Positions 1-64,000 of a stretch of DNA of 64,000 bases are shown in pieces. The stretch covers positions 19,282,001 through 19,346,000 of the forward strand of contig NC_047070.1 of NCBI RefSeq assembly GCF_902459465.1, written 5' to 3'. This stretch comes from Asterias rubens. Taxonomy: Eukaryota. A model generated the notes under the pieces. It was not told where the DNA came from. It saw nothing but the letters and a program-made list of their open reading frames with translations, and made no database searches. Each line of letters begins with the position of its first letter. Position 1 is the first letter of the stretch. Made by a program: the position numbers and the translations under genes.

Positions 1-40
1 CTGTTGAGGGATGACAGCCTGCAAGGTAACTAACAAAACA

Positions 41-442
41 ATGTCTGTTAAAAATTACTGCAAAATTTGACAATTTCGCATTTTATTCATAATAATTACA
101 ATAATAAAAACTGATTTATACTGGGCCAATTCCATGCAAAGCTGTTCCAAGGCACATTACAATGAACAATCAATTGGGGAAGGAAACATGGTAAACAATA
201 ACAAATAAAAATACACAGTGTTTAAAATGCAAATGTCTGTTAAAAATTACTGCAAAATTTGACAATCTTGCATTTTATTCATAATAATAACAATAATAAA
301 AACTGATTTATACTGGGCCAATTCCATGCAAAGCTGTTCCAAGGCACATTACAATGAACAATCAAATATAAACCATTAAACCATTGGGGAAGGAAACATG
401 GTAAACAATAACAAATAAAAATACACAGTGTTTAAAATGCAA
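41..442. repeat. Tandem duplication of a ~190-bp unit (2 copies)
   Basis: 41-232 (atgtctgttaaaaattactg...tttaaaatgcaa) is repeated at 233-442, with a ~20-bp insertion in copy 2. Confidence 0.9.
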
Positions 443-3400
443 ATAACCAAGGAAATTAGAAGAAGAGACAACCAAAATTTAAGGCTAAAAAGTGAGGGAA
501 TGCAACACAGATCAGAGGTGCAATGAACAATAAAAATAAACCATTAAAATCACAAACAAATTAAAACGAAAAATACTTAGAGGAATACCAAAAGCAACTA
601 AGCAGTAATAAAATATACAAAACCATTTTTTAAAACACAGAGAGCGAACAAAAAAAAGAAAGCTTAATGATCATTTGAATCAAGTTAATTTATTGTAACA
701 TACATTTGGGTTGATATAGTTTGCAAAATTTTAACTTTGAATATTTGGGAAGTGCAATTCAATGAAACATCCCCTTGCCTACTGATGAGTTTGCCAGCCC
801 CGGTCATTGCAACGAGTATGTCTAGACGCATGTGTGTGCACTAACAATGTTTTCTGCACTGTGATGTCACAGAGTTTAATGAATATTTTACAGACAGGGC
901 AGCGCTTCCACACTCCTATTCGTTTTGTACATGTCGCCATTTGGGAAAATTATTTGTTAACAACGTGCAGAAGTAAGAAACAACCGAGTAAAATCCCATT
1001 CTCAAAACCACAATACCTACAGTTTGTTTGTTAGTTGGCACGATATGTTTTAAAGGGACCCCTCGCACGAGAACAGGACTTAGCGAAGTCTATCTAAGAA
1101 GCAGGTTTGCCTAGCCCCTAGCACCCTCCATAAAACACAATGATCAAAAACAAACACCTGTCATGCCTGTTGAGTATTGATACCATGAGAATAAAGAGTA
1201 ACAACAACAATCCCATCATTTAATCACTTACTTAATTCAGTAAACTGCCTTACCTGTCAACACTGCTCCTCCAAATTATGTCTCAGCCAAACCAAAGTTT
1301 CAAGTGGAAGTCTGTCATCGTGAATGTCTGGAGAAGTCAAGATCCCTGTCCAATGCATCCACTGATCATTTCCGTAGTAGGAAGACATCTTAACTGTATG
1401 GATGGTTCGTCTACTTCACCTTGCCAGAACAAGATGTGGTGGATATCCTTGGCAGCCATCTGAAAGAGACACATTAAGATAGAGCAAGAGTTAATAAAGG
1501 TACACTGAACTGTTTGATGGATTTGAGACTTGCATCTGTCTGAAGACATGTCAATCTTCTGCAGAAGGAAATGATTATTCCCTAGCAAAGAACAATCCTG
1601 TATTTTGACTTAAAGTGGATGGTACTCTTTTGGTTATGAAAAGAATTCATTCATTTATATTCATTCCATAAGGTTAACAATATCACAAAAAAACTTAAAT
1701 TTACGTGTTTACATTCATTATTGTAAAAAAATAACAACACACTGACTTAAAAAGGAGAGGACAAGCTAAAGCCCTAAATGCATAAAAGTTGATAAAAAAA
1801 GACCCAACCTCCAAATCCTAATAAGTACATTGTAAAAAAAAAATGCATTAATTCAAACCTTCATAACACTTCTGTCATGGGATAGTAGGATCAGGGGAGG
1901 GGACATCTTTCATCTTTTGCTGACAGGACAGCTCCAGCGTTGCTTTCACCACACCATGACTACATTGACAGGGATGACAGCCTGCAAGGTAACTATATAG
2001 CAAAACAATGTCGCTTAAAAATTACTGAAAATAAATCAGTTTTTACCCTCAAAATAATAGCACTTGGTAAGCTTGTTGGCCTAGTGTTTAAGAAATCTGG
2101 AGCCAACTGTATGGCTTATGATTTCTGCATAAGTTGGTCATCATTATCCTTTCGCAAGGTAAAAGCCACATTTCTCTGCTAGCTAAATTAAAGTAAAGAA
2201 TGCCTAAAAACATGATGCATAAAGACGATGTGACCTATGTTTACATTCAAATCGTCCCTCTGTTGACAAAACACTGTACATGTTGTGTACACATCATGTT
2301 TCGCCCCGGCAAAAATACGCAAAGTCATGGTAAGATTGCGTGTACTTTCTAGCTGGCTGCCAAAACACAAAGGTTTACGCCCACAGTTATTTAAATTTGA
2401 CATACATAAAAATAAAAATAAAACGTATCATATTTTGTTGGAGTCTTGGCTTGGGCAGGCCTTCATTTAAAAGGAGCGCGATCACGCTCCTCAAAAATTT
2501 TAAGGAGAGCTAAAAAAAAAACACTCCTTACAATTTAACAAGAGTATTTTTAGCTTCAATTAGGGGCTATTAGTTTTGAATCATTCTTTTGTGGATTTTT
2601 TTTCTATCTTTTTTCTGCTGATCTACAGACTTTTATTTTGCACTGGCATGGTATGACATAGGATTGCAACAAAATTTGGATTAAAGTCGACTCATTAAAT
2701 TTAGCAATAAAAAGGTTAACTATTGTGTTATTGAGTGTTAATTAAATGTGGGTTTTGTTAGGGGAGCAAGTCACTCTCCTTAATTCACTTTCTTGATTCA
2801 ACTTTTTGACAAATAATACGTAGAGTTCGTTTGAATACAAGACTAACATTCCTAAGTTGGAAAAAACACTTATCACAACAAGATTAACAACAACGACGAT
2901 GCTACTTTGATAATCAAACCAATTTACTTCTTGGGGTCAGTTATTTTGGTAACAAATTTATTTCTGTACTTGTCAAAGCCCATTGAAGTTACAATAAAAA
3001 TAAAAAGTGGAGACTTTACAAGAAAAACAATTAATTTATAAGTTGTATCTCGAAAAGGGAGACCCACCCAGGGTTAAAAAAGTGTTGGGGAAATACATAA
3101 TACCAAAGGACTTTACAAAAGTTTACACGGCATGAGAGATTTTTAGACAAGAATCAAAGTGAGAATTTGTTTCCATACACAGTTCAAAATGCATTTGACT
3201 GTTTTTATTTGAGCAAGCTTGGTGACATGTGGAAGAACAGGTTTATCTCATTTATACTTGGATCAAGTATTGTCAAGTTATATTTTCTCTTTAAAAAATA
3301 TAGACATAGGCCTATTTAATTGTTTATTATGTTTATTAGAATTTACTAGTCTGCAGTTAATAAAAAAAAAAATTTCATTTTTTTCAACCACATCACGTGA

Positions 3401-3497
3401 TCTACATGTATCAAGTGACAGAAGGAGAATGAAACTTGATAATTTTGTTGGGAACTTTAGGTCGGGTGATGTTTCTTTGACTCATTTGATTGTTGAC

Positions 3498-3498
<1 letters not shown>

Positions 3499-3535
<37 letters not shown>

Positions 3536-3895
3536 AATGCATTTATAATGCGCCATCTATCTAGTGTACAAGACCCTATTCCGAGGCGCAGAACAAAAAA
3601 ACAATACATACGACAAAAAAGAAATGTAGAACATAATACAAAATTATACGATGAATAATCTACTGTCAAGACATGTAACGAGCTAAGTGTAAGAGGATTT
3701 AAATAAATGAGTTTTAAGCAAGTTTTTAAACAATGAAGAGAACTACAGCGCCTGATGTTATTAGGTAAAGCGTTCCAAAGTTTAGGAGCACAAGCGGAAA
3801 AGGAACGATCGCCATATGATGAGAAAGTTCTAGGAATAATTAAAAGGGACTTAGCAGAAGAACAAAGAGTGCGAGAGGGGGCATAAGGCATAATG
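3499..3895 (-). mobile_element. 3' fragment of an L2/CR1-group LINE with (TTA)n-type tail
   Basis: Minus-strand peptide YAPSRTLCSS...YGDRSFSACAPKLWNALP is typical of L2/Crack ORF2 C-termini; it is followed by the (ATA)n microsatellite at 3499-3540. Confidence 0.8.
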
Positions 3896-3929
3896 CACTA
3901 AAAAAGTACTGATTTATACAAAAAATCAT

Positions 3930-4585
3930 TTTATAAATGCTTGAGCATAATCTACAACAGGAAACTTTATTCTCAGTTGATACCTCCAGCAAGAAGTTTG
4001 GTCTGACAATAAACAAAAGCAAAACTGTCGTCCAAGTCCTTAACAGAGTTAAGATCCAGCTTAACAGCCAGATAGATGGTGAATCCTTGGACCAAGTCGA
4101 AAACTTCATCTACTTGGGGGGTGTGATTTCAGAAAATGACATCAAGCGTAGAGTTGGACTTGCCATGGGAGCCATGCAAAAGTTGAACTCTATGGACATC
4201 CAAAGATATCAAGAATTCAACCAAGCTTAATCTTTACAGTGTCTTGGTTCTACCAATAGCCACCTACAGCTCCGAAACATGGACACTAAAGAAAGCACTA
4301 CTATAAAGATCTTCCAACTTCAATTAGGAAAACTAAACTCAAGTATATGGGCATGTGAACAGAATGGGCAATGGCCGATACCCCAAAATACTTCCAGAAG
4401 GCCACATTGCAGGAAACAGACCCAGAGGAAGACCAGGGAAACGATGGCTTGAAGACATCTTCACTTCTGTGAAGAGGCTGACATACCATCTGTGGCATCA
4501 GCAGGACACCTAGCAAGGAACACATACCTATATGGAGACTCTTAGTTAAGACGCCATTTCCGGGATCTACCTCGGGAAGACGGCT

Positions 4586-4627
<42 letters not shown>
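3930..4627 (+). mobile_element. 5'-truncated, frameshifted RTE-clade LINE with (GAT)n tail
   Basis: Peptides KKFGLTINKSKT, LDQVENFIYLGG, DIKRRVGLA and YSSETWTL, and GRPGKRW-like GRPRKRW region, are typical of RTE ORF C-terminal halves. It ends in a (GAT)n array at ~4587-4627. Confidence 0.8.
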
Positions 4628-4629
<2 letters not shown>

Positions 4630-5399
4630 ATACAGACGGTGGGTCAACAGCCGCAGCGAGCTTCTGTCACCGGTGGAGCTTGCACAAGTCTCGCGGTAAA
4701 CAGGAATCAAGGTTGGGGGTCGAAAACATAAGAGGGTCGGTAACATATGACACTACGATACTGCACTGCACTTAGTAATCTAAATGATTTTCATTATTTT
4801 GACTTGACTTGACTGAGTCACAACACTTGACTTTCTTTTTTAAATTAAATTGTTTTATTTTATTTATCCATTTAATTTAACATGTTTACTTGTTAACTTA
4901 ATTAAACATTCAGTTAACAAATAAAAGTGCCTGCTCTTGTCTTTGACCGTATACAAATTATACGGTTTCTTGATAATTCAATTACACACAAATATCCTTT
5001 GAAAATGTGTGTCAGATTGTTGTCCTATGATGGGCGTGTATTGTTACGTACACATGTGCAACAACGTACGGCGGGTAAAATCGCCATTTTAAAAAACCAA
5101 ACCCGTTTCTGACCAAACAATAAACTCATAATTTGTGGAGGTCTATTAAACTTTGCAAGAGTATGAGTTAATTTTGTTTAAACAAGAAATACGTGAAGAT
5201 ATGTTGTGTTCATTTAAATGACGGAAAAGTTTTGGTAAATGAAGAAAAAATTGAAATTTACCTTGTCCATTTTTCTTGGTTCGCGGGCCTCGTTGAAACT
5301 CCAGTGCGTAAAGGCCGTAGTGTGCGCGCGCAGGTTTAAAGGGCTCCCGGATGGCTCCTGGTTATCTCACTGCTGCCGCACGGTGGCGCTCTATCAAAA

Positions 5400-5720
5400 T
5401 TTAGTTGAGTTCTTTACCCGGGTTTTATTTCACAGGCATATAAATAAAATGAATATTTTCACAAATTTTGTTGTTTTTTATTCTGATAGTTTGATATGGA
5501 AATCGCAGACCCACTGTTGTGTCCCTCTCAAAGCATGAAGCAATACCGTCAAAGGCAATGAAATACTGCGAAGGGGTCGATCAATCTTGAGAATGAAGTT
5601 GGTTAAGGTCAAAGGTGACGTCAGGCTATCCAATCAAATCACTTGTTTGGAGTTTCCATGGGGTTAATGTCAGCTACGATGTTTATGTCATCTTTTGCAG
5701 TGCAGTGACCAAATTTCTCC
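5400..5720. promoter_or_regulatory. Probable CFAP206 promoter, possibly shared with a divergent transcript
   Basis: TGACGTCA (CRE palindrome) at ~5616-5623 and CCAAT at ~5630. A GC-rich minus-strand exon with donor AAG|GTAAAT lies at 5261, and a 5' UTR acceptor precedes the CFAP206 ATG at ~6710. Confidence 0.4.
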
Positions 5721-6739
5721 GTTCATCTGATACGGTTTGACATAAAACAAATATTTTAGTTAACATTGATATAATGTATGTGTATAATACTATTATTTAA
5801 ACTTGTTTGAAATGTCATCATAGAGGTATATAAATGTTACATTATTGTTGGCTAATTCTGTTGTTGTGGTCCAGTTCACGGACAGCAGTAAACGATAGGC
5901 ATATTATTTTGCTGATTTCTATTTATAATTTATTTACTGACTGGATTGCGTATTGCCTGCTGAGAGTGATAGTTTTTTGAAGTCAGTAGATTCCGTATTT
6001 ATATACTCGCATGATTGATTGATAGGTCATTGTCAATCAATGTCATGTATTCATGTTCATGCATTTTGGATTTGCAACTATTTTTGCATGTTTTCAATTT
6101 TGTGTTGTTTTGAATTTGATTGATGCAGATTTTTAAAAGAATTTCAATTAGAATTAAGTTACAATAACTACTACTAGCTAGACCTACAAACTGCAAACAT
6201 GAACTAACTAAGGATATTTTTAATTTTAAATTAGTTTTGTAATATCAATAATAATTGTTGCCATAAGAAAAACAATTGCTTCCTGCATGATCAAACTGAA
6301 ACGGGTTTATTGCAAGCATAAAAATGGTCATCAGAGTGGAAATTATTTCCAATCTTAGGGTTAGACATTATTTATTAAGTCAGTGTGGATGATTGAGGGA
6401 ACATGCCCATCGGGATAGTTTGTTGACCCTCTTATTAAATTTGCAAATTGAACTAGCTGGGTTGTATTTCTTTTTTTATTGTTGTTATATATTATTGTTT
6501 ACTCGGCCAAGATACAAGACAATAAAACGTTCACAAAAAACAGTATTATACTACAATTTAACAGAATCAGGAAAACTAGCAAATACAATATATATAAATC
6601 AAAATTGTTAAAATAAAATAAATAATATTAACAAGAAATTGCATTTTGGCATCATCGTCATCATAACAATTTTTTAAATTGTAAATATTTATGTTTTCCT
6701 TCTCTCGACAGCTTTTAGAAATACAAAACGCCACACACA

Positions 6740-9700
6740 ATGTCTCGGGCTCAGGCGGAGAGTGTGATTAAAAACATCATTAGAGAAATAGCCCAGGAAT
6801 GTGCCAGCAAAGGACAAGCAGTCTCCGAGACGCTGGTAGCCTTCATGGTTAAAGCTGTTGTGTTGGATCCTGCTAATGAATTCAATGTTGACAGGACACT
6901 TACTAAAGATGACGTCCAAAAGCTAATAAAGGTCCGTTTATGGTTCGTTTTAATTATATAGGAAACTAAATCTTTGATGATCTCTCTTTTCAAATAGTGA
7001 GGGTAAAGAGAAGCATTCAAGTTGATGACGGGGTGAAAAGCTAGACTTTTATAAAAGATATGCAGGGGTTTTTACACTCTCCGCATTGGTTTAGAGTTCT
7101 ACAAGCAATTTTCAATAACATACTTTCTATGAGGTTGTCACCAATATTTTCAAATAGATTACTTTACTAATCCGAATTTCCTTGTTTTTAATAAAGGTGT
7201 ATTATGTATCAACTAGTCGGTTATAAAAGCGTGTGCTTTAATTTGTGTGTATTTTTTGTCTTGTTTCTTTCAATAGATTTGTGTGGATCACTTGTTGGAT
7301 ACAAGATCACCAGCTCTGGATACGGTGAAAATGCAGGTTTATTTTGATATGAACTACACCAGTAGAGGTAAGTAAAGGCCAGGGCTGCCAGGGTGGCGAT
7401 TTCACAAAGAGCTAAGATTGATCTTAACTGCAAATCAATAGTAGTTTGTTGGTGAAGTGTGATGTCTCAATACAAATCACTATGGTAACACATAAAATGT
7501 TGTCTTGCGATGAATTTAATTGCTTTTCTCCTGAAGACGTGCAGAGTATACTGTTCCAAACGTCGAGACCGAACCGGCTCTTTTCAGAGCCACCACTCCT
7601 TCAAAAAAGATTTTACTCATGGTTGAACCCGCAAGTTTACTATTAATATTTATATTTACTCTTATTGCTTTGTGATAATGCAAAAAAAGTAGGACTTATT
7701 TGAACGAAATACATCTCTTATACAGAATACATTTCATATTTTACCTCTGTTGTAGCGGACTTCTTGGATGAACACCGACGTGTTTTGGAGCAACGTCTTA
7801 CACCAGTAATTCGTGAGATAACGGATAGCCGAGCCCGCACTAGGGAGGAACTTGAAAGTCTCTACAGGAAGATTGTGTCCGCAGTGTTGCTCCGCTCAGG
7901 TCTTGGCTCACCCACAGATATTGCTGTGGTTCGTGAGGCAACAGGTACTTGTTTGACCTTCTTGTAGCATTGCATCATTCCTCATGTGATGAACAATGTC
8001 TCAGGAATGCATAGTATTGTCATACGAATTAGAAAATCCCATTGAAGTTTGTTTGATCATTTGTTCAACACTTAAAAATTGTCTATTTAAAACTGTAGGT
8101 ATTTTTTTTACTTAAGTTTTGACTCGATGAGAGACGCTTTCGGCAGCAGGTCTGTCTTTTTTGGGGGCTCTGAGCATGCGCACACTTGCTCAGTATTGTG
8201 CGTGTAGGTCTGAGAACGCGCACTACTGGCGAGAACTGAAAAAGGACTGTCCAAAAGTCTCCCATTTCAGTTAGAATGAATTAAAGTTTTTGAAATTTAA
8301 AGGCAGTGGACACTATTGGTAATTACTCAAAATATTTATTAGCATAAAACCTTACTTGGTAACGAGTAGTGGGGAGAGGTTGATAGTATAAAACATTGTG
8401 AGAAACAGCTCCCTCTGAAGTGCCATAGTTTTCGAGAAAGAAGTAGTTTCCCACGAATTTGATTACGAGACCTCACATTTAGAACTTGAGGTCTCGATAT
8501 CAACCATCTAGACGCACACAACTTCGTGTGATAAGGGCGTTTTTTTTTTCTTTCATTATTATCTCGCAAGTTCGATGACCACTTGAGCTCAAATTTTCAC
8601 AGGTTTGTTATTTCATGCATATGTTGAGGTACACCAACTGTGAAGACTAGTCTTTGACAATTACCAATAGTGTACACTGTCTTTAATGAATTTTTGTGTG
8701 TTTTATTTGTAGCTGCCCTACAGAGTGTGTTTCCACAGACGGAGCTTGGTACCTTTATGTCTCTAGTCAAGAGAGACAAAGAGAGACAACTCGTTGAACT
8801 GACGCAGATCGTCACCGGTATCCGCCTCTTTAATAAAGAATGTGGGAAAGGAGGAGAAGGCATTGATGATTGTGAGTTGGTCGCCATCTTCTTCCATCTG
8901 AATATATAATTTTTTCAGAAACAAAAATATTATGTAGCTTTAATTTCCAGTGTTTGTGAATCATGGGACTTTCTTCTATTGTGAATCTTGTAGCTCAGTG
9001 TAATAGAAAGAAAAACCGTAGCAAAGACAAATTCATGAATTGTTTTGTCCGATTTCAGTGCCTGCCATTTTGAATGAGGCGGTTCCAGCCACTACTCAGA
9101 ATGTAGATACAGCCATTCAGCGATCTTGTGATGTTGCTTTCAAGTATACAGGTAAAGTGATTCTTAACCATCTCAGTAAACTATTACATTAACTGCCAAT
9201 CAAGTAGTAATCAGCAAATGGTTAGAAGAACATCTTACATGCAGAGGTAAACAAAGCGTTTTTCTGGAGAATTATCTTCCTAATCAAAAGAGTCTACCCT
9301 GTTCTGGCTTTGAATATAGTGAAATGCAGAGGTGGGGTTTCGTAGATGAACAAACAGCTTGTGAATGCAGCCAGAAACCGAAAATGGAACACCAGCTAGT
9401 CTGCTCACTCCTTCTAGAGCCATGCAACCAAGATGGCCTGGGGTGGACTTCACAAAGAGTTAGGACTAGTCTTGTCTCGAGTTACGACGAGTTACTTATC
9501 CCAAGTTAGGATTAGCCTTAAGTTTTTTAATATCTCCAGGGACTAGCCCTAAAAGTAAGGACTAGTTCCAACTCTTTGTGAAATCAACCCCAGGAAGCTG
9601 TGTGCAGCAATGGATGGGGACTTGTGTAGTGACTCGATAATAAGTGAAATAAATATAAGTTACTTATCAGGTTGTATCTTGAAAATGACTCAGGTTTTTT

Positions 9701-12700
9701 TTCTCCACTTTCAGCATTGATTGAGAGGATTATGGCAGGGGAGGTAACAGAAGGACCGTCCGTCAAAGCACTGAAAGAGTCTCTTATAAACATTCGACAA
9801 CATGAGTCATTTCTTAGGATCATTCTTGTAAGTATCTGCAATCTTTTTGGACATTTTGAAATATAACTTGTCTCAATACCGCAGTAATAGACAGCTGCTT
9901 TAACAGTAAAGCCAGATTCATACTTCCTACGATTGTTGGTTCGAATTTTGTCGTTACAGTGCTGTTTTTTGCAGCGAATGTTTCGCAGAAGTTGAGCACA
10001 AGTCGATTGATGTCAAAATTTGCATTCGCATTCGCAGGAAGTATGAACTGGGCTAAAGTCTTCTACCTGCTGTTTTTGTTGTTTCAGAATTGGCTGTGAA
10101 GGCTCCTGAAAGCCTCGCTCAAGGGAAACTTGAAACCATGTCTGGTAGTCCGGATCCAGGGGTGGATTTCACAAGGACTTAAGACTAGTCTTGTCTGTTC
10201 TAACTTACGACTAGCCTTAGGTTTTTAACTCCACTAGTGTCCACGGACTAGTCCTAAATGAGGGCTATGTTAGTGAAATCAGGCCGAGGAATCTCTTTAG
10301 CCCAGATGGTTTTCACCAGATGTAACATTGCATGTTCCTTAAAGAATCTCTCTTTCATTTTGCTTCTTTTAGAATGATGTGATAAGCTGTGCTCAACAGG
10401 TAGAGATGTTAGAAGCCCAACTTGGATCCAGACTTGAACAGCTACAGGCAACTGTACAGTCTAAGACTGCCGTCCCTACAGCACAAGTCTATGTAAGTCT
10501 AGCAGTCTAAGATTACAATATTGTCTAGAGTCACAAGAAACTTCATCTATCCAATCGTTAGTCTGTCAACAGCAGCTGGTCATTGACCAAGGCACATTTT
10601 CATAGAGCTGCCTAACAACCGCTTTTGTGCTTACTCTGCGATTTCCATTTCGTAGCCATGCTAAGAAAAAGGCATGCTGTAAACCTTCCTGTGCTTACTG
10701 CACGAAATTGAATGATGTCACAATGCAAATCCATGGTGAAAGTCCAAGACTGTCGCTTAATTTTCTTGCTAACCTGTGAAATACGCTTACACCTGAGCAA
10801 ACTTGCTTACCATTAAGCATACAAACTTGCTTACCATTAAGCATACAAACTTGCTTACCATTAAGCATACAAACTTGCTTACCATTAAGCATACAAACTT
10901 GCTTACCATTAAGCAGTGCTGTAAAATTGGGCCGAGTGCTTTGGAATGGTGGTCACTGGGTTAGCCTACACTTGGTATTGTCTGCCATAGAGACTGTAAT
11001 GAGAAAGCTACTTAGATAGAAATGTATGTTTTTTTACATTTTGTAATGATTTGACATTGTAAACTTTCCATTTCATGTTACTATATTTTAAACTTTCCAT
11101 TTCATGTTACTATTTTTAGCCTCAGTTCATCAATCTTGCTCATATCTGGAGTGGTTTTCAAGATGAGATGGTTCTACTGAGTGTTCTCAGTAACATTCTG
11201 GCCAGCTTGGAACCTTTCACAAAGGTATGTTCGTGATCGTGCTGTTTTTATCTTTCAGATTTCGCCTGTAAATTGTAATGCTTTTCATAAATGTTTGTAT
11301 TATATATTCAATTTCTTTTGGTGTAAACAAAAAATGGTAAATTTTTAGTGTGTACTTTTATATCACATATCTTTGAGCGAGCAGGACCAAAACCCATTTC
11401 ACTGTACAAATACTTGTTTAATTACAAGTAACAATAAAACATCTTATTATTATGTTGTTAAAACAAACAAGTATCACATTTGTTTATGTATAGTCACTTG
11501 TGGTTCTGTTTTTTGTTTATAAGGGGAGGGTGCAATCTGCTTTTCTTATATTATTTGATTTGCTATTACAGAGTGTGATGCTTCGTTTTTGAAAGGGCAA
11601 GGGCACCAAGGCATTTTCTTCTTGGTAAAGGGCACCCTATGAGGAAATTGTAAATTTCTACTGGAGCATTTCAAGGGCACCAAGGCAATGGCAAGGGGAC
11701 ACGGAGGCAATCGCCTTCGTTGCCTCCGTGAAGTATCAGGCCTGAGAGTACTTGTTAAACTTTTATATGTCTAACTGTTTTTAACTATTATAAATATTAA
11801 TGAAGACTTATAATGAGCCATGTCTGTCACAAGGTGACACTCCTGGTGCAGAAACTCTAACTAAGTACCTTACATATTGTTTTTAGTGTTTTAACAGTCC
11901 CTGCTAATACAAGTTCGCAGGCGTGATACTTCATGGAGGCAATGAGGGCAATTGCCCCCATGCCCCCCTCGTCATTGCCTTGATGCCCCTGAAATGCTCC
12001 AGTAGAAATTTACAATTTCCTCATAGGGTGTCCTTTACCAAAGAGAAAATGCCCGTTGCCATTGCCCTATCAAACACGAAGCACACAAGCCCTTCACAAG
12101 TACCAATCCTGATTTAAATGATTTCTCTTTAGGGACATAAGGATGTATTTACAGCCGAGATGATGGTCCCTTTTCTTGAGGGATTACACGTCAGATCAGA
12201 TGAAGAGAGAATTAGAGAGGTAGGATTAGTTTCAAGAAATCAAAGAGTTAGGACTCAAAAAACACAACCGTCATAAAAATTACTCAAGGTTTTCTACATG
12301 TAGTACAAAGGTATGATTAATGTCTTGGAACTAACTCAACTGTATTAGTTTTTGATTTACCCATTACCAATGTGTGTAAGCACCATATCATGTCCCCAGT
12401 TCTGTAAAAAAACAAACCACACAATATAGTCATGAGTCAAAAAACATCTTTCTATGAGTTATACAATTTCTCCTCAATCGAAAACACATCCATGTTTTAA
12501 CAAAATGCATCTTCCATTGAATTCCTTGACGTCAGACTACAGGGGATGAACACCGTGTACAACCTTCTGATTTTAAGCGCGTAGAATGGTTATTCCCAGA
12601 AACTACAAAGAACTTTGAAAGACTTCCTCTTCAATATCGGGTAAGTCCGCACCATTGCTTTATTATCTCAGCAAGTATTACAATAGACCGATCCACTAAG

Positions 12701-15700
12701 CTCTGCCCCATTGCGTGTTGACCAATCACAACGCAACGAAGGTCTGACAAATAAGGTCCGACATGCGTGCGCGTATCTTGGCGCGCGTCAGAGTTGTGCA
12801 GAAAGGGATTGGAGAGCCCCATGTGTTCTTGCTCACACGTCGACGTGGGCAGAGCCTATTGGAACGGTCAATTGACATAAGGCAAGTTTTAACTTTTGTA
12901 TTTCAAGATCTTTCAAAGAACCTCTAAAGGCAGTGGACATTATTGGTAATTACTCAAAATAATTTTTCGCTTAACACCTTACTTTGTACGAGTAATGAGG
13001 AGCTGTTGGTTGTATAATACATTGTGAGAAACGGCTAGTAACGTAGTTTTCGAGGAAAGAAGTAATCTTCCACAAAATCGATTTCAGGACCTCAGATTTT
13101 GAATTTGAGGTCTCGAAATCAAGCATCTGAAAGCACACAACTTCGTGTGACAAGGGTGTTTTTTCTTTCATTATTATCTCGCAACTTCGACGACCGATTT
13201 TCACGGAGGCAATGAAGGCAATTTCCTCTATGCCCCCTGGGTTATTGCCTTGGTGCCCTCGAAATGCTCCATTAGATATTTACAATTTCCTCATAGAGTG
13301 CCCTTTATGCTTTGGTGCCCTTTGCTCTTTCAAAAGAGGCACACAGGCCAGTATACCGCTATGTCATTGTAACCCAATCCATTTCATTACTTTATGTTCA
13401 GGGTTACTGCGGCTGGGCATTGGTTCGTTTTGATCGTTTGCTGTTACCTGGTAATCCAGATATCGGAGTACTACGCTATAATGATCGCTACTATGTCTTC
13501 TCATCAAAGGAAGCAGCTTATGAGTTTGCTAGTGATCCCAACAGGTGAGTCTCTCATCAGGGTTAGAAGACTCTCAACCCTAGATACTCATTAATCCCTT
13601 GATGAGATTTGCAGTCGGACCAATCTTGGGGTGCGTTTGATTAGCTTCCCTGGGTCTACCCCGCGGTGCTCACTCGGTTGAGCCCCTGACAAGAGCTAAT
13701 CGAACGACCACACTCGCCCTCTCGTGGTAACGCCATGCACCTCAGGTCGCCCCCGAGTGATCCACTCCACAAGCAGGGCACTGGGGGCTGAACCGGGTGA
13801 GCCCCGTCAAAGCTATTTGTACATACCGGGGCAGACCGGGGTCGACCTGGGGAAGCTAAGAGAACGCACCCATAGATAAGAGGGTAAAGAGTCAAAAGCT
13901 TTGCTGTGAAATTCTCAATCCATCAAAACCAGACTCAACACGGGTATGGATTGTGGAGGATTAAGAAAGCTAATTACAGAGTGAAAGGTAGGGTCATCTT
14001 TTGGTTATGACCACCAAAAAATAGTGTGTAATTTTATCTGAAAGCTTACTTGGAAAAACTATTAAGCCTCCTGTGAAATTAATTTGTCTGAAACGCTCCA
14101 ACTGATTAGAACAGAGAAACGATTTGCGCATGATTTAAACGTTTCTCGGATTTCCGAGGGTTGGTTGCTGCTGAAGCTATAGGCGCATGTCCGCCACCAC
14201 TTGGTGTGCTGTGCCCATCGCCTCGTTTTGGGTTAGCATTGTGATGTACCTCATGCATAAATGTGAAGAGAGGCGTATAGTGTGACAAAAACCAAACGGG
14301 GACCCTTCCTTCCTTTGATAGCTACTGAAAGTGTGTATGTGCTTATTTTCAGGTATATCCAACATGTAGCAGAGTGTGCTAAGATATCTCCTGAACTAAT
14401 CCAGTTACTGGAGCTTCACGCTCAGTTTGCTACTATTACACCCTACACTCAGGTCAGTTCAAGTTAAAGTCAACTCTGTATTTTACTAAGGTCAGAGGGA
14501 AATGAGATTTTTACAATGCAAAAATAGGCTTAGCTGTTGCAAACTGCTTTACCAACCAAAAGGACCGATGGTATTGACCCTATTCACCTGAAGTCATCAT
14601 CAGAATAATCTTGGATGCGCCATTTTGGTGGTCAATGTCAACGTGTGTTATTCAGAGAAGTGCGCATTTTAGGTGAACCTATTGACCACCAACATGGTGA
14701 GCGTGGCATCAGTCGCCGCGTGTGACGCGCACGCAAGGGGTCAATCGGACCTAAAGGCAAACAAATGGTTAATTGCTTTATGTTTCAACCCAAGCAGAGT
14801 CTTTCTCAAAGGCTTTGTACAGTGTCTATCATTCAGGGTCTTTAAGTCCATATCTCTATATTATTTTGCCATCCTATAGAATAAGCTAAACCTTGAGAAA
14901 AATATAAGTTTCATTATTTTTATATGTTAAAATTTGACTTTGATTTAGAAGTTGAGACCGCCTGAGGAATATCATCGGCCTGATAGTCAGGTTTAAGAAT
15001 CCAAATGAATACATTTGATGATCATTTCATGAACGAGTCGTCTCTAACAATGTCAGAATAAAGTTTTATCCTTACGATTCCTATAACGTGACCCCCTTGA
15101 CCTTTGACCTACGTACAGGGCAAGGACCAAGGTCAGATGATAGAGAAGCCAATAACTAAATGTGATATGGGAGTGCAGACTGAAGTTCACCCAATAGAGT
15201 CTAACATCGTTAAGTCATATGAGTGGAATGAATGGGAGCTAAGAAGAAAAGCCATCAAACTGGTAAGCCAATCATTACAGTTTACATTCGGGAAAATTGA
15301 AGAAACAATTAATTTCAAAATTTTCATGAAGTGATATTCTTTCTGTGTTTTTTTGTGCACTTGGGGAAATATACGAAAAACTGTTTTAATAAGGCATGAA
15401 GTTTTTTTTTAGAAGAGCCCTACACCATGTCTAACATGTGGGATAGCCCTTATACTCAATTTGTTGTCCAAGGACAAAAATTCATGCCTGAAAAGTACTC
15501 AAACTATTGTGTGTTATTATAAATTGATTATTTATATGAGATAAAACTGATGAAATGCTCACACAAAAAGGAGTCAAAGAATGTTCTTCAATTTCTAACC
15601 CCAGCATTGCTAATCCAGAATGTACCCTTTCTTTGCCTCAGACCAACCTGCGTAACAAGGTGACTCACTCCATGCAGACCAACTTGAGTAATCTCAGACG

Positions 15701-16363
15701 AGATAATGTCACTCAAGTCTACCTGCCCAAGTAAGTAGCTTTTAATTTTAAACTTCCACCCAATTGGGGATGGGTAGGCTTTTCATTGAAGTCTACCTGC
15801 CCAACTAAAACTAATACCCAACTGGGGATGGGTAGACTATTCATTCCAGTCTACCTGCCCAAGTAAGAAGCTAAAACCATTACCCAACTGGGAATGGGTA
15901 GACTTTTCATTCAAGTCTACCTGCCCAAGAAAGAAGCTAAAACTAATGCCTAAATGGGAATGGGTTTCATTCAAGTCTACCTGCCCAAGTAAGTAGCTCA
16001 AACTAATACCCAACTGGGGATGGGTAGACTTTTCATTCAAGTCTACCTGCCCAAGTAAGAAGCTATTACTAATGCCCAACTGCAGATGGGTTTCATTCAA
16101 GTCTCCATAAGTAAGTAATACTTGTGAAGGACTTTTTGAAGGTTTTCATGGTCTTTTTTAAATTATTTTTTTAAAGATTTGTGTTTTATAACCTAAATAT
16201 GTTTTTGTCTCTTTTCTTCAGGGATACTGCAAGTCAAACTAAGACGGATAGTTTCAGCAACGTTCCCAAGCCCCAGACATTCCTGGCTGGACTGCGAGGT
16301 GGTCAAACTAAAACCACAGTCATGACCAAAGTAGACCTAACACTGGATGTAGACCAAACATAA
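6740..16363 (+). CDS. CFAP206: Cilia- and flagella-associated protein 206, ~623 aa, 15 coding exons (plus a possible 42-nt extra exon)
   Basis: Exons: 6740-6931, 7277-7367, 7756-7944, 8713-8871, 9059-9151, 9715-9827, 10373-10492, 11120-11224, 12133-12219, 12536-12640, 13402-13544, 14353-14452, 15119-15262, 15642-15730, 16222-16363. All introns are GT-AG and the phases join into one frame (1872 nt). Peptides MSRAQAESVIKNIIREIAQEC, LRSGLGSPTD, AALQSVFPQTELGTF, SYEWNEWELRRKAIKL and FLAGLRGG match vertebrate CFAP206 as recalled. AATAAA at 16389-16394. Confidence 0.95.
8301..8682. mobile_element. TTAA-flanked MITE family A (Kolobok-like), full copy
   Basis: TIRs AGGCAGTGGACACTATTGGTAATT / AATTACCAATAGTGT(A/C)CACTG(T/C)CT flanked by TTAA on both sides. 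Other full copies at 23418-23792 and 44164-44541; partial copies at ~12926-13197, ~25496-25748 and ~36720-36876. Confidence 0.85.
9250..9440 (+). mobile_element. LINE 3' fragment (Ingi/Vingi-like zinc-knuckle C-terminus)
   Basis: MQRWGFVDEQTACECSQKPKMEHQLVCSLL resembles the KWG..CECG..QT..HLL.C terminus of I-group LINEs, as recalled. Confidence 0.5.
9441..9592. mobile_element. Short MITE (GGGGTGGA(C/T)TTCACAAAGAG TIR)
   Basis: Inverted end CTCTTTGTGAAATCAACCCC at ~9572-9591; fragments near 7392, 10160 and 24140. Confidence 0.65.
10798..10914. repeat. 24-bp minisatellite, 5 copies
   Basis: CAAACTTGCTTACCATTAAGCATA x5, inside a MITE. Confidence 0.95.
11575..11745. repeat. Abundant ~170-bp interspersed repeat family D (about 10 copies or fragments)
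   Basis: Motif GGGCAAGGGCACCAAGGCA...GAAATTGTAAAT...GGAGGCAATCGCCTTC...GTATCAGGCCTG. Copies near 11918-12090, 13200-13345, 17860-18055, 30468-30600, 35300-35410, 38440-38590, 44880-45045, 45630-45770 and 54470-54610. Confidence 0.8.
12685..12880. mobile_element. ~190-bp MITE family F (3 copies)
   Basis: Ends CAATAGACCGATC / GATCGGTCTATTG with a shared core (GTCGGACCTTATTTG, GTGATTGGTCAA). Other copies at ~35494-35690 and ~43738-43927. Confidence 0.75.
13628..13871. mobile_element. ~245-bp MITE
   Basis: GGGTGCGTT..AGCTTCCC / GGGAAGCT..AACGCACCC inverted termini. Confidence 0.6.
15716..16115 (+). repeat. ~57-75-bp tandem repeat (6-7 copies) seeded on a CFAP206 exon end and donor
   Basis: GTCTACCTGCCCAA(GTAAG) recurs at ~15717, 15791, 15848, 15915, 15974 and 16041. 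Confidence 0.9.
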
Positions 16364-18075
16364 ACCAGTTATGCAAATGAAAATTGAAAATAAAGTTTGA
16401 GTTTATTCCTGAAGGTATAAAAAGTCTAGACTATTGGAGACCATAAGTTGTAAGCCTGGTATACTATTGGATACTTGACAAAATCATTTTCCTTTTCCAA
16501 ACGACCCATAAAGTGTTGTTGTTGATGGCTGGTTTGTGACGCCAGTTTAACCCATTTTGTATTGACAGGAAACACTATCTTATTAACGCGGTCTTATACC
16601 CCGTGCTCAGTAGTAATATCCATCATAATTCAAAAAGGACCAGACTGTTTTCCCTTCCTGCTTAGGATTGGTCGTAGTGATTAGAAAGAGGGCAACTGAA
16701 GGTTAGCAATAATTAAAGATTCTAGAAATAGTTTATGGATATTTCCAAGCTGTTTTCAGTGACATTTATTTTACACTGTAAAAAACAAAATGACTGTATG
16801 TATATTTCCTGAATTGTTCAAAAGGTGTTGGCAACTGCACACACACATAATAAAAATCAATTTCACAAAAGAAAGTTTTGTACCAACAAATATTGAATGC
16901 AGATGAGTGCATTGTTGTTGAATACAATCACTTTGTGAAATCTGGACTACTCAAATTCAGAAGGCGAGGCTGAGTGAAATGGAATAGCCAGGGCCCAATT
17001 TCATGGCTATGCACTCCGCCAAATTCTGTGCTTTCGACCACGATTCCCCGCTTACGTGCAAGCGCCTAATTTCTGCGCTAGCCTTGTGACCTACAATGCT
17101 TGGTAACGTGGGGTACGCACGCCCAGAAGCAAACATTCGCCGCTAACCCGTGAGAAACGCTTGCCATAGGCACAGAATTCCCTGCTTCCGTAAGCGGCGA
17201 TTCTGTGCTTACGGTTAGCAGAGCCATGAAATTGGGCCCAGACTTCACCGAATAATTATATTCGGCTACACTGCATGAACACACTGCATTCAATATTTGT
17301 TTTATTAAAGTCTCATATTATATCCTTGTCATTTGAAATGTTTTGTTTCCGACTAAAACATGTACGACCTATGCTCTGAAAATTCTATTTAAATAATCTT
17401 AAATAACATGGAGGACGCGATATACGCAACAACCTTGTCCTTCGTGATAGGACCTTGCCTTGTTTGAAAAAAATTGTAGGAAAAGAATATTTTGGAAGCA
17501 ACAGCATTGCCAATGCTGTGAAGCATCCTACAATTATCCATATAGGACTGTATTTAATATTGGATTGTTGCGGCAGCATACATGTACAGGGCAACAAAAA
17601 GGATAACTTGTTCTACCAATCAAATGGCAAGAATGTTTGTGTGCAGTTAAAAAGAAAATTAAAATTGTATTCTGTCATTATTTGAAAACAATAAAAAAAC
17701 AGTTTGATTTCAATGAACACTATTTGATGTGTCAATGTTTAGCGTTATAGATGTTGTTATTAATTATCTGCAGTGAATACGCAGCGAGTATGAACCGGCC
17801 TTTACCGCCACACAAATCAAATCACAAACACCAACATGGGAGTTCCCATAGACTTAAGATTTTCCAGCGGAAGAGCTGTTTGGAAAATGAAAATGGCCTT
17901 GCCCTCTCAGAGATGAAATTGCCTGCTTTTATTCTCATAGTCTTACCGCCACACATCTCAAATCACGAACAGCGACATGGAGAGTTCCCATATACTTCAA
18001 GAATTTCCAGCGGAAGTGCTGTTTGCAGAATGGCCTTGCCCTCTCAAAGATAAAATTCTTGGCGTTTCCTCCCCT

Positions 18076-21000
18076 TCAAATCTCCCTCCTTGTTGTCTTC
18101 TTCTTGGGGGCCTCCTTCTCCTTTAACTTAGCAGATCTTGCAAATTGCTGATGGTTAACTCAGTTAAGGAGACAAGCAAATAACTATTTACATGAGCTTC
18201 TTTCTGTTTGGTTGAGTCTTCCATGAAGCAAGTGGGTCTGTCCACACTGTTGGGGCTATATGTGTGACATTTTAATACAAATGGGTAGCAAAAAGAAAAG
18301 CGTTTCGTCAAGCTTTTGTCACTTTTTCTTTCTTTATAAAGATCAAAACAAATTTCTCTGTATTTTAGTAATAACTGGGGATCATCTTCAAGATGATTGT
18401 TTGTTAACAGGACTGTTGGACAGACTTTTCATACAGTAATGGTGAGAAAGGCATAATAATATGAACAGATTGCCAAAAGGTTTGTCCCTTACAATGCTGT
18501 TCCTGTGAGGAATGTTTTCAGGCAAAACCAAGACAACTGTGTGGGTACTCGTGGGTACTCAAGAAACTACAAAGAATTTTCTTGAAGACATTATGTTCGT
18601 AACATGAAAGGATATTTGTCACAATTTGTCACACTATGTCTGCCAAGATTATTGTATTGTATTGTATTGCTTTCAATGCATGCAGTTGAAAAGGATACCA
18701 CTACGATGGGTTTGCCCTGTAGAATGTAACCATTGGTGTCCTTCAATGCTTTCTCAGCAGCAAACTCGCTGGGTAGACCAACAAACGCTTGACCTTTCAT
18801 TCGACCCTGGGTCATCAGCTGTATGGTAAACCTAAATGAAAAACCATAAAGAAAATAATAAGCTGCAGGGGAAATGAAAAGGTTAAAGCCCCCCCCCCCC
18901 CATCACACAGAACTCGTTCTCACTACAGACAGACCTAACTCGTTGCCAGAAATTATTACAAGGCCCACAGTATAGACATTTCTGACCAAGTTATACAAGC
19001 CAGACCAAATCCGTTTTACGATTTTTTTTAGGACGGGTTTGGACATCTTGAGAACTAGTTTGGTGTGACTTAGCCTTAACAAGCTTACATTTACAACCTG
19101 CTGTTGACCCCTTGCATGATACGTAGCTCACTAACATACTATTATCTTGTCCCCCATTTTGGGATTCAAAATACACACTGTATAGACCGTTCCATTGTTG
19201 ACATAGTTTTCCAACCTCGGTTGACAAAAATTGGGCTGTGATGTTGGGATAGAAATGTCTATACACAAAGGAAATGGTTGACACTTGTCACACGTTTCGC
19301 AGAGGTGCGTTCTGTGTCTGTAAGGCTTATGGGTAGAGACAGTGTTCACAGTTTTAAATGTTGATGTTTTTCTTACATGTCTTTATCAATTGGCGATGTC
19401 CAGTCCAGATAACGACCAAAGATATACTTCAAATCCTGAAGAAATAAAACACACAAAAAGAATGTGCCAAAAATCAGAACAACTTACATGTTTCGCTAGT
19501 CCATCACAACAAAATAATTAATTTAAAATATATAACTTGTAGAATCAAATTTAATGAACACTTAATATTGACTTGGGTAGTACGTTTTAAAAAAAGCAGT
19601 GAGTAAAGTTCACTGGAACTGATAGGTTTTTAGACTTACTTTTTCCTCGACTGTTTTAGCTAGGTTTTTAAGGTACAGCCTTGTGGTAGGTTCACCCCTC
19701 TCATAGCGCTTAAATACTGGATGCCTCTTTATTTCTAAAAAAAGAAAAGACAGAAAAGAAAACCATCCGGGAGATAGAGTGTGAAAGATAAACACAAAGT
19801 ATAAAGTTGTTTTTAATTTTGGCCCCAGTATATGTCCAAGATCTCTTAGCCCTTCGATCATCTTCACTGTCATCAGCTACCCGACGCCTTCGCACTTCTT
19901 CCACCCCAGATTTCCAGCTTTATGGATATGAACTCAGTCAATTCCTCCTCAACATCTTCATCTTCAAGAAACTGAGTCTCAAGATACTTACCATGTGATG
20001 GAAGTTTATTTCTGAGTTCCTTTCTGGATATAAACTCAGTCAATTCCTCCTCAACATCTTCATCTTCAAGAAACTGAGTCTCAAGATACTTACCATGTGA
20101 TGGAAGTTTATTTCTGAGTTCCTTTCTGGATATAAACTCAGTCAATTCCTCCTCAACATCTTCATCTTCATCTTCATCATCAGCTTCGTATAAACCCTTC
20201 TTGGAAGGAGCTTCATCTTTCTCAGTTACTGGATGCTCAAATGTTCCAAACCCTGAGACTTGTTGAGAAGACTCTAAAGTATCAGCCACTGATGGATCAT
20301 AGATACCCGGCAGTGATTGATCTACAAAGAAAAGGACTTCATGTAAATAAATCTGAGGAGGTTCACCACCAGGGGCAAATTTCATAGAGCTGCTAAGCAT
20401 GACATTTTTTCCTTGATAAAAAACAGGAGAACCAGCCAAATTTCCACTTGATTTTCAGGATAAGCAAACAACAGCTGAATACCAGTGACAAGCAATACGC
20501 TACAAATGGAAATTTAATCGATAATCCTGTTTTTATGAATTTCATGCTAAGCAAATTTTGGTGCTTAGCAGCTCTATGAAATTGGGCTCAGTTTTGTAGC
20601 CATGGTAGGCAGTGCTGGGTTGGCCTGCCCCAGGACTCATAAGTTTGGCTCAACAGTCCAAGCAAAATACATTGTACCGACCAGCACAGATTTCCCCTAG
20701 AAACAAATTACTTGTCCACTGTGGATTGATCGGAGACACAGCTAATGATAACAAGTATCATATGTCACAAAGAGAGAGAATTTATTGCATTGCCCAATAA
20801 CACCAACAGTTCGGAAAACTTGGTATCATGGGGTGTCGTGGCCGAGCGGTTAAGAGCTCCGAATTCAAGCTCTGCTCATTCTGTTCAGCAGAGTTTGAGT
20901 TCGAATCCCGGTCGTGACACTTGTTTCCCTGAGCAAGACACTTAACTATTATTGCTTCTCTCCACCCAGGGGTAAATGGGTATCTGTGAGGGCAGAGATG

Positions 21001-24000
21001 GTTCTTGTGATTGATTTAGCCGTCTAGCGCATTTGTTACACGAGGCTGTATACTCCCCAGGGAGCTGAGATGGTTTAAGGAGTGAATTAAGGCCCAGTGA
21101 CCAGGGGTAATATCTTGAAGCGCTTTGAGACACCCGTAGGGAGTGAAAAAGCGCTTTACAAAAACTCAATATTATTATTATTATCATGCACTTCAGCAAT
21201 AATGGCTCTGTAATTAAACATGAATAATTTTGTTGATCCGCTCGCCATTGGTAGACTTTAATAATAACTGCATTTCCAAAGTGCCAAATTGCCAAAGGAT
21301 ACAAGGCGCTGAAGAAAAAGGAAACAAGACGTTACAAAGATGCTGTCGACCAGCTACAGACGAGGAGTAAAGGTTGGTCTTCCGAGACTAATTGAAGGCT
21401 GGGACACTGTTAGAGTTCCTGCTTTGGATTCCATAATCGGAGAGTGGCATTGTTGGATTTATTGCCCACCACTAAAATTGGCCATAGAGAATAACCAGTA
21501 ACCATAGCAACTCCAGAGGAGGCCTAGCACCAGCTCCTGGCTGGAAGAGGCCTAGAGGCTGCCCTCAATCATCCTGGGCCCAACAACTTGGCTGGCCTAA
21601 AGAAAGCGACCACATGTGGCGTGAGGCTGTAGGACGTGGACACAGGAGATCGGTGCGACGGACCCTTGCTGTCTCTGTTATTGACTGATTGAATAACCAG
21701 TACTGTACAACATGTTCATCAGTTAAAATCATACTTTCTAGTTACAATACAACACAATTTCTGTTGTTTACCTTTCACAGCTTGTGTTTGGCCATCCACA
21801 CACCCTCCGATGTTCTCTGTTATCTTGAATTCAATTCTCTTGCTGGCTGCCATCAGTGGTTGTTCAAACACATTGACTGCCTTAGCTGGTTGAGATGTCA
21901 GCGGACCAGTCTGTGGGTTCTTAGGGGGTGCAATGGACTGCAATTTATGTCTCTTTGGTTGCTGCAGAGGCTTCGTCTTTAAGGGCCTCTTCAGGGATGC
22001 TCTCACTTCTTCCGTTCTGAAAAATATTGTCAATTAGAAACACAAAATTTAACTACTTATAACAATACTGAATAGTTCTTATATAGTAAATTTTACAATA
22101 AACGAATCAATGTGCTTTACATTAGTGCCCTGGTTATTGCGCCAACCACATTCTTTTAATATTTCTCAGCTCCCTGGGGAGTATACAGCCCAAGCTGCTA
22201 TGCGCTCAGAAGGCTTTTTAGAACACAATATCAACTCTACCCACACAGGTCCCATTTATACCCCTGGGTGGACAGAAGCAATTATAGTAAAGTATCGCGT
22301 CAAGGACACACGTGTAACGCCCGGGATTCGAACCACACATCCAATGACTTGCCCACCAGAACTTGAAGTTGATGCTCTAAACCACTGGACCATGACACCC
22401 TACAAACTTTAAATACATTAAAAGCTTTGTATAAATAATAAAATAATGAAGACTAATAAGGGTGAAGACATTGCAAAACTTCTCACTTTTCTCTTTCTTC
22501 CGGATCACTCTCAATCTCAGATTCCTCGTCACTTGAACTTGATACATCCATAGCCATGACTGACCGATTACTGTCAATAGAGGGCTGCAGTACAGTATCC
22601 TCTGCCTGATAGAAAATAAATAATACAAGTCTAATCAATTACAAAATTCAAATTACAGAATATTGTGACCTAACCTTCTTATATCTGTTTTTTAATTTTT
22701 TTTATGCAAGTCGCTAGACACACAAGGCCTGAAGGCCACTTCAAGGTGTGGGCTGCAATAATTTTTTTCCAGAGGCTGATTGCCACCTACTCCTAGGGCT
22801 GAAACAGGGTGACCCCTTTTACAGCCCATACGAATGTAGGCTTGGGTATCATCAGTCCGAAGCCTGGCCGGCAGAGCAGAAAGCACTACCTCCCCAATTT
22901 TATGTAGCAAGTGTCACGACCGGGATTCGAACCCACACTCTGCTGATCAAACACCAGAGCTTGAATCCGGTGCTCTTAACCGCTCGGCCATGACATGCCA
23001 TTCAATCATATAGTGTTATTTTGATAAATAGGCTAAATATAGTCGCATCAGAAATATAAAGGTTCTTAGTTCAATTTGTATGGAATTTGTAAAACTGCTT
23101 TTGCATGATTGATCTCCTGGAAAATGGGGTTTATTCTTCAAGAGTAGGTCATCAAAGTATTTGTTTTGCAAAAAGAAACATTCGTTTTCGAAGTAAAACA
23201 TTAGGTTTTTAATTTTGACTTATTTCTTTTCCAATTTATATGCATTTTTCATTTAAGGATCTTTGATCACAACATATATGAAATTGCCGTTGATGACCTT
23301 ATATTTCTCAGCAGACCTTATAAAGAAGTTTTTTTTTTTTTACAACATTCTATTAACTTGATCTTTACAAAGATTTTAATATAAATGATCCAGGTCTAAG
23401 TATTCAAAATCATTTAAAGGCAGTGGACACTATCGGTAATTACTCAAAATAATTATTAGCATAAAACCTTTCTTGGTGACGAGTAATGGGGAGGTTGATG
23501 GTATAAAACATTGTGAGAAACGGCTCCCTCTGAATGCCATAGTTTTTGAGAAAGAAGTAATTTTTCACGAATTTGATTTCGAGACCTCAGATTTAGAACT
23601 TGAAGTCTCGAAATCAACCATCTAAACGCACACAACTTCGTGTGATAAGGGTGTTTTTTCTTTCACTATTATCTCGCAAGTTCGATGACCAGTTGAGCTA
23701 AAATTTTCACAGGTTTGTTATTTTATGCATATTGTTGAGATACACCAACTGCAAAGGCTAGTTTTTGCACTTATCAATAGTGTCCACTGCCTTTAACAGC
23801 AAAACAGAAATACTTTGTAGCATATTAATATTAACTAGAAGACTCACCAGTGGTGGAGTAGGTGTGACTGGACCAAATGGAGCTGGCAGACTCATCTTAT
23901 TCATCAAGTGAAGTACTTGGGTGTAAAACTTGGGAGCTGATGCCAAGGTATTGATGATGTTTGTTAAGATGTTTACAGTTGGTGCAGGGTAGCGATAACG

Positions 24001-27000
24001 AACTGTTGGATTCAGTGGCACATCAAATCTAAGCAGAATTAAATAAATCCCAACAATGCTTGAGAGTGATGAAAAAACCTTCAAGGAGGATGCCTAAAGA
24101 TCGACTAAAGCACTGTAGTTCGCAAGCCTGAGAAACTAACTCTTTGTGAAATCGACCCCAGGAGGGCTTTCAGTGGTAATGTTTACAAATTGTCTGGACT
24201 ATGGGCTGAATCTTATTTGATTCTTCAACCTACCCGTGATTGGATGATAACCCCATCAGTCTTTGATGAAGGCCTTTCATCTCTTCTTGGAGTATGGTCG
24301 TTTGACGTTCTCCTTCATTGCTTTGTTTCATACCATCTTCATCAGTTCTAGAAATAGTCCCTTCCTTACATCTGAATATATAAAGGAAGACAAATATACA
24401 TTGCTATAAAATGGTTTCAATTCAATTCAATTTAACATTCATTTCCGTACTCACAATAAGAAAAGATAGAATCATAGACAAAAATAAAGTAGTACAACAC
24501 TAGCAAAGAGTAAACTTAACCAATGATACTGAAAAAATGTGATAATATAAGTTTTGATTAACGGATTGTTCAAATAAGCCAAGGTTTGTGGGAAACAGCC
24601 TTAGAAAAAAAGAAAATAATAATAAGCAAAAACAACATAAAAATAAACACTACAGGAGAAAATGCAACAATGCACCAGTAATGAGCTAAATATACAGATA
24701 ATGGTCAAGAAAATAATGAAAATTATGACCAGCTAGAATCCTAAAAAAACCTGAGAGCTAAGGATGAGCAGTGGAATCAGGAGAGAAAGCTAAGTTACCT
24801 AATGAGAGAGAAATGAGGTTAAACATTGAGCATTCTACGTTCAAGTTCAAACAGTTATTGCACAATATGGGAATTCCGACCTCCATAATGGTGTAGTTGT
24901 TTAAATGTTTTTGTTGACTGTGTATATTTAAATTAAATTTGAAGTAAATTGATTTACCTGTCCTCTGTGTCAGCGGCTAGCTCAGCCTCAGGAATACTGC
25001 CAGTATTCTTGGCATATTCCACCACAAGTGTATGACCCAAGACTTTCAACTGATGCAATCTGGAAAGGGCCTAGAATTTAAAAACAAATAACAACAAACG
25101 TATTTGTAATATTTTATGAACCTGCAAAAATACCGATATTACAGATTGCTTTAAATTAATGGTTTTGCTCATATTTTGTATGACAATTCTTTTAAAAGTC
25201 TTTGGAAGCAAGCCTCCTTCCCAATAAACTGCTGCCTCAACTATAATTAGACAAAAACATATATTGTATTATATGAATTGTATTTACTTACTTGTTCTGC
25301 AGATCTGTGGTCTTTGAATGAAGCAAAAGCTGTATGTTTCTACACAAAACAAATTTGAAAGATTTATTTACAATTTTACTAAACAAACAAAACAAAGGCA
25401 CGAGTTTCTTGAAATAAAAATCTGTTATCAAGCTGAACACTAGAAAAAAAATCCTCAACCACACATATTTGGGAGTAGAATTAAAAAACAAATTAGAGGC
25501 AGTGGACACTATTGGTAATTACTCAAAATAATTATTAGCATAAAACCTTACTTGGTGATGAGTAATGGGGAGAGGTTGGTAGTATAAAACATTGTGAGAA
25601 ACGGCTCCCTCTGAAGTGGAGTAGTTTTCGAGAAAGAAGTAATTTTTCACAAATTTGATTTCGCGACCTCAAGTTTAGAATTTGAGGTCTCGAAATCAAG
25701 CATCTGAAAGCACACAACTTTGTGTGACAAGGGTGTTTTTTTCTTTCATAGTGTGGCGAAAACTGCCTTGCGTTTTAGGAATAATTATAGAGTTGTTGAG
25801 ACAATTTAAATTATATCTCATTAACATGTCTTGCTAATTTACCATTATTGTAATCTTAACTGCAGCTAAATTAAGTGTTCACACATCTGGTTGTGCGTAT
25901 TGGTCAGTGCGGCACGCTTACAAACTGCTAGCGCGCACGCTACTAAATGTGTTTACATGTGTTTTCTTAACGCTTATAAATAAACCAATTAGTTCTCTGC
26001 CTTCGGCAAGCTGCGTGCAGCGCGTACTTCTGCTCGGCTTTAAAAGGGGACGAAAACTAGAGATCGGGGCTCAGTTGCTTCCAGACTCGAGATCGCCAGT
26101 CAAGACCTCAAAACCTCAAGACCTCAAGAACTCAAGACCTCAAGAACTCAAGACCATTCAAGATAACACACACACGCAAATGATGGTACTCACTCTATTT
26201 ATTGGCGAATCTCATTAGATAATTACTACAACACGAGCAGCCACGCTACCATGTACTGCTGCGTGCGAATGAACCAGTGGACTGATTGATTGCAGATTAC
26301 CTTAATATAATACCGTTTAAATCAAGAGAGGGCGCTATGTACATTTTGTGATTGAACATGATTGAATAAAATACACACTGTGTAGTTCCTTGCGGTAAAT
26401 AAAAATTAACGACAATGCATTGCCAAATCGCGCTCGTGTGTACAAAAACACTAGTTGCGATAATCGTAACCCTCCATCCTCCCGACGGTCGGAGACCGGA
26501 GGGTTACGACACAAGACTGATACTATCGGTGTAACTAGCAGTTTTGACCAGTTTTTGCCAGACTCGTGATCAGATTCGTCCTTTTTTTCCACTTTCCAAA
26601 ATCATGACAGACATTCTAAACACATGGAGTTGATCTTTATTGTATGACAACGTCATCTGCAACCCTTAAAACAACATCATGAAAATATTTGGCAGAAAAA
26701 ACGACAAAAACTTACCAAAAGACTGACCGAATATATCCATAATCCATAGCGGGACCAACTAGTGATTTTGAAGGTCGCACTTGCTTGGCAACAACCAATC
26801 AGCGTGACCCAACCATCGATGTCGTATGCGTATCGGCCATTCCAGCTTGCAAACTCACCGCCTGTGAGTGTAAGCACCGATCCCCCGCACCGAGTGCGCA
26901 GCATGCAGGCATGTACATGTACATGTACATGTACTGTATGAACATCGTGCGTGCACAAACTATACAGCTCGTAAGTACCGTGTGCTGCTCCATACCCCCA

Positions 27001-28300
27001 CATGGCCAAACACACCCTGACGTTGTGTGTATGTGTGCAAGTGTACACAATACATGTACATGTACATGCCTGCATGCTGCGCACTCGGTGCGGCGGATCG
27101 GTGCTTACACACACAGGCGGTGAGTTTGCAAGCTGGAATGGCCGATACGCATACGACATCGATGGTTGGGTCACGCTGATTGGTTGTTGCCAAGCAAGTG
27201 CGACGTAGTTGGTCCCGCTATGGATTGTGGATATATTCGGTCAGTCTTTTGGTAAGTTTTTGTCGTTTTTTCTGCCAAATATTTTCATGATGTAGTTTTA
27301 AGGGTTCCAGATGACGTTGTCATACAATAAAGATCAACTCCATGTGTTTAGAATGTCTGTCATGATTTTGGAAAGTGGAAAAAAAAGGACGAATCTGATC
27401 ACGAGTCTGGCAAAAACTGGTCAAAACTGCTAGTTACACCGATAATATCAGTCTTGTGTCGTAACCCTCCGGTCTCCGACCGTCGGGAGGATGGAGGGTT
27501 ACGATTATCGCAACTACAAAAACACAATCTACAATGTTTGCACAATCTTCGGATTGCACGCAGTTTATCAGAATCATCAACTTGGGCTGCAGTACAAACA
27601 GAGCGCAAATTCGCAGATTGTGCACGCTTTTGCTCTCCCAGCAGGTTCAGCTAAAATTCGGCAGATCGCAAAACGCTTATTGCGCACAAGTTTTTCCCAA
27701 TTCGTTTAGCAAATTTGTTAATACGTTCCACTAGCGAAGACACAACAGGCAGAAGAAGTGTGTGGAGGATTTTGGACATAATTTTTAGTCAAATCTTTTT
27801 GTTTTTGGGGGAAATAATCTGACACAATCGTACCTCCACATGAACCATCAACATCTCCTGTGTACCTCATGTGAGTTTTATTATTCTGAAGAGGTTTTTG
27901 ATACATTTTGCAACACTTTTTTGTCCACAATTAAATTTCTGCAATTTGTTTTATTTTATAAAAAAAAAAAAAAAAGTTGGGCGGCGATTTTGAAAGGCCT
28001 TCATAAACTGGCAATTTTATTTTCCTGGGGGAAATGCATCTCTGCATACAATAGTCATTTAAAACATAGACCCCCATACCATAGTGATATGTATAATCTT
28101 GTGTCCGGAAACTAGACCTACAAACTCAAACTCACCATTCTCCCGTAATTGGATAAGACCTTGGCATGCTCAGCCCCAAAATACTTCAAGAAGTCTTGTT
28201 TCTCCATAGAATTCATAGAACTTGGAAGGTGACGTATTATAAGAGTATTCTGAGGAGAACCACGGCCAGAAAAATTCCTTTCTTTACCGGGCGCAGCCAT
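18076..28300 (-). CDS. RNPC3: RNA-binding region-containing protein 3 (U11/U12 di-snRNP 65K), ~531 aa, 12 coding exons
   Basis: Exons (minus strand): 28136-28300, 25292-25339, 24958-25070, 24234-24371, 23848-24028, 22487-22605, 21772-22016, 20094-20321, 19640-19734, 19377-19435, 18699-18831, 18076-18147. Phases are consistent (1596 nt). RRM1 (LIIRHLP...KHTAFASF...LHQLKVLGHTLVVEYAK), the middle motif PKFYTQVLHLMNKMSLPAPFGP and RRM2 (LYLKNLAK...GRMKGQAFVGLP...GKPIVVQFARS) match RNPC3. Confidence 0.95.
18148..18698 (-). other. U12-type (minor spliceosome) GT-AG intron, last intron of RNPC3
   Basis: Minus strand: donor GTG|GTATCCTTTTC at 18698; branch site TCCTTAAC at 18170-18163; acceptor CATCAG|CAATTT at 18148, with no polypyrimidine tract. 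Splicing joins GKPIVV to QFARSAK in frame. Confidence 0.93.
19930..20170 (-). repeat. 102-bp tandem repeat (~2.4 copies) across an RNPC3 exon end and donor
   Basis: CTTCCATCACATG|GTAAGTATCTTGAG occurs at both 20094 and 19992; peptide repeat EDEDVEEELTEFISRKELRNKLPSHGKYLETQFL. Confidence 0.93.
20371..20590. mobile_element. MITE with CCAATTTCATRG-type TIRs
   Basis: GGGGCAAATTTCATAGAGCTGCTAAGCA / TGCTTAGCAGCTCTATGAAATTGGG. Related elements at ~16989-17241 (GGGCCCAATTTCATGGCT / AGCCATGAAATTGGGCCC) and ~10596-10933. Confidence 0.75.
20830..21181 (+). mobile_element. tRNA-derived SINE family E
   Basis: A-box TGGCCGAGCGG and B-box GTTCGAATCC, followed by the GACACTTG...GAGCAAGACACTT body and a (TAT)n tail. 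Related copies at ~22100-22400 (-), ~22692-22996 (-), ~55260-55667 (-) and ~60790-61110 (+). Confidence 0.8.
23418..23792. mobile_element. TTAA-flanked MITE family A, full copy
   Basis: Same TIRs and internal sequence as 8301-8682; TTAA at 23414-23417 and 23793-23796. Confidence 0.85.
26452..27516. mobile_element. 1,065-bp foldback element with ~470-bp TIRs and a 9-bp TSD (Mutator-like, non-autonomous)
   Basis: TAGTTGCGATAATCG... at 26452 and ...CGATTATCGCAACTA at 27516. The arms are near-perfect inverted copies to ~26920 and ~27050. CAAAAACAC is duplicated at 26443-26451 and 27517-27525. No transposase ORF. Confidence 0.9.
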
Positions 28301-28710
28301 GTTGAAAAATTTAATTTGTTTTCTTTCTTTTTTTTCTTTTTCTTTTTACTGCGAAACACACATACAGACGTCTTGAGTATACAGGGTACCATACAGTTTT
28401 ACAACGGAACCAGTCTACATTCCTGGAAAATTTAGCAGAGCATTCAGAAAATAGAACACATACAGTACAGGGAGGTGACGCGTGTCTCATTTCGCTAATT
28501 TCTGAAAGTGAATAAAAAATCTGGTTAACCTTCAGAAAACGAGTAAGGAGACATTTTGAAACCTCCCTGTACTGTATGTGTTCTATGTTCTGTATCGGCT
28601 GATGCAGTTGTCACAAGAGGGCGCTATAACCGTGAACCGAGAACCGCTAACATGCAACGAAGGAGTCCAACGAACCTGGGCTAGAAGAACACAATATTTG
28701 GTCTTCCATG
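28301..28710. promoter_or_regulatory. Probable bidirectional promoter RNPC3/UBOX5
   Basis: The RNPC3 ATG (28300, -) and the probable first UBOX5 exon (donor at ~28710, +) diverge across ~400 bp. Confidence 0.6.
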
Positions 28711-28960
28711 GTAAGGAATCAAAGTAAAACATTTAAAATATCATCAAGACAGGTGAGGTGTACAAGAAAAACTAGCACTAGTAGCAGTTTAATTTTATTT
28801 CATATTAATGTTTCTAATTGTTCCAATGTCTTTTTATCTAATTCTAAACGCAGATGGCATGCAATGCATGCAGGCAGAGCCAGAGGGGGGAGGAGACAGT
28901 AAACAAAAAATGAAATGATGAAGGCCAGCTTTTCATGATTCTTCAAACTTATACGGTAAC

Positions 28961-31900
28961 ATGGCCATTAACTTCTGCAGTCATGAATATGGCACAATAG
29001 TCACAACAAGTTCTGTGAGTGCAGATGGATACGAAGTAGACAACTTACTTGGGAAGGCTAAGACAATGTGGGGCCAGCCCAAAGGTTTTGTTGCAGAGAG
29101 CTTCATCAAACCCCCTGTCGACATCAACCTCATGTTTCGATTCAACGTATGGATTCAGAAGATTGTAATTGATCCTAAAGTAGGCAGTCAGATGTCAGGA
29201 GGGGTAGAAGTGTTTACAGCCTCCGTACCAATGAGCAACCAAAAAGGAATTCCTCCTGAAGATAAAGAACGTAAAGATTGTCCTGAAAAGCCATCTTTAA
29301 GAAACCAAAGTGGTATGCAGTCGGAAAAGAAGGAAGCTGTGTTTGCAAGTGTTGGCAGAGCTTTCTCCACAGACAAAAACACAACAAGTTTCTGTTTTGT
29401 AAATCACGGTTACCAAGCAATTTATACTCCGACTACAAGTAATCGGCATTCAGATGAACCCTCTTCTTCAAGACCAGGGGAAGTGAAAAGGTTTCTACGC
29501 AACTCTCAATTTGGTGCTTTGACTAATGTAAGTCACATGACACTGCGGATCAATCGTGTCATCAGTGGATCTGTCGCTATAAAATGTGTTCAAGTTTTGG
29601 GACAGCCTTCTAGAAACTGCTCCAAGCAAACGATTCATTGGGTTCTGCAAGTCGCAAACTCTCAGAATCCACTGAAGACTAAGGTGAAACCTCACTGTGT
29701 TACAAAGAAAGCTGAGCCTACCAAGGAAACCTTGAGACATCACGCCAAGAAAGTCCTAAATTCTGTCAATGAACAAGGTTGCCCGGAGGAGTTCATGGAC
29801 CCCATTACTAATGACATGCTGATACTTCCAGTTTTATTACCATCTGGTCACACCATAAACAGTGAAACCTTGACGAAACACAGTGAAGCAGAGGCTGTAT
29901 GGGGGCGCCCTCCGAATGATCCATTTACCGGGATACCTTTCTCCCAGAACAGTAAACCTCTTCCTAATGTGATACTGAAAGAGCGGATTGATCAATATAT
30001 ACTAAAAGGTGGGAACAGCGTGTCAGTTGGAGCTAGAGATGTCGGTAGATCGAGTAATAGAACCTCAAACCAAGCAATACATGTACCTACAGCAGCATCT
30101 CTTGTATGTCATCCAAGAACTAAATGTATTTCACTCATCAAAGAAGAGGATAGTGTGAAACCTTTAAAAGCACCAAACCTTGATCAAAGCAACAGTAATA
30201 ACATCAGTACCTCAGGTAGAACACCTTCATATCCAGAAAGCAGAATTTCTAGTGCAACATCAAAGAGGAAGTTTCCTGTAGAATCTAGCCACCGTTCTAT
30301 GACCAAGAGAAGACTACTTACCAACCCAAAGAATAAGGAAGAGGTTTCTGATACTGGACCATCAAGTTCGTCTTCACTCCAAGGTATGGGGGGGGGGGGG
30401 TGTACAGATGGAATGCTTGGTTCACTTCTTCTAATAAAATTCAAGACTTGTTGATTAACAGGCCTGATACTTCAGTGAGGCAAGGTGCCTTTGAATTGCT
30501 CCAGTACAAATTTGCAATTTCCTCATAAGGTGCCCTTTACCAAGAATCAAATGCCTTGGTGCCCTTGCCCTTTCAAAAACGAAGCATACAGGCCTGGATT
30601 AAGTACTAGTTATCCTTTCTAAAACCTATAAATTGAAAGTGGGAAGTACTTTATATGATCTGTATTCAAAATAAGAACAAACAGGTTTTATTCCAAATTG
30701 CATTGCCCAATTGAAATTATTTCAGAAAGTCTTTGGAATGGTTTTAATACTGGTTTTCAGAATTGTGAGAATGGGTATGGTCTAAAATTATCTTCCCACC
30801 CTTGATGATGAAAACAAAGTTACTTTACTGCCTCAAAAAGTCAATGTTTTGTTGTTGATTTTTTTTTTAAAGTCAATTTTATGTTTATATTCACAGCTTC
30901 CACAGTCTGTCATGAGGACATGTTATCTCAGAGTCTGGATGTAGCTTTGGAAGAGGCGTTATCTTCGGTACCATCATTCAGCAGAAAGGCACATTCCAGT
31001 ACTAGCACAGGTAAACAATTATTAAGTATGAGGAAGGTGCAAGCATTCCAATGTTCTAAATGATGAAGGTGCCAAAACTAATGTTCTAAATGGATCTATG
31101 GATCATAGTATGTATTTGCTTTTGTTGTCCCTTGCCCATCTCGGGGTATTATTGTCAATGTATTATGTTTTGAACTGTTATGGCAAATAAAATAATAAAT
31201 AATAATAAATGATGAAGGTGCCAGCATTCTACTGTTCCAAATAATGAATAAAGGTACCAGCATTCCAAGGTTCTAAATGATGAAGGTGCTAGCATTCTAA
31301 TGTTCTTAATGATTGATGAATGTGCCAGTATTCTAAAGTTCTAAATGATAAATGAAGGTGCCAGTGTTATAAGGTTCTTAATGGTAAATGAATGTGCCAG
31401 TATTCTAAAGTTCGAAATGGAATTGAATGAAGTTGTCAGCATTCTAAAGTTTTCAATGATAAATGAAGGTGCCAGCATTCTAAGGTTCCAAATGACGAAT
31501 AGAGGTGCCAGCATTCTAATGTTCTAATGATGAATGACGGTGCCAGCACTCTTACGTTTTAATTGATGAATGAAGGTGCGATTAATCTTGCATTCTTAAT
31601 GATAAATGAAGGTGCCAGCATTCCAATGTTCTAAATGATGAATAAAGGTGCCAGCATTCTAATGTTCTAAATGATGAATAAAGGTGCTAGCATTCTAAGG
31701 TTCCAATGATGAATGAAAGTACTACGAATGAAATAGTCTTTATGGGCCTATACATTTTAAAATACTGAAGTCCAATGCAAGTGTATCTATTTATTTCTTC
31801 AGATCAAGAAGTCTCCAACAGATGGTCCTGCGCTGCTTGTGGTAATACTATAGCAACCAAAGAAGGTTACCATGTCAACGGGCCCATCAACATGTATAAG

Positions 31901-32023
31901 TTACCATGTGCACACATGGTGTGTAGAAGTTGCCTTTTGTTACCTGAACAAAAGAAAATAAGAAAATGTTCAACTTGTCATAAAAGTTTTGATGCATCAC
32001 AAGTTGTCAAGGTGCATTTGTAG
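28961..32023 (+). CDS. UBOX5: U-box and RING domain E3 ubiquitin ligase RNF37/UBOX5, ~585 aa, 3 coding exons
   Basis: Exons 28961-30383, 30897-31010, 31803-32023 (1758 nt, phases consistent). N-terminal SADGYEVDNL...ESFIKPPVDI; U-box CPEEFMDPITNDMLILPVLLPSGHTI...NDPFTG; LSQSLDVAL motif; C-terminal RING CAAC...LPCAHMVCRSC...CSTC and VVKVHL. Probable non-coding exon with donor ATG|GTAAGG near 28710. Confidence 0.93.
31035..31720. repeat. Degenerate ~30-35-bp minisatellite in UBOX5 intron 2
   Basis: Repeated ATGA(A)TGAAGGTGCCAGCATTCTAA(T/G)GTTCTAA, interrupted by unique sequence at ~31090-31200. Confidence 0.85.
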
Positions 32024-32269
32024 ACAATTCTTGTTTGCTGTAACTTTATACTTACGATAGTTTTGTTACACAATCAAAGAGTGGATTTTGCTTAAAACAT
32101 CAATTATCAAGTGAAGTCGTTGTTTATTACCACTCAAGCAAGAGTAAAATATGCATCCCATTGTAGCCTCTTTGGATAAGGGTTGCAGCCACATTACATT
32201 TTGTCCATGTTCGACGAGAGAGCATGTGATAACAAATTTATCTTGAAGCAAATTTGACACACAGCTTAA

Positions 32270-32648
32270 AGCCATTGGACCCTTTCGGTAAACAGCAGTG
32301 TCCAAGGCCCACACTTCGTGTATCACAACTTATATATAAAATAACAAACATGTGAAAATTTAGGCTCAATCGGTCATCGGAGTCGGGAGAAAATAACTAA
32401 CGAGAAAACCCACCCTTGTATCCGCACGTTTCGCCGTGTCATGACATGGGTTTAAAATAAATCCGTTATTCTTGTTGTCGAGAATTGATAATTGTTTTAA
32501 TGTTTTCTCAAAAAGTAAAGTATTTCATGGAATAATATTTCAAGAGAAGTCTTTCACCACTACCTTCTGTTTCTGTACCTTCTGTAAACCCTGTAAGTTA
32601 TTTGTAAATCTGTAAACTTTTTTTCTGTTCCGAAAGGGTCCAATGGCT
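32270..32648. mobile_element. TTAA-flanked MITE family B
   Basis: TIRs AGCCATTGGACCCTTTCGG / CCGAAAGGGTCCAATGGCT with TTAA on both sides; partial copy in the opposite orientation at ~37255-37524. Confidence 0.85.
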
Positions 32649-33683
32649 TTAAATAGCGCAATAGCACGGTTAAAGAGCCGCATATTACAGGACTATAACA
32701 GGGTTTCATATTGGCCATGCAATATAAAGCTTTCACACTCTTGTTGCTATGGATCAACCAATCAGAATTGAGGTTTCAAGTTTGCTTGAAGATGAAAGGT
32801 GGTACACCCAAACTCAGTGACTGTACGGCTAATGTAGAAAACACTTTGTAGAAATTGACGTGATTTTCACTGTTAGTTTAGAATTCCAGGGCTGTCCTCA
32901 ACGTTGGCTGCCTGTATATCATGATAGTGCAATCCAAATTATTAATGCTGGGTTAGCATTTAATGACTACAAGTTTACTTCTTGATGAATATTTTAAGAT
33001 GTGTAACTTTTTGACTTGCTGTTGGCAATTATTTATTTAAACACAGCAGAATGAGAATGCTATCCAATTGTAGGCTGGTACTGACTGAAAATCCAGATTC
33101 TGAGGATTTAATATACAGAAATAACATTTATAGAAAGCTGTATATTTGAGTTGTTTTTCAAATGACCAATATCATAGCGCAAAAATTGTAAACCAAATGG
33201 CTTGAATCTTTTGTATGAATGTGTGTTTTTCAAAAGGCGTAAATTCCTTTCTCAAATAAATATTTTTCAAAAAGTGCTAAATAGTCTGTGTTGACATTTG
33301 TTGGTTGTCTTTTGTTGTTGTTTTTGTGTTGGGGGACGGGATTCAGAAGAAAATACTGCTTAGCTAATTTATTTGCTACGCAATAACTGGGTGGGACAAT
33401 AGTCACAACAATAACAAATTTAATGGGTTTTTGGCTGGTTACCAGTTGCTGCTAAGCAATATCTGTCTGTGCTAAGCAAGGTTTGTGCTTAAATACAGGC
33501 TTTATGAAATTTAAAGTCTCTATTTTAAAACTGTTGAGGGCGCTATTCATAGGCCACGTGCGAAACATAAACATGGCAGTAGCGCGCGGCCAGCTGTAAC
33601 TATAGCTAGCCTTGCCCGCTACTTAAAACATTGTACGAAATAATTAACTACTCAATGGGAAGTACCGTGACATTTTCAAGATA

Positions 33684-36600
33684 ATGGCTGATGCAAGGAT
33701 CGTAGAAGAGATGATAAGCAGTTCAGATTCACTCCCACAACCCGACAGTCCATTTGGAATTGAAACTACACAATCTGTAGTCGGCACTGACGAGGCCGAC
33801 GGATCGTGTGGAAATGGCCGTGTTGCTAATGATACAGAAGTTGGCTGCGACAACTCCGGTGTAAATTTGCCCGGGCTTGACGGCGCTTCAACTCCGCGGA
33901 TCATCGCTTCATTGTCGGAAGATGTCGAGGAGCATGATTGTGATGAATCGGAAGGTACTTGTGAGGAGGTTGTTCTGCTGGACGAAGTAGGAGATTGTGA
34001 AGATATCACGGAAGCTTTCTTCAACCATCTCAATAATGCTCATGCAGATGTTGCTACGACTGAGAGTGAGAAGGCTGGACAAGTTGATGATGCGGAAAAT
34101 GCGGAAAATGTTCCAGAAACAAATAAAGGTTTGGTCTGATCTACAACTATTTAAAAACATTGCAAACGTTGAGCCTCTTCATTTCTTGGAAAAGTTTCCG
34201 CATGGCGCCACCACTTTTTCATTCGATATGAAATAATATAGTATCTAATTTACCTCATTGATATATCCCTTTTTGTAAAAATGAGTGAAAAAGTGGTGGC
34301 GCCATACGGAAAGTTACCCCATTTCTTTTTTAGTTGGAACAATAATTGGATATGTTGTAGTTAATTGTAAAATTAGACTGGGAAAAGTTTCTGTATCCAC
34401 CACCACTTTTTCATTATTTTATGAAATAAAATAGTATCTAATTTACTCGACTGAGATATCCTTTTGGTAAAAATAATGAGTGACACGACACTCTACGTCA
34501 TGCTAGCTGAAGAAGAACACATGACAATGATGATAAAGATTATTAATTTAAGACGTGTATCTACATGTATGGCATTTATTTAGCAAGGAGCGATGATGGA
34601 CTGACGGACAACATGGATCAAGACATGAATGACGACATCCTGTCAATCATGTGCGATGAGAACGACATTGATCATCTGGATCTTGAGGAGGAAGTGAAGA
34701 GGTAGAGCCTTTAAGTTCACATTAGTTTTATATTTAGTAATAAATAAAAAGGAAAACGGAACTGAGTAAATTGTTCAACAATTTGGTTTGGGGTTGAACA
34801 AAGAAAACATTGATAGAGCAGGGCGTGAATCTGCATGCTCCAGATTAAAAGTGCAGGCTTTTAGTATTTATCAGTTAGGCTATCTAGGGAGTTCGCTAAA
34901 GGCTTACTTGGTAGAGCTTTAGCACTGGTATATTCATCCAGAGGGTGCAAGTTCCAGTCTAGTCTCTTTTGAGCAGCAGTGGTCAACGACCCAATGTTTC
35001 TATCAGTATGCTCTGATCATCTTCAGGAGAATGCTGGACTCTGTTGCTGGATGTAGGTTTTCATCAGAATTAAGCTCTCTGCACAGACATCAATAGGGGT
35101 GGGAATAAGGGCATAGTAACAGTAAAGTACTGTTGTAAAGTGCTCTATTTTCCTCCACAGGGATTGGAACTTTGAAAGTGGCTTGAAGAGAACTAAAAGG
35201 AAATCAGAGTCGCCAGTCAACACCCACAGTATGTCCAGGCCAAAGAGGTGTCACAGTGAATCATTCAAAAACCATTCTGAAAGGTACATGTGTGTCACAG
35301 GCTTGTATGCTTCGTTTGGAACGGGCAAGAGCACCACGGCATTTTCTCCTTGATGACTAGGGGGTATGGAGGCAATCGCCTTTGTCGCTATCGAAAAGTA
35401 TTAGGTCTGGTGTCAGTTTGATGCTCACTCATTTCCTCATTTATTCGGGGTCAGGAGATGCACCCTCAATCATCAACTCCTGATCCTCAGGCAATAGACC
35501 GATCAAGTAGGCTCCGCCCATGACGCATGTGTGAGCAAGAACACGAGGGGCTCTCCAATGCCTTTCTGCACAACTCTCCCGCGCGCGCCAAGATATACGG
35601 GCACGTATGTCGGTCCTTATTTGTCCGACCTTAGTTGCCTTGTGATTGGTCAATACGCAATGGGGCGAAGCTTAGTGGATCGGTCTAATAGTTTTCATTC
35701 ACTTCTTGTGACTTTAAGTTGTTACTGAATGTTTTTCCCCCAATGTCTGTGTCACAGGAGATTCCTGCCTAGTTCTGTGCACGCCCGACTTGGGCCTAGC
35801 CCCAAATATAACCAGGTAATTGAATCAGGGTAATGCTATTGATGTGGTTATAAATTATTGGGCCTAGGACAAATAGATGTTTGTTTCCCGTAGCATTTTC
35901 TGAAATCATTGGGACTGACACTGTAGGTAGAGAAAAAAAAAGAACAGATACCTTAAAAAAATATTGAATAAAACAACCTATTTTCTGTAGAACTTCAAAA
36001 CAATAATGTTGTGGCCAAGAAGGATACAAGACCAAGTTCAGTCTCCTGACGATGAATAGAGCAAGCTAGTCGAAACGTTGAGACCAATTCAGAACTGACT
36101 CCGTGGCAGTACAGTTAATTACGATCCTATAAGTTAAAGTAGTAGTCCAGTCTGTTTTCTATACCATCTGCCCTGGTAATAGTTAAAAAGCAGGACAGTT
36201 CTTTTCAGAACTGAGAAGTCTCCTGAACCTCCGATTATCTACTCCGTGGCAGTAGAATAAAGCAAGACAGTTCTCCTGGCAAGTAGATACACACATGGTG
36301 TTACCGCAAACCAAAATATATAATTTCAGAATGTTTGCAAGATGACTTCAAGATCCATAAATAAAGCAGCCATGATTTCTTGAAATAAAATAATGTTTTT
36401 ATTTGTCAACTTTCTGGTAGGACAATGAGCACAATAACAATACATGCTACAGATTCCTCAAGACTGGAAGTTGTCATCGACCTTCCTGTCATTTTCTGCA
36501 TCCTCCAGCAACACCCCAAGATACCAGACAGATCAGATATCACCACCCAGAGGTAATAACCACTTTGAAACAAAATGGTTTTAGGGACAACAATTCAGAA

Positions 36601-38228
36601 AATAGTACACACAGACCATAAAGGCCATAAGCCTTTTTGAGATATGGTGGACAGAATGCTACAACACTATAAGGTTTGGGTAAATTTGTGCGAATTGACC
36701 ATAAAAATAGAACATGTGTTATTCAGTGAAGTGTGCTTTTTTCCAATATTATCTCGCAACTTTGACGATCGATTGAGCTCAAATTTTCACAGGTTTGTTA
36801 TTTTATGCTTATGTTGAGATACACCAAGTGAGAAGACTGGTATTTGACAATTACCAATAGTGTTCAGTGTCTTTAAGTCAGTCTATTTGATAGAAAAAAA
36901 CGCCACTCCAGATTGAAATAAAGATTAAATGTGTATCATACATGTGTCTTCTTCAATTTGTCTCTTGACAGAATTCTGACCAAGTGCATCTGACTCACCA
37001 TGTACAACAGGAGCTACACCAGATGAAGAAACAGCAGAACTTTCTCTTGCATAATATGCAGCACATGGAGGTGCAGCTGAAGCATCATGCTGCCAACCAA
37101 TCACAACAGGTTAGTTTAGAATAATAATGAACACTTGTAATGCGCACTTATATCCACCCTGCTGGGTGTTCAAGGCGCAGTAAAACCAAAACCTGCTGGG
37201 TGTCCAAGGCGCAGTTAGACCAAAACCAAATGGTAATGGTGAAAGACTTCTCTTGAAATATTATTCCATGTAATGCTTTATTTTATGAGAAAACATTAAA
37301 ACAATATCAATTCTCGACATCGAGAATTACAGATTTATTTTAAACACATGTCATGACACGGCGAAACGTGCAGAAACTAGGGTGGGTTTTCCCATTATTT
37401 TCTCCCGACTCCAATGACCGATTGAGCCTAAATTTTCACAGGTTTGTTATTTTATATAGAAGTTGTGATACACGAAGTGTGGGCCTTGGACAATACTGTT
37501 TACCAAAAGTGTCCAATGGCTTTAAAAGTGATCTGTCTGTTATTTGAAACCAAACACAGGTGTACAAAGAGCTGCAAAATCTTTACCAGAACCTACAGAA
37601 AGAGTATGAAGACAAACTGGCCTACACCCGGGATGTGTTTACTACCAAGCTGTACTCCATGAATAATGACAACTGTAAGAATCTCCAAGAGATGGAGAAA
37701 CGCCTTAAGGAGGTGGAGTCGGCACTGAAGACCAAAGATGAACTGTTATCTCACTATAGGTATATCACCAGTATTCAAGAGAAACAGATGGATTATATTA
37801 TATCAGGTTATATCAGTAATGACCCTTCAAAAGGGTCACTTGGGCGAAAGCTTGCATCTTGGCAATCTATGAAGGAGCACTACCTTTCCATTCTGGAGAG
37901 GTCTAAGAATAGCCCTCCCGGATCTCAATCAACAAAATTAGAAGGCAAGCAGGATTCAGCACAGGGTGATTGGCATAAGATTTGTGTTGCGCAATCCCCA
38001 AGGCCAAGATCAGACGATAATCATCCTTGGACTCGTATCTCCCCTCAAAATGGCCGCCTTTCTGATTTTGAGAGGAATCATCCACAAAGATTGTACCTTA
38101 GGCAACCATTGATTCCAGCTAACACACGAGGTCTGATTGAACGACCTGTTTATAACGTACCATTCATTCCACTGAGACATGTCGATGACTCAGTGCATGA
38201 TTACCAGCATGCTTCAAGAGTTCCTTAA
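33684..38228 (+). CDS. Uncharacterised protein, ~560 aa: acidic N-terminus, one CCCH zinc finger, coiled coil
   Basis: Exons 33684-34128, 34584-34701, 35161-35283, 35758-35815, 36421-36552, 36972-37109, 37560-38228 join in frame (1683 nt) with GT-AG sites. CYRFLKTGSCHRPSCHFLH is C-x8-C-x4-C-x3-H. Heptad-rich LQNLYQNLQKEYEDKL...LQEMEKRLKEVESAL. No orthologue recognised. Confidence 0.75.
36041..36084 (+). ncRNA. Putative minimal type I hammerhead ribozyme (Penelope-like element type)
   Basis: GTCTC-CTGACGA-T-GAATAG(AGCAAG)CTAGTC-GAAA-C-GTT-GAGAC: stem I GTCTC/GAGAC, core CUGANGA...GAAA, stem II with one mismatch, and palindromic ACGT in place of stem III. Confidence 0.6.
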
Positions 38229-38594
38229 ACCTCAGGATAATCTACAATAGAGCAGACATTATAACTATTAAAAACTCCATTCTTGAAGGGTCAAAAAGTA
38301 GTAAATGCCTCGATTGTGTTCGAAGTAGGAACTGACAATTTTGAAAAGAAATTCCCTAGTGGTGTACTCTGACTTTCCCAGGTCAGTTGCTCTTTGTATT
38401 CAGAAACTACAGAAACCATTGATATTAACATTTAGGCAGCAAAGGAGGTTGCCTCCATGCCCCCTGGTCATTGCCTTGGTGCCCTTGAAATGCTCCAGTA
38501 GAAATTTACAATGTCCTCATAGGGTGCCCTTCACCAAGGAGAAAATGCCTTGGTGCCCTTGCTCTTTCAAAAACGAAGCAAGGGCACCTCGTCT

Positions 38595-38730
38595 ACTAAT
38601 TTGTTTTGTCGAAATATAAAAAAGTTAAATAAACCTCGACCCCTAATTTGTTTTTGCCGAAATTTGAAAAAGTAAATTAAACCTCAACCACTAATTTGTT
38701 TTTGCCGAAATATGAAAAAGTAAACAAATG
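38595..38730. repeat. ~50-bp tandem repeat, 3 copies
   Basis: CTAATTTGTTTT(T)G(C/T)CGAAAT.TGAAAAAGTAAA repeated three times. Confidence 0.75.
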
Positions 38731-41700
38731 TTGATAAAGTTATGCCTTTATTTACTCCACTCTGTTTGTCCAGGAAAATGGATAATGTATGTTTACATTC
38801 AAAGCATCAAAGCAACCAAAAGGTTTTAATTTTGATTTAAAACCTTTAAATTTAAGGTTACGCATTTCAGCATTTGTTTTCGTGTTTTACAAAAAAAAAT
38901 CCAGCTTTTAATAGAGCCATTTATTAAGTTTATTGTAAAAGAAAGAAATTAGAAGATATTTTTGAAGCGAGACATTTATGAAATCAGGAGAATTCAATCT
39001 GAAATGTGTTGAAAACGGGTGTCAATAACAATGAGTTGAAGTTTCTTTCAGATTGAAAGTGCTTAAAGCAAAGTGATACGGGAAGAGAATCAAATTAAGA
39101 ATCATTGTTTCTTGTTATTACTTTCACAGATTCTAAGTTTTTGTAAGATGGACGGAAATTAGTTCTGAGAGCAATAATCATCTTTTTTGTGCATTATGCA
39201 TTTTTGTAGTATATTTTTCAAAAGAGTTGTATTTTACATGCACAGTATTTTAAGATTTCTATTACACAAAACCTTCCATACTTTTTTACTTAAAGAGTTT
39301 AAACTATACCAGCAAGTTTGTTTTATGAGAAAAGTTACACATAGTTACTGTCAGTTGTAGAGTGTATATTTTTTTTAAATACTTTTTATTTAATCTTTAT
39401 TTTTTACTTGTTTTGTTCAAAGCCAAAGATAATGCTAATGGGCATGTTTTATATATTTTTAAGAAAATATTTATTTGTTGTTTCACAAGGAATAGTAAAA
39501 TAAACAGAGTAATTAAGAAATCTGTTCCTCTTTTTGTTTGCCTTTAAGATAAGGACAACAAAGATTTGCCCTTGATCTTTACGAAGTGCAATGAGAAAAA
39601 GTGTATTGATTGCGTTTATTTTAGATTGCAAAAGAATTGCTCTGAGAAAAAGACAATTTTATGTTTGATTTATTATTTGTAGTTGTTCGTCTAAATATAT
39701 ATAGTTTGATATGATTTTGGGATAGTTTTATATTATATAAAAGCTATTTTTAAAGAAGCATTATAACTTTTTTGTTAAAAGTACAAAGAGTCTTTCTTTA
39801 AAGACATCTTCTCATTTTTGCATGAGAATCTTTATACTTTTAAAGTTTATTTGGTAAACTACTTATTTACCTGGTATTACTTTCCTTAATTTGGAAAACA
39901 GTTTTTCATTTGCTTAAAGTATATATACACAATACTTGGATTTGTCATTATTTGTTCTTGGGAACGATATTGCTTTGTTTTATTTTGTATGGTTCAGGAT
40001 ACCCCCCCCCCCCCCCCAAAAAAAAGGGGGGGGCGATTGTACCATTAATGTTTTCAAGTTTCAAAGAAATCATTATGTGTAATTTAATTTATGGTTTGAA
40101 GTGTTTTACATGTTTCTTTTTTACAAAATAAAGACAAATTTTCTTGAGAGAATATTAATATGAAGTCGATATTTTGTTTATTTTGTGTGTTCATATTAGA
40201 GAATGGACAACATATTGAACCAGTGTTTTCATTGGAAAGGGACAGTTGACTGTCATGCAACAACGTACATAGGAAGCCATGAAAGTACGAATTATATCCT
40301 CCTCTTACCAGTTTTCACGCTATTATGCCTTTTTCTTCTTTTTTCTAATTATCTTTATTTGCTAATATGAAGTATGCAAACATTATATTAAAACTTGATG
40401 GACATTGAAATGTTCACACTACACACCGATCTTCGATGACTTCAACTGGCCCCATTTGTTTTGAGTTTTTCCTGTTTTCACGGCAAACAAGAAAGTATGG
40501 TTTCCCGGTGAAGCCATACATGGAAGACTACAAGTGTTCTTTGAGACTCTGTGTATGACTCTATAGCCAGCAGTTGTCTTCGTTTTATTCAAAATATTTT
40601 TAATGAAACTTTAAAAATTACCATGGTAATTTGCAAAAAATAACAAAAATAAATAATTTAATAAAAAGTGTGAATAATTATTAGCTTTCAAATCTGATTT
40701 TTATTAATTTTTTCCCCATTTTTTTCTTAAAATGTATAATAAAGCGTATAAATAAACAGTGATAATTGAATCAACAAGCTGATGTTTAAATTTTAATATT
40801 TATTATAATATTGATATGAGGGTTAAAAAATTAAAATCTCCCAAAACATTAGAAAATTATATAAGGCACATGGCTTCTTTTTTTTCCAGAATGCTCAGCA
40901 AAATATTCAGTCACATGATTTGATCATTATGAATTGTGAATTTAAATAGTGTTTTATGAAACTTTTTCGGTGGGCAAATATTTTTAAATGGCCTCAACAC
41001 TATGACATATTTTTGTACCTTGTAGAAATGCCTTAAATACCAAACTTTTTGCATTTACAAGTGCAAATATCCAGTGGAGCCTTACGTGTTTCTAAGTTTT
41101 GGTCAAGGGAGAGGAGACTCTTTGCTTGGCAAATAAAACCGCACAATTTTTATCTAGGGAATGTTTACATCGCGCACAGAGAGGTAAAAGGTTTGCCACG
41201 ATTTTAGGGACACCTCGAAAACAGGACCTCCTACGATACATGTTCAATCTCATATATCATTATAACTCGTGAACTCAAGAAATGTTTTTATGTATAAAAG
41301 AACAGAATTGCAAACTTCTTACTAAACCAAAAAGTGACAGATTTACTAATGAATGCACAGTGTTTACACTTGGCTAAAAATAGACAGACGCTTGTTGTTT
41401 AGAGAGACGTTTTTCATATTTTTACGCGTACTTCGTGTTAATGATAATTCTCCGACTTGAATGCAACACCAACTACTCGTTTTGAGTATTCATAAAGGGG
41501 AATGCCCAATTCTAAGGGGGGTGCAATCTTGCGTTACTGCGTCTTTGCTCATCGTTGGACTGTTTCATCCGGAGTTTGAAGGATTTAAGGTTTGTGATTT
41601 GGCTTTTTGAAAAAGATGGAAACGGTGAAGATGCTGGTATTATTGCAATCATTCATTTGTGGCAAATTACATTGCAAATAACGTGAACATACAATGATTT

Positions 41701-41877
41701 TGCTGTACTAAAAATGCTATGTTTACTTATATAATATAAGATAGCTCCATGGTTATACATTTATGTTGGTCCGGATGATGAGTGCTGTCCAATTTTCGGA
41801 CATAAATTATTATTTGGTTTCCTTGCATTTATACCTCCCTGCTTTGTTAACTTACTTTTACTTTATATAATGGTTAA

Positions 41878-42246
41878 AGGAACACGTTGCCTTGGATCGG
41901 ACGAGTTGGTCTATGAAAAACATTTGTAACCGTTTGTTATGAAATGCATATGGTTAGAAAGATGTTTTAAAAGTAGAATATAATGATCCACACAAGTATC
42001 ACTCAAAATTGCACGGTTTTCATTTTACATCGCGAACTAACACGGTCGGCCATTTATGGACTCCCATAAATGGCCGACCGTGTTTGTCGATGAGGTAAAA
42101 CGAAAACCACGCAATTTCGAGGCATATTTGTGTAGATCCTTGTATTCTACTTTTACAACATCTTTCTAACCATATCGATTTTATAACAAACGGTTACAGG
42201 ACGCTTTTCAAAGACCAACTCGACCGATCCAAGGCAACGTGTTCCT
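41878..42246. mobile_element. TTAA-flanked palindromic (foldback) MITE family C
   Basis: AGGAACACGTTGCCTTGGATCGG...CCGATCCAAGGCAACGTGTTCCT; the two halves are inverted copies up to the centre CCATTTATGG-actc-CCATAAATGG; TTAA flanks. Confidence 0.85.
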
Positions 42247-44163
42247 TTAAATGAACCAGTCATAAATATATAAGACATTGTTTTTATTTTGCAGGTTTAA
42301 AAATAATATATTGATTAACTAGAGCTCTAGTGAGATGTGTGAACAAAATAAAAGATATTTTGCTATTTAATCATGAAGATGAATATGAAATAACCAAAAC
42401 TCAGGTCTGACCCATGACGCCTGAGGTCATTTGTGCAAAATTATGTTTATTTCATTAGCTACATTATACAAATGTAACATAGTGTAGACGGTGAATGATT
42501 ACTGAAATCAAAAGATTACATGGACCATAGTTTGCTAAAATTAAAAAATAGGAGGAAGGCAAGGGACTCTGGACAATTTCAGACACATACGCAGCATTGT
42601 TGATAACAATGTTCAATCCTTAAAAAGTTTTACAGCAAAAGTCAGAGCACACTCAGTCTCTAGAACTATCAGGTTTGTTCCGCTATTGTCTTCACTAGTA
42701 CTTTGAGTTTTAGGAGTACATGTACGTAGAAAATGGACAACGTTGGAGAACTGGGTTCAACAAAAACTCAATTTGTCTATCGTGGCTGTGATTGTAAAAG
42801 TTAGCAATTGAATGGCAAAGCAAAACTCATTGAGAATGAAAGCTTTGATCTTGTCATTGTTGGAATCACAAGATCCATAAAATGCTTTGTACAGTTAGTT
42901 TGCATTGCTGCCATTTCATGGTACTTATTGAAACTTTTATATTATTTAACCCTTCCCGTCACGCAATACTAAATCACTATAGCAACAGCCACATCAAATC
43001 TCATTGCATGTTGTGTTAGTCAATATTTGACTTTGCCTTTTTTTTTTCAAACAAAACACTTCACCCCTCAAACCTATCTTCCATTTATATTGGGTCATAT
43101 TGCTATTGTTAACAACCAGCCGTCTAAACATTGTTTACGCTCCTGCGAGCCTGGACAACCTTTCACCTTATTGATTCGAGCTGAGTTTGAATTGTCGCTA
43201 GACCAAAGGTCTCTTAAATTTAGTTTTCTGGTGGTTGTAAAGGGTATTGCATTGGTGGAATGATTTTTATGTTCAACTCAGGGCAGTGTTAGAGAATACA
43301 CCTGCGTTTTAAAAAGTGTTTTTATGTTTCATGGAAGGTTGTTGACGAAGTCATAATGTGTAAATATTCTTGTTTCAGAATCTGGCATTTTAACATGAAT
43401 CTTATGCTGACTGTGATGGCTTTTACCTAGCCGCTGATCTTCAATTTGACTCAGACTCATTATATGGAAACTACATGTAAGTTATTATTGAATGATGGGT
43501 TTTGTTTTAATATTGATTGATCAGAATTATATTTCAAGATCTAATTTATATTTGCTGTCGTTTGTTGTTTTTGTTTTTGTTTGTTAATATTTGTTCGCTG
43601 GGATGTATGTTGGATATTGAATAAATAAAATTAAATAAATTTCATAGTAATGTTATTCTTACACACGTTAGCACATTAAATCGTCTAAAAACATCTACAG
43701 GCTTTGATATAATTAATCCGTGGGTTGAACAAAGAACAATAGACCGATCCATTAAGCTCCGCCCCATTGCGTATTGGCCAATCACAACGCAACAAAGGTC
43801 AAACAAATAAGGTCCGACATGGGTGTGTTGGCGCGCGCGGTAGAAATGTGCTGAAAGGCATTGGAGAGGCGCACAGTTCTTGCTCACACGTGTGTCGTTG
43901 GCGGAGCTTAATGGATTGGTCTATTGACTAGAGCCGAACTCCTGGTTAATTGTTTGATGATAGAAATAATTAATAAATGTCATTAGAATACACTATGAAA
44001 GGACATTAAGCAAGTTCATTGGATAGTTAGTTACAAAAATAAAACTCATATAATCTTTTTTTTATGTTACACTTATTACCTGTTCATGGTTGTGGTGTTG
44101 TCATTTAGCCATCTAGAAAGACACTACTAAAGTCGAAATGTCATAACTATTATTTACCTTTAA

Positions 44164-44541
44164 AGGCAGTGGACACTATTGGTAATTACTTAAAATAATT
44201 ATGAGCATAAAACCTTTCTTGGTGACGAGTAATGGGGAGAGGTTGCTGGTATAAAACATTGTGAGAAACGGCTCCCTCTGAAGAGCCTTAGTTTTTGAGA
44301 AAGAAGTAATTTTCCACGAATTTGATTTCGAGACCTCAGATTTAGAACTTGAGGTCTCAAAATCAACCATCTGAACGCACACAACTTCGTGTGACAAGGG
44401 TGCTTTTTCTTCCATTATTATCTCGCAACTTCGATGACCAATTGAGCTCAATTTTTCACAGGTTTGTTATTTTATGCTTATGTTGAGATACACCAACTGT
44501 GAAGGCTAGTCTTTGACAATTACCAATAGTGTCCACTGCCT
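44164..44541. mobile_element. TTAA-flanked MITE family A, full copy
   Basis: Same TIRs and body; TTAA at 44160-44163 and 44542-44545. Confidence 0.85.
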
Positions 44542-44764
44542 TTAATCACAAATGTGCACTTGAACTTTGTTCACATGTTTCAAACACAATTCAGTCATGA
44601 CAAAGATGTGTTGAACATGTTAGAACATGTTTGTTGTTGCCACTGCTGGAATTAATTATTAATTATTACTCAACAAGTTTCATTTTTATCTCAATAGATT
44701 GAACTGAATCAAGGGTGCCTACTGATAGTGATAGGGTACAAGCTGAAGTATTCTTTCATTCATT

Positions 44765-47700
44765 ATGGCTGATGTTACTAAGCGGCGATGTATCTTTATC
44801 TCAAATTTACCTCCGTCTATTTCATCATCAGCCTTAGAATCCTTTCTTCTACAAGGTATGTTAGTATCACATTCTGGTATGCTTAGTATTTTGAAAGGGC
44901 AAGGGCACCAAGGCGTCTTCTCCTCGGTAAAGGGCACCCATAAGGAAGTTGTGAACTTCTATCGGAGCATTTCATGGGCAACAAGGCAATGACCAGGGGG
45001 CACGGAAGCAATCGCCTTCATTGCCTCCTTGCAGTATCAGGTCTGGTATATCATAGCGCATCTGATAGGGCCTTGTCACTAGTATTAGTAATCTTGACAA
45101 ACAATTTATAGGGGCAACTTTTATGTTATATGAGCACCGTGGTCGCACAATAGAAATGTTTTGTTTCATGTCTTACTACAGTGAAGGACATTATGTGAAC
45201 ATTGAAATGTGAATGTGTTTTCTAATATTGGAAATTACTTGGCACTGGTTGCCTCATGAAACATAGTGTCGTTTGTTTTTAATGTTATTCTTATATATTT
45301 TTTTCTTGAAGAGCTGGAATCATGTTATCATGGTGGCAGCCATCTTATTAAGGTGATGTTTCCGGTCAATCCTGCTACACCTGGTTTAGCATTGGTGACA
45401 TTTCAAGATGAACAAGGTATGTGAAAGTCAGTCATTATGAAAAGTTTATCAGGAGAGTTCTTAACTCTGAATGTCTGAATGTTTTGCTCTAACTATCCAT
45501 GAAGTTGAAAAGGAAATAAACTCATACGTTGTATGATTTAGAAAATCAAGGACCTGTGGCGACTCGATTGAAATAGTTTAACACTTTTTTTTACAGTGTG
45601 TAGCTCTCATTATTATTTGAAATTTATCAGACCTGGAATTTCACGGAGGTCATATGCCTCCGTTGCATTGGCCTTGGTGCCCCTTCAAAAAATTCCCCAC
45701 AGACTTTAAGATTTTATAATGGAAGTACCTAGCAAGTGCCCATTTCAAAATGACAATGGCCTTTTTTATAGTTTAATGATGTGAAGTTTGGTTACTTCAT
45801 GAATGTCATAAGAAGTATAAATCTGTGTGTAGTAAATAATAATAATAATAATAATAAATAATAATAAACAAGACCTATAAAGCGCATTTGCATTTTAAAG
45901 CACCTGTCATGATTAGTGATTGGAGATTTATTATTTGTTTTTTTGCTAGCGATGGTTCGTATTCTGAGGAAGAGGTTGATGTATGAAGGAGTACTCTTAT
46001 CCACACAGCCATTCCTCTCTTATGTGAGTCAGTCTTCATTGTGCAGAAAACTAACAACCATCGCTTAGGGAGCTTGTGTGAAACGGGCTTGTAGAATGAG
46101 TCTTAAACAAATTCTCATAGATGCCACTGTATAGCATGTGGATATTACCAACAAATGGACCAATTGTGATTTAAAAACTTGTTTGAAAAGTTAACATCTT
46201 TGCAAGAAATGCTCAGTTTAAGATTATGGAAGTTGTGTACATGTTTGGTCAATTTAAAAAGAGAGTGTATACACAATATTTCTTTAGTGAAATGGGTTGA
46301 TGATTTTCAAAAAGTATTCTGTTTTAAATGGTTAAAGAATGGCGTTGACATTTAAAATGTTTTCTATAAATCAAATGACAAATTGGTTTTAAGTGACCTC
46401 AATGTTTGATAAAGAAGACTTCATTTAATGAAAGAAAACAAACTATATCGGAACTAAGCTTTTAATACAGCAGTAATGAAATATCTGTTTTTTTATTTCG
46501 CTCACTTCCATTCCTACTTTCCATTTGTACAGGTTTTTACCTCCATGAGTGCAGTGGTCAACCCAGATGTCTCACATCTCTTTCCCTTCACGTCCCGTGA
46601 CTTCAACTGTCATATGGAAAAAAGCTGTGGTGTTGAGTGTCATAAATTAGACGAGAAGGAACGAGACAGGTGGATGCATCATTCTCAGACTAGTCAGAGT
46701 GAGCTTTTCATGCTGACAGGTAACTGGTTTCAGATGCAGAATGCCAGGAAGTTCATGCAGGAATGGGTAGTAGATGAAAAGAAGAGGTCAGAATTCATGG
46801 ACCAAAGCCACCTTATTAAAGATGAAAGTAATCAAAAAGGAGCTTCCTCTCGCAAACATTCAAAGAGGAGGGAGAAAGAACTGGCAACTGGTTTGGGTAA
46901 TTCTGTGGAAGAAAAGGGAGTTCACAGAAATGGTGCTCAAACGGAAGTAAAAAGACACACTGAGGTCACTGATTCTGCTGGCCTCTTAGAGAGAAAAAGC
47001 CCAACTGGTAATACTGATTTCAGAAGTGGCAAGAAGGATAGAAGCAAAGCTAAAAAAGAAGGGTTGGCTAAAGTTGCTTGTAGATTTGATGGTGAGCCTG
47101 TGCAGCCAAGCACCGGGAATCATTTTGAGCAGGATGATCTTAACCTTGATGCTGCACCTCATCTCACAAGTAATTTTGCCCAAGATGGAGTACGTCAAAC
47201 TTCATCTGAAGACATCACAAGTCATGGAGATCCTTTGCAGAGCTCTTCATCTCAAAATTCGGAACATATCAGGAATCAACTGGCAGAGCTTTCATCTACT
47301 TTATCAAGCAGAGCAGTCATCCCTAGAGTTAGAAAACCTACTCGCCCTCCTAGGTCTGTGGATACAAGAAAAAGTGATTTGGGAAGTGTCCCTAATGTTG
47401 ATTATATGCAGTATGTCAAGATTCCTCAAACGTCAGGAAGCAGTAGCTCCCAAGAGCTTAACAAATCCAATGAAATGAGAGGCAACTCAAAGAGAAGTGA
47501 AGATGTATCTATGACGAAGCATCAAGAAGATGAAACACTTCTTACACGGAGAGAAGAGCCTGATGTGTATGAAGGTCTGATGACACAAAGTCGAAATGAA
47601 GGTTTGATGTCACAAAGGCGAGATGAAGGGATGCCGTCACAAAGACGAGATGAAGGGATGCCATCACAAAGACGAGATGAAGGGATGCCGTCACAAAGAC

Positions 47701-50700
47701 GAGATGAAGGGATGCCGTCACAAAGACGAGATGAAGGGATGCCGTCACAAAGACGAGATGAAGGGATGCTGTCACAAAGACAAGATGAAGGGATGCGGTC
47801 ACAAAGACGAGATGAAGGGATGCTGTCACAAAGACGAGATGAAGGGATGTCGTCACAAAGACGGGATGAAGGGGTGCCATCACAAAGACGAGATGAAGGG
47901 ATGCCGTCACAAAGACGAGATGAAGGGATGCGGTCACAAAGACGAGATGAAGGGATGCGGTCACAAAGACGAGATGAAGGGATGTCGTCACAAAGACGGG
48001 ATGAAGGGGTGCCGTCACAAAGACGAGATGAAGGGATGCCGTCACAAAGACGAGATGAAGGGATGCCGTCACAAAGAGGAGATGAAGGGATGCTGTCACA
48101 AAGACGAGATGATGGGATGCCGTCACAAAGACGAGATGAAGGGATGCCGTCACAAAGACGAGATGAAGTGATACCGTCACAAAGACGAGATGAAGGGATG
48201 CCGTCACAAAGAGAAGAACTTGAAATAGATTGCCCTGAACCTCTCCCATCATCGCCATTAGTCAGTGAGAGGCATAATGTTGATGAAGAGAGTAAAGAAC
48301 AAAAAGAAAGCCTCAGCTCCATTCCTGTCGATCCCGGTGTCTTTAGTTACATCTTACTAAAACAGAGTGACTCCATTCAAGAAATTGAAGAGACATACAG
48401 TGTCAAGTTTTCAATTCAGACAACAAGAGATGGTGAGGATGGCGATGTTGAAAGTGCCATGCTTATGGTTAGATCCCTGGGTGAAAACTCTGACATCGGT
48501 ACAGCACATGATAAGTTTGTGGATCTGTACACAGCTGTTTTCTCCGACTTAAAACACAGAGTTGTCACTTTTGAAGACAGAACCATTGATCCAGAATCAC
48601 TTGATCAAACTATAGAGTTGGTCCATGTTGCTTACTCTTCTGTTTTAATACTGCCTGATGTGTCAAACAAAAAGGTTCTTATTTATGGACCATCTGAAAT
48701 TGATGTTCGTTTTGCAAAATGCTGGATACAGGATGCAATAAAGAAGCAGAAAATAAACATCCAAGGAGAGGTCTCTGGGGACGCCAGTGAAACTAATGCA
48801 GAAGATTTTGTTTCAAGAAGGGTGGACTATGGCCAATCAGTACTTCAGGAACGAGCAACCCGGCCACATCACAAGACTGGTGTAGACAGAAGGGTGGAGT
48901 ACGACCAATCAGTACTTCAGGAACGAGCAACCCGGCCACATCACAAGACTGGTGCAGACAGAAGGGTGGAGTACGACCAATCAGTACTTCAGGAACGAGC
49001 AACCCGGCCACATCACAAGACTGGTGTAGACAGAAGGGTGGAGTATGACCAATCATTACTTCAGGATCCAACACACGGGCCAAATCACGAGACTGGGGTA
49101 AACAGAAGGGGGGAATATGGCCAATCAGTACTTCAGGAACGATCCCAGCCACAACACCAGACTGAGGTAAACAGAAGGTTGGAGTATGAGCAACAGGAAC
49201 GAGCATCCAGGCCACATTCCCAGACTGACATAGACGGACATGATAATCGTCATTCTGTTATCAGAGGAAGTAATAATTTGTCAACAATAGACACAGAATC
49301 AATGATGAGGCCACTGGGTTTAGAGGATAGTAATGGACCAGTAGAGCATCGCTTTACAGAAAGAAGGGCTGACATTGAATCTGTTGATCAGGCTGCGATG
49401 AACATTTCTCCACGCCAGGTAGGCACACATCACCAAGTGCCTGAATTTAGTGCCCAGACATTACCTCTTAATGGCTCTGACTTGCAACATTCTGATTGGT
49501 TAGGATCAGGCAGATATAGTGGTCCACCTGAAGAGACAAGTGTGAGGAATAAGACGCCAATTGTTCCATGGACAAAAACCCCTGCCTTAGTTGTTGCTCT
49601 TCCATCATCTGAAGCTGTCAGGTCAAAGGTTAACAAACCTGCTGAAATGGTCTCTGAGCCAGAAGTATTACCAACGACGGTAGAAGCAGTCAGTATGACG
49701 GACACAATTCCCGTTGACCCTGGTGTCTATGGCTATATCCAATTGAAGAAACCAAACATTCTTTGTGATATTGAACAAAACTACAACATAAAGTTCTCTG
49801 TTGAGGGAGATCGAGACAGCGATATTTACTTCATTCGAGTGGAGGCAAATGGAGCTGTCTCTGAGCAAAGCATTCAAAAAGGCAAAGAGACTTTCTTGAA
49901 CTTTTACTCTGAGATTTTCTCAGGGCTCGTTCATCGTGCCATAAACCTGGCAGATTTTGAGGGTTTGTCTGAAAAGGTTTTGGAAGAGACTATCCAAGAG
50001 GCTGAGCACTCGTTCAGTGATGTTTATTTTGCAGTTGTGCAGTCTAAAGTTCTTATCTTCGGTCAGGGGTTGCATAATGTAGAAACTGCAAGAGATTTTG
50101 TCTTGAGTCGATTACGCCAAAGTGACAAATCTCTGGTAGAGGTAAGACCACACACGGATCTTGAGGTCTCAATGGAGAGTCTCAGTAATGATGAAATGGT
50201 GAGTCGTCTTAATCATCTAAGATGTGGATCTATGACACCTGATAGACAGACAGATATACATGTAGCGAGTCAAAGACAAACTGTTGCTGAGGAGGTAAAT
50301 GGAAGGACTAGAGTTGACATGATTGATCAAACTTCAATCAATGATGAGGCCACAGAATCAATGATGAGGCCACTGGGTTTAGAGGATAGTAGTGGACCAG
50401 TAGAGCATCGCTTTACAGAAAGAAGGGCTGACATTGAATCTGTTGATCAGGCTGCGATGAACATTTCTCCACGCCAGGTAGGCACACATCACCAAGTGCC
50501 TGAATTTAGTGCCCAGACATTACCTCTTAATGGCTCTGACTTGCAACATTCTGATTGGTTAGGATCAGGCAGATATAGTGGTCCACCTGAAGAGACAAGT
50601 ATGAGGAATAAGACGCCAATTGTTCCATGGACAAAAACCCCTGCCTTAGTTGTTGCTCTTCCATCATCTGAAGCTGTCAGGTCAAAGGTTAACAAACCTG

Positions 50701-53700
50701 CTGAAATGGTCTCTGAGCCAGAAGTATTACCAACGACGGTAGAAGCAGTCAGCATGACGGACACAATTCCCGTTGACCCTGGTGTCTATGGCTATATCCA
50801 ATTGAAGAAACCAAACATTCTTTATGATATTGAACAAAACTACAACATAAAGTTCTCTGTTGAGGGAGATCGAGACAGCGATATTTACTTCATTCGAGTG
50901 GAGGCAAATGAAGCTGTCTCTGAGCAAAGCATTCAACAAGGCAAAGAGACTTTCTTGAACTTTTACACTGAGATTTTCTCAGGGCTCATTCATCGTGCCA
51001 TAAACCTGGCAGATTTTGAGGGTTTGTCTGAAAAGGTTTTGGAAGAGACTATCCAAGGGGCTGAGCACTCGTTCAGTGATGTTTATTTTGCAGTTGTGCA
51101 GTCTAAAGTTCTTATCTTCGGTCAGGGGTTGCATAATGTAGAAACTGCAAGAGATTTTGTCTTGAGTCGATTACGCCAAAGTGACAAATCTCTGGTAGAG
51201 GTAAGACCACACACGGATCTTGAGGTCTCAATGGAGAGTCTCAGTAATGATGAAATGATGAGTCGTCTTAATCATCTAAGATGTGGATCTATGACACCTG
51301 ATAGACAGACAGATGTACATGTAGCGAGTCAAAGACAAACTGTTGCTGAGGAGGTAAATGGAAGGACTAGAGTTGACATGATTGATCAAACTTCCAGGCA
51401 TTTTGCTGTGACTGAAGAATCTCCTCTCAAACGTTATTTGATATCGCCTCAAGATGAGAACAAACCCAATGACGAAACTGACCATCCCAAACAGTATGGA
51501 ATTAATAACAATATGACTGCCTGTTCCACTGGTCCTACTGACATTTTACTCCACAGCGATAGAAAGAAAGACCGTACAAAAACTGAAGAATGTGTTTATC
51601 AATTCTCTGATAGCCGATTGCTGATTCAGCTGCCAGTATCAGGGATGGGTGTTCAAGTCTACACTGCCGATATCACAAGGACGGCAGTGGATGCCATTGT
51701 TAGTGCAGCAAATGAAAAACTAACTAATATTGGTGGTGTTGCTGCTGCGATATGTCATGGAGCTGGTGCAGAGCTTCAAGCAGACTGCAACATGCTCATT
51801 GCCCGCCATGGCCTGCTGTACCCTTCAGAGGTGAAATACACTGGTGCTGGGAGACTGCCGTGCAAATTTATTCTCCATGCTGTGGGGCCAAGGTGGCACG
51901 ATTATGCAAACGAGCAAGATTGTCGTCAGACGCTGAGGTCAACCGTGGTGAATTGTCTGAGAATAGCAGATCAAGAGTTGCTAGTCAGATCTTTGGCGAT
52001 GCCTCTTATTAGTTCAGGTTCGTGGATTCTCTGTTATGTATAGTTATCAAACCATGTATGAAAACAATTCAAAATAAAAAAGCCAAACTGTTCTAACTAG
52101 TTTTGTATTCTCAAGTTTGAAATGCATTTATGATTTCCTAATCTAGAATAGATCTGAATGATGTATTTCTAGATGGATTTCTCATTATCAATGTATTTAA
52201 TTCAGTTCAGTTCAATTAATCTTTGTTAGATCCCAAAAAGGGTTATTCAAATACTCGCATACAGTAAAAATGTTGTCATATTAAAAACATTAAACACAGA
52301 CAAGGGCTATATACAATTACAAGAAAAACCACTAAAATGTGATAAGAAAATTACCTGTTGATTTGGTGATAATTAATATTATGGAAAGAATAACACATAC
52401 AACCTTTTTTTGTTAACAGGAATATTTGGGGTCCCGTTTGAAATCTGTCTTGAAGAAATCTGTGAGGCTCTACGTGAATATAACAACAATCGACAGTCAA
52501 TCAAAATCCTACAGCAAGTTCATATTGTGGACCTGGATGGTTCAACCATCTCAAAGGCTCAAGATGCTATGATTCATAGGCTGTGTACAAACGGAAGTGC
52601 AGATGAGAACAATCTAAGGACTGGTGAGAAGGCTACAAGACGAGGTTTCTCATCACAGATTGATCCTGTAACCTACAGTCATACCACAGTTGGAGATGAA
52701 CGTCTTAGTGTGGGTAGTGAAAGCTCAAGAAGGAGCAGAAGAGAACATGAGCCAAGAAGGACATCTACAAGATCTTCAAGGTCTTCAGTAAGACATCTTG
52801 ATTCATCCGATGAGGACGTTCCTCAGCCAAGTAGTAGCTTCAGCCGTCCAGTCATGGCCAGGAGTTCATCTCTTCCGTACTTGGCAAGAAATTATGATAA
52901 GGATCAAAGAAGAAATTGTTGGTCATCTGAAACAACAGATAAAACGACAACAGGTAACCGTCGCTCCTTCCTAGATACAGATCAGAGATCATGGAGTACC
53001 AGCCGAACAGCATCCAAAGTTTCATCTCGATCTAGTAGTAGAGATGATAAGATTAAGGATCTTTTAGAGGCTCATTCTAAAGCTCCTCCCTCACCAGAGA
53101 TGTCAAGAAAAACTCAATTTGAGATCAATCGTGTGTTGACTGAACCAATAGTGACTCCAAGAGATAAACAACGTCCTAAAGCCAGGCGCAGTCAAAGCCT
53201 TGGTCGGACTGTTTCTGGAGACAAATGTGTTGTCTGCTCATCACAAAAAGACCTTTCCAAGCGGAAATGTTGTGAACATTTTGTGTGTGGCTTATGCAAA
53301 TCATCTAGGTTGGATGTTGGAAGGTGTAGACAATGCTCTGAGCTTAAAAGTAAGAAGAAAAAAATGTGTGATTTCTGTACCTGCTCCACTGACTACAAGC
53401 TGATGAGTTGTAGGAGTTGTACGAACCCCATATGTTATAAATGTATTCAGAAAAAACTTGAGGTTTGCAGGGACTGTTTAGAACAAGCTAATCCATTACC
53501 AAATGGTCACGGAGAAAAGAAACAGCCCAGGTTGAGAGAGCCTATCATTGTTGGAACACAAACATCTCACCTTGACGCTAAGAAAAGTTATCGCATCAAG
53601 TCAGGAACTCAAGATTTAACCTCATCACGTAAGAAACCAATGCTTGGGCGTAGTCAATCTGGTGATGTTTCTCAGAGTTATTCATCAAGCGGCAGAAGAC

Positions 53701-56661
53701 ATGATTACAAGACGTCTGGGCGCACAAGCTCAGCATTCTCTCATGAGTTTGTTACTGAACATGCTGAAGATGCCCCTCATGATGAGATGATAAGAAACTT
53801 ACAAGAACCAAAAGGTCAGGAGGCAAGACCACATCATCGGAGTAAAAAAGGGAACATCAGAAATGAAGATTCAGCAAGGAGTGCACCAAACTCAAGGAGG
53901 CATGCTAAGGGAGACAAAGAGGTAAATGTCATTGGGAAGAGTTCTGTGTTGCAACCTAATCCGGTTACCTGCGTTATCTGCATGGAGACAGCTACGAATC
54001 CCAAAGAGCTCAACAAGTGCAGGCATATATTCTGTGGCGAGTGTATTGACAAGGCATTTAAGGTAATCTTCATTAATTTTGTTTACCCCAACAGCTTTTC
54101 TTTAATAGATGTTAGATTTGCATCGGGGTGACGAATATTTAAAAACATTTTTTTTTACCCATACACCGATGTGTGTTAGCACTATTTACTGAGTACTTTC
54201 GCGAGTCCCCAGTAAAAAAAAAATCACAGGCATGTTTTTACTCCGGTGGGATTTAAACCCACGACCCGTGCAATTCTAGAGCAGTGTCCTACCAAATAGA
54301 CTACTGTGGTTGAATCTTTGCTTACTGTCCTGCACAGCTAGGTAAAGTCTGCTGTAGAAACATAATGGGAACAGTTTACTGTAAGTTAGGATGGTGCTTA
54401 AAAGAACTTGTGTAAGAATTTGCGTTTATATTTTTGGAGAAGTTTGGGGCATAACAGGCTTGGAGTTACACAAAGGTCATGCTGGTCATAGTCTCTTTTG
54501 CCCTAGTCTTGGCCTTGGTGCCCCTTCAAAAGTTCCCCATTTTCCAATGGAAGTGCCTTTTTCAAAATGAATATGGCCTTGCCCGCTCAGAGATGAAACT
54601 CCAGACCGGTGCATACTAATGAAAAATTATATTCTTCATAACCTGAGGCAAACTGTTTAATCCCACTATATGCAGATCAAGCCTGTATGTCCGATCTGTG
54701 GTGAGAGTTACGGCAAACTGAGGAGTGGGCAGCCCATTGGTACCATGACGGATGCTGCTGTTTCAACAGATCTACCAGGCCATCCTGGTTGTGGAACTAT
54801 CATCATCAACTACTCGTTTCCAAATGGCTTTCAAACTGTAAGTACCTCAAAATATACCACTGAAAACCGGATTTGAGAATATTTATTTTTTTTTTTTTAC
54901 CCATATACACTGATGTATACTCAGTTCTTTCCTGAGTCCTGTGGAAAAAAACACAGGCATTTTACTCGGGTGGGTTTCGAACCCACGACCTTGCAATTCT
55001 AGAGCAGTGTCATACCAACTATTTGAGAAGTGTACTCTGTTTATCAATGGCTCATGAGTCAACTTATTGAAATGTGGTACTGAACTTTTTCACTAATAAC
55101 TCGCACACTTATGAGCTATTTAAACATGTATCTAAAAACTCCAACAATTTTATCAAGCTAAAACTTTTTAGTCAAAATGACCAGGAGAGTGAGGTTACCA
55201 GTGGCAGTATTCCATGAAAAAAAAAAAACCATAACAAAAAAACAAACAAATAATAATAGTTTCAAAGTCTTATATAGCGCACGTATCTACCAAAGAAGGT
55301 ACTCAAGGCGCTGAGTATATACAAACTTTCAAAAAGATTGCAGTGTTGAATTCTGAGACCCAATTATTTAGCACCTTATACATGTTATAAGGGTTTACAA
55401 GGTGCTACGGCGCATACAGCAGCCACAGCCAGGAACACCGGGTCAAACCCCTTCTCTTTTCGATAAGTGCACTGGGTTCTTTTACATGCGTTTACACAAC
55501 ACATGGGACCAACGGCTTTACGTTCCATCTGAAAGACGAAGCAATGGTTATGTCTTGCTTAAGGACACTAGTGTCACGGCTGGGGATTCGAACCCACACT
55601 CTGCCGATTAGCAACACCAGAAACAACAGAGTTTGAATTCGATGCTCTTAAACCGCTCGGCCACAACACTTCCAATAAAAACCCATATCAAAAGAAATCT
55701 AACGGATTAAATATTCTACTTGATTACAAACAGGAAGACCATCCTAATCCAGGGATGGCTTATAGAGGCACAGATCGCCAAGCTTACTTACCTAATAGCA
55801 GGGAAGGGGCAGACGTCTTAAAGCTGCTAAGACAAGCTTTTGATGCTGGTCTTCTCTTCACCATCGACCGCTCGGTTACCACAGGGGAGGAAAATGTTGT
55901 CGTTTGGAATGATGTACACCACAAGACGAGGCGAGACGGAGGAGCAGAGATGTAGGTTGAAAGTTTATGAGTAGCATCCAGTTTCATAAATCTGCTAAGC
56001 ATAAATATATAGAGATGTGTATTGAAAGTTCATGAGTAGAGTCAAGTTTCATAAATCTGCTAAGCATAAATATATAGAGATGTGTATTGAAAGTTCATGA
56101 GTAGAGTCAAGTTTCATAAATCTGCTAAGCATAAATATATAGAGATGTGTATTGAAAGTTCATGAGTAGAGTCAAGTTTCATAAATCTGCTAAGCATAAA
56201 TATATAGAGATGTGTATTGAAAGTTCATGAGTAGAGTCAAGTTTCATAAATCTACTAAGCATAAATTTACTGTTTATTTGTCCCAGGAAAGCAGAATTAA
56301 GATATTATAAATCATTATAAAGATTGTTTATAAAGCATCCATGACTTGATTCCAAGGCCCACTGTACATACTTAAATGGCACCAAACAAAAGGATGAAAT
56401 AATCCAACAGCATTAAGAGATGACATAAAATATTAAACCCCAATCCGGCCTAGCCAAGAATTAAAACTACAGGTAAAGTTTGTAAAAAGGACCCCTCAGT
56501 TAAAGCAGTTTGTTTTTAAAAGGAGATCAGTCATAAAACTTGTTTCCAAATAAAATAAAAAATATATATATATATTTTGTTTTCTAATCAGGCATGGCTA
56601 CCCAGATCCGACCTATCTACTGAGAGTGAGAGATGAACTTGAAGCAAAAGGCATCCGTTGA
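44765..56661 (+). CDS. DTX3L/PARP14-like multidomain protein, ~2,615 aa: RRM, KH-like modules, coding tandem repeats, macrodomain, Cys-rich fingers, RING-HC, Deltex C-terminal (DTC) domain
   Basis: Exons 44765-44855, 45312-45416, 45950-46023, 46533-52017, 52420-54062, 54676-54837, 55734-55951, 56592-56661 (7848 nt, phases consistent). RRM-like IFISNLP...GLALVTF. Macrodomain ADITRTAVDAIVSAANEKL..GGVAAAI...ILHAVGPRW...MPLISS|GIFGVP, with the motif completed across an intron. RING CVICME...CRHIFCGEC...VCPIC. DTC QPIGTM...HPNPG...AYLP...VVWNDVHHKT...HGYPDPTYL. The start codon and first three small exons are less certain. Confidence 0.88.
47610..48212 (+). repeat. Coding 27-bp minisatellite, ~22 copies of SQRRDEGMP
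   Basis: TCACAAAGACGAGATGAAGGGATGCCG unit, read directly in the 5.5-kb exon. Confidence 0.97.
48817..49235 (+). repeat. Coding 72-bp repeat (24 aa), 3 near-identical and 3 degenerate copies
   Basis: RRVEYDQSVLQERATRPHHKTGVD units. Confidence 0.9.
49292..51394 (+). repeat. Coding tandem duplication, period 1,059 bp (353 aa)
   Basis: 49292-50335 is repeated at 50351-51394 (ESMMRPLGLEDS...MIDQTS). Confidence 0.97.
54145..54305 (-). mobile_element. Second tRNA-derived SINE family (2 copies)
   Basis: TTTTTACCCATA(C/T)AC...CTCCGGTGGGATTT(A/CG)AACCCACGACC...GCAATTCTAGAGCAGTGTC; second copy at ~54890-55020. Confidence 0.6.
55945..56265 (+). repeat. 65-bp tandem repeat (~5 copies) starting at an exon end and donor
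   Basis: GTTTCATAAATCTGCTAAGCATAAAT at 55981, 56046, 56111, 56176 and 56241. Confidence 0.95.
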
Positions 56662-58805
56662 AAAAGGAACGCCTTCTTACCACTGCATTTAATTTCCAGA
56701 GATACAGACCCTGTTTCAAACATTTTGGCAGCAATTAAATAATCAATGTGGACGTGAGCTTATCTGTAAGAAGTGCTCCTATGTTTTGTGTGTTGCTCAA
56801 CTTTTTGTTTGTTAATAACAAAACAAACAATTATTGTGACTTGTTTAGAATACAAATACCTGTACATAAATTTGTTATTCATATAAGGATTTCTGAAATC
56901 CTCTTGATTTAAATAATAGAGTGTAATAATAATGCTTCAAAATTATGTAGATTTATAAAATATTCTGCGGTGAGAATCTTAAAACAAGGTAGTAGGCCTA
57001 TGTTAAATTTTCTGTTTTTGTTTTGTTTCCGCATGGCTTTCAGTCCGATGGTTATCTGCTTGTATGTTGATCACCAAACTTTGAACTTGAGTGCCCTTAT
57101 TCGTCTAGTCTTTGGATGTTCACTTATTGTTAGTCAATAGTGGCAAATTTGTACACACTTGTATTCTGATAAACACACTTGTGTTTTATAACAATTTTAT
57201 GTACATATTTATTTACTTTGAGAATAAACAGACAAGAACTGAAATAGGATGTTCACTATACTTTATTTGTACTTAAACATGTTAAATGTTAATAATTTCC
57301 CAGTGCCTTATATTATAATACAAATCACAATGTACTGTGTAGCTGTTAAACTTTAAAAATATCATTCTTCACTAAGCACAGCATTTTCCTTATCAAATTG
57401 CTTCTTTTAGTACAGTGTTTCCTTATAGCCAAATAAACCCACAAAATAAAATTCAATACATTTTTGCAAGTTAATTAATTTTTTTATTTTATTTTCATAA
57501 ATATTAGATACATGTGATTGGGAAACATTGCAAGCCAAATAAGACACAAATTGTTCACAATCATTTCTCATCAGAGTCCCTGTAAATATAACAAAAATGT
57601 AGATCCAGGCATAAACAGTGTACAGTACACTAGTTAAATTGTACAATAGTCGATCTTCAAACCGTTGTTTTTTAACAGTTTTATATTGACGGTAAAAAAA
57701 ACGAATTTTCTTGTGTATAAATATAAACACCAAACTGACTACTTATAGTTGATTTATACTGTGTTAAAGGCAGATACCCATGACTAATTAAAGTTGTCTT
57801 ATGAGGTGCAAATGCTCATATAGAGTGAAATACTCAAACTTCTCCACATGACAAAGACAATGGCTGTCAGTGTCCCTTGTATCGCTCAAATAGACAAGTT
57901 TCCCAATAAATTATCAAACAGCCAAACCTTTCAAGAACAAGCACAGTATAAAGTGTACATGTTATCAATAAGAGCTGCAGATTTACAAACTTTGATACTT
58001 GTCTGGCCCTGATTAACCATCGCAACAGACCTTTAGTTTTGAGAGTGGCACATTTTTTCTCATTTAAAACTTGCACCTCTAATTTCATCAGTAATAATTG
58101 AAGACTTGTTGTACACAAGCATGTTGCAATAATCAATATGGACAAGAAACAGCATGTTATACCTGTGTACATTCTTTACCTTGGGCAAAGTGATTTCATT
58201 TTAATTTGGTACGATACAATGTAATTTTTTTTGTATGAATGTTAACGCTTTCAGCTATGCACCTCATTTGACATGGGGTCTATATTGTACAGACCCTGCT
58301 ATCTGGATGGATACCTCACCACTTTATATAATCGCCCTTTATTGTGAGTTATTGATTAAATATGTAGAAATAAAATATTGATTGATTGATTTCCAATGTG
58401 GCTCATATTAAACAGAACAACCAATTCATTCTTTGTGCGTGCAAGTTTTTGGGAACTTATAAATGCAGAACTTAACATCAACAAAAGCAACAGCTAATAA
58501 TAAATAACATGACCATAGCCCAGAATACAATTGGATAACAATCAGCTCAGGAGGAACTCAGTTTATAGAATGGCAAGCTACATGAATGTTAAATAGCTGC
58601 AACATGACGTCAAATTCTACAAAGGGTAGATTTTGTAAATTTGTCCGTATGTAAAGTGCCATATTTGGGAGATTTTGGGAAAAAATTTGCAGATCAAAGG
58701 AAATTTACAATACTATTTCTGTGATAAATATAGCTATCACAACCTCAGATTTAATTTGTAAGACTTAGTCACAAATTTCTTCTTGAACGCAAATTTATTT
58801 TCCAT

Positions 58806-61739
58806 TTAATCCTGGTGGAGTATATCATTTACTTCCTCATTATCTCCTTCCTCTTGCTCTGATTTGATATTCTGCATGATCTCCTTATGGCATAATGGGC
58901 ATGTATCTTGAACATATAACCATTTACGAAGGCATAGTGCATGAAACAGGTGTTCACATGGTGTGATTCTAGCGCTGATGAGATCTTGATAGCAAATAGC
59001 ACATACATCATTATGGTCCCTCAACTGATGCTCTGTAGCAATAGGGAGATTGTCTATCTTTTTCACTGCCATGCGACGATTCTTAAATTTCTTCCAGCCG
59101 TTCTTCCCGAGCTGAAATATGTTGAAATAGGCGTGGATTACAATCATGATGGCACGGATTACTCCGCCCGATTCAAAGATTAAGATCCACACCCCATTGC
59201 CGAAGAGGAAAATACCAAACAAGAATTCGATGGTGCTACCAGTGGCTTTAATATAATACACATAATCATCTAAACTTTCCCAGAACTTGTCGCTATAGGT
59301 ATCGATAAGAAACAAAGTGTAAATGATTAGAGTGACAGTTACTTTGATGACGAGTTCCATGCAGAAAGCAGTTACTGCTAGTAACCAAGTCCCCATGGTG
59401 AGGGAGGTCCATAGATAGCTAATCACACTGATTGGAATAAGGATGAGGATGGCAGACATGCTAAGAGCTCTAAGATGTTTCCAAATGGATGCGGTGTGAG
59501 ATGTACTAAGAGTCATCATAACTTGACTTAACATATTATGAATGAAATGTAACATGGCGGTACTGAGCAGGATGAAATTGCGGAAAAGACGGACTAAACG
59601 TTTTGTTGGCTCCAACCGAGGTAGACCAGTCTGAAGTGACAAAATGAAAAACAGTATTGCCGTGACGGTACCAATGTGTGCTACCTCGTCAGACTCGCCA
59701 CCCATAAACTTATCTGCCCATTTACCAAGGTGGTATGAGAGGTACGATACAACTGCTGTGAGGCCTAAAACTGCAAGGGTTGAATCGCAGCCATGGGTCG
59801 TTACTTCAAGAAAGGTATTCCATGCCAAAGTAGTTTCAGAATCTTCTGTCAGTTGACTTTCATTTGTTAACACATTGCTACTCATTATCACAGGCAGTAC
59901 TTCATTAGATCTTAAGGCTGGGACAATTTGTATGATGTGCACAGTGAAGCGTAGTAACCAAAATGTTCTGAGTACATTTGGAACTTGGAACTGTATCCAA
60001 GCATTCTCCAGAACTGTATTGAATCCAAAGTTCTGTAGCATAAACCGATAGGTTCGGTACCACATTGGTACGTTCCAGATGCTCCATATAATGTTAGACA
60101 CAAATATTGTAGCCACCTCCAATGCTGGGACTAAAACTGAGATGGCATTCACGGCAATGAGTGTGTTAAAGGATGGGTTGTCACTGCTGAAGTATGTCAT
60201 TCCAAGTCGTATGAACACCGGGGAAACAAAGTAGGCACATACCACGAGCCAAATATTCAGCGTAAATCTTTCTGGTAGAAGCGTTATACATGCTACATAG
60301 GTAAAAGCATAGGCCATCTGTACTACTGCATACAAGGCAAAGTCACCGCTGAGTACAATTTGGACGGGTGAAACTTTTGAAGATTCTTCACAGATGGATT
60401 CTTCTTGAAGGAGGAGATCCCACTTTGAAGGACACTTGTCTCGATTGACTTTCTCCATCATGACATTATTCCACCACAATGTGCTGCCTAACGTCCCGAT
60501 GCAAACCAGAATGGTGTAGATTTTAAGAAGCGTTCTTGTCGAGAGACAGAACATAGCGGCTGCAATGGAGACAACTGGATGACAAAGGAAAACAAAGAGA
60601 TCAATAAGATTTGGTATTTTACACAGATAGTTAAAAAGGCTATACCCTAAATATGTAGTTCAAACCCACTCCAAACCATGTGTATACATGAGACCCGCTT
60701 CGTCCATCACAATCCTTCATCAAAAGAATTGAACCATCATACAAGTTCGCTGTTTTTGAAGAGGTTCAATTGATTTTAAAGTCTGACTCCTCGAGTGGTT
60801 AAGAGCATCGAATTCAAGTTCTGGTGCTAGGTCACCGGAGTGTGGGTTCGAATCCCGGTCATGACACTTGTGTCCTTGAGCAAGATACTTTGGGAAGTGT
60901 CGTGGCCGAGCGGTTAAGAGCACCGAATTCAAACTCTGGTGTTTCTGATCAGCAGAGTGTGGGTTGGAATCCTCAGCCGCGACACTTGTGTCTTAAGCAA
61001 GACACTTTACCATTGCTTCGTCCTTTGGATGGGACGTAAAGCCGTTGGTCCCATGTGTTGTGTAACGCATGTAAAAGAACCCAGTGCAGTAATCGAAAAG
61101 AGATGGGGTTCGAGTACCTTGTTTGGTAGATACGTGCGCTATATAAGACTTTGATAGTTTATTATATTATTAATACTCCTTTATTATCTAAGGATTTCAT
61201 CAGTTAAACAGCACCATGGTATATTTATCCCAAACATTCTGCCATTGGGTTCAACGGAAAGAATTGACCAATCAATTGTGAAAAAGTGTATTGTGTTTGA
61301 AAATGTGAGAATTGCACATACATGTATATGGTATTGATTTGAGCACTGACGACCAGTGATTCCATTGAACGTAAAAAAAAACACGATTACTCCTAAAACT
61401 ACATGTATGAGGTTAAATCTGCTACTGTCGTTCGTGGAGACGATAGCGGAATGAACCTCATATAGTTCTAGGAGTAGGGTAAGGTGGCAACACTGGCAAT
61501 ATTTAGAATAAAAGAATTTCCTCAGCCACAGAAATCTATCGTTATAAGTCAATATCTCAAGAAGAAAAAAAACAAGGTTTAAATTTATTCTTACCCATCA
61601 CTGCGAGAAATCCTGACCATACTGGATACTCTATCATAAACTGACCTGTGTCTACTCGTAAGTTTACAACAGCGTCAATGATGAACAAGGACGGCACTCT
61701 AAGCACAACACTCAAAACCGCTTGTACTTTCTTGCTCAT
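58806..61739 (-). CDS. RNF139: E3 ubiquitin ligase RNF139/TRC8 (sterol-sensing-like membrane domain + RING-H2), ~637 aa, 2 coding exons
   Basis: Exons 61595-61739 (MSKKVQAVLSVVLRVPSLFIIDA; donor G|GTAAGA) and 58806-60574 (acceptor ATCCAG|TT). Multi-pass hydrophobic region with TRC8 motifs QVPNVLRTFWLLR, GCDSTLAVLG, ILSLQTGL, FWESLDDYVYY. RING-H2 CAICYQDL...CEHLFHALCLRKWLYVQDTCPLC. In-frame ATGs at 61748 and 61751 are alternative starts. A probable 5' UTR exon has a donor near 63120. Confidence 0.92.
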
Positions 61740-61988
61740 GGTGAACATCATTATGTCGTATGGATATTGCTGGACAGAGCACCAAAGCTGAAGCATTATT
61801 TGAGTTAATGGAAAGATGTCATCATCTGCACTTTGTGGTCATTTAACTGTGGGTCATGTGCATGAATGGCAGACGAAACTGGCTGGACGGAAATTCACTC
61901 GGATAACATCATTCTCTTTGAAATCCTGTGTCTGTGATAGAAAAGAAAAACAGAATATAAGTTTCTCCTTCCAGAATTCGTGTCATGA

Positions 61989-62681
61989 GGCCTAAAAAAA
62001 AAATGTTGGATTGCCCTTTCACCCGATTTTTTGCTTGGGTCGGTCGGTCGGGATTTTTTTTTTTTTTTTAGATGTCAAAGAACGCCCAAAACTGCACAAA
62101 CATTTCATGAAAGATCAAGTTGTCATACATCTTGCTTCAATCGCTCTTTTTGCATCTTTATTTTGGCAAATTCCTTCAAAAACAATTTCCAAGAGTCATT
62201 TCATTCACCGTGTTTTTCGTCCATTCAATAAACGAGCGATACCATATATGGGCATTACTGGCAACAGCGCCCTCTGTTGTTCAATGGAGTGTTCAACTGG
62301 TTCCTTGTGAAAGCATGACGTCGGATAAACAGGCATGTGGTGTGATATGTGACACAGGCTCACCCTATCCGTGCGTGTGAGGGAAATCGACCTTCTTGTA
62401 CATTTTGTACGTTGCGCTTTTGTGAACGTTGAAACCACGACTGTTGCACTGGATAATTATTACTGTCGACCGTAAGTAGTCGGCCAAAAACTAATATTTG
62501 TGTAAAATCTACCATTTTGAAAACATAAAATATTCATGAAATCAAAATTCGGAAGTAAAAAAAGGGGGGGGGAAAAAACGAAAATAAAAATATTTAAAAA
62601 ACCGCGACCGAGATTTTGCTACTTTTACGGTTGGTGGGGAGGATGGGGATAGGGTAATCCAACATTTTTTTTTTTTAGGCC
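61989..62681. mobile_element. 693-bp non-autonomous TIR element with a 3-bp TGA TSD (PIF/Harbinger-like)
   Basis: GGCCTAAAAAAAAAATGTTGGATT(G)CCCT / AGGG(T)AATCCAACATTTTTTTTTTTTAGGCC; TGA at 61986-61988 and 62682-62684. Confidence 0.7.
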
Positions 62682-64000
62682 TGATGTGAAGATCAGTAGC
62701 ACTCACTGCTCAGCCAGAATCCACAAAATACTTTTCATTATTATTTACAATTTACATACAATATTTTGCCACTTTTCTTTCTTGTGAAATAATATATAGT
62801 GTACTACTACTACTAGCTAAAAACTAAGGCTTGTACTTCTACCTAAATAGAGGCAACCATATTTATATCATTCACTAATAAAAAGGTTTGTATTGCCCCC
62901 TTTGACCTTGTTGATTGTAAACAATGTCTACCTAGTGAAATGTCAATCCATCAAATCAATCATGTGAAAAAGTAGCCCCAACAAAAACATACCCAATCAT
63001 GAATCAGTGTGGCAATAATACGGGAATTTTTTAGATCATGTTAAATTCCCTGGTCTGTTACTTCACCAGGAATCGATGTTAAATCGTCACATTTAGCTTG
63101 TTTAGTAAGAAAATCCTACCTCATAATCCGGCCGTCCATCCAGACGAGAAGTACAGGCCCACACACAGCCCACACAGTTGTCAATGCACGACTGATGCAG
63201 TGCTATTTCTCATCATTACTAGTCAGTTCAACGCATTAACTCTATTTGAACATTGTTAGTGGTATACGAGGAGCCAGACCAATCTGGTTTCTAGACTTGT
63301 CATTGGTGTTTTTCATAATGTAACGATACTTTAAAAGGAAACAGTCATCACAAAAGCTTGCTAAGCACAGAAAAGCTGATACCAGCAGCTAACATTCCAT
63401 TAGTTTACATTGTTGTGACTGGTGCCCCACTAAAGTTTTGCTTAGCAAACAAATGTTTTTGCTTAACAGCTTTATGGCCCAAAAACTGTAACAAGATAAA
63501 ACAACCTAGTTTCTGTCTGTTCAATATTTTATTATTTGAATAATCAGTTTAAAGTTATTAAATTATTACATCCACCTCTGATATCCACCTGCCATTACAT
63601 TCATAACAAAAGTGTAATTTCCTTTGAACTAAACTTCTGACCAATGCCTTTGACCATACAACTCATGCTTTGACCCCCGACCTCATTTCACGGACAACAT
63701 TGAAGTTGCCGCACAGGCAAGTTGCCGTAAAATCCGTGCGCTAATTGCAAAAAAAGTAGTTCGCCAATGAATTGTAAAAATAGAATAATTATGTTTGTTT
63801 TTATTATGACTTTTATTCTGAAATTTCTTTGAAGATTTCTTTTTAAAAGGTTAGTTGTTTATTACTGTACAAATTCAATGTGTAATTTTCGCATTATTTG
63901 ACTGTAACTTGTCGCGTATTAATAGTGCGAGGGTGCATCGGTCTGGAGGAATGCAAAAGTGGCAAATTTAATTGTGCTCTGGAGCTGACATTTAAACCCG

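Follow-up and report, generated by a model that had tools for sequence, protein, structure and literature searches.

From the data reported here, we suggest that the minor intron of RNPC3 in the sea star Asterias rubens is normal and that ATATCCTTTC, a second match to the U12 donor consensus inside this intron, is very probably a chance motif that arose recently in a fast-changing, low-complexity stretch and has no appreciable role as a donor or in U11-based regulation. The intron itself, at 18148-18698 on the minus strand of the window (the whole stretch of 64,000 nt analysed here, to which all positions refer unless another locus is named), is an ordinary, correctly annotated and deeply conserved RNPC3 minor intron. 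Because this intron is ancient and shared, and the look-alike belongs to a single species and shows no sign of use, the starfish RNPC3 locus is ordinary. The initial annotation had combined a U12 GT-AG intron in an RRM of RNPC3 with a nested AT-AC intron or a U11 decoy circuit; the former part of this interpretation is supported, the latter is not.

The 13.5 kb around the site in RNPC3 are 100% identical to the A. rubens chromosome record LR699100.1 (L004). The minus-strand gene is RNPC3, which encodes the U11/U12-65K protein. When its 59-residue exon at 23848-24024 was used as a query, RNPC3 orthologues across animals were found, and the C-terminus of the 548-residue A. rubens RefSeq protein XP_033632884.1 (P0265), ...GKPIVVQFARSAKLKEKEAPKKKTTRREI, is the exact product of the last two exons of the gene. 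The penultimate coding exon (18699-18831, minus strand) encodes the RRM2 core FTIQLMTQGRMKGQAFVGL...GKPIVV, matches the tail of XP_033632884.1 and ends with ...CCCATCGTAGTG at 18699; the two junctions that bound it, 18829(+2)/19375 and 18147/18699, are both present in four RNA assemblies. Translation and RNA contigs place the last coding segment, QFARSAKLKEKEAPKKKTTRREI followed by the TGA stop (18076-18078), at 18076-18147 on the minus strand, and the 3'UTR continues in the same exon as the stop. In the 3'UTR and just beyond it (17200-17290 and 17809-18069) lie short dispersed repeats with many loose ends, over which the summed RNA-contig depth reaches from thousands to hundreds of thousands; this depth comes from repeat copies transcribed elsewhere in the genome and is not RNPC3 signal. 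Farther upstream in the gene, the 3' end of one RNPC3 coding exon and the GT donor of that exon have been duplicated in a 102-nt tandem repeat with 2.5 copies (19918-20170). The repeat unit equals 34 codons, and the reading frame remains open across the copies. In L009, an independent A. rubens contig, one copy fewer is apparently present; the difference points to a copy-number polymorphism, which, judged from sequence, could make in-frame alternative donors available in RNPC3.

The RNPC3 minor intron is 551 nt long and in phase 0; it begins with GTATCCTTTTC at 18698, its last position is 18148, and its assignment draws on donor and branch-site matches, RNA contigs and orthologues. Its authentic 5' splice site, GTATCCTTTT (18689-18698, minus strand), matches RTATCCTTT and is used in RNA contigs. 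Near the other end, directly ahead of TGAGTTAAC/CATCAG and with no pyrimidine tract, lies the branch-point sequence TCCTTAAC (18163-18170, minus strand; consensus TTCCTTRAY), which all four sea stars share. Counted from the second A of TCCTTAAC, the AG is at 16 nt, within the range of branch-site distances accepted for U12 introns, and the AC proposed as an alternative acceptor is at 10 nt. All the letters quoted in the initial annotation for the donor, the inner motif, the branch site and the CATCAG end were recovered on the minus strand. In terms of mechanism, U11 would recognise GTATCCTTTT at 18698 and U12 would recognise TCCTTAAC at 18170-18163, as suggested by the consensus sequences.

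Splicing of the intron was followed in Logan contigs, i.e. assemblies rather than raw reads, from four public A. rubens runs placed on 17200-19800. The joint 18147/18699 is exact in all four runs, at depths of 8.7 to 324, with 551 nt skipped and GT..AG on the gene strand. Thus, the outer junction, whose presence in RNA had been named beforehand as a check, is found in every contig set, and the proposal of a GT-AG U12 intron that splits the C-terminal RRM of the RNPC3/65K protein is borne out by its letters, by this junction and by conservation from sea stars to fish. The RNA contigs also show that exact excision between 18699 and 18147 joins ...KPIVV to QFARS... and so completes the C-terminal RRM. 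The two introns upstream of 18148-18698 are likewise spliced as expected. A single run (X8) contains an unspliced contig that extends from exon into intron (18221-18728) at a depth of 9 versus 324 for the spliced form; it represents the low level of unspliced minor intron or pre-mRNA that is usually seen.

The orthologous loci compared (L001, L002, L003, L006, L007 and L008), in each of which the last two coding exons were located, are from Acanthaster, Patiria, Asterias amurensis (L003), the urchin Diadema, the acorn worm Ptychodera and gar (L006). A. amurensis is the sole other asteriid and the closest relative in this set; Amphiura and Antedon, for which no gene is recorded under exactly that product name, lie outside the comparison. 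All six taxa have an intron with a U12 donor at the same phase-0 codon boundary, ..P[IL]VV/[QS]FARS.., the donor being GTATCCTTTC in both Acanthaster and Diadema, GTATCCTTCC in Patiria, GTATCCTTTT in A. amurensis, GTATCCTTAC in Ptychodera and GTATCCTTTA in gar. A branch site of the TCCTTAAC type is present near the 3' end of the intron in all of them except gar, in which it is weaker (CCTTTAC). In other animals, short ORF fragments continue with VVVSF (GTA TCC TTT) after the RNPC3 exon. A scan for QGKPIVV directly before GTATCCTT in JGI metagenome contigs, as a route to further asteroid loci, gave 0 matches. In Lingula anatina, RNPC3 (L010:2501-3961) is a single uninterrupted ORF of 486 aa as translated directly from DNA and is thus an intronless gene that has lost the minor intron together with every other intron; being intronless, it is uninformative on the RNPC3 minor intron. 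Human RNPC3 appears among the minor-intron genes in PMC6865273. Given the shared codon boundary across taxa, the match to the RefSeq protein and the human listing, the outer intron was already known, and the locus, as the evidence stands, is not a discovery.

The inner look-alike ATATCCTTTC (18606-18615, minus strand) starts 83 nt into the intron, exactly where the initial annotation had placed a second U12 donor consensus. How surprising is it? With a first-order Markov model, whether its training set is the intron, the gene or the whole window, 0.015-0.019 occurrences of RTATCCTT are expected in the 543-nt intron body, so that ATATCCTTTC is roughly a 1-in-50 event for this intron. In the whole window, RTATCCTT occurs 9 times versus 4.7 expected; a count of 9 is attained in 6 of 100 shuffles. 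On these expectations and counts, the motif is mildly unusual and not compelling. If several hundred starfish U12 introns of kilobase size are assumed (a working assumption rather than a computed figure), a second motif of this kind would be expected by chance in tens of them.

The surroundings of ATATCCTTTC suggest that it most likely arose by chance as the local sequence turned over. Along most of the RNPC3 locus A. rubens and A. amurensis are ~90-94% identical, and in the last intron the first 30 nt and the last ~445 nt align, with flanks about 93-94% identical. The sole gap in this otherwise alignable intron is a 75-nt low-complexity segment (18594-18668, minus strand), which consists of (AATAC)n, then GTGACAAAT twice, then ATATCCTTTC, and has no counterpart in A. 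amurensis. At the equivalent place A. amurensis has 373 nt of unrelated DNA, 322 nt of which are a copy of a dispersed repeat (L003:13524-13845) that sits exactly where the A. rubens segment does. This ~322-nt repeat is common in both Asterias genomes, with at least 5 full-length copies in the window; it is found there at 44160-44480, 23414-23731, 8297-8621, 25497-25741 and 12927-13199. We also considered the 75-nt segment itself as part of a mobile element and rejected this idea, as neither the window nor the other loci contain a second copy.

Conservation of the inner motif in relatives had been proposed as a check, and here the claim fails: ATATCCTTTC is missing from all three other sea stars compared (A. 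amurensis, Acanthaster and Patiria), and in Acanthaster and Patiria no second U12 donor motif occurs anywhere in the orthologous intron. Because it is not conserved and lies inside the unalignable 75 nt, ATATCCTTTC is new at the level of the species and sits where the intron is under least constraint. Within A. rubens it is kept in three haplotypes, namely the reference, the unspliced X8 contig, in which the A-run directly ahead of the motif is longer by two A's, and L009, an independent metagenome contig with 98.9% identity. This retention counts against the reading of ATATCCTTTC as a product of chance, as does the fact that a perfect 9/9 match to the U12 donor consensus is found in a U12 intron of a gene family known for U11-based feedback; moreover, both branch-site distances, 16 and 10 nt, would allow use of the site.

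The nested AT-AC intron proposed in the initial annotation would run from the inner motif to an AC dinucleotide at 18154-18155 (minus strand; context AAC/C). The AC is indeed present, ending at 18154, 6 nt before the AG and after the branch site, and the predicted product also follows from the letters: joining the inner AT to this AC adds 89 nt that read ...VVVSFSTACIESNTIQYNNLGRHSVTNCDNISNLQDLLS and then a stop, with the protein tail ...NCDNISNLQDLLS. An AC 6 nt ahead of the AG carries no information. AT-AC introns usually prefer YAC as acceptor. Set against an AT-AC pattern of a ATATCCTTT donor, a U12 branch site and a YAC ~10-15 nt downstream, the donor and the branch site fit, and the acceptor is an AAC at 10 nt from the branch A with no pyrimidine at -3. 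In the RNA contigs no junction ends at this AC. A joint 18616->18153 or 18616->18147, or an exon extension ending at 18616, is found in 0 contigs of the four RNA assemblies; the 18615/18154 junction is thus absent from the same four contig sets that all contain the outer junction. Contig depth over 18592-18678, which the inner splice would turn into exon, is zero in three runs and in the fourth is that of the single unspliced contig (9 vs 324). At the protein level, a query of the exon plus read-through (79 aa) against a collection of 5.8 billion proteins returned nothing ending in ...NCDNISNLQDLLS; the sole match carrying the extension was the window's own unspliced ORF, ...NCDKYPFMLRT. Likewise, the 90% cluster of XP_033632884.1 contains no alternative full-length isoform. 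With no inner junction in the contigs of four runs, no predicted tail among proteins and an AAC in place of the usual YAC, the nested intron finds no support.

It could be argued that ATATCCTTTC acts as a weak cryptic U12 donor that shares the branch site with the authentic one and is joined to the AAC or the CAG acceptor, yielding trace amounts of frame-shifted, unproductive mRNA as splicing noise. The perfect donor consensus and the distance of the branch site from either candidate acceptor (10 or 16 nt) are in line with this idea, and contigs drop rare isoforms, so that an isoform at about 1% or less is beyond their reach. Yet no contig with the junction or the extension was seen in four runs, including those with gene depths of 143 and 324, no protein fragment has the predicted tail, and the authentic donor lies upstream, adjoining the exon. 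We therefore regard such low-level use of the motif as unlikely, and hold to the reading of ATATCCTTTC as a chance arrival without appreciable function.

Regulation through U11 requires a comparison with vertebrates, in which U11 controls RNPC3 and SNRNP48 by binding to U12 donor motifs that occur in duplicate (PMC5473595, PMC8329584). The copies of this element, the USSE, are highly conserved; they do not serve as donors themselves but activate an upstream U2-type 3' site (PMC5473595, PMC8329584, PMC3584512). In the gar RNPC3 3'UTR (L006:19925-19953), downstream of the gar counterpart of this U12 intron, GTATCCTTC starts at 19925 and ATATCCTTT 19 nt later at 19944, ~480 nt beyond the stop codon; from its letters, this tandem reads as a textbook USSE. 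An alpha-amylase gene lies downstream of gar RNPC3, as in mammals. When the gene and ~2.5 kb beyond it were searched for tandem U12 donor motifs, none was found in the sea stars, Diadema or Ptychodera, and only gar has a true tandem USSE. This pattern agrees with PMC3584512, which describes conservation of the USSE as strongest in vertebrates, and the lack of a tandem USSE in RNPC3 of the sea stars, urchin and acorn worm compared here is a useful negative on the age of the 65K feedback loop. Two further sites in the A. rubens gene were considered and set aside. The 3'UTR candidate TTATCCTTT (17598-17606) has a T at +1 and reads TTATCCTTA in A. amurensis. The mid-intron GTATCCTTTGG (21295-21302, minus strand), considered as a USSE-like site, is single, lies in non-exonic DNA and is shared only with A. 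amurensis. A strong pyrimidine tract plus AG precedes it by 6 nt, and GTTTCCTTT by 23 nt; A. amurensis (L003:11268) has an identical copy of this stretch (21295-21325), which occurs once in the window and has no equivalent in Acanthaster or Patiria.

The remaining explanation, which we consider highly unlikely, holds that ATATCCTTTC is a young, A. rubens-specific U11-binding decoy or competing donor through which high U11/U12 levels would divert or block productive splicing and so exert negative feedback on 65K, independently of the vertebrate USSE; the vertebrate feedback through duplicated U12 donors, the presence of such a tandem in gar and the about 3% of unspliced RNA in one run speak for it, as does the consideration that sea-star RNPC3, having no other tandem, would need another device if feedback exists, but even the congener A. 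amurensis lacks the motif, no isoform was found in RNA contigs or in the protein collection, and NMD would not be expected for the AT-AC isoform because its stop would fall in the last exon. If the inner site did work, it would represent a second, independently evolved device by which the minor spliceosome senses how abundant it is, with U11 bound to the RNPC3 transcript as the sensor.

The design of the starfish locus also differs from that of the USSE. The likeness is that two U12 donor motifs, GTATCCTT then ATATCCTT, lie on the RNPC3 sense strand. However, the starfish copies are 83 nt apart, while those of the gar USSE are 19 nt apart; the first starfish copy is a working donor, while USSE copies are not used in splicing; no alternative upstream 3' site is involved in starfish (none is among the RNA-contig junctions), while the USSE activates one; and the second starfish copy is confined to one species, while the USSE is highly conserved. 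Thus, an autoregulatory circuit of competing donors or a U11 decoy, as inferred in the initial annotation, is not upheld: the motif is unconserved, its spacing and its genuine first donor are unlike the USSE, and the isoform is missing. Our data are better described by a normal minor intron in which a chance motif has recently appeared.

Similar considerations apply to U12 introns that are nested or alternatively spliced from competing donors. As in such systems, two donor-like motifs could share one branch site in A. rubens RNPC3, but the second donor here has no transcript support; alternative splicing involving U12 introns has been described as almost entirely absent (PMC3584512). The closest known counterpart of the starfish intron is instead the vertebrate RNPC3 minor intron. 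Sea-star RNPC3 ends in the exon after the minor intron and, unlike the vertebrate gene, has no further regulatory module downstream. The intron itself is of the same gene, the same codon boundary (..P[IL]VV/QFARS..), the same GT-AG subtype and the same GTATCCTT donor (gar L006:18950-19378), and it differs from its vertebrate counterpart in length and internal sequence only. The RNPC3 minor intron is, thus, at least as old as the common ancestor of echinoderms, hemichordates and vertebrates.

What the first reader, a model, noticed from the sequence alone, without database searches (positions are those of the whole stretch)
44765..56661. Single polypeptide joining a PARP9/14-type macrodomain to a DTX3L-type RING-DTC ubiquitin ligase
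Seen: one ~2,615-aa reading frame with RRM, KH-like modules, a macrodomain (about 51640-52017 plus 52420-52490), a RING-HC and a DTC domain. No PARP catalytic domain is present. The ISS|GIFG macrodomain motif is completed across an intron, which ties the two large exons into one gene. Established: in vertebrates the macrodomains (PARP9/PARP14) and the RING-DTC (DTX3L) are separate proteins; PARP9 and DTX3L heterodimerise, and Deltex RING-DTC modules can ubiquitylate ADP-ribose. The macrodomain keeps the D-I, AAN, GG and GIFG (aromatic) elements associated with ADP-ribose binding and hydrolysis. Inference: this is a self-contained ADP-ribose reader/eraser plus ubiquitin writer, possibly an invertebrate innate-immune effector and a natural fusion equivalent of PARP9-DTX3L.
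Basis: partly seen in the sequence, partly recalled or inferred. Interest (0 to 1): 0.85.

Follow-up and report, generated by a model that had tools for sequence, protein, structure and literature searches.

The report
Sea-star DTX3L gene that keeps its macrodomain
This is a real, expressed sea-star gene whose single 2,615-residue protein joins an ADP-ribose-binding macrodomain to a DTX3L-type ubiquitin ligase, but the same layout is common across invertebrates and was already noted in a 2026 preprint, so it is an ordinary ortholog rather than a discovery.

Summary
Eight GT..AG exons (44765-56661, + strand) give one 2,615-aa frame: RRM, three KH-like (di-KH) modules, a macrodomain, a long linker, a RING and a DTC domain. 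No PARP catalytic domain occurs anywhere in the window. Spliced RNA contigs from three runs join exons 4-5-6-7 in one piece. The introns also cut through the macrodomain, the RING and the DTC.

- **Macrodomain:** it is of the PARP14/PARP9 macrodomain-1 type, and both catalytic loops are kept.
- **RING-DTC:** it is closest to DTX3L, and the catalytic His and Glu are kept.

This is not a rare fusion.

- About 125 of the 150 best cluster representatives are Macro+RING+DTC proteins without PARP.
- Named examples come from other echinoderms, hemichordates, amphioxus, molluscs, annelids, brachiopods and corals.
- Macro-less vertebrate DTX3L forms one group inside them.
- A 2026 preprint (10.64898/2026.04.23.720386) already says DTX3L lost its macrodomain when PARP9 arose.

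The gene is therefore the echinoderm DTX3L ortholog in what is probably the ancestral form. Its biochemistry is untested. Interest is low to moderate.

The parts
44765..44855 (+). Exon 1: start codon and first strand of the N-terminal RRM
   Evidence: ATG at 44765, donor GTATGT. Colinear with P0001 residues 1-30.
45312..45416 (+). Exon 2: middle of the RRM
   Evidence: AG/GT sites and phase fit. RRM_PARP14_3 scores 24.7 bits against a cut-off of 24 on the ortholog, which is 96.8% identical over residues 1-95.
45950..46023 (+). Exon 3: end of the RRM
   Evidence: AG/GT sites and phase fit. Colinear with P0001.
46533..52017 (+). Exon 4 (5,485 nt, residues 91-1918): disordered repeats, three KH-like modules and most of the macrodomain
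   Evidence: Uninterrupted frame. Pfam finds Macro and KH_DTX3L.
48300..48752 (+). KH-like (di-KH) module 1
   Evidence: PF21718 profile positions 1-118, E 1e-4.
49680..50162 (+). KH-like module 2, inside the first copy of a 1,059-nt tandem duplication
   Evidence: PF21718, E 8e-5. Duplication 49292-50335 / 50351-51394 is 98.9% identical.
50745..51227 (+). KH-like module 3, inside the second copy of the duplication
   Evidence: PF21718, E 2e-4. hhalign to tetrapod DTX3L residues about 236-367: probability 98%, E 7e-14. AF2 model pLDDT 88.6, with Foldseek hits to tandem-KH proteins Pno1/Dim2, Krr1, IMP1 and KHNYN.
51639..52017 (+). Macrodomain, N-terminal part, with loop 1 (Asn ... Gly-Gly)
   Evidence: Best solved relatives are PARP14 macrodomain 1 (3Q6Z, 3VFQ) and PARP9 macrodomain 1 (9QYD), E 1e-25 to 4e-32.
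52420..52556 (+). Macrodomain, C-terminal part, with loop 2 (Gly-Ile-Phe-Gly) completed across intron 4
   Evidence: Splice joint seen in RNA contigs. The full domain aligns end to end with PARP14 and PARP9 macrodomain 1. The AF2 model matches 3Q6Z at TM 0.87, rmsd 1.8.
52420..54062 (+). Exon 5 (residues 1919-2466): end of the macrodomain, Ser/Arg-rich linker, Cys-rich insert and first half of the RING
   Evidence: Open frame. Covered without a break by X1 record 1 and X7 record 17.
53970..54062 (+). RING finger, first six zinc ligands
   Evidence: zf-C3HC4 and related Pfam hits. tblastn with mouse DTX3L residues 569-600.
54676..54837 (+). Exon 6: last Cys pair of the RING and the start of the DTC domain
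   Evidence: PF18102 profile positions 3-39. Joints 54060|54674 and 54837|55734 seen in RNA contigs.
55734..55951 (+). Exon 7: core of the DTC domain, with the catalytic His
   Evidence: PF18102 profile positions 41-110, E 5e-29. Aligned to human DTX3L DTC, 3PG6.
56592..56661 (+). Exon 8: end of the DTC domain (His-Gly-Tyr-Pro-Asp, catalytic Glu) and the stop codon
   Evidence: Sequence read directly. tblastn with mouse DTX3L residues 728-747. No read evidence for this junction.

Best explanation
This is the sea-star ortholog of the E3 ubiquitin ligase DTX3L, in a form that still carries a PARP9/PARP14 macrodomain-1-type macrodomain between its KH-like modules and its RING-DTC module. That form is widespread in invertebrates and is probably ancestral. 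Shown here: one spliced transcript, the domain order RRM - KH-like x3 - Macro - linker - RING - DTC, no PARP domain, and intact catalytic motifs in both the macrodomain and the DTC. Inferred mechanism: a separate PARP14-like enzyme writes mono-ADP-ribose on proteins or nucleic acids. PMC10221186 reports PARP14-like macroPARPs but no PARP9 in Asterias rubens. The macrodomain would then bind that mark and probably can hydrolyse it from acidic residues or nucleic-acid ends, as human PARP14 and PARP9 macrodomain 1 do (PMC10499325). The RING would recruit a charged E2. The DTC pocket, with its His/Glu pair, would transfer ubiquitin onto the ADP-ribose 3' hydroxyl or onto nearby substrates, as DTX2 and DTX3L do (PMC10810221). 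The RRM and KH-like modules would give oligomerisation and/or single-stranded nucleic-acid binding. In vertebrates the macrodomain role is supplied in trans by PARP9.
For: The gene model has canonical splice sites and no stop. Spliced RNA contigs join exons 4-7 in three runs, and in pieces in a related species. The Asterias amurensis ortholog P0001 (91% identical) has the same Pfam set: RING, KH_DTX3L, DTC, Macro. The macrodomain is closest to PARP14 and PARP9 macrodomain 1 by sequence and by fold. Loop 1 (Asn/Gly) and loop 2 (hydrophobic + aromatic) meet the activity criteria of PMC10221186. The DTC is closest to human DTX3L (3PG6, E 4e-48), and the positions of H707 and E733 are kept. The KH modules match tetrapod DTX3L by Pfam and by hhalign (98%). 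The same KH-Macro-RING-DTC layout occurs in Acanthaster, Amphiura, crinoids, Saccoglossus, Ptychodera and Branchiostoma (some entries named DTX3L), and in scallops, Owenia, Lingula and corals. In the RING-DTC tree the echinoderm sequences group together, the window's protein groups with the other sea stars, and the 16 vertebrate macro-less DTX3L form one group. The preprint 10.64898/2026.04.23.720386 states that the macrodomain of DTX3L was lost when PARP9 emerged.
Against: No biochemistry was done or found for any macro-bearing DTX3L, so binding, hydrolysis and ADP-ribose ubiquitylation are all inferred from motifs. The tree has no DTX1-4 outgroup and many weakly supported forks, so 'ancestral, then lost' is a parsimony reading, not a demonstrated direction. 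The RRM call and the single KH-module calls sit at or below Pfam cut-offs. The residue at the human Y719 position is His here and varies among relatives, with unknown effect.
Confidence: 0.8

Rival explanations
1. A lineage-specific gene fusion: a PARP9/14-like macrodomain gene and a DTX3L gene fused recently in echinoderms, giving a new single-chain equivalent of the vertebrate heterodimer.
For: Vertebrate DTX3L lacks a macrodomain while PARP9 carries one. The tree is unrooted, so gain cannot formally be told from loss.
Against: The same domain order is found in hemichordates, cephalochordates, molluscs, annelids, brachiopods and cnidarians. Only 2-3 changes of the macro state are needed on the RING-DTC tree, against 14.8 for shuffled labels, and one of them is the vertebrate group. 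The preprint reports a loss in DTX3L.
Confidence: 0.05
2. An artefact of gene modelling: two neighbouring genes, a macrodomain gene and a RING-DTC gene, read as one frame.
For: One database model of a related species (P0002) stops at the end of exon 4 by reading into the intron. Low-depth RNA contigs cover part of intron 4.
Against: Single RNA contigs of 7.5 and 4.7 kb run from the macrodomain through the linker and RING into the DTC, using the predicted joints. Introns 4, 5, 6 and 7 each cut inside a domain. Exon 5 is one open frame from the macrodomain end to the RING. Orthologs in many phyla are colinear.
Confidence: 0.02
3. Same gene, different working: the macrodomain is only a reader that brings the ligase to ADP-ribosylated targets and does not erase, or the main targets are ADP-ribosylated or free single-stranded nucleic acids rather than proteins.
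For: Human PARP9 macrodomain 1 is needed for recruitment to ADP-ribose at DNA damage (PMC10499325). Macrodomain-1 activity has been lost repeatedly in mammals without loss of the domain (PMC10221186). DTX3L ubiquitylates nucleic acids (abstract of PMC11467253). The protein carries an RRM and three di-KH modules.
Against: All sequence features that PMC10221186 links to hydrolase activity are present. Motifs cannot separate binding from catalysis, so nothing here decides this.
Confidence: 0.3

Closest known systems
Vertebrate DTX3L (E3 ubiquitin-protein ligase DTX3L, the partner of PARP9)
   Same: N-terminal RRM, DTX3L-type KH-like domain, C3HC4 RING directly followed by a DTC domain, and the catalytic His and Glu of the DTC. 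It is the nearest solved and named relative of the RING-DTC.
   Different: The sea-star protein has a macrodomain between the KH modules and the RING. It also has long repeat-rich disordered stretches, a Cys-rich insert and three KH modules, and it is 2,615 aa long against about 740. The human Y719 position is His.
PARP9 and PARP14 macrodomain 1 (PDB 9QYD, 3Q6Z)
   Same: 34-39% identity over the whole domain, TM 0.84-0.87, and the same loop 1 and loop 2 motifs that go with Glu-ADP-ribose hydrolase activity.
   Different: No second or third macrodomain, no WWE domain and no PARP catalytic domain in the protein or the window.
Invertebrate 'macro-DTX3L' proteins in databases (e.g. Asterias amurensis uncharacterized protein P0001, Acanthaster planci LOC110979958, Saccoglossus LOC100368311, Branchiostoma lanceolatum entries named DTX3L)
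   Same: The same KH-Macro-RING-DTC order. P0001 is 91% identical and colinear.
   Different: Repeat content and the number of KH modules differ. Acanthaster has two modules. The window and A. amurensis each have three, but a different module is duplicated in each. Many relatives carry two to four macrodomains.
Human PARP9-DTX3L heterodimer
   Same: It brings the same two activities together: a macrodomain-1 reader/eraser and a RING-DTC ubiquitin writer.
   Different: In humans these are two chains held together by KH-like domains, with a degenerate PARP domain on PARP9. Here they are one chain with no PARP domain.

Membership tests
DELTEX E3 ligases (RING-DTC) | C3HC4 RING immediately followed by a Deltex C-terminal domain (PF18102) | tested here: met
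   RING hits on exon 5. DTC on exons 6 and 7. DTC scores 177 bits on the ortholog. Matches to 3PG6, 6Y22 and 6Y5N.
DELTEX E3 ligases (RING-DTC) | Catalytic His and Glu of the DTC (H707/E733 in DTX3L, H582/E608 in DTX2; PMC10810221) | tested here: met
   Both are conserved in the alignment to 3PG6 and in the window's own sequence.
DELTEX E3 ligases (RING-DTC) | E3 activity and ubiquitylation of ADP-ribose | not testable with these tools
   Needs in vitro assays.
DTX3L subfamily | DTX3L-type KH-like domain (PF21718) | tested here: met
   Whole-exon score is 50.6 bits against a cut-off of 27.4. Single modules score 21-23 bits, below the cut-off. hhalign to tetrapod DTX3L gives 98%, E 7e-14. Di-KH fold.
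DTX3L subfamily | N-terminal RRM | tested here: inconclusive
   RRM_PARP14_3 scores 24.7 bits against a cut-off of 24 on P0001 residues 1-200, which are 96.8% identical to the window's residues 1-95. It was not scored on the window's own spliced sequence.
DTX3L subfamily | RING-DTC closer to DTX3L than to DTX1/2 | tested here: met
   167 bits to DTX3L, against 148 (DTX2) and 126 (DTX1). All vertebrate hits are named DTX3L. No DTX1-4 outgroup in the tree.
DTX3L subfamily | Heterodimer with PARP9 through the KH-like domain | not testable with these tools
   PARP9 is reported absent from Asterias rubens (PMC10221186).
MacroD-type macrodomain, PARP9/14 macrodomain-1 clade | Macro fold, with best similarity to macrodomain 1 rather than 2 or 3 | tested here: met
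   91-126 bits to macrodomain 1, against 25-34 bits to PARP14 macrodomains 2 and 3, PARP9 macrodomain 2 and PARP15. Foldseek top hits are 9QYD and 3Q6Z.
MacroD-type macrodomain, PARP9/14 macrodomain-1 clade | Loop 1 Asn/Ser and Gly, and loop 2 hydrophobic + aromatic residue (criteria of PMC10221186) | tested here: met
   Asn-x6-Gly-Gly and Gly-Ile-Phe-Gly align with the same motifs of PARP14 and PARP9 macrodomain 1.
MacroD-type macrodomain, PARP9/14 macrodomain-1 clade | ADP-ribose binding and hydrolase activity | not testable with these tools
   Needs assays.
macroPARPs (PARP9/14/15) | PARP (ART) catalytic domain after the macrodomains | tested here: not met
   No PF00644 in the window pieces or in P0001. 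tblastn of PARP14 against the window hits only the macrodomain.

The most novel reading that the evidence does not exclude
The single chain works as a cis-coupled unit. Its macrodomain-1-type domain would hand ADP-ribosylated targets directly to the DTC pocket, or edit the product. That would make this the ancestral, minimal form of the PARP9-DTX3L machine and part of an interferon-independent antiviral ADP-ribose/ubiquitin pathway with a PARP14-like writer in echinoderms. It would also offer a simple natural model for why DTX3L needs PARP9.
Probability: 0.4. Interest if true: 0.55.

Novelty: new member of a known kind. Interest (0 to 1): 0.3.

Why it matters
The gene is a clean, transcript-supported example of macro-bearing DTX3L in a deuterostome invertebrate. 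A protein that joins in one chain what vertebrates keep on two is comparative ('Rosetta stone') support for the idea that macrodomain 1 and the RING-DTC work as one unit. That idea is currently argued from co-evolution of PARP9 and DTX3L. Such a protein could also serve as a simpler experimental model than the human heterodimer. However, the layout is common, it is present in public annotations, and it has been noted in a preprint. The value here is confirmation and annotation, not discovery.

Tried and rejected
- **Two-gene artefact:** rejected by the spliced contigs and the domain-splitting introns.
- **Recent fusion:** rejected by the breadth of the architecture and by the tree.
- **Hidden PARP domain:** none found in the introns, the flanks or the rest of the window. 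The neighbours are a UBOX5-like gene and a TRC8/RNF139-like gene, not PARP genes.
- **Immune-type promoter hint:** an ISRE-like motif scan gave two matches far away, against 2.5 expected by chance, and none near the gene. The true promoter may lie upstream of an untranslated exon.
- **Cys-rich insert (53211-53501):** no Pfam match even at E 10.
- **Intron repeats:** an ARAGORN scan found no tRNA gene.
- **Literature on invertebrate DTX3L function or immune induction:** the searches (sea star, Crassostrea, Nematostella) found nothing specific.
- **Earlier scan notes:** nothing under PARP, macrodomain, DTX3L or deltex.
- **First fold search:** it was swamped by macrodomain hits, so the KH module was modelled alone.
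- **First hhalign run:** it shared one Anolis row between the two alignments. It was repeated without that row and still gave 98%.
- **Haliotis P0198 in the tree:** my phmmer screen called it macro-less, but its precomputed Pfam list has Macro. The tree's three changes are therefore really two.

Full report
**What is there**

The region holds one large open frame of 1,855 codons (46476-52043) and a second of 573 codons (52410-54131) on the + strand. Reading the junctions directly gives eight exons, each intron starting GT and ending AG. The exons are 44765-44855, 45312-45416, 45950-46023, 46533-52017, 52420-54062, 54676-54837, 55734-55951 and 56592-56661. Joined, they give 7,848 nt and 2,615 codons with no internal stop.

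**Domains**

Pfam on window pieces finds:
- Macro (E 2.5e-22);
- KH_DTX3L (50.6 bits summed over three modules);
- RING hits at the end of exon 5;
- DTC on exon 6 (profile positions 3-39) and exon 7 (positions 41-110, E 5e-29).

Exon 8 supplies the last DTC residues and the stop.

On the 91%-identical Asterias amurensis protein P0001, which is colinear with my model, Pfam gives DTC at 177 bits, Macro at 89 bits, KH_DTX3L, RING and, at the cut-off, RRM_PARP14_3 at residues 8-91. It gives no PARP domain. tblastn of a complete PARP14 against all 64 kb hits only the macrodomain.

**One transcript**

Assembled RNA contigs were laid on 51500-55960.
- In run X1, a single 7,508-nt contig runs 51500-52014 | 52417-54060 | 54674-54837 | 55734-55952.
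- In run X7, a 4,665-nt contig does the same.
- Run X2 joins exons 5-6-7.
- A related species (X3) shows the same joints in two contigs.

Intron 4 cuts the macrodomain, intron 5 cuts the RING, and introns 6 and 7 cut the DTC. Exon 5 is one frame from the end of the macrodomain to the RING. The two-gene reading is therefore excluded. The exon 1-4 and 7-8 joints were not covered by reads. They rest on splice signals, frame and colinearity with P0001.

**What kind of macrodomain and DTC**

The macrodomain's best solved relatives are PARP14 macrodomain 1 (3Q6Z, 3VFQ) and PARP9 macrodomain 1 (9QYD), at 91-126 bits. MacroD-type enzymes score 55-70 bits, and macrodomains 2 and 3 score 25-34 bits. An AlphaFold model built on 12 orthologs has the macro part at pLDDT 82-96. 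Its top Foldseek hits are 9QYD and 3Q6Z (TM 0.87, rmsd 1.8).

PMC10221186 ties hydrolase activity to two features: an Asn/Ser and a Gly flanking loop 1, and a hydrophobic plus aromatic pair in loop 2. The sea-star domain has both. Its Asn-x6-Gly-Gly and Gly-Ile-Phe-Gly align with the same motifs in PARP14 and PARP9. PMC10499325 shows that those two human domains hydrolyse Glu-linked and nucleic-acid ADP-ribose.

The RING-DTC is closest to human DTX3L (3PG6, E 4e-48), ahead of DTX2 and DTX1. The catalytic His and Glu named in PMC10810221 (H707 and E733 in DTX3L) are conserved. The position of human Y719 is His here, and it varies among relatives between Tyr, Phe and His.

**KH-like modules**

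Each of the three ~150-residue modules scores below Pfam's cut-off on its own. A profile of these modules nevertheless aligns to tetrapod DTX3L residues about 236-367 with 98% probability (E 7e-14), after I removed one row shared by the two alignments. A model of module 3 (pLDDT 88.6) has the topology β-α-α-β-β-α followed by β-α-β-β-α. It hits tandem-KH proteins such as Pno1/Dim2, Krr1, IMP1 KH1-2 and KHNYN.

Modules 2 and 3 lie in a 1,059-nt in-frame tandem duplication that is 98.9% identical. Acanthaster has two modules, and A. amurensis has duplicated the other one. The third module is therefore recent, or possibly an assembly effect.

**How common is the layout**

- A full HMMER search of 1.84 billion cluster representatives with the macro-to-DTC part of P0001 gave 948 hits at E ≤ 1e-30.
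- I screened the best 150 with the window's own domains. About 125 have one to four macrodomains plus (RING-)DTC and no PARP domain.
- Named members come from Saccoglossus, Ptychodera, Branchiostoma, the crinoids Anneissia and Antedon, the scallops Ylistrum and Mizuhopecten, Owenia and Lingula.
- A second search adds Acanthaster, Amphiura, Haliotis, Pinctada, Potamilus and the corals Montipora and Porites. It also shows that every vertebrate relative is named DTX3L and lacks Macro.
- The ESM Atlas holds Macro+RING+DTC clusters whose commonest phyla are Nematoda, Mollusca and Cnidaria.
- In a RING-DTC tree of 49 sequences the window groups with A. amurensis, then Acanthaster, then Amphiura. The 16 macro-less vertebrate proteins form one group (support 89). 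The macro state needs three changes against 14.8 for shuffled labels. One of the three is my own false negative for Haliotis. The tree is unrooted and many forks are weak.

**Literature**

Picard et al. (bioRxiv 10.64898/2026.04.23.720386) trace DTX3L to before the metazoan radiation. [quoted passage not shown] PMC13224862 notes that PARP9 plus DTX3L together resemble PARP14 in domain structure. PMC10221186 reports that Asterias rubens has PARP14-like macroPARPs but no PARP9. I found no functional study of any macro-bearing DTX3L.

**Reading**

The gene is the echinoderm DTX3L ortholog, carrying the macrodomain that vertebrate DTX3L lacks. The most likely mechanism has four steps:
1. A PARP14-like writer makes mono-ADP-ribose marks.
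2. The macrodomain reads the mark and probably can erase it.
3. The RING-DTC ubiquitylates the ADP-ribose or the target.
4. The RRM and di-KH modules supply nucleic-acid binding or oligomerisation.

Only the anatomy, the expression and the motif conservation are shown here. The activities are inferred.

**Verdict**

The layout is the common and probably ancestral one, not a special fusion. It is a new member of a known kind, with modest interest as a possible simple model of the PARP9-DTX3L unit.

Noticed in passing
window 49292-50335 and 50351-51394: An in-frame 1,059-nt tandem duplication, 98.9% identical, that doubles one KH-like module. The A. amurensis ortholog has duplicated the other module, and Acanthaster has only two. 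It is either a very recent expansion or an assembly or haplotype artefact. The RNA contig of run X1 breaks inside the second copy.
   Followed up: partly
window 47584-48212 and 48816-49193: Two coding tandem repeats inside exon 4. The first has 27-nt units x 23 (a nine-residue Arg/Asp/Glu/Gly/Met/Pro/Ser/Gln unit). The second has 72-nt units x 5.3. Both keep the frame. The first also exists, in two places, in the A. amurensis protein.
   Followed up: partly
window 53211-53501: A Cys-rich insert in the linker between the macrodomain and the RING. Its first part has C3HC4-like spacing, and a second cluster of eight Cys follows. It is conserved in A. amurensis but has no Pfam match even at E 10. 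It may be an extra, undescribed zinc-finger pair.
   Followed up: partly
window 54033-54330, 54480-54628, 54927-55075, 55225-55671: Stretches in introns 5 and 6 with summed RNA-contig depth in the tens of thousands and many loose ends. These are interspersed repeats, some with tRNA-like box B sequence. ARAGORN calls no tRNA there.
   Followed up: partly
window 55946-56266: A 65-nt tandem repeat, 4.9 copies at 96% match, at the start of intron 7.
   Followed up: no
window 28961-30451 (+) and 58809-60554 (-): Neighbouring genes, both also ubiquitin ligases. One is a single-exon frame with DUF5918 + U-box (UBOX5-like). The other is a convergent frame with TRC8_N + RING-H2 (RNF139/TRC8-like). No PARP gene lies next to the DTX3L-like gene in this window.
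   Followed up: partly
window 55952 onward (run X1 record 1): The 7.5-kb RNA contig continues about 4.4 kb beyond exon 7. That would reach across the convergent TRC8-like gene. It means either a very long 3' UTR or overlapping 3' ends merged by the assembler.
   Followed up: no
window 44685-44700: A polypyrimidine tract ending in AG lies about 65 nt upstream of the start codon. It may be an acceptor site, which would put an untranslated first exon and the promoter further upstream.
   Followed up: no
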